In this document: in pieces, positions 1 through 22,568 of the stretch | Numbering within the stretch: position 1 is the first letter of the stretch | How the letters are laid out: each line of letters starts with the position of its first letter | NCBI GenBank assembly: GCA_024277795.1 | Contig: JAJRUL010000085.1 | Location: 1 to 22,568, forward strand | DNA from: Candidatus Zixiibacteriota bacterium | GTDB lineage: Bacteria; Zixibacteria; MSB-5A5; GN15; FEB-12 | DNA: 22,568 nt | Direction: 5' to 3' | Position numbers and translations under genes: made by a program | The notes under the pieces: model-generated | The model's input: the letters and a program-made list of their open reading frames with translations, nothing else | Database searches by the model: none | What the model was told of the DNA's origin: nothing

Positions 1-1029
1 ACTGCCGATATAGGCTGGGTTACAGGTCACTCATACATAGTATACGGCCCAATGGCCAACGGTGCCACTCAGGTTATGTATGAAGGAGCCCCTAACTGGC
101 CCGATGCAGATCGCTTTTGGCAGATGGTCGAGGAATATGGAGTCAGTGTATTCTATACCGCACCTACTGCTATCAGAGCTTTCATGAAATGGGGAGACCA
201 ATGGCCAAATAAGCACGACCTCTCATCCTTACGTCTGCTTGGTACAGTCGGTGAGCCGATCAATCCTGAGGCGTGGATGTGGTACCATGAAGTCATCGGA
301 AAAAAGAAATGCCCAATTGTCGACACATGGTGGCAAACCGAAACAGGACATATTCTCATCACTCCACTGCCAGGCATTACAACAACTAAACCCGGATCTG
401 CAACTCAGGCTTTCCCGGGTATTGAAACTGCAATACTCGACGACAACGGCAAGCGTGTCAAAGAAGGTGGGGGCTATCTAGCAATCACAAAACCGTGGCC
501 TGGAATGTTAAGAGGAATCTGGGGGGATCGAGAACGATTCGTAGAAACCTACTGGTCGAAATGGTCTGGGATATACTTCCCGGGAGATGGGGCTAAAATC
601 GACAAGGATAAATATCTTTGGATTTTAGGCCGTGTTGATGATGTTATCAATACAGCGGGACATCGCATATCAACAATGGAAGTTGAGTCTGCTCTGGTCG
701 AACATGAGGCAGTCGTTGAAGCCGCAGTAGTGGGTATCCCTCACGACTTAAAAGGGGAATGTTTGGTCGCATTTGTAACACCGGGACCGGGTTTTGAAAT
801 GAATGACAAGCTGATCTCTATCTTGAGAGATTTTGTTGCACGCAAGATTGGTTCAATTGCAAAACCTGAAAAGATTATCTTTGCTTCAGATCTACCCAAG
901 ACTCGCTCAGGGAAGATAATGAGGAGACTCTTGAGAGATATTGCCAATGGCAAAGTCCTCGGAGACACAACAACATTAGCTGATCCCGATGTTCTGCAAC
1001 GGATTCAAAAACATTACGAAGAAGACTAA
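1..1029 (+). CDS. acs: Acetyl-CoA synthetase (AMP-forming), C-terminal ~342 codons. The 5' end lies upstream of the window.
   Basis: The reading frame of ORF 52..1029 stays open back to base 1 ([17 protein letters not shown]...). Acs/AMP-binding hallmarks are present: [59 protein letters not shown] stop at 1027-1029. Confidence 0.9.
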
Positions 1030-1053
1030 TGACAACTTCAAGGAACACCTCAC

Positions 1054-1749
1054 ATGATGTTCAGTTTAGGGATTGAAGAGATGGAGCCAGGAAAATGGCT
1101 CGGATGGTTTTTTGAAACACCGGGATGCTTTGTTCGTGCAGACTCACCACCTAATCTGGTTACTAAAGCTCCAGAGGCGATGGCTGAATGGAATACTTGG
1201 CTTGATGGTTTCGCCCCTTCAAATAAAAGAAACGATCCAATCGATGTAAAAGTAGTTGAGACTTTTCTCACCAAAGCAAAGGCAAGCGGTTCACAAGTTC
1301 ATGCGTTCTTTGAAGATGACAAACGTCCTCTTTCTCCTCAAGAAATCGATCAAGTAACGTGGGTCTTGGATTGTAGTCGTAACGACCTTACTTCAACGAT
1401 TCAACGAATCCCCTCTCAATTCCTTAATAGCGAAATTGAGAATGAAGTATTCTTATCCCTAAACGGTATTATCGAACATATAGCCTTAGCCGAGTGGTCC
1501 TATTTTGATAAACTTGGATTGGCTTTTGATCGTCGAGTCATGCCTTCTGAACCATTAACAGCGATAAAAACAGTACGAAAACAAACTATCTCACGCTTAC
1601 CTGAACTGACCAACAACCGTAAGATTACTGAACATCAAGGGGAGATATGGTCTGCACGGAAAATAATACGAAGAACAATCTGGCATGAACGTGTCCACAC
1701 CTGGCACTTGCAAAACAGACTCATGGAACTCCTTAATCAAAACAAGTGA
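1054..1749 (+). CDS. Hypothetical protein, possibly DinB/YfiT-like four-helix-bundle metalloprotein (C-terminal W-HERVH-TWH HxxxH motif).
   Basis: 231-aa ORF with an AAGGA RBS about 10 nt upstream of the ATG. Only the C-terminal IWHERVHTWHL motif is recognisable, and it resembles the DinB_2/YfiT His-triad region. TGA stop, then TAA 4 codons later. Confidence 0.55.
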   Translation: MMFSLGIEEMEPGKWLGWFFETPGCFVRADSPPNLVTKAPEAMAEWNTWLDGFAPSNKRNDPIDVKVVETFLTKAKASGSQVHAFFEDDKRPLSPQEIDQVTWVLDCSRNDLTSTIQRIPSQFLNSEIENEVFLSLNGIIEHIALAEWSYFDKLGLAFDRRVMPSEPLTAIKTVRKQTISRLPELTNNRKITEHQGEIWSARKIIRRTIWHERVHTWHLQNRLMELLNQNK

Positions 1750-1759
1750 AATCAATCAT

Positions 1760-1793
1760 AAAAAAAACCGCCCTTACATACAAAGGCGGCTTT
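1760..1793. terminator. Bidirectional rho-independent terminator (A7 - CCGCC stem - loop - GGCGG - TTT) between the convergent 1054..1749(+) and SPFH(-) genes.
   Basis: Sequence aaaaaaaCCGCCcttacatacaaaGGCGGcttt. Read on the minus strand, the hairpin is followed by a T8 run. Confidence 0.6.
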
Positions 1794-1819
1794 CACATCT
1801 TACAGACTACTATATATTT

Positions 1820-2632
1820 CTATTTGTCTGTGCTAAGAATAACCGGCAATGACCCGGCATCATTACCGACAATAACTACCTTTGTATTTGGTGACTCAGC
1901 TATCTTCAATGTAGCTTCGATACCTTTCCATTTGAGTAGTGACGGAGTAATACCGGCCGAAACGATCTTTTGGAAATCAGATATCCCCTGTGCCTCAATC
2001 TTCTTACGTTCGGCTTCTCTTCGTTCTTTCTCAATAGTAAACTGCATCTTCTGAGCATCCTGCTCAGCTGAGAGCTTGAAGTTGATAGCCTCAGATATTT
2101 TGGCAGGTATCTGAACATCACGCAGGAGAACATCCTGAATCTCTATGAATGTTCCTTCCATCGCCGTTACCAAGTTTTCATGAAGAGCCTTAATCAGGGT
2201 ATCACGTTTTGTCGAGTATATCTCCTCAGGTGTAAATCGACCAGCCACATCTCGTGCACTTGCCCTCAATGTCGGGGCGACTTTCACACTATAATAATTT
2301 GGTCCAAGTGTTACTTGTAGTGAGTCCAATTTATCAAACAAAGGACGGTACAAAACTGAAACTTCCATACCGATTGTTGCACCATCACTGGAAAGGACTC
2401 GTAAAGTTTCTTTTCTCTCCTGTGTTTGCACTTGATAAACAAACATCTTGTTCCATGGCATATGCCAGTTAAAGCCTTCGGGATAAACTTTTCCCATTTC
2501 AGTACCTGAACCGAACTTAGAGAAAAATACTGCACGGTGACCTGATGGAACCTGTGTTCCGCATCCAATCATAGTCATCACCATCAGCACAATAAGAAAC
2601 GCTGGTAGGTGGCGTCGCTTTTTTGTAACCAT
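1820..2632 (-). CDS. SPFH/band-7 (prohibitin/HflC-like) domain lipoprotein.
   Basis: ATG at 2632 preceded by a perfect AAGGAGG SD (2638-2644, 5-nt spacer). N-terminus MVTKKRRHLPAFLIVLMVMTMIGCG is a lipoprotein signal with lipobox Cys. The body matches the SPFH fold (…EIQDVLLRDVQIPAKISEAINFKLSAEQDAQKMQFTIEKERREAERKKIEAQG…). The ORF track start at 2701 is upstream of the SD. TAG stop. Confidence 0.8.
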   Translation of the reverse strand: MVTKKRRHLPAFLIVLMVMTMIGCGTQVPSGHRAVFFSKFGSGTEMGKVYPEGFNWHMPWNKMFVYQVQTQERKETLRVLSSDGATIGMEVSVLYRPLFDKLDSLQVTLGPNYYSVKVAPTLRASARDVAGRFTPEEIYSTKRDTLIKALHENLVTAMEGTFIEIQDVLLRDVQIPAKISEAINFKLSAEQDAQKMQFTIEKERREAERKKIEAQGISDFQKIVSAGITPSLLKWKGIEATLKIAESPNTKVVIVGNDAGSLPVILSTDK

Positions 2633-2743
2633 ATCAACCTCCTTGTAGGTTTTGTTCATGTTGATATGATGAATATACTCGAATAAGAGAAGAGTATTCA
2701 AGTTAAATCGGGAAAACTATCAAATAACGCTATAGTATTATGA

Positions 2744-3715
2744 TTATTGCTCAAAACGGAATGGCACAGTCCACCCATTCCAGACAAAAGTCGTATCTGG
2801 AGGATTGCTACCAACGATTGGAATAGCCTGCACCTCTTGGAATGACAAGAGATCCCATATATGAGGACTATTGTGCCTTGTTGCAACCGTATCAACCCAA
2901 TGGGTTGCATCTAATCGGTTCATATCGTAGAGAACGAAACCAGAATCGGATTCTGCCGAAATCAACTGGTAATATGATGTCGGCTTCAATTTTGAACTGG
3001 TAATATACAACAAATCCCCTGCATTTATTAACCCTGTCATCGAAAGACGAATATATTTGTAATCAGTATAACCTGGGACCAATCTAACCTCACCATTTGA
3101 AAGCGTATCATACAATACATATCGCAACTGGGAATACTCCAACTGATCCCCACGAAACTCTACATTGCGATTCGAACGGATAACCATCTCGGCTGGACTT
3201 TCAGGTGCACCACCATTATACCCCCACAATAACCAACCAAGATTTGCTTGAGCATCGCTACCTAACTTTAGGAAGAAACCAACTCGAGTCAAAGCACGTT
3301 TATGCGATGAAAAAGTTGTATCACCATTCTCGATTCTAAGCACTCTGAGATGAAAGAAATCATCAACAATCACCTCAGCATCACGAGCCATCCCAATACT
3401 CCCACCAAAATCCTTGAGGACACGTACTGGAGTAGTATCCACAACTATCGAGCGATACACCGAATCAACAATGATCTTATAGATTGCCGAGTCTCCATCA
3501 ATAGTAAACGGATCTTCCAGAAAGATATTGTCAACACGAAAAAGGTCACGTCCTTCTTCAGTCTGACTTATATAGTCTCGTAGAACATCGGCATCGACCA
3601 CAAAAGTAACACCCCGCTCTTCACATCCACTGAAAGCAAACAGAGAAATAAGTAAAATCAGAGGCAGTATCGACAGGTAAATTGACTTCGCTCTTTCTTT
3701 CAAAACTTTATGCAC
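2744..3715 (-). CDS. Hypothetical lipoprotein, no recognisable domain.
   Basis: 323-aa ORF. N-terminus …[25 protein letters not shown] is a signal peptide plus lipobox. GTG start at 3715 with a purine-rich GGAAGAAGAAG upstream, overlapping the uvrB stop by 8 nt; an alternative TTG start at 3703 is possible. TAA stop. Confidence 0.6.
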
Positions 3716-5741
3716 GCTTCTTCTTCCGTTTCTTAATCTTCTCTTTCATCACAGTGATTTCATCACGTATTATAACTGCAGTTTCAAAATCAAGGTTTTC
3801 TGCCGCTTTTTTCATAGCATTTATCATGAAAACAAGCTGGTCTTCATCTCCCATAGAAGCAAAATGACTCGGTTTCTCAAATGCGACCTCCTCAACCGTT
3901 TTCGTATCGGCAAACTGTGTAATACGGAGAATCTCATCACGAGTCTTATAAATTGTTTCAGGGTCAATATTGTGCTTCTTGTTGTAGGCGATCTGTTTAG
4001 AACGACGGCGTGCTGTTTCATCGATAGCTTTTCGCATCGAGTTTGTTATCTTATCACCATACAATATGACTTCACCATCTTTGTTCCTGGCCGCACGCCC
4101 CGCAGTCTGTATAAGTGAACGCTCTGACCTGAGAAATCCTTCCTTATCAGCATCCAAAATAGCTACTAGCGATACCTCGGGAAGGTCAAGTCCCTCTCTC
4201 AACAGGTTTACCCCTACGAGAATATCAAATTCACCCAAACGGAGATCTCGAATAATCGCTGTTCTATCAATTGATGCTACCTCACTATGCAAATACCGAA
4301 CTCTCAGACCGTTTTTGCTCATATAGTCGGTTAGGTCTTCAGCCATCCGCTTAGTCAGGGTCGTCACAAGCACTCGCTCTTTCTTTTCACTCCTTTTCTT
4401 AGATTCTTCAAGCAGGTCATCAACCTGTGACCCCAATGGTTTAACGGTAATAATTGGATCCAACAACCCTGTAGGACGTATTACTTGCTCTACAATGACA
4501 CCTCCACACTTTTCAAGTTCATATTCTGCGGGAGTAGCTGAGACATATATTCGTTTCTGTGCTAATTCCTCAAATTCTTCAAAAAACAACGGCCTATTGT
4601 CTAATGCTGAAGGCAACCTGAAACCATGAGAGACTAACACCTCTTTACGACTACGATCACCTGCAAACATCCCACGTATCTGAGGAATAGACTGGTGAGA
4701 TTCATCAATAATTGTAATAAAATCGTCAGGGAAAAAGTCCATCAATGTGAATGGCCTCTCCCCCTCTTTACGACCGGAAAGATGTCGAGAATAATTCTCC
4801 ACCCCTGAGCAATAGCCTATCTCCTTCAACATTTCAAGATCATATTTAGTTCGCATCTCAAGCCGTTGCGCTTCAAGGAGTTTATTCTCTGCACGAAAAT
4901 GAATCAGTTGTTCCTTTAACTCGGCTTCAATAAGACCGATAGCATCCTTAAGCTGCTCGGGTGATGTAACAAAGTGTTTGGCAGGATACACCGATATACT
5001 ACGACGCTCCTTAAGCACTTCACCAGTCAATGGATCAACTTCTGTAATCCGCTCAACCTCATCACCAAAAAACTCTATCCGCATTGCATTTTCATGATAT
5101 GCAGGAATCAATTCTATTGTGTCTCCACGTACTCGAAAACGACCACGCGTAAAATCAATGTCATTTCGGATATAGTGGATATCGATTAGTTTGCGAATCA
5201 CCTCATCTCGATCATATTCCTGTCCGACACTCAAAGAGATATATTGTTTTTTATACTCTGTTGGTGATCCAATACCATAGATACAAGATACCGAAGCAAC
5301 GATAATAACATCCTCTCGTTCAAGTAAAGATGCTGTTGCACGTAGTCGTAGCCGATCGATATCTTCATTTACTGCGGTATCTTTCTCAATAAAAGTATCT
5401 GTCGTAGGTATATATGCTTCTGGCTGATAGTAATCATAGTAGCTAATGAAAAACTCAACTGCATTATTCGGGAAAAAAGCCTTCAACTCACCAAATAATT
5501 GTGCGGCCAACGTCTTATTATGAGAAATAACTAAGGCGGGACGACCATACTGAGCAATTACATTCGCAATAGTAAATGTTTTTCCAGAGCCGGTCACTCC
5601 GAGCAATGTCTGATGTTTCTGATCTCGCTTAAGCCCCGCCAGTAGTTCAGCTATTGCCTGTGGTTGATCACCATTAGGTCGATAACCTGAACGGAGGTCA
5701 AATTTGACTGGTTCGATTAGAGTCGATCTATCTGTTGTCAT
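3708..5741 (-). CDS. uvrB: Excinuclease ABC subunit B.
   Basis: [14 protein letters not shown]…[18 protein letters not shown]…[41 protein letters not shown] and the whole length (~678 aa) match UvrB. The ATG at 5741 (MTTDRSTL…) is preferred over the in-frame GTG at 5753. TAA stop at 3708-3710. Confidence 0.9.
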
Positions 5742-6014
5742 ATCTATTCTCACATATATTTAGACGATTCAATATGCCAATATATGCAACTGTCATATTG
5801 TCGCAATCATATAAGACTCACAATCTTGCATGTTAACCTCAATGGGAACCTGCACTGACTTTAGTAGTATACACTTATGATGATTGCGATGCTTAAATAG
5901 AAGTTGATTATCATGGGGAAATTTGCCTTGACTTAGGCGTGAAATGCTGTAAGTTTGGTGGTTTTTAACTTGTGAACGGATAACGACTTCTATTGTTTTT
6001 TTTGGAGGATGTTC

Positions 6015-6329
6015 ATGTACGCTGTATTTGAAGTATCGGGCATGCAATTTACTGCCCGCGAAGGAGATGTAATTACAGTTCCCCACCAGCAGGCCGAACT
6101 GGGTGCAAAGCTCGATATTGACCAAGTCTTACTTATCAAGAAAGACGACCAGTCAATTGTCGGAACACCTATTGTTGCTGATGCGAAAGTTGAAGCTGAG
6201 ATAGTTGAACACGGTAAAGACGACAAGGTACTTATCTATAAATATAAGCGTCGCACAAAGTACCGTCGCACTCAAGGACACAGACAGGATTTCACTCAGA
6301 TCAAAGTAAACAAAATTGTAGCTCCATAA
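6015..6329 (+). CDS. rplU: 50S ribosomal protein L21.
   Basis: MYAVFEVSGMQFTAREGDVITVP…KVLIYKYKRRTKYRRTQGHRQDFTQIKVNKI is canonical L21. GGAGG at 6004-6008 with a 6-nt spacer to the ATG at 6015. The ATG at 6009 abuts the SD and is rejected. TAA stop. Confidence 0.9.
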   Translation: MYAVFEVSGMQFTAREGDVITVPHQQAELGAKLDIDQVLLIKKDDQSIVGTPIVADAKVEAEIVEHGKDDKVLIYKYKRRTKYRRTQGHRQDFTQIKVNKIVAP

Positions 6330-6351
6330 CTCAACACACAACCATGGACTC

Positions 6352-8868
6352 TTGAACCGATCAATTGACAATCGAGCATGGACTGCTCGTATACTGGCGA
6401 TTGCAAAACAATCGACTATTCCCCTTTTCCTGTGCCTGATAGTGTTGGCTATTGCCACTCCGATTAGTGCTCAGCAGGAGTTCCGTGTAGTTGAAGTAGT
6501 CGTCGATGGAAACAGAATAGCAACAGAGGCACTGATCCTTGGAGTTGCTTCCCTTGAAATTGGTCAACCCCTCACACCAACTACAATTTCTGAAACTATC
6601 CGTCGGCTCTATGGGCTGGGCATCTTTTCCGATGTAAGAATTGATGCCGAAGATGTTACTGGCGGATTAAAAGTCTACATCGTTGTCAAAGAATTGCCAA
6701 AACTCTCCGAGTTAAAGTTCATTGGCAATAAAAAGATCAAGGATAAAGAACTCAAGGAACAACTGGGGTTAGGAGTCGGTGGATACATATCCCCATATCT
6801 GATCGAGAAGAAAAAACAAGAACTTAAAAAACTCTATGCAGAAAAAGGGTTTTTTCAGGCTGAAATAACACCACAATTGACCTATTCAGATGACTCTACC
6901 GAAGCCAAGCTTTCTTTCACTTTTAATGAAAAATCAAAAGTCAAAGTGGAAAAGGTAGTCATCAACGGTGCAAAACGCGTCAAAACAAAAGACTTGATTA
7001 AAAAGATGAGGAACCGAAAACGCGGTTTTCTCAAAAGCTCAGACTTTGCCCAAGAAGAATTTAGCGATGACTTGCTGAAAGTCATCAACGAGTATCATGA
7101 ACGAGGGTACATTGACGCTTACATGATTTCTGATTCGATGTACATTGATACAAATAGCAATAAGATGACTATCTTTCTCAATGTCTACGAAGGGCCTCGC
7201 TACTATTTTGGAGATGCAACATTCTCAGGCAATGAAGAGCTTCCCACAGAAGTATTGAAAAAAGCCCTAAAATATAAGAAAGGGCATACCTTCAATTCAA
7301 AAAAATATGATGAATCAATCATGGAAATATCATCTGCTTACTATGAAATCGGTCATCTCCATGTACGAATAGCAGATCAGCGAACCACAAGAGCTGATTC
7401 TATAATCGATATCTCCTATACAATATCTGAGGGTCTCCCTTCTCACGTACAGATGATTAACATCATAGGCAATACCAAAACAAAAGAGCATGTTATACGT
7501 AGAGAAATCTCAACTTTGCCGGGACAAAAGTTTAGCAGGGCTTTGTTGATACGATCAGTCCGTGATGTCATGGCGTTGAATTACTTCGCCAACGTCGAAC
7601 CGATCCCCAGAGACCGTGTGGATGGCGATGTTGATATTGACTTTAAGATAACGGAAAAACAGACGGGTCAGATTTCTGCAGGGGCAGGCTACAATAGTCA
7701 GGATAAAATGGTTGGCACGCTCGGTATGGGAATCCCAAATTTTCGAGGCAATGGTCAAAACCTGAATTTCTCCTTAGATTTCGGCTCAAGACGAAATTCG
7801 TTCTCACTCTCTTTTACTGAACCTTGGCTAGCTGGCAGACCAACCCTTCTCGGAATCAATATGTTTGCTCTTAATCGACGGTGGTTTAATGATTATACTG
7901 AAGGTCGAACAGGCGGATCAATTCGTCTCGGACGACGACTCAAATGGCCTGACAACTATTTCAGAGTCTTTGCATCATATTCACTGGAGAGAAATCGCTT
8001 TTTTGATTTTGATGATTCCTACATAGAGAACAACTCATACAAATCTCAGTACTATTGGAATGATTACACAACAGCAAGCAGAACTGACTCATTAATCGCT
8101 CGCACTGTTTATTCCCCTTACCCGGGTTCTGTACTAAGCTACAATGAGGAAACGCTGACTGCTTCTCGTTTAACAATATCCATTGTCCGTGATTCACGAA
8201 ACCTGCCTCAATTTGCTACCAGTGGATCTAAAATCGCATATAATTTTCAGATGACAGGTTCATGGCTAGGTGGATTCTGGCAATACCAAAAACATGAACT
8301 CACTATAGCAAAGTTCTTCCCTCTCTTCTGGAAACTATCATTTGCAGCCAAAGTACAATACAATGTCATTACAAGACCAAAGGGAGACGATCGAGTTCTC
8401 ATCTCTGATCGATTCACCCCGGGTGGTACTGCATTTGATGGCATTGTGAGAGGATATAATGACGGAACTCTGACTCCCGATTCGTTAGTAACACAATCGG
8501 ACACAACCTTTTTCTACAACGACCCACACGCAGTTGTTGGAGTAGATATCCCTGATGACACATCATTCTCCAGCTACAATACACGAGTTCGAGGGATGTA
8601 TATGCTCGTCGGTAATTTTGAACTACAATTCCCTATTACTGAGGGAAGTATTTACGCACTCGCTTTCTTTGATGCGGGTAACTCATGGCTCTACCGTGGT
8701 GATATAAACCTCGCAAATGATTTATATCGAAGTGCTGGAGTCGGATTCAGAGTGGTGGTACCGGCAATCGGAACAATAGGGTTTGACTTTGCCTATCCGT
8801 TTGATGTACTTGAAGGACAGGATAAAGGATGGAAACCTCATTTTCAAATCGGAACGACATTTAGATAA
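6352..8868 (+). CDS. bamA: Outer membrane protein assembly factor BamA (Omp85 family; POTRA repeats plus C-terminal beta-barrel).
   Basis: 838-aa ORF with a signal peptide (…IPLFLCLIVLAIATPISA/QQ), repeated POTRA-like segments, and a C-terminal barrel ending …HFQIGTTFR with terminal aromatic residues. The start is ambiguous: TTG at 6352 with no SD, and no in-frame ATG/GTG before the signal peptide. TAA stop. Confidence 0.85.
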   Translation: MNRSIDNRAWTARILAIAKQSTIPLFLCLIVLAIATPISAQQEFRVVEVVVDGNRIATEALILGVASLEIGQPLTPTTISETIRRLYGLGIFSDVRIDAEDVTGGLKVYIVVKELPKLSELKFIGNKKIKDKELKEQLGLGVGGYISPYLIEKKKQELKKLYAEKGFFQAEITPQLTYSDDSTEAKLSFTFNEKSKVKVEKVVINGAKRVKTKDLIKKMRNRKRGFLKSSDFAQEEFSDDLLKVINEYHERGYIDAYMISDSMYIDTNSNKMTIFLNVYEGPRYYFGDATFSGNEELPTEVLKKALKYKKGHTFNSKKYDESIMEISSAYYEIGHLHVRIADQRTTRADSIIDISYTISEGLPSHVQMINIIGNTKTKEHVIRREISTLPGQKFSRALLIRSVRDVMALNYFANVEPIPRDRVDGDVDIDFKITEKQTGQISAGAGYNSQDKMVGTLGMGIPNFRGNGQNLNFSLDFGSRRNSFSLSFTEPWLAGRPTLLGINMFALNRRWFNDYTEGRTGGSIRLGRRLKWPDNYFRVFASYSLERNRFFDFDDSYIENNSYKSQYYWNDYTTASRTDSLIARTVYSPYPGSVLSYNEETLTASRLTISIVRDSRNLPQFATSGSKIAYNFQMTGSWLGGFWQYQKHELTIAKFFPLFWKLSFAAKVQYNVITRPKGDDRVLISDRFTPGGTAFDGIVRGYNDGTLTPDSLVTQSDTTFFYNDPHAVVGVDIPDDTSFSSYNTRVRGMYMLVGNFELQFPITEGSIYALAFFDAGNSWLYRGDINLANDLYRSAGVGFRVVVPAIGTIGFDFAYPFDVLEGQDKGWKPHFQIGTTFR

Positions 8869-8893
8869 CGTACATATATAAAGGAACAGGAAA

Positions 8894-9430
8894 ATGCGAA
8901 AAACCGGAATGACGGTAACAGCAATCGCTGTCACATTATTGGGAGTTTTTCTGCTTGCGGGACAAGCCTCAGCTCAAGGATTAAAAATCGGATTTGTAAA
9001 GGATGAACGACTATTTAGCGAATATCGTTAAGTCCAAAAAGCCCAAGAAGAATTTGAAGTCCTCTCACGTGCTTGGGATGAAGAAGCTCAAGAGAAATAC
9101 GCTGAAATCACTGAGATGATTCAGGATTATGAGAAACAAAAAGTTGTCCTCTCGGACGATGCACGTAAAGAACGTGAAGCGGCTATTCAAGTGAAACAGG
9201 ATGCTCTAGACAACTTCACTCGTTCAGTCTTTGGCCCGGGTGGACAAAAAGAACAAAAAAACTCTCAACTCATGCAACCGTTACTAGATAAGATTCATCG
9301 AGCAATCGAAGCTGTCGCTGTCGATGGAAATTTCGATGTCATCTTTACCCTGCAAGGTATTGGCTACATTAAAGAATCCTTTGATGTAACTGACAAAGTT
9401 CTGGAAAAACTGGCTGACATGGAAGATTGA
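8894..9430 (+). pseudogene. skp: Skp/OmpH periplasmic chaperone, 179-codon frame interrupted by a single in-frame TAA at 9029-9031 (codon 46). The downstream piece is ORF 9116..9430.
   Basis: ATG at 8894 with an AGGAAC RBS. Signal peptide MRKTGMTVTAIAVTLLGVFLLAGQASA/QG, then LKIGFVKDERLFSEYR-TAA-VQKAQEEFEVLSRAWDEEAQEKYAEITEMIQDYEKQ… continues in the same frame to the OmpH-like C-terminus …GNFDVIFTLQGIGYIKESFDVTDKVLEKL. Total length and position (bamA-skp-lpxD) are canonical. The gene may be functional if the TAA is an assembly error or is read through. Confidence 0.7.
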
Positions 9431-9431
9431 T

Positions 9432-10448
9432 TTGCCTTTGAAACTTAGCGAAATCGCCGACACGGTCGGTGGAACGATAGATGGTGATGGTGGTGTCACA
9501 ATATCAGGTGTTGCCCCTATTGAAACTGCCACACCGTCTGAGATCAGCTTTGTTGCTAATCCACGCTATAAACAACATATAGCGACAACAAAAGCGGGGG
9601 CACTTGTGCTCGATCACGAAACGGACTCAAAGGGAATACCTGCGATAAGACACCCTGAACCGTACCTTACTTTCGCTAAGATTATCGATCTGCTCTATCC
9701 TGAAGAACAATTAACAAAGCCTGGCATAGATCAGACTTCAATCGTTGCTGATAATGCTAAGATTGACGATCTGGTTGCTATCGGTCCACTCTGTCATATC
9801 CGAAATTCAGTAACTATCGGAGCAGGGACAGAACTGGTCTCATCAGTATACATCGGTAGTAACGTCACTATTGGTAAGAATTGTCGTCTGTACCCGGGTG
9901 TACGTATAATGGACGGTGTCTGTATTGGGAATAATGTCCGAATACATTCAGCAACAGTAATCGGCTCAGACTGATTCGGCTATGCCGAGTCAAAAACGGG
10001 TTTGAAGAAAATAAAGCAGATCGGATGGGTAGAAATCGATGATGATGTTGAAATTGGATCCAACTGTTCAGTAGACCGCGGAGCCTTAGGACCAACCAAA
10101 ATCGGCCGAGGAACCAAAATCGATAACCTAGTGCAGATTGCGCATAACGTCGAAATTGGTCAACATTCGATTATAGTATCTCAAGTTGGCATTTCAGGCT
10201 CAACAAAAATTGGTAATGGTGTGATTCTTGCAGGGCAAGTCGGAATTGTCGGCCATATTGAAATTGGTGACGGTGCAATTGTCGGTGCTCAATCAGGAGT
10301 GTCTAAATCGGTAAAGGCAGGAGAAAAAGTTTTCGGTTCCCCTGCCCGACCGATCATGCTCACTAAGCGAATAGAAGCGTGCCAAACAAAACTACCTGAT
10401 GTAATCAAACGTATACGCTCGATCGAAGAAAAGATCAAAGATAATTAG
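9432..10448 (+). pseudogene. lpxD: UDP-3-O-(3-hydroxyacyl)glucosamine N-acyltransferase LpxD. A single in-frame TGA at 9972-9974 splits it into ORFs 9432..9974 and 10002..10448.
   Basis: TTG start 1 nt after the skp stop. …[40 protein letters not shown]…[10 protein letters not shown]… is the universal LpxD IGSDGFGYA…KIPQIG…IAHNV region with TGA exactly at the Gly (GGA) position. Both pieces are in the same frame, left-handed beta-helix hexapeptide repeats run throughout, and the catalytic His lies in the downstream piece. TAG stop. Confidence 0.75.
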
Positions 10449-10457
10449 CAAATTGAG

Positions 10458-11039
10458 TTACGTAACTAACCGTTCTTCGATCATCACGATTTTTTCCCAA
10501 TTCTTCTCCATTTTCCCAACTTGATTGAGTACCTCTTTTCCATCCCCTGACTCAGCCGCTTGCCGTATTGCCTGCAAGATGTGCCATTGCTGACGATTCA
10601 CTACCTTCCACTGAGCTATATGTCGTCCAAGCTCACCTACAGTCTGATTGAGTTCTGTAACGATACTCCCCAAATGCCCACGTGTTTCTGAAGATGGTAC
10701 AGTTCCGGATAAATCTCCAGCCGCCATTTCACGCAATCGCATCTGTATCTTTTTTGCTGATCCTGCCCCTCGTAAGACAGGTAAGAGAGCAATAACCGCA
10801 ATCGCTGTAATAGCCGCTACTACTGCTGAAATCATATACGGCATCAGAGTCAATGCGGCAAGCTCAAACGCACTCCCGACCCGAGCGAGACGATCCTCTG
10901 TAAAGATACTGTTAAAGTAAATGATTGTAGATGCAGAGAGTATTATTGTCGCACCAGTCATAAAAAACAGACGTCGATAAATGAGCATTTTTGCCTCATC
11001 AATTTGGTTCACCTCAGATTTCCTACCACTTTTCAACAC
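10458..11039 (-). CDS. Membrane protein with two TM helices plus a HAMP domain and no output domain.
   Basis: About 190 aa. TM1 LIYRRLFFMTGATIILSASTIIYF and TM2 TLMPYMISAVVAAITAIAVIALLPVL, followed by a HAMP-like AKKIQMRLREMAAGDLSGTVP…LGSIVTELNQTVGEL and a short coiled-coil tail. AGGAGG at 11043-11048. Start is GTG 11039 or TTG 11036. TAA stop is only 9 bp from the convergent lpxD stop. Confidence 0.6.
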   Translation of the reverse strand: MLKSGRKSEVNQIDEAKMLIYRRLFFMTGATIILSASTIIYFNSIFTEDRLARVGSAFELAALTLMPYMISAVVAAITAIAVIALLPVLRGAGSAKKIQMRLREMAAGDLSGTVPSSETRGHLGSIVTELNQTVGELGRHIAQWKVVNRQQWHILQAIRQAAESGDGKEVLNQVGKMEKNWEKIVMIEERLVT

Positions 11040-11188
11040 TCAATCCTCCTATGTCATGCTGATTAGTAGACCTGCGTCAGCAGGCATAAAATTCCTCTTA
11101 GTTATATTGTAGGGTATCGGAATGACCAACGGGCAGAATAAGTTTCATTTTGAAACAATCGCTGTTCCAAAGTGAAACAGCATGAAAA

Positions 11189-11215
11189 GGCCCCATAAGT
11201 AAAGACTTACGGGGC
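11189..11215 (-). terminator. Probable rho-independent terminator of ssb.
   Basis: GGCCCCATAAGT-aaag-ACTTACGGGGC forms a 10-bp stem with one mismatch, about 30 nt downstream of the ssb stop. On the minus strand it is followed by CUUUUCAUGCUGUUUC. Confidence 0.45.
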
Positions 11216-11244
11216 ACGAAACAGATTTGATGCGTTATTTCTGA

Positions 11245-11679
11245 TCAAAAAGGAAGGTCATCATCACCAGCAGGTGTTCCCTCAGGGCCTGGAGCCGACT
11301 GGGCAGGTTCCGGCGATATAGCTGAAGGGGCTGATCCCCCACCTGCATCAGCTCTATTTCCAATGAAACTAAAATTCTGGACTACTATTTCAGAAATATA
11401 TTTTTTGTTACCCTCTTTATCATCATAGTTCCTATTGACAATACGACCCTCTATATATATCTGCCTCCCCTTGCGCATATATTCATTGAGGACTTCACCC
11501 TGACGACCCCATGCAACGATATTATGCCAGGTCGTATCTTCGTGCTTTTGTCCATCTTGACCAGTCCATCGCTCAGTCGTCGCCAGAGTAAAAGTTGCAA
11601 CAGCTTTTCCGCTCTGGGTATACTTTAATTCTGGATCTCTGCCTAGATTTCCAATCAAAATAGCTTTGTTTACACTCAT
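11245..11679 (-). CDS. ssb: Single-stranded DNA-binding protein.
   Basis: MSVNKAILIGNLGRDPELKYTQSGKAVATFTLATTERW…TTWHNIVAWGRQGEV…IYIEGRI… is an OB-fold SSB. It has a Gly/Pro-rich tail ending in the acidic DDDLPF tip, then TGA. ATG at 11679 with a GGGAGGAAG SD. The ORF track start at 11757 is upstream of the SD. Confidence 0.92.
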   Translation of the reverse strand: MSVNKAILIGNLGRDPELKYTQSGKAVATFTLATTERWTGQDGQKHEDTTWHNIVAWGRQGEVLNEYMRKGRQIYIEGRIVNRNYDDKEGNKKYISEIVVQNFSFIGNRADAGGGSAPSAISPEPAQSAPGPEGTPAGDDDLPF

Positions 11680-11891
11680 TTCTTCCTCCCGCACGCTCAC
11701 TACGCGGCCAAATATCAGACGTTCTACAATTTCAGCATATCGCTTGTAACTGTTCAAGCAAAGGAAATTATTTCCCCAGCCATACTAATATACAATACGA
11801 GAAGATCATAGAACAGCATATTTTGCTTGAATGACTGTAGGGAAAGATATATTCTGCAAAAAACAATAATAAAGAATGTGATGGATAGAAC

Positions 11892-12692
11892 TTGTCGAAA
11901 ATTGAGCAAAAAATAACAACAATTAAACGTTTCATTACAGGCCAACTTACAGCCTCAGGGATGAAAGGTTTTGTCTTAGGACTTTCTGGAGGAATTGACT
12001 CGGCAGTCTCTGCAGTCCTTGCTGTTGAAGCGATTGGAAATGACAAAGTTTTGGGAATTATGATGCCATATCGCACATCATCTGACAACTCCCTCAGCGA
12101 TGCCAAAGCTTTGGCAAAACATCTTAACATCTCAACCAGACAGATTGAAATATCCCCGATGATAGATGCCTATTTCCCTACTATTAATGATGACATAAAA
12201 TTAAGGGCAGGCAATAAAATGGCTCGTGAAAGAATGTCGATTCTATTTGATATTGCCGCCGAAACAAGCAGACTCGTACTTGGGACAGGAAATCGCACAG
12301 AAATCTGCCTTGGCTACACTACTTGGTATGGAGACTCCGCTTGCTCAATAAATCCTATTGGGGAATTGTATAAAACAGAAGTGAGAGAAATAGCACGGTA
12401 TTTTGAGCTACCAGACTCTATTATTTCCAAACCCCCATCTGCTGACCTCTGGGCTGGACAAACTGATGAGAAAGAGATTGGTGTCACCTATGAACTGATT
12501 GACCGTCTCTTAGAATGTTTGATTGATCAGGGTACAACCTCGATGTCACAACTTGAAGCTCAAGGGTTCAGTTCAACAGACATCAGCAAAGTCGTTTCAC
12601 TTCTTAACCGCAACTGGTTCAAAAGGCAACTACCCGCTATTGCCCCATTAGGAAAAACAGCAATCCCTCGCCATCTACAGTTGGTAGATTGA
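11892..12692 (+). CDS. nadE: NH3-dependent NAD+ synthetase.
   Basis: …MKGFVLGLSGGIDSAVSAV… is the PP-loop SGGxDS, and …GTGNRTEICLGYTTWYGDSA…PSADLWAGQTDEKEIGVTYELID… is NadE-typical. TTG start at 11892 is the first codon after an in-frame TAG, with a weak SD. TGA stop overlaps the rsmI start region. Confidence 0.85.
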   Translation: MSKIEQKITTIKRFITGQLTASGMKGFVLGLSGGIDSAVSAVLAVEAIGNDKVLGIMMPYRTSSDNSLSDAKALAKHLNISTRQIEISPMIDAYFPTINDDIKLRAGNKMARERMSILFDIAAETSRLVLGTGNRTEICLGYTTWYGDSACSINPIGELYKTEVREIARYFELPDSIISKPPSADLWAGQTDEKEIGVTYELIDRLLECLIDQGTTSMSQLEAQGFSSTDISKVVSLLNRNWFKRQLPAIAPLGKTAIPRHLQLVD

Positions 12693-12700
12693 GGTTATAC

Positions 12701-13411
12701 GTGTCAGACGGAAAAGCCACACTATATTTAGTGCCTACCCCTATTGGCAATATGGGAGACATTTCTGATCGTGTTCGTGCAACCCTATCAGAAGTTGAAG
12801 TCATTGCTTGTGAAGACACAAGACATAGCGGAAGATTGCTTCAGCAATTAGGAATAAAAAAAAAGCTCCTCAGTTACCATAACTTTAACGAAACACAGCG
12901 AGCATCACAGCTCATTGAAATACTCCGTCATGGCAGTTCAGTCGCTGTCATTACTGATGCAGGCTCTCCGGGTATCTCTGACCCTGCTTTTCGTGTCGTT
13001 CGTATCGCAATTGAACATGATATCGAAATCATTCCCATCCCTGGACCGAATGCGATTATTCCTGCTTTAACCGCATCCGGACTTCCAACGGACAGATTCT
13101 TTTTTGAAGGGTTCCTCTCTCCAAAATCTGGTGCACGAAAAAAACGGCTATCTACTCTGAAAGAGCTCAATCATACACTCATCTTCTATGAATCTCCACA
13201 CCGAATTGTCAAAACGATAGCTGATATGCTAATAGTTCTTGGGAACAGACAAGCCTGTATCGCAAGAGAGATAAGTAAAGTGCACGAAGAATTCCTTCGC
13301 GGAACCCTAAAAGAGCTCAATGATTGTCTCAGCAAGCGGAAACTAAAAGGGGAAATGGTCGTTCTGGTTGGAGGAAGTTCAATGATTGCAGAAGAGCAAC
13401 AGGAAACATAA
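12701..13411 (+). CDS. rsmI: 16S rRNA (cytidine1402-2'-O)-methyltransferase, tetrapyrrole-methylase fold.
   Basis: …TLYLVPTPIGNMGDISDRVRATLSEVEVIACEDTRHSGRLLQQLGI…LIFYESPHRI… is RsmI/YraL-like. GTG at 12701 with a GAGG SD 7 nt upstream is preferred; the ORF track gives TTG 12689. TAA stop abuts the next ATG. Confidence 0.85.
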   Translation: MSDGKATLYLVPTPIGNMGDISDRVRATLSEVEVIACEDTRHSGRLLQQLGIKKKLLSYHNFNETQRASQLIEILRHGSSVAVITDAGSPGISDPAFRVVRIAIEHDIEIIPIPGPNAIIPALTASGLPTDRFFFEGFLSPKSGARKKRLSTLKELNHTLIFYESPHRIVKTIADMLIVLGNRQACIAREISKVHEEFLRGTLKELNDCLSKRKLKGEMVVLVGGSSMIAEEQQET

Positions 13412-14329
13412 ATGTCAACCTCGGCTATCCGTTTCTACACATTTGATAAGCTGTTCATCGGTTATTGCCTATTGATGGTTATTACCTTACTTGCCTTTGG
13501 GCGACCTCTGTCAAACTATCTGCCAGCGTTACTCTTCTATTCCTCTATGGGAGTACTGGTAGTTCTAATAGCACGATATCTCAGCATTGAACAAAGTGGT
13601 TGGCGAAAACTGCTTCGCTTGTTATATCCCGTCATTCTCTTCACTTTCTTTTATCGCATGACTGGCGATTTGATGCACCTGATTTTTAGTGACTTCTTCG
13701 ACTCACAACTTGTTGCTTTTGAGTTAGCCCTGTTTGGTGTACATCCTACGCTCTATATTGACCAACATCTTCTCAATACACTAACAACTGAGATTATCTC
13801 CTTCTGCTATTTTTCATACTACCTAATGATTCCGGTATTCCTTGCAACGCTCTACTATCAACAAGATTTAGACAATCTAAAAAATTCTCTGTCTGCCATC
13901 TCTATTACCTTCTTTCTCTCCTATATGCTCTTTTTTCTTTATCCTGTAGAAGGACCGCGCTGGCATTTTGCTTCAGAATATATACATCAGGTATCAGGGC
14001 CGGTGTTTAGACGAATGGTTGAATTTGTTATTGCCAATGGGGCTGTTCGCGGTGGCTGTATGCCATCCTCTCATTTCGGCGTTGCTTTGGTTCTGGTGAT
14101 GTATACTTTTCGTCGGAAACAACCGAGCAGGTGGATTTGGCTGTTGTTGACAGTCGGCCTTTCGGTAGGTACTGTATGGGGTCGTTTCCATTATGTTTCT
14201 GATGTTGTAGTCGGGGGTATAATAGGTTTGATATCGACATTAGTTGCCTGGAGATTTGTGGAACCGCATAACTCAGGGCAGAACCAACAGCAAAAAATTA
14301 CTGGAGTTATAAAAAATCATGTGGCCTGA
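13412..14329 (+). CDS. PAP2-superfamily integral membrane phosphotransferase of the AUR1 / sphingomyelin-synthase-like branch (PAP2_3/PAP2_C-like).
   Basis: 305 aa with about 6 predicted TM helices. GGCMPSSHF resembles the SMS D3 C-G-D-x3-S-G-H-T / PSGH motif. WGRFHYVSDVVVGG resembles SMS D4 H-Y-T-x-D-V / SRx5Hx3D. AGGAAA SD with a 5-nt spacer. TGA stop overlaps lgt by 11 nt. Confidence 0.6.
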   Translation: MSTSAIRFYTFDKLFIGYCLLMVITLLAFGRPLSNYLPALLFYSSMGVLVVLIARYLSIEQSGWRKLLRLLYPVILFTFFYRMTGDLMHLIFSDFFDSQLVAFELALFGVHPTLYIDQHLLNTLTTEIISFCYFSYYLMIPVFLATLYYQQDLDNLKNSLSAISITFFLSYMLFFLYPVEGPRWHFASEYIHQVSGPVFRRMVEFVIANGAVRGGCMPSSHFGVALVLVMYTFRRKQPSRWIWLLLTVGLSVGTVWGRFHYVSDVVVGGIIGLISTLVAWRFVEPHNSGQNQQQKITGVIKNHVA

Positions 14330-15131
14330 AATATTTAGAATTGGACCGATACCTATTCGTTCTTATGGGCTTGCGCTCGCCGTCGCTTTCTTCCTCGGAA
14401 TTACATATATTTACAAACTGACACAGAAATATAACAAGCCGTTCGAGCCGTTTCTCACAATCTCCTACATCATGATCTTTGGAGGAATTATTGGGGCTCG
14501 ACTGGCATATGTTCTGTTTCATCTCTCAGAATTTTCAGGTAACTGGGGAGCAACATTCAATCCGTTTGCTTCAGCATCTTTCGGAATTGCAGGCTTGAAT
14601 GTGTATGGAGGAGTCTTTCTTGCGATTATCGGAACATTTGTTTATACACGTTGGACCAAACAATCTGTCTTAGAGTATTTCGATTTCTTCTCTCCAACTT
14701 TTGGTTTGGGTTTAGGTATAGCTCGAATCGGTTGCTTCCTCAATGGATGTTGTTTTGGTACACCGACTGATCTCCCGTGGGGCATCACGTTCCCACAAGG
14801 ATCTATCCCCTATTCAGTTTTTGGTTCAGCCCATATCCACCCATCTCAAATATACAGTTCTCTCTATGGCTTTGGTTTATTCTTCTTGTTGCATTGGATG
14901 ATGCCCCGAAGGAAATTTGTCGGTCAATTGGTTGCAGTAATGTTCATGATAGAAGCGTTTTTCCGCTATACTATTGAATCAGTACGTTTCTATGAAAACG
15001 CAATGCATATAGAAATTGCAGGCTTGCACCCAACGTACAATCACCTCATGTCGATAGGTATATTTAGCCTCGGTTTAGCTATCTATCTTATTCAACAAAA
15101 ACGAGCACGTTTGCCCGTAACAGAGAACTAA
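14319..15131 (+). CDS. lgt: Prolipoprotein diacylglyceryl transferase.
   Basis: MWPEIFRIGPIPIRSYGLALAVAFFLG…YGGVFLAIIG…GLGIARIGCFLNGCCFGTPTDLPWGITFP contains the Lgt signature GRxGNFxNGE-like region and about 7 TM helices. TAA stop. Confidence 0.88.
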   Translation: MWPEIFRIGPIPIRSYGLALAVAFFLGITYIYKLTQKYNKPFEPFLTISYIMIFGGIIGARLAYVLFHLSEFSGNWGATFNPFASASFGIAGLNVYGGVFLAIIGTFVYTRWTKQSVLEYFDFFSPTFGLGLGIARIGCFLNGCCFGTPTDLPWGITFPQGSIPYSVFGSAHIHPSQIYSSLYGFGLFFLLHWMMPRRKFVGQLVAVMFMIEAFFRYTIESVRFYENAMHIEIAGLHPTYNHLMSIGIFSLGLAIYLIQQKRARLPVTEN

Positions 15132-15162
15132 TAATTTTAGCTCAAAAATAGAGACGAATTGT

Positions 15163-16746
15163 TTACAGCCCACCAGTTACAGTATGCAGGATAACTCCAT
15201 TCCCTCCGACCGCCCATCCTGAGTTATCGTCGATAAAGAAAAGATCATACAATATCTCATTGGTACCACTTGGTTGCTCTATCCATGTAAGTCCATCAGT
15301 CGTATGATAGATTTTCCCATTATCACCACAGACCCAACCTTGGTTGATCGACGAAAATGATACACCCCAAAACTGAACCGAATCAGTAGCGGGCAATACT
15401 GGGGTCCAAAATTGACCTCCATTTGAGGTCGATAGTATTGTCCCTGCCTGTCCAACTGCCCATCCATGCATATTATCAACCATATCAATATCTCTCAGCT
15501 CAAATCCTGGAATAGCAAACTGCTCAACCCAATTGAGACCACCGTCGCTAGTGAAGAAAATAGATCCACCAAAACCAACGACCCAACCGCTATCCTGACT
15601 AACGAAGTCAACTTCAGTAAGATTACGTCCTGATCCTGTCGGTCTTGAAACCCAACTTGTCCCTCCATCATTAGTAAATAAGACAGCATCATTCCTGCCA
15701 ACAACCCATCCCAAAGTATCGTTCAGGAAGAATAGCCCTTCATACTGCGATGTGTCACCTGTCGTCAGTTTAACCCAGTTCGCTCCGCCATCAATAGTCT
15801 TAGAAACTAATCCTGAACCTCCAGCAATCCAACCAACTTGATTACTTGTAAACTGAACATCTCCTAGAGCTTTAGTTATTCCATTTGACTGAAGACTCCA
15901 CAAGTCACCACCGTTACTCGTATTAATAACATACCCTGTTTGTTCAAAAGCACTACTTACAATACCTACAGCCCAACCTCTGTTTGCATCCAGTATATGA
16001 ACTGCTCTCAAATCTCTTGCTTCAGGATTTGACTGCGGTAACCACGATACAACAGTAAGCGAACAAGGAATCACAATAGGTGTATTCCCCCCCGTCGGAG
16101 AATCTAATATGATGGTGTCCACAAAAACACCGATTGGTAGCGACGATACATCAGCCCCAACTGACAATGTTGTTGGCCCTTCCCCTGCAGAAGGAGTCAC
16201 GTGTAGCCATGAACTGCTCCACGTTGTCGTATACTCAAAATTTGATGCACTCCCGCTCGTGAGACTAATGGATTGATCAGGAGGATTACCCGCTCCTGTT
16301 GCTATTACAAATACTAAAGATTGTGTGCTAACCTGCAGAATGTGCTCTATTGTAAGATTTATCTCCAATGGAATACGGGAATTGACTGCCTCCGATGATG
16401 TAACCCAGACTGTCTCAATGTAGACACCCTCATCAAGTAAACCAGTTGAGATGTTTACACCGAAGCTATCAGTAGCAACTCCCGATGTGTTGCCAAAGAG
16501 TGTCATCCAACTAACGGATTCTGTCGCTTGATACGTCAAGTCACCATCACCCTCATTGGACACAACAATCCACTGTGGTTGAGGATTTACCTGATATGGC
16601 ACAGATCTATCCAACGTAGCTGGGCGAAGTAAAATCCGAGTTGGCTTTGAATCAGTACTATCTGAAGCACAGCTAGATAATAAAGTGACAATTCCAATGA
16701 ATAATACGAGATGTATGAGTCGGTTCAGCAGTGTTGAGTGATCCAA
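15163..16746 (-). CDS. Secreted lipoprotein with two N-terminal Ig/BACON-like beta domains and a C-terminal 7-bladed Ycf48-like (BNR/Asp-box) beta-propeller.
   Basis: TTG start with a GAAGG SD. Signal plus lipobox LLSSC. Two ~100-aa repeats each end in …P..I.LT(I/V). Then seven blades with GW(A/V)VG … T(S/N/T)DGG..W motifs, for example TSDGGLNWVEQ, TNDGGTSWVSR, TIDGGANWVKL, TSNGGQFWTPV and TTDGLTWIEQ. TAA stop. Confidence 0.7.
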   Translation of the reverse strand: MDHSTLLNRLIHLVLFIGIVTLLSSCASDSTDSKPTRILLRPATLDRSVPYQVNPQPQWIVVSNEGDGDLTYQATESVSWMTLFGNTSGVATDSFGVNISTGLLDEGVYIETVWVTSSEAVNSRIPLEINLTIEHILQVSTQSLVFVIATGAGNPPDQSISLTSGSASNFEYTTTWSSSWLHVTPSAGEGPTTLSVGADVSSLPIGVFVDTIILDSPTGGNTPIVIPCSLTVVSWLPQSNPEARDLRAVHILDANRGWAVGIVSSAFEQTGYVINTSNGGDLWSLQSNGITKALGDVQFTSNQVGWIAGGSGLVSKTIDGGANWVKLTTGDTSQYEGLFFLNDTLGWVVGRNDAVLFTNDGGTSWVSRPTGSGRNLTEVDFVSQDSGWVVGFGGSIFFTSDGGLNWVEQFAIPGFELRDIDMVDNMHGWAVGQAGTILSTSNGGQFWTPVLPATDSVQFWGVSFSSINQGWVCGDNGKIYHTTDGLTWIEQPSGTNEILYDLFFIDDNSGWAVGGNGVILHTVTGGL

Positions 16747-16981
16747 ACTATGCCTTCTTTCAATACTTTTCTTTCGACCAATGTGCCTAGGTGCAGTCAG
16801 ACTGTCAACCTCGTTTTGGCTCTATGTCTGTTCTCACTGAGTATCAACGCATAATACGGAGTCCTTGTTCACTCAAGATGACCAATAAGGAAACTGATTA
16901 CACTCACAATTGATGATTATTTTGTATCTTGCGTACAAAAACATAGGTTCGTATTAATAATTTACTGTGTTGCATCATAAA

Positions 16982-17010
16982 TTGACGAAATGTTATGATA
17001 ACACTAAATT
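16982..17010 (+). promoter_or_regulatory. Putative sigma70-type promoter of zupT, with the Zur box filling the spacer.
   Basis: -35 TTGACG (16982-16987), 17-nt spacer, -10 TAAATT (17005-17010). GGAG SD at 17027-17030. Confidence 0.4.
16987..17007 (+). promoter_or_regulatory. Zur box (zinc uptake regulator operator) upstream of zupT.
   Basis: gAAATGTTATgATAACActaa has a perfect 6-1-6 palindrome TGTTAT-g-ATAACA at 16991-17003. It matches the gammaproteobacterial Zur consensus GAAATGTTATawTATAACATTTC. It lies about 35 nt upstream of a ZIP-family zinc importer. Confidence 0.55.
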
Positions 17011-17039
17011 TTCAACAAGTTAGTACGGAGAATTGACAT

Positions 17040-17852
17040 ATGATTGCGTGGTTTACCGAACTTAGCCCAGTGTATCAGGCACTTATGGCTGGTTTATTTA
17101 CATGGCTGGTCACTGCCCTAGGGGCAGGAACTGTGTTTATTGCAAAGGAGATGAAGCGACAAACACTTGACACAGCACTCGGTTTTGCCGCTGGTGTCAT
17201 GATTGCTGCAAGCTATTGGTCTCTACTCGCACCCGCAATCGAAATGTCGCAAGGGAAAGACCTTCCTGCATGGGTTCCTGCCACAGCAGGTTTCCTGCTC
17301 GGGGCCGCATTCCTCCGCATTGCTGATATGACACTCCCCCATCTGCATCTATTTGATCCTATTGAAAAAGCGGAAGGTGTCAAAACCACATGGCATCGCA
17401 CTACCTTGCTTGTACTCGCTATAACTCTCCATAATATTCCTGAAGGATTGGCGGTCGGTGTTGCTTTTGGTGCTGTTGCCGCAGACCTGCCATCGGCAAC
17501 ACTTGCAGGTGCTCTCGCTCTGGCAATGGGAATTGGAATACAAAACTTCCCTGAAGGACTAGCTGTCTCAATGCCATTGAGACGTGAAGGGATGTCACGA
17601 ACAAAGAGCTTCTGGTATGGACAACTTTCAGGAACAGTAGAGCCGATTGCCGCTGTCATAGGAGCGAGCCTAGTACTCATAGCCCAACCTGTTCTTCCTT
17701 ATGCGCTCGCGTTTGCAGCAGGTGCAATGATCTTTGTTGTTGTTGAGGAAGTCATACCAGAATCACAATCGGGCGGGCACTCACACTCTGCAACCATGGG
17801 AGCCATGATCGGCTTTGCCGTCATGATGACTCTTGACGTTGCACTGGGGTAA
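17040..17852 (+). CDS. zupT: ZIP-family zinc transporter (ZupT/GufA-like).
   Basis: …[19 protein letters not shown]… and …[17 protein letters not shown]… are duplicated ZIP signature motifs. 8 TM helices. TAA stop. Confidence 0.88.
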
Positions 17853-17886
17853 ACATGGTATATCCTACCCGATTTGCTACTTCGGT

Positions 17887-17915
17887 TTGATTATAACAGC
17901 ATTTTGACGTATACT
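17887..17915 (+). promoter_or_regulatory. Putative promoter of the ferritin-like gene.
   Basis: -35 TTGATT (17887-17892), 17-nt spacer, -10 TATACT (17910-17915). About 55 nt upstream of the GGAGG-ATG at 17961-17973. Confidence 0.35.
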
Positions 17916-17970
17916 CAGAATCAGAGATTACAACAACGAGTAAGTATGAACAATGCTCCGGGAGGTTAAT

Positions 17971-18426
17971 ATGGAACTGGATACTGTAGATAAGGTTATT
18001 GATTTCGCTATCAAAAACGAACAAAAAGCGGCTGAATTCTACGATGCTTTAGCTGAACGCATGGATCTGCAATCAATGAAAGATGTTTTCATTGGATTTG
18101 CCAATGAAGAGCGTGGACACGAAGCTAAGCTGAAGATGGTTAAGGCTGGCAATATGCTCCTATCATCAGAGGAAAAGGTCCTCAATCTGGGATTAGCGGA
18201 TCACGTCAAAGAAGCAAACCTCAATGTTAAAGCTATGAGTTTCCAAGAAGCTCTGGTTGTAGGCATGAATGCAGAAAAGGCAGCCTTCAAGCTGTATACA
18301 AGCCTGGCTGAATCAACCGATGATCCCGCCCTGAAAGAACTCCTCTCTGGTTTAGCTCAGGAAGAAGCAAAACATAAACTTCGCTTCGAATTGGAGTATG
18401 ATGACCTGGTAATGCAGGAAAACTAA
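17971..18426 (+). CDS. Ferritin-like diiron-carboxylate protein (rubrerythrin-family ferritin domain, no rubredoxin domain).
   Basis: ATG at 17971 with GGAGG at 17961-17965. The ORF track start at 17953 lies upstream of the SD. Four-helix E / ExxH / E / ExxH pattern: NEQKAAEFY, EERGHEAKL, NAEKAAFKLY, QEEAKHKL. TAA stop, then a terminator. Confidence 0.75.
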   Translation: MELDTVDKVIDFAIKNEQKAAEFYDALAERMDLQSMKDVFIGFANEERGHEAKLKMVKAGNMLLSSEEKVLNLGLADHVKEANLNVKAMSFQEALVVGMNAEKAAFKLYTSLAESTDDPALKELLSGLAQEEAKHKLRFELEYDDLVMQEN

Positions 18427-18450
18427 AGATAAAGTACCATATAATACTGA

Positions 18451-18478
18451 AATGGCGGGTTTCCCCCGCCATTTTTTA
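18451..18478 (+). terminator. Rho-independent terminator.
   Basis: AATGGCGGG-tttcc-CCCGCCATT is a 9-bp GC-rich stem followed by T6. Confidence 0.7.
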
Positions 18479-18597
18479 TATCTACTAAAAGCACAAACAA
18501 CGAATTCAAAGAAATTAAATGCTCATAAAGCTTAGCTGGTATTCCTCCGATAATCTAAAGGTAATTCTAAGATGATGTTAATCAATCGGAGGTGAAA

Positions 18598-18984
18598 ATG
18601 GCTAAAAAGAAAAACTGGAGTTTCAAAAGCTTTGATGAACTCCAAGATTGCTGGGAACAAGATAAATTTGACTGTGACGATGTCGCAGATTTTCGAGATC
18701 CTTTGGTTTTGGACTGGTGCAGTCGGCTTGATGATTGGACTCCAAAAATCGCTGTATGCTTCAATCGATACACCAGTGCGGTAACACTTGACCGCATATC
18801 ACAACATGAAATGCCTGAACTAAGAAGACTAGTCTGCTTCCACCAGAATTGCAGTATACAGACCCTTGAACGTTTGCTTGATGATTCAGACTACTCCTGC
18901 CGTCAAACTGCATTGGAATACTTGAATAAAGCAGACAAAAACTATCGACCTAAGAAAAGTCGCAGAAAAACTGTGCGTAGATAA
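18598..18984 (+). CDS. Cys-rich hypothetical protein with LRV/HEAT-like ~24-aa repeats.
   Basis: ATG at 18598 with GGAGG at 18588-18592 (5-nt spacer). 8 Cys in 128 aa (DCWEQDKFDCDD, WCSRL, AVCFNRY, LVCFHQNCS, YSCRQ). Repeats read D.W.P.IAV..N…, MPELRRLVCFHQNCSIQTLERLLDDSD… . TAA stop plus a terminator. Confidence 0.6.
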   Translation: MAKKKNWSFKSFDELQDCWEQDKFDCDDVADFRDPLVLDWCSRLDDWTPKIAVCFNRYTSAVTLDRISQHEMPELRRLVCFHQNCSIQTLERLLDDSDYSCRQTALEYLNKADKNYRPKKSRRKTVRR

Positions 18985-19004
18985 GAATAAATAGATAAAG
19001 CCTT

Positions 19005-19038
19005 ATAAACGGTAACTTACTGAGTTACCGTTTTTTTA
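19005..19038. terminator. Rho-independent terminator (11-bp stem) serving the convergent genes 18598..18984(+) and mntP(-).
   Basis: AAACGGTAACT-tactg-AGTTACCGTTT followed by T7 on the plus strand. The A-rich left flank gives weaker minus-strand function. Confidence 0.7.
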
Positions 19039-19041
19039 TAA

Positions 19042-19716
19042 TCAAAAAATAGCTGTTTTTACAGCAAGTGCGATCAAGATTACTCCACCAATAACTCCAG
19101 CTACTCGACCAAATCGAAGTCCGAATACTCGACCGAAAACAAGACCAAGAGTAGTCATACTGGCAGCCACAAAACCAATAATAAGAGTCGGATAGAGAAT
19201 CTCAGTCCCTGTTAAGGCAAGAGATAAACCCGCCGCCAAAGCATCAATAGAAGTCGCTAACATGAGCAGTAAAAGGCTTGCCCCGCGAGTCGGATCTCCT
19301 TTCCATTGTCGTGCCTGAGGATCTTTCTGCTCCCAAATCAACCTCGCACCAATAACAAAAAGAACTATTCCCGCAAGCCAACCTGCCAATGAGCCAACCA
19401 CTCCAACAATATACCCGCCTGCTAACCAGCCTATTATTGGCATACCGAATTGAGCGAAGCCAAAATGGAATGAAAGACGAAAAACTGCCCACTTTTCTAA
19501 AATGCCAAGTGTAATCCCTACTGCAATAGCAACACCAAAAGCATCAAAAGCCAAGGCAAAGGCAAGGACAATTACATTGAAAAAATCAGTATCGATATAC
19601 GTATACCCTATCGGTTTATAAAGAATCAAAAGATTGAAATAACTAAGCCATAATCCCAATCCAACTCTGCTACTATACAATAAAACAAAAGAATTCCCAA
19701 ATAGAGAGACGAGCAA
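19042..19716 (-). CDS. mntP: Manganese efflux pump MntP (DUF204/YebN family).
   Basis: …FNVIVLAFALAFDAFGVAIAVGI… and the second-half repeat …LLLMLATSIDALAAGLSLAL… form the duplicated MntP motif in a 6-TM protein. The start is uncertain: TTG at 19716 or TTG at 19629, neither with a clear SD. TGA stop. Confidence 0.78.
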   Translation of the reverse strand: MLVSLFGNSFVLLYSSRVGLGLWLSYFNLLILYKPIGYTYIDTDFFNVIVLAFALAFDAFGVAIAVGITLGILEKWAVFRLSFHFGFAQFGMPIIGWLAGGYIVGVVGSLAGWLAGIVLFVIGARLIWEQKDPQARQWKGDPTRGASLLLLMLATSIDALAAGLSLALTGTEILYPTLIIGFVAASMTTLGLVFGRVFGLRFGRVAGVIGGVILIALAVKTAIF

Positions 19717-19819
19717 ATAAAAAAAATCCGATTATACTTTACTTTTTGGTATTCTTTTAGTATTATAAGTCGATGATAATAAGAACTGGTTTAATAGTAT
19801 TGACTTACGGTGATTTAGG

Positions 19820-20359
19820 ATGAGAATTTCATCATTAGAAGAGTATGGATTGCGGTGCCTCCTCGCTATCGGTGAGCAAAAACCACCAGGACAGATGTCT
19901 ATTCCGGAAATAGCTGAACAGGAAGGATTATCAATTCCATATACTTCAAAATTGATGTCAATCCTGCGACGTGCAGGGCTTGTCAAAGCGGTTCGAGGTA
20001 GATCAGGAGGTTTCACACTAACTCGTGCACCTAAAGATATTACGCTGTTAGATATTCTTACATCATTGGGTGGCCCTCTGCTCGACCCGGACCATTGTAC
20101 GAAATATTCGGGACAGTTGGATGAGTGTGTCCATATGTCAGATTGCAATGTTCACTCTGTACTTGGATCTTTAGCCAGTTTTGTCGGAGGAATGCTCGCA
20201 CGGACCTCCCTTCAAGATATGTTAGACCAAACAGCATCCGCTTCATTGATTAGCTCTGAAGAGCTTATCAACAGCGGTAACATTATCAATATGCACCATG
20301 CAAACAGTAAACGAATGGATGCCTTCGATTGTAACCCAAACGACGGCAAAGAACTATAA
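19820..20359 (+). CDS. Rrf2-family transcriptional regulator (IscR/SufR-like, Fe-S cluster ligands present), likely repressor of the downstream suf genes.
   Basis: The N-terminal wHTH region (MRISSLEEYGLRCLLAIGEQ…MSIPEIAEQEGLSIPYTSKLMSILRRAGLVKAVRGRSGGFTLTRAP) is Rrf2-like. Cys/His cluster DPDHCTKYSGQLDECVHMSDCNVH matches the IscR 3Cys+His spacing. There is an unusual ~45-aa C-terminal extension. Position is immediately upstream of sufCB. Confidence 0.8.
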   Translation: MRISSLEEYGLRCLLAIGEQKPPGQMSIPEIAEQEGLSIPYTSKLMSILRRAGLVKAVRGRSGGFTLTRAPKDITLLDILTSLGGPLLDPDHCTKYSGQLDECVHMSDCNVHSVLGSLASFVGGMLARTSLQDMLDQTASASLISSEELINSGNIINMHHANSKRMDAFDCNPNDGKEL

Positions 20360-20376
20360 AAGGATGTGAGAGTTAT

Positions 20377-21150
20377 ATGTCCGATACACAACCATTATTT
20401 GATTTTAAGAACATACACGTGGAAGTTGAAGGAAAGGAAGTTGTTTCCGGAATTTCTTTGACAATTAACAAGGGTGAGACTCACGCTATCATGGGACCAA
20501 ATGGTTCAGGCAAATCCTCTTTGTCTAATGCGTTGATGGGGCACCCATCATACACAATTACCAAAGGTGAAGCCTATCTTGATGGTCAGGATATTCTTCA
20601 AATGCAAGCCGATGAACGTTCGCGTGCGGGACTCTTTCTTGCCTTCCAGTACCCGCTGGCAATCCCCGGTGTCACAGTCGCGAATTTCATGCGTGCCGCC
20701 GTCCAGGCACATCGTGGAAAAGACGCTGACATGACTGACTTCAGGAAAATATTTCTGGGGCAGATGAAAGATCTGTCTATCGACAAAGCTTTTGCAACGC
20801 GCTACCTAAATGAAGGCTTCTCAGGTGGAGAAAAAAAGAGAATAGAAATACTTCAACTCTCTATGCTCAATCCGAAGGTTGCGTTATTAGATGAGACAGA
20901 TTCCGGTCTCGATATTGATGCGTTGAAAGTCGTGTCTGAAGGAATAAACAGATATCACAATGAGAATAATGGCGTTCTCCTTATCACCCACTACCAGAGA
21001 CTGCTCAATTATGTCAAACCGGATATCGTCCATGTGATGTATCGTGGCAAAATAGCAGAAACAGGTGGACCTGATTTGGCTCTAAAATTAGAAGATCAGG
21101 GGTATGAATGGATTGAAAAAACAGCCGGGCAGACAGCAGAGGTGCGATAA
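20377..21150 (+). CDS. sufC: Fe-S cluster assembly ATPase SufC.
   Basis: Walker [14 protein letters not shown] signature [12 protein letters not shown], Walker [15 protein letters not shown], and H-loop [10 protein letters not shown]. 257 aa. TAA overlaps the sufB ATG (TAATG). Confidence 0.92.
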
Positions 21151-22568
21151 TGTCCGAAGCAATCAGACAACAGAACAAAACATTAGAGGCGTTGAATGCC
21201 GACTATGCCTCAAAATACGGTTTCCATGATCCCGTTGAATATTTCCACAAAGGTGCCAAGGGAGTAAATCACGAAGTTGTCGAGATGATCTCAAAGATGA
21301 AAAAGGAACCTCGCTGGATGGCCGATCTTCGTCACAAAGCGTACGATATCTTTCTTTCAAAACCGATGCCGACGTTTGGAAATACTGAGCTACTCTCTGA
21401 AATTGACTTTGAAAATGTTTATTACTTCATGAAGCCAATTGAAAATAAACAAGATGACTGGGATGATGTCCCCGAATATATCAAGAAAACGTTTGATCGC
21501 CTCGGAATACCTGAAGCTGAAAAGAAATTCCTTGGCGGGGTCTCTGCACAATACGAATCAGAAGTAGTCTATCATTCAGTCAAAGATGAACTGACTGAAC
21601 AGGGCGTTGTCTTTCTTGACATGGATTCTGCAGTACAAGAGAGACCTGATATTGTCCAGAAATATTTCGGTACGGTAATCCCCGCAACTGACAACAAGTT
21701 CGCCGCACTTAACGGTGCAGTATGGTCTGGTGGATCATTTATTTATATCCCACCCGGACTTGATGTCAAAATCCCTCTACAGGCATATTTCCGTATCAAT
21801 GCTGAAAATATGGGACAATTTGAACGGACATTGATTATCGCTGATAAAGGTGCTCGTGTCCACTACATCGAAGGTTGTACTGCTCCTGTCTATTCCACAA
21901 ACTCATTGCATACTGCAGTTGTTGAAGTGATAGCTCTTGATGAAGCATATATACGCTACACGACAATACAAAACTGGTCGCGTAATATCTATAACCTCGT
22001 GACCAAACGAGCTTCGGCATACAAAAATGCAACTGTTGAATGGGTTGACGGCAACCTCGGATCTCGTTTAACAATGAAATACCCATGTATCCAACTTCTT
22101 GGAGAAGGTGCCAAAGGAGAAATTCTCTCCGTTGCCTTTGCGGGTATCGAACAACATCAGGATGCAGGAGCGAAGGTAATTCACGCCGCTCCGAATACAT
22201 CATCACGGATCACATCGAAATCTATCAGCAAAGACAATGGTAGAGCTTCATACCGTGGACTCGTAAAAATCCACAAGAATGCAACAAACTGTAAAGTCTC
22301 AGTAGAATGCGATGCCCTGCTAATCGGTGAAGAAGCTCGTTCTGACACCTACCCGACAATGGAAATAGATAACGATCAAGTTCGAGTCGAACATGAAGCT
22401 CGCGTTTCCAAAGTGGCCGAAGAACAACTCTTCTATCTTACCAGTCGTGGTCTGACTGAAGATGACGCTCGTCTGCTGATTGTAAATGGTTTCATGGAAC
22501 CGTTCACCAAGCAACTCCCGATGGAGTATGCTGTTGAACTTAATCGATTGATTGAACTTGAAATGGAA
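21150..22568 (+). CDS. sufB: Fe-S cluster assembly scaffold SufB, 473 codons open to the window end (3' end not reached).
   Basis: ATG at 21150. The frame is open through 22568. Translation [28 protein letters not shown]…[16 protein letters not shown]…[16 protein letters not shown]…[17 protein letters not shown]…[17 protein letters not shown]…[27 protein letters not shown]… matches SufB. It is not in the ORF track because no stop is reached. Confidence 0.9.

Follow-up and report, generated by a model that had tools for sequence, protein, structure and literature searches.

Two lone in-frame stop codons in the adjacent genes skp and lpxD of a metagenome-derived Zixibacteria contig

The window, by which we mean the whole stretch of 22,568 nucleotides analysed here, contains a gene for the periplasmic chaperone Skp whose reading frame is broken by a TAA at codon 46. 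The question raised by this locus is whether the stop reflects the way skp is read or encoded in the organism or whether it arose on the way from the cell to the database record.

The skp frame and its internal TAA

The features of the gene are as follows.

8894..9430, + strand: skp, encoding an OmpH-family periplasmic chaperone; 178 codons plus a TGA terminator, interrupted at codon 46
9029..9031, + strand: in-frame TAA at skp codon 46; GAA (Glu) in the sister contig, Ala, Glu, Gly or Asp among other relatives
8894..9031, + strand: 5' fragment of skp, 45 codons, covering the putative signal peptide and 18 residues of the mature N-terminus; a gene call of its own in the public record (P0102, NCBI)
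9116..9430, + strand: 3' open reading frame of skp, 104 codons, from the first in-frame ATG past the stop; a gene call of its own (P0005); upstream sequence gaaatacgctgaaatcactgag

The original prediction had described a single in-frame TAA at 9029-9031, codon 46, in an otherwise complete skp, and both the translation and a domain match across the stop bear this out. The frame reads MRKTGMTVTAIAVTLLGVFLLAGQASAQGLKIGFVKDERLFSEYR-stop-VQKAQEEFEV...ADMED-stop, with the TAA as its sole internal stop (...LFSEYR-stop-VQKAQEEFE...). With the stop masked, Skp matched the Pfam OmpH profile (PF03938) with 96.7 bits against a cut-off of 32.4, and the match took in residues 31-173 and the entire profile (positions 1-141 of 141), crossing codon 46. 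By inspection, the N-terminus resembles a signal peptide (MRKTGMTVTAIAVTLLGVFLLAGQASA/QG, with a hydrophobic core and an ASA/QG motif). It is conserved in the alignment, as is the LKIGFV strand that comes next. At the other end of the gene, the TGA terminator coincides with the C-terminal ends of the aligned homologues. Over 100% of its length, the product shares 91% identity with an intact Skp of 178 aa (P0001).

With the Skp/OmpH family (PF03938) and the bamA-skp-lpxD cluster the locus shares the full-length domain match, a signal-peptide-like N-terminus and the gene order, the last of which is common to more than 79 Zixibacteria loci; it differs from the family in that the frame is broken at codon 46. 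The OmpH profile and the bamA-skp-lpxD context are present while an uninterrupted frame of ~178 aa is not. Judged by profile match and genomic context, the gene is a bona fide skp. As written, with the stop at codon 46, it cannot yield a functional periplasmic trimeric chaperone.

A second stop in lpxD and comparison with relatives

The neighbours of skp in the cluster are listed below together with a second stop.

6352..8868, + strand: bamA, intact, with five POTRA domains and an Omp85 barrel; the upstream member of bamA-skp-lpxD
9432..10448, + strand: lpxD, encoding UDP-3-O-acylglucosamine N-acyltransferase, with Pfam LpxD and Hexapep domains; interrupted at codon 181
9972..9974, + strand: in-frame TGA at lpxD codon 181, in an invariant Gly column (GSD-stop-FGY); GGA in the sister contig

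An isolated in-frame stop in lpxD had likewise been reported in the original prediction and was recovered here as the TGA at 9972-9974, in the surroundings ...TVIGSD-stop-FGYAE.... Residues 5-335 of LpxD are colinear with solved LpxD structures (e.g. 6uec), and the stop aligns opposite the Gly of their GGEGFGF motif. It falls in the middle of the enzyme and leaves fragments of 180 aa and 148 aa. The order bamA-skp-lpxD was also found in 79-81 related loci. As relatives meet stops within the first 10-17 aligned residues, bamA probably begins downstream of the TTG at 6352, the earliest start possible. Upstream, uvrB and bamA are divergently transcribed from a spacer of ~600 nt (window 5754-6400) without an Rfam match.

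Both stops are already in the deposited NCBI record, of which the window is one entire contig. Named homologues assign the contig to Zixibacteria. It turned up only in the protein collection, exact look-ups of window proteins in the contig index having given no match. Exact look-up returned four separate NCBI gene products from this one contig, namely Skp of 45 aa and 104 aa and LpxD of 180 aa and 148 aa, and a protein search showed P0005 (104 aa) to be 100% identical to the open reading frame ATG 9116..9430. Since the four fragments are recorded as separate gene products, both stops predate gene calling. The skp stop is a feature of the public record itself rather than one added in the window.

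The closest relative of the interrupted Skp, P0001, is encoded together with most of lpxD on a 1,490-nt ENA metagenome scaffold (L001), referred to here as the sister contig. Window and sister contig aligned at 75% nucleotide identity without internal gaps, and 280 of the 369 mismatches fell on third codon positions. The sister contig has GAA opposite the skp TAA and GGA opposite the lpxD TGA, and both stops are therefore read as G>T changes in the first base of their codon, 943 nt from each other and on one strand. This agrees with the earlier statement that the TAA is one substitution away from GAA, the codon present in the 91%-identical sister gene. For lpxD, the change GGA>TGA can be taken as certain, because the Gly is invariant and GGA is the only Gly codon one change away from TGA. 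For skp, we infer GAA>TAA from the sister contig.

The relatives compared comprised 80 loci from species-representative genomes and the sister contig. Uninterrupted skp occurred in 81/81 and uninterrupted lpxD in 79/79 of them, so that the proposed check for a TAA conserved among close relatives had a negative outcome (a stop at the position in 0/81). Skp position 46 was Ala in 48 of the 81 relatives, Glu in 16, Gly and Asp in 6 each, Pro in 3, and Val and Thr in one each. LpxD position 181, in turn, was Gly in 79/79, always encoded by GGN. Both stops are private to the window contig.

Each stop is one first-base change from the expected sense codon (Glu GAA, Gly GGA), and the downstream sequence stays in frame. 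Such a pattern would suit recoding by a suppressor tRNA, by programmed readthrough or by a variant code, or the production of split proteins by reinitiation at ATG 9116 in skp and TTG 10002 in lpxD. The lpxD TGA at a Gly position in addition matches UGA=Gly of code 25, a known bacterial reassignment (Gracilibacteria/SR1); we know of no bacterial reassignment of TAA. However, the genes of the window end on TAA (12/20), TGA (6/20) and TAG (2/20), with skp itself ending on TGA, and as all three stop codons terminate window genes, nothing is reassigned. Two different stop codons would require two mechanisms, and a programmed signal would be conserved, whereas none of the relatives, the sister contig included, carries either stop. 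For the lpxD TGA, both UGA=Gly (code 25) and selenocysteine were considered and rejected, as six genes of the window end on TGA and the Rfam scan gave no SECIS-type family.

Known cases of stop-codon reassignment (code 25 with UGA=Gly in Gracilibacteria/SR1; code 4 with UGA=Trp) resemble the locus in having stops at sense positions, here with a TGA at an invariant Gly. In contrast to these systems, all three stops terminate genes in the window, and each internal stop is a single instance that is not conserved: rather than recurrent and shared in-frame occurrences of a codon that no longer terminates, the ~22 genes contain one TAA and one TGA. Programmed readthrough and selenocysteine insertion were likewise not indicated, the stops being unconserved and the window yielding no Rfam families above threshold, e.g. 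SECIS. No tRNA genes were found in the window. The skp stop stands in the context TAA-G, which is among the strongest termination signals in E. coli. We found no literature report of stop recoding in Zixibacteria.

As to reinitiation, the 104-aa product from ATG 9116 would begin after both the signal peptide and the LKIGFV strand of the N-terminus, and therefore no exported periplasmic Skp would result. No Shine-Dalgarno-like sequence was seen upstream of ATG 9116 or TTG 10002, whereas the true skp start has AAGGAACAGGAAA. The earlier suggestion of readthrough or reinitiation at ATG 9116 is without support, given that TAA is the commonest terminator of the window, that its context here is a strong termination signal, that the stop is absent from 81 relatives, and that the restart product would be no periplasmic Skp and has no Shine-Dalgarno-like sequence upstream. 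We regard recoding or split products as very improbable.

Condition of the window and rarity of lone stops

The window holds ~22 genes, all of which are intact except skp and lpxD, and no frameshifts were found. Besides the bamA cluster it encodes, among others, an AMP-binding enzyme (cut by the contig start), Band7, UvrB, SSB, NadE, RsmI, a PAP2 protein, Lgt, a BNR protein, ZIP, a rubrerythrin, MntP, an Rrf2 regulator, SufC and SufB (cut by the contig end). Scanning all six frames for pairs of ORFs in one frame and split by one stop revealed no further broken genes in the window. The decay test implied by the original prediction, many other conserved genes with internal stops, was negative within the window contig, lpxD being the only one besides skp.

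Three places that might be taken for broken genes were rejected. The rsmI/pap2 pair (12689-13411 and 13412-14329) is not one broken gene but two unrelated ones; the TAA of rsmI is directly followed, in the same frame, by the ATG of the gene for the PAP2-family membrane protein (window 13409-13414). An ORF at 20148-19732 (- strand), in frame upstream of mntP (19716-19042), is spurious and antisense to the Rrf2 gene. The tail at 21150-22568 is not a decayed gene but the intact SufB running off the contig end, and looked ORF-free only since edge-crossing ORFs go unlisted. It belongs to a suf Fe-S cluster assembly locus (window 19820-22568) consisting of the Rrf2-family regulator (19820-20359), SufC (20377-21150) and SufB (21150-22568), in which the sufB start overlaps the sufC stop as TAATG. 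Two conserved, syntenic genes of the window encode proteins that fall into no Pfam or NCBIfam family: one of 323 aa beside the Band7/SPFH gene (2744-3715, - strand), with 42 orthologs in related loci, and one of 193 aa between lpxD and ssb (10458-11039, - strand), with 56.

We aligned the orthologs of 12 genes syntenic with related loci, using 36-82 sequences each. At ~930 near-invariant columns (with no more than one sequence departing from the shared residue), the only private deviations of the window were the lpxD stop and a Leu>Ile change in lgt; bamA had none at its 161 such columns. The lgt change is a conservative one at codon 248 (15060-15062), which is ATA (Ile) in the window and Leu in every other Lgt ortholog; a Leu codon could have given rise to it by either C>A or T>A. 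At 1,794 columns with at least 80% conservation the window had 18 private residues (10 per 1000), ranking 22nd of 57 against a median of 7.8. Of these 18 residues, 3 were possible single G>T/C>A changes, the lpxD stop among them, compared to a background of 11% in 56 other sequences; at these conserved columns there was no signature of widespread G>T damage or of a mutator.

Nonsynonymous divergence (pN) on both sides of each stop was computed against the sister contig, with lgt as an intact control; synonymous sites were saturated in these comparisons (pS 0.65-0.92).

skp codons 1-45: pN 0.055
skp codons 47-178: pN 0.042
lpxD codons 1-180: pN 0.148
lpxD codons 182 to end: pN 0.039
lgt, intact control: pN 0.081

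These values argue for strong purifying selection, with no relaxation on either side of either stop. Both stops are evolutionarily instantaneous events without an evolutionary footprint. The description of the skp lesion as a point event rather than an indel or decay holds: there is one lesion, the downstream sequence is in frame, and purifying selection is seen on both sides.

With two of ~22 window genes interrupted, skp and lpxD could in principle be two among many degrading genes in a reduced genome or one under relaxed selection. The remaining genes, however, are intact up to those at the edges and free of frameshifts, the rate of private substitutions is ordinary, and pN flanking the stops (0.04-0.15) is like that of intact lgt (0.08). 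Instead of the features of a decaying pseudogene, we found a single lesion per gene, conserved residues kept, and no relaxed selection. General decay is refuted within the window contig, and overall we consider it the most remote of the explanations discussed here.

In related MAG loci, only one true isolated internal stop was found among 733 ortholog instances of window genes (~0.1%), most apparent stops being alignment overruns at gene ends. This one is an in-frame TAA in nadE of another Zixibacteria MAG (L075, 14100-14102 of JAJRQO010000032.1), after which homology resumes. The corresponding column is Ser in 43/52 aligned sequences, 8 of them with TCA, and TCA>TAA would fall in the G:C>T:A class, like the window stops. 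Lone stops thus do occur elsewhere in MAG records of the phylum. Four frameshift-like splits (two HSPs in different frames) were also seen in other MAGs, in lpxD (L058 10533-11527; L051 10476-11469), band7 (L030 2889-3691) and the gene for the AMP-binding enzyme (L077 1295-2270); these are probably indel errors of the respective assemblies.

Two stops in adjacent genes are well above the baseline of ~1/733, which suggests one local cause. In the window coding sequence, 4.4% of all possible substitutions create a stop, compared to 10% of G>T/C>A changes, the class likeliest to do so in these genes. By our own calculation, exactly two nonsense changes without any other detectable excess at conserved columns have a probability of at most ~3% for any assumed number of events, a figure that applies equally to error and to neutral real mutation, does not discriminate between them, and is inflated by ascertainment, stops being the only point changes noticeable in raw sequence. 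The chance that two random sites lie within 943 nt was calculated to be ~8%. When the two stop sites were compared by eye, the only common motif was a weak GRAKTC resemblance.

Origin of the two stops

The first two causes named in the original prediction, error and recent nonsense mutation, are both possible. Under the second, the contig would represent a real and very recent haplotype, with both skp and lpxD knocked out by G:C>T:A transversions in the population or its dominant strain. The stops sit in an otherwise very clean contig, unlike a generally poor assembly; they neighbour each other within one operon and share a strand, as expected of a single linked haplotype, and the absence of decay fits a very recent event. 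Loss of Skp would be tolerated through SurA/DegP-type redundancy, known in model organisms, and skp is dispensable in E. coli. Loss of LpxD would have to be tolerated via a paralogue elsewhere in the genome or dispensability of LPS, or else the cells would be non-viable and the DNA a relic. A few species, namely Acinetobacter baumannii, Neisseria meningitidis and Moraxella catarrhalis, have viable LPS-deficient lpxA/C/D mutants.

Against such a haplotype stands the strong selection on lpxD across the phylum, the gene being intact in 79/79 relatives with its Gly invariant. Two nonsense hits without missense changes would also be as improbable as under random error unless the loss was positively selected, for which there is no evidence. 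In addition, recurrence of the allele was not found. The protein clusters of the window are all singletons except that of Lgt, which is paired with a protein from the ENA sample that also yielded the sister contig, and the sole near relative is intact. A codon-degenerate 62-nt pattern around the stop gave 0 matches to same-species DNA in JGI metagenome contigs, and in a scan of species-representative genomes the relatives recovered reached at most 59% aa identity, the window's own genome not being among them. The locus resembles recent nonsense pseudogenes, including those of LPS-deficient lpxA/lpxC/lpxD mutants of Acinetobacter baumannii, in the single premature stop within an otherwise intact gene. 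It is unlike them in that two adjacent genes are hit together without any other change, that lpxD is intact in 79 relatives, and that the allele is known from one assembly. We therefore consider a real double knock-out to be a plausible minority reading, on the unlikely side.

lpxD is essential in almost all LPS-producing bacteria, and 8-oxoguanine is a classic cause of G>T changes. Damage artefacts are normally found at low allele fraction and should enter the consensus only where coverage is very low or one template was sequenced. We favour, with somewhat better than even confidence, an artefact at the level of the record: an error in the consensus, damage of the 8-oxoG type to a template that was single or poorly covered, or the assembler's capture of a rare variant. 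An artefact is preferred over real mutation because lpxD is normally essential and error is blind to selection. A nonsense change at an invariant Gly of a gene intact in 79/79 relatives is thus unlikely to have stood at consensus frequency in a population from which a 22-kb contig was assembled.

In this sequence of events, a private G>T change (GAA>TAA) would have entered the deposited consensus of the metagenome-derived Zixibacteria contig, along with a change of the same class (GGA>TGA) 943 nt downstream in lpxD. We infer that they arose outside the cell, during preparation of the sample, its sequencing or the assembly, in which case the living population would make normal full-length Skp and LpxD.

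Several observations do not sit easily with an artefact. Random errors should be mostly missense or silent, the contig otherwise looks highly accurate, with intact genes and no frameshifts, and private changes at the 1,794 conserved columns show no excess of G>T/C>A (3/18 vs 11%). Both stops belong to the G>T (C>A) class expected of oxidative damage and, like 8-oxoG artefacts of library preparation, have no evolutionary footprint; unlike in such cases, there is no G>T/C>A excess elsewhere in the contig. With consensus and local assembly errors of MAGs (Chen et al. 2020, Genome Res., PMC7111523) the stops share the character of isolated private single-base changes that truncate gene calls. Uncorrected local assembly errors in MAGs are described there as propagating incorrect protein-coding sequences into databases.

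Taken together, we conclude that the skp TAA does not reflect the normal reading or encoding of skp in the organism but is an ordinary private single-base nonsense change in a MAG record. As it stands, the importance of the finding is mainly one of data quality. Four truncated products (Skp of 45 and 104 aa, LpxD of 180 and 148 aa) are now in protein databases as singleton clusters, and where annotation, pangenomes or "gene loss" in Zixibacteria are studied, such records could be misleading.

It is highly unlikely that a living Zixibacteria lineage which still needs Skp and LpxD carries both stops as real, fixed alleles, and nothing in our analysis favours a real and fixed state. If both were real and fixed nonetheless, the locus would be a modestly interesting example, from an uncultured phylum, of outer-membrane biogenesis genes being inactivated together or of stop codons being suppressed. 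One option would imply efficient suppression of UAA and UGA, with the first-position U read as G and Glu and Gly restored; the other would be a free-living diderm that recently gave up its periplasmic OMP chaperone along with lipid A synthesis.

Follow-up and report, generated by a model that had tools for sequence, protein, structure and literature searches.

The 22,568-bp stretch of DNA analysed here, referred to below as the window, carries two adjacent outer-membrane genes, skp and lpxD, that are each interrupted by a single in-frame stop codon. These stops are best explained as two nonsense substitutions, each of one base and neither programmed, in a contig that uses the standard genetic code, with the lpxD stop more likely an error or unfixed variant than a working state of the gene (probability about 0.6). 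Under this explanation, one base change would have converted GGA to TGA in lpxD, and skp would most probably have gone from GAA to TAA by another; the lpxD stop would have arisen as a consensus error or as a non-representative, unfixed variant in one metagenome assembly of low redundancy.

The window is one whole contig of a Zixibacteria metagenome-assembled genome (MAG) deposited at NCBI as a single assembly, and the same stops are present in the public record. Each contig end interrupts a unique housekeeping gene (acs at one, sufB at the other), which suggests to us low coverage or strain heterogeneity. The ORF-free stretch after sufC was considered as a further 3' interruption and rejected, as it represents sufB running off the contig end. 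No second assembly of the species was found among the collections searched. Exact-protein look-ups with four window proteins and the BamA self-match (P0121, 808 aa) returned no independent copy, scans of genomes and metagenomes with LpxD gave nothing above 70% identity, protein searches matched the source contig alone, and the protein collection held no intact LpxD at 100% identity. The nearest relative is ~70% identical in protein, and the GC content of 42.6%, compared with a Zixibacteria median of 51%, indicates an AT-shifted lineage. A literature search combining Zixibacteria and stop codons found nothing relevant.

The interrupted genes and their setting

Coordinates of the features discussed are collected in Table 1. 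The two halves of lpxD share one frame, and around the stop the sequence reads ATC GGC TCA GAC TGA TTC GGC TAT GCC (I-G-S-D-stop-F-G-Y-A). As the initial annotation had stated, the affected glycine is invariant: GGN occupies this position in 80 of 80 orthologues compared at genome loci, and TGA lies one G>T step from GGA, with the altered G in a C[G]G context. The same annotation described LpxD as recognisable end to end, which was borne out. With Gly restored, the product scored 355.7 bits against the NCBIfam LpxD equivalog TIGR01853 (cut-off 242.5) and 385.6 bits against NF002060 (cut-off 207), matched the Pfam LpxD and Hexapep families, and aligned over residues 5–335 to the solved structures 6UEC, 3PMO, 2IU8 and 3EH0, spanning the uridine-binding domain at the N-terminus, the left-handed beta-helix and the C-terminal helix. 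Scored separately, the halves reached 143 and 184.6 bits, both under the TIGR01853 cut-off. The catalytic histidine was also correctly placed beyond the stop, since the TGA codon precedes His238, which we take to be the counterpart of the catalytic His239 of E. coli LpxD. As deposited, lpxD thus encodes no single polypeptide with the catalytic His; its product is a 180-residue, 18.9 kDa fragment that also lacks the C-terminal trimerisation helix. Because the stop lies upstream of His238 and both fragments fall below the cut-off, the locus, which is lpxD by descent, is predicted to be a null allele as written. A two-piece LpxD produced by internal restart was considered and rejected, as the TTG at 10002, which is the earliest start in frame, is without a convincing ribosome-binding site and its product would lose the invariant FGY.

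Table 1. Positions in the window of the bamA–skp–lpxD genes, their in-frame stops and associated features
Feature	Position	Strand	Remarks
bamA	6352..8868	+	intact; opens the conserved bamA-skp-lpxD block; NCBIfam TIGR03303, 440.8 bits (cut-off 297)
skp (OmpH-family periplasmic chaperone)	8894..9430	+	frame broken at codon 46; natural stop TGA 9428-9430
skp in-frame TAA	9029..9031	+	codon 46; next base G
lpxD (UDP-3-O-acylglucosamine N-acyltransferase)	9432..10448	+	338-codon frame broken at codon 181; natural stop TAG
lpxD in-frame TGA	9972..9974	+	invariant Gly of GSDGFGY; next base T
9-bp hairpin (UGAUUCGGC-UAU-GCCGAGUCA)	9972..9992	+	starts at UGA
His238 codon, IAHNV motif	10143..10145	+	3' of the premature stop; placed by alignment to solved LpxD structures

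The nonsense codon reported in the gene immediately upstream was likewise recovered. The skp frame matches Pfam PF03938 (OmpH, E = 1.8e-27) over residues 31–173, and its orthologues, 47–57% identical, occupy the same position in relatives. Both a hydrophobic N-terminus and the OmpH domain are present, and the TAA cuts the frame. Among relatives, the residue at this site is Ala (GCN) in 22 of 38 and Glu (GAA/GAG) in 11 of 38, and a change from GAA to TAA requires a single G>T. The deposited skp encodes a 45-residue stub with at most 18 residues beyond the predicted signal peptide; a restart at codon 75, where the next ATG in this frame lies, would leave the product with no signal peptide.

The gene order uvrB-rplU-bamA-skp-lpxD-hyp193-ssb-nadE-rsmI-pap2-lgt is kept across Zixibacteria. 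The TTG start of lpxD lies one base past the skp stop, and lpxD is flanked alike on both sides in every Zixibacteria locus inspected; the interrupted gene is the syntenic orthologous copy. The neighbouring bamA (which probably starts some 30 codons 3' of its listed TTG), lgt and PAP2 genes are all intact. Comparison with the orthologous loci of relatives, a check already named by the initial annotation, found no stop in lpxD or skp among 160 related loci.

Genetic code and recoding

The 22 gene stops in the window comprise 14 TAA, 6 TGA and 2 TAG. Where relatives could be compared, the TGA-ended genes finish at the matching final residue: 42/42 for ssb, 28/31 for nadE, 25/34 for skp and 10/13 for pap2. 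With TGA closing 6 of the 22 genes at the residue where their orthologues also end, the code in the window is the standard one (table 11). Code 25 had earlier been excluded from the TGA ends of ssb, nadE, skp, the PAP2 gene and mntP; that exclusion holds, with one more TGA-ended gene added and the orthologue C-termini in agreement. Code 25 (in which UGA is not a terminator), code 4 and a reassignment of TAA were all rejected on the basis of stop usage and these matching C-termini. Selenocysteine was also rejected, as the window contains no Rfam match at E ≤ 1 and no SECIS-like element, and the homologous residue is Gly in all of the orthologues, never Cys or Sec.

The hairpin that starts at the lpxD UGA was examined as a recoding or bypass signal and rejected. 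The region has a z-score of −1.39, relatives with GGN form 6–9 of the same pairs, and replacing GGA with TGA shifts the energy by just 0.2 kcal/mol; the hairpin is a by-product of coding for G-F-G-Y-A-E-S and is common to the GGN relatives. Its loop lies only 9–11 nt from the UGA. A gene-60-style bypass or a frameshift was rejected because homology continues in the zero frame. As a speculation, a quasi-palindrome could have templated the mutation, in that the lpxD G>T lengthens the hairpin by one pair; no inverted repeat is present at the skp site.

The lpxD TGA-T shares its fourth base with the stops that genuinely end skp, ssb and mntP, and UGA-U and UAA-G were reportedly placed by Poole, Brown and Tate in 1995 among the contexts in which E. 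coli terminates most efficiently. Programmed readthrough, one of the candidates first put forward, was not upheld: the stops lie in these strong contexts, neither is conserved in a relative, and no conserved signal or window-specific structure accompanies them. No rescue mechanism for either gene is apparent in the sequence.

Two explanations in which full-length protein is still made can be weighed against these results. An altered code (UGA as Gly in code 25, or as Trp in code 4) or selenocysteine insertion would account for a UGA exactly at an invariant Gly, with a hairpin beginning at that codon. TGA is nevertheless an authentic terminator in this contig, the second stop is a TAA that none of these codes explains, and the hairpin, found also where GGN is retained, is accompanied by neither a SECIS nor any other Rfam family; with Gly at every homologous position, this reading is effectively refuted. 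Alternatively, the stops could be real and leaky, with a low level of readthrough by near-cognate tRNAs, or by a weakly acting suppressor tRNA from another part of the genome, supplying enough full-length LpxD and Skp for function. The frames do remain open and conserved 3' of both stops, UGA is the leakiest bacterial stop codon, and the tRNA-Gly that reads GGA is near-cognate to it. Set against this, readthrough of UAA is very rare; two different suppressors would be needed; both stops lie in strong termination contexts; the window holds no tRNA gene and no conserved downstream structure; no relative carries a stop at either position; and a general UGA suppressor would lengthen 6 of 22 proteins, including SSB by 48 codons past its DDDLPF tail, which is critical to its function. 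We regard leaky stops as very unlikely.

Origin of the two stops

Across 440 orthologous gene instances (125,229 codons) from 62 Zixibacteria loci, no internal stop or frameshift was found, and the contig is therefore an outlier. Stop-creating changes make up 4.5% of the possible substitutions in the genes of the window. The pair of stops exceeds chance, as had been claimed at the outset. A generally error-rich contig was considered and rejected: 10 of 11 window genes are no outliers at conserved columns (2.1–6.7% deviating, in each case under the relatives' 95th percentile), and no frameshift is present in any window gene.

The initial annotation had also noted that both substitutions could be G/C-to-T. 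The two sites are compatible with this, but as a signature of damage the pattern is weak, the classic C[G]G oxidation context being found only at the lpxD site, with T[G]A at skp. In addition, G>T has the highest stop yield of the substitution classes (12.8%, compared with 4.5% overall), so a G>T pattern among stops is weak evidence for oxidative damage. Artefacts of 8-oxoguanine from library preparation occur at low allele fractions (PMC3616734). Such artefacts would enter a consensus only at very low coverage.

Sequence constraint was then compared gene by gene. Decay is absent from lpxD: the only singleton deviation that it shows in a set of 54 sequences is the stop; of 135 conserved columns 3 deviate, under the median of relatives; and its rate residual is z = −0.15. 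With no other decay, the TGA is therefore evolutionarily very recent. A genuine loss of LPS acylation, listed among the initial candidates, is contradicted as a long-standing state, since lpxD is wholly without decay; a very recent inactivation is compatible with the data, as is a sequencing or assembly error. For skp, 14 of 67 conserved columns deviate (rank 2 of 45), with a rate residual of z = 2.4. Because many of these deviations require two or three base changes, they are evolutionary and not errors, and Skp is clearly unusually divergent, evolving under weaker constraint in this lineage. For that reason its stop is the more likely of the two to be real, and probably is. For lpxD, a lipid A gene that is in other respects strongly conserved, a consensus error or unfixed variant is the favoured source and is ranked above a fixed null allele, which we consider doubtful.

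We infer this split between error and real allele, and several observations bear on the reading as error. Local assembly errors are documented in uncurated MAGs (PMC7111523). Two stop-making errors within 943 bp are improbable, because 4.5% of random errors make stops, and the stop-free orthologous codons suggest that consensus errors are rare in comparable assemblies. Also counting against error, lpxD is without the extra single-step missense anomalies that an error-rich patch predicts. To explain the pair as pure artefact is also less tidy given how far skp has diverged, since that divergence speaks for a biological origin of one stop or both.

The opposite account, that both stops are real and very recent null alleles, with skp drifting under relaxed selection and lpxD then lost too, appears to us unlikely, if less so than the other alternatives. 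Lipid A N-acylation may in that case just have been lost, or the sequence may derive from a dead-end clone that would not last long; oxidative G>T mutagenesis in vivo, such as a defect in GO repair would produce, could be the cause. Such an account draws on the lineage-specific acceleration of Skp, which is not attributable to sequencing error, on the absence of stop-creating consensus errors from the comparable gene instances, on the fit of both changes to same-strand G>T, with the lpxD site in an easily oxidised context, and on the AT shift of the lineage. It has to contend with an lpxD that is intact at the syntenic position in 62 of 62 Zixibacteria loci and shows no relaxation in the window, and with intact PAP2, lgt and bamA genes close by. 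Nearly all diderm bacteria require LpxD for viability, and to our knowledge viability without LPS is established for just a few species; an allele that kills or badly harms the cell would not be expected to prevail in the consensus of a population. In favour of the account, Acinetobacter baumannii is known to lose LPS through mutations in lpxA, lpxC or lpxD, premature stops included (PMC5955468). A viable population in which both stops are real would require either BamA and an outer membrane without LpxD, or site-specific readthrough of UGA to Gly (and of UAA), and we consider its existence quite improbable. A further alternative is redundancy, with this lpxD decaying because a second intact lpxD, or skp-lpxD pair, exists elsewhere in the genome; a second LpxD-like paralogue with a DAFYYK motif does occur at the loci of some bacteria (L064, L069 and L075). 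The interrupted gene is, however, the syntenic orthologue, present once per Zixibacteria locus at this position, it is free of the decay that a dispensable copy should show, and no second LpxD-like match lies within the flanks of any Zixibacteria locus, making redundancy slightly less probable even than leaky stops.

Comparison with known systems and significance

The lpxD, lpxA and lpxC alleles of LPS-deficient A. baumannii resemble the allele seen here, in that one premature stop in a gene that is otherwise intact yields a product without the catalytic region (PMC5955468). Unlike the present case, those alleles arose under strong colistin selection, in a species that survives without LPS, and were confirmed in isolates, whereas the present allele comes from one uncurated MAG contig and has no known selective agent behind it. 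No evidence was found for Zixibacteria living without lipid A. The case also resembles the errors described for uncurated MAGs, in which isolated wrong bases corrupt genes (PMC7111523), and the contig is a short one from a single assembly that breaks inside unique genes. Typical MAG errors, however, are indels or unsupported stretches and should fall on random codons, whereas here two substitutions both make stops and the 22 genes are otherwise clean.

With regard to 8-oxoguanine damage (G>T, or C>A), whether from library shearing in vitro or from deficient GO repair in vivo, same-strand G>T fits both changes, and the C[G]G of lpxD (equivalent to CCG>CAG) has the highest oxidation potential (PMC3616734); the T[G]A of skp, by contrast, is not a preferred context, and its ancestral codon is uncertain, Ala being commoner than Glu. 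The likeness to code 25 of Gracilibacteria and Absconditabacteria is confined to a UGA where homologues keep an invariant Gly, and is offset by a Zixibacterium host in which UGA is a working terminator, by the occurrence of one such UGA in ~7,000 codons, and by the neighbouring UAA.

The finding is one of ordinary biology or of artefact, and the sequence gives no support for a fixed loss of lipid A over a very young or erroneous base. In terms of data quality, an automated annotation or a reconstruction of metabolism would mistakenly record LpxD as absent from this organism, and a UGA at an invariant Gly is not, on its own, a sign of code 25. If the lpxD stop were fixed, it would represent a rare natural loss of lipid A in an environmental diderm; were both stops real in a viable population, the organism would be a naturally lipid A-deficient diderm beyond the three known species.

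Two interrupted genes in the bamA–skp–lpxD block

Direct reading and translation of positions 9960–9986 (ATC GGC TCA GAC TGA TTC GGC TAT GCC, I-G-S-D-stop-F-G-Y-A) confirmed the claim of the initial annotation that a TGA occupies the Gly of the GSDGFGY motif in lpxD, where relatives use GGN; the skp nonsense codon it had placed upstream was found by translation as a TAA. The Gly-restored product contained the Pfam LpxD N-terminal domain and hexapeptide repeats, scored 355.7 bits against the NCBIfam equivalog TIGR01853 (cut-off 242.5) and aligned end to end, over residues 5–335, with LpxD structures from Pseudomonas (6UEC and 3PMO), Chlamydia (2IU8) and E. coli (3EH0). Every test run agreed that this product is LpxD, recognizable along its whole length as first proposed; taken singly, the N- and C-terminal halves each fell below the family cut-off. 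The N-terminal product up to the TGA comprises 180 amino acids (18.9 kDa), and the stop does separate it from His238 of IAHNV, which we take to be the counterpart of the catalytic His in E. coli LpxD. The earliest in-frame restart codon is TTG 10002, from which the invariant FGY residues would be lost. The N terminus of Skp is hydrophobic and resembles a signal peptide, and the restart products of skp would lack it. As written, neither gene is an uninterrupted ORF, and each is a null allele. A single base separates the skp TGA from the TTG at which lpxD begins (9428–9434); with such tight packing, early termination of skp would deprive lpxD of any translational coupling as well.

Features of the contig, in window coordinates
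Feature	Position	Strand	Remarks
231-aa protein	1054–1749	+	3' of acs; no Pfam match
323-aa probable lipoprotein	2744–3715	−	adjoins uvrB; no Pfam match
skp, OmpH/Skp-family chaperone	8894–9430	+	Pfam E = 1.8e-27; directly 5' of lpxD
In-frame TAA in skp	9029–9031	+	codon 46
lpxD frame	TTG 9432 to TAG 10446–10448	+	338 codons
In-frame TGA in lpxD	9972–9974	+	codon 181
IAHNV histidine, His238	10143–10145	+	3' of TGA
hyp193	10458–11039	−	no Pfam domain; hydrophobic N-terminal region
nadE stop/rsmI start overlap	12689–12692		4 nt
pap2/lgt overlap	14319–14329		11 nt
527-aa secreted/lipoprotein-like protein	15163–16746	−	BACON-type domain and Ycf48/BNR-like beta-propeller repeats

Orthologous loci, genetic code and recoding signals

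The comparison of orthologous loci that had been called for was carried out with 160 loci (80 genome and 80 metagenome), none of which carried a stop or split in lpxD or skp. The genome loci span Zixibacteria, Bacteroidota, Proteobacteria, Planctomycetota, Chlamydiae and Rokubacteria; the focal LpxD residue was Gly in every orthologue among them, encoded by all four GGN codons (GGA in 17). A second LpxD-like match in three Flavobacteriia loci (L064, L069 and L075) has Ala there, in the motif GxDAFYYK; the position tolerates Ala in this paralogous subfamily, never in orthologues. The skp site in relatives reads ...EY[KRP]-[A/E]-W-QKAQE... (Ala 22/38, Glu 11/38), and the sole single-step route to the stop from an observed residue is GAA to TAA. 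No internal stop or frameshift was found in 440 gene instances (125,229 codons) from the 11 families common to the window and 62 Zixibacteria loci, where asterisks were confined to sequence preceding the true starts of bamA and ssb.

Gene order, namely uvrB(−), rplU, bamA, skp, lpxD, hyp193(−), ssb(−), nadE, rsmI, pap2, lgt, BNR(−), was identical in the window and its relatives, the locus being by descent the canonical bamA–skp–lpxD block. The interrupted gene is therefore the orthologous lpxD and not a spare paralogue, which makes a decaying redundant copy a highly improbable explanation. The nearest LpxD and BamA sequences, at most 70% identical, belong to MAGs of Zixibacteria (Candidatus Zixiibacteriota), and the protein, genome and metagenome collections yielded no second assembly of this species. 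The window makes up one whole contig of a deposited MAG that carries no annotation. No intact LpxD from this contig was present in the protein collection, though a 100%-identical BamA (from NCBI only) was, so the lpxD stop stands in the public record. Among the neighbouring genes, hyp193 (a 193-aa protein between lpxD and ssb) is found in the same place, facing the same way, in most Zixibacteria loci at 36–51% identity and, judged by sequence, looks like a phylum-specific conserved gene. Counterparts of the 323-aa protein (about 43% identical) lie beside uvrB in the related loci L004 and L015, and relatives keep the 527-aa protein 3' of lgt with only 30–38% identity.

The earlier exclusion of code 25, in which UGA is read as Gly, held. 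Genes terminating inside the window (22) end in TAA (14), TGA (6) or TAG (2), and the C-termini of TGA-ended ssb, nadE, skp and pap2 match those of orthologues; terminator usage and matching C-termini likewise exclude code 4 and any TAA reassignment. The likeness of lpxD to code 25 is limited to UGA at a Gly position, and the gene fails the defining test of that code. The base after the in-frame TGA is T, as it is after the TGAs that genuinely end skp, ssb and mntP. The probability of an altered code or selenocysteine at the lpxD UGA is negligible; no tRNA was detected in the window by ARAGORN, nor any Rfam match at E ≤ 1, hence no SECIS family.

Programmed readthrough, one of the candidates initially proposed for lpxD, gained no support from the window, which holds no tRNA, Rfam match or window-specific structure, or from the relatives, and functional readthrough of the lpxD stop is very unlikely. 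A 9-bp hairpin begins exactly at the UGA; 49 distinct GGN relatives form 4–9 of the same 9 pairs (mostly 6–8), changing TGA to GGA shifts its energy by only 0.2 kcal/mol, and the hairpin is a product of the sequence encoding G-F-G-Y-A-E-S. Around the skp TAA, structure was unremarkable (z = 0.04) and no inverted repeat was found. Poole and colleagues reportedly found in 1995 that E. coli terminates efficiently at UGA-U and UAA-G. Frameshifting and bypassing were dismissed because homology resumes in the zero frame past each stop.

Sequence constraint and contig quality

For each of 11 genes, departures of the window from residues common to 85% or more of the other sequences were counted. With skp set aside, the window lay below the 95th percentile of relatives in each of the ten remaining genes and was never an outlier; the contig is not error-rich.

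Departures from conserved residues and agreement of C-termini
Gene	Window deviations/conserved columns	Percent	Rank	Terminator	Relatives with same end residue
uvrB	9/423	2.1	13/17		
rplU	3/45	6.7	15/35		
bamA	15/326	4.6	15/38	TAA	49/53
skp	14/67	20.9	2/45	TGA	25/34
lpxD	3/135	2.2	38/54		
hyp193	1/28	3.6	24/36		
ssb	2/62	3.2	8/40	TGA (…DDDLPF)	42/42
nadE	3/113	2.7	26/30	TGA	28/31
rsmI	4/101	4.0	9/31		
pap2	3/87	3.4	27/29	TGA	10/13
lgt	7/116	6.0	12/21		

In LpxD, the stop was the sole singleton departure from an otherwise invariant column, the pairwise-distance residual was z = −0.15, and the deviations (two before the stop, one after) leave both halves equally clean. By these measures lpxD has spent no measurable evolutionary time free of selection, and this lack of decay does not support the suggested loss of LPS (lipid A) acylation as a long-standing state.

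Skp exceeded both the median deviation (4.5%) and the 95th percentile (18%), with four singleton departures against at most one in every other sequence and a pairwise-distance residual of z = 2.4 (rank 2/28). Many of its changes, among them W47V (loss of the near-universal Trp adjoining the stop), E57L, Q69Y, K90A and A119K, need two or three base changes and are therefore genuine lineage divergence rather than base-calling noise; Skp in the related loci L009 and L105 is intact and about equally divergent. Since the 132 codons after the TAA contain neither a frameshift nor a second stop, a long-dead skp is unlikely, and the best reading of the sequence is weaker constraint in the lineage followed by a recent stop. 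Skp is dispensable in E. coli. Given the independent evidence of relaxed constraint, the skp stop is probably a real allele.

The GC content of the window is 42.6% against a median of 51% in other Zixibacteria loci, and the GC3 of skp (0.33) is the lowest of 59 sequences; such an AT-shifted lineage is consistent with in vivo GC-to-AT pressure. The contig stands at the lower end of the GC range of the phylum (GC3 0.33–0.38), and its departures from conserved residues are mainly Phe in place of Tyr (TTT for TAT) and Ile in place of Leu (ATN for CTN), as at uvrB 87, bamA 167/695, rsmI 101/117 and lgt 173/224/248. This bias, with the low GC, suggests lineage-wide GC-to-AT drift.

Origin of the stops

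When every single-base change open to the window coding sequence is counted, 4.5% yield a stop, and this share, with the lack of internal stops in the 440 instances, bears out the view that two stops are unlikely by chance. Two stops from random error imply about 45 errors contig-wide, with roughly ten missense changes at conserved columns, and these were not seen in the 11-gene comparison; in comparable data, conserved core genes very rarely carry a real nonsense allele (0 in 440). The pair is an unusual event on either account. The remark that both could be G/C-to-T changes proved compatible with damage and weak as a sign of it. 8-oxoG artefacts have a reported context of CCG>CAG and allele fractions below about 20% (PMC3616734); the lpxD site, C[G]G to C[T]G, matches this context, whereas the skp site is T[G]A. 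G>T is the class richest in stops (12.8%; skp 21%, lpxD 12%), so a G>T origin of both, if real, argues only weakly for oxidative damage.

The proposal of local low-quality assembly stood in part: a generally error-rich contig was not found, and an error or unfixed variant at the lpxD stop itself is favoured. We put the probability that this stop is a consensus error or an unrepresentative, unfixed variant at about 60%, this and our other weightings for it being judgement rather than measurement. The essentiality of the gene leaves such an account unaffected, which counts in its favour, and local assembly errors do damage genes in uncurated MAGs (PMC7111523). The contig ends inside unique housekeeping genes, acs (5') and sufB (3'), which suggests to us breaks from low coverage or strain variation/heterogeneity rather than repeats. 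A real, recent null allele of lpxD is possible but doubtful: LpxD is essential in almost all diderms, and the gene is conserved without exception in the phylum and pristine in the window, so the prior for a fixed null allele is low. To our knowledge, viability without LPS is limited to a few species. One is A. baumannii, through mutations in lpxA, lpxC or lpxD (PMC5955468). Among known phenomena, the two stops come closest to ordinary nonsense pseudogenization as seen in LPS-deficient A. baumannii, to consensus errors of MAGs and to G>T changes of the 8-oxoG type; nothing at the locus is new in kind. A viable natural population without LpxD, or reliant on readthrough, is quite unlikely; if true, it would be the sole notable reading of the locus.
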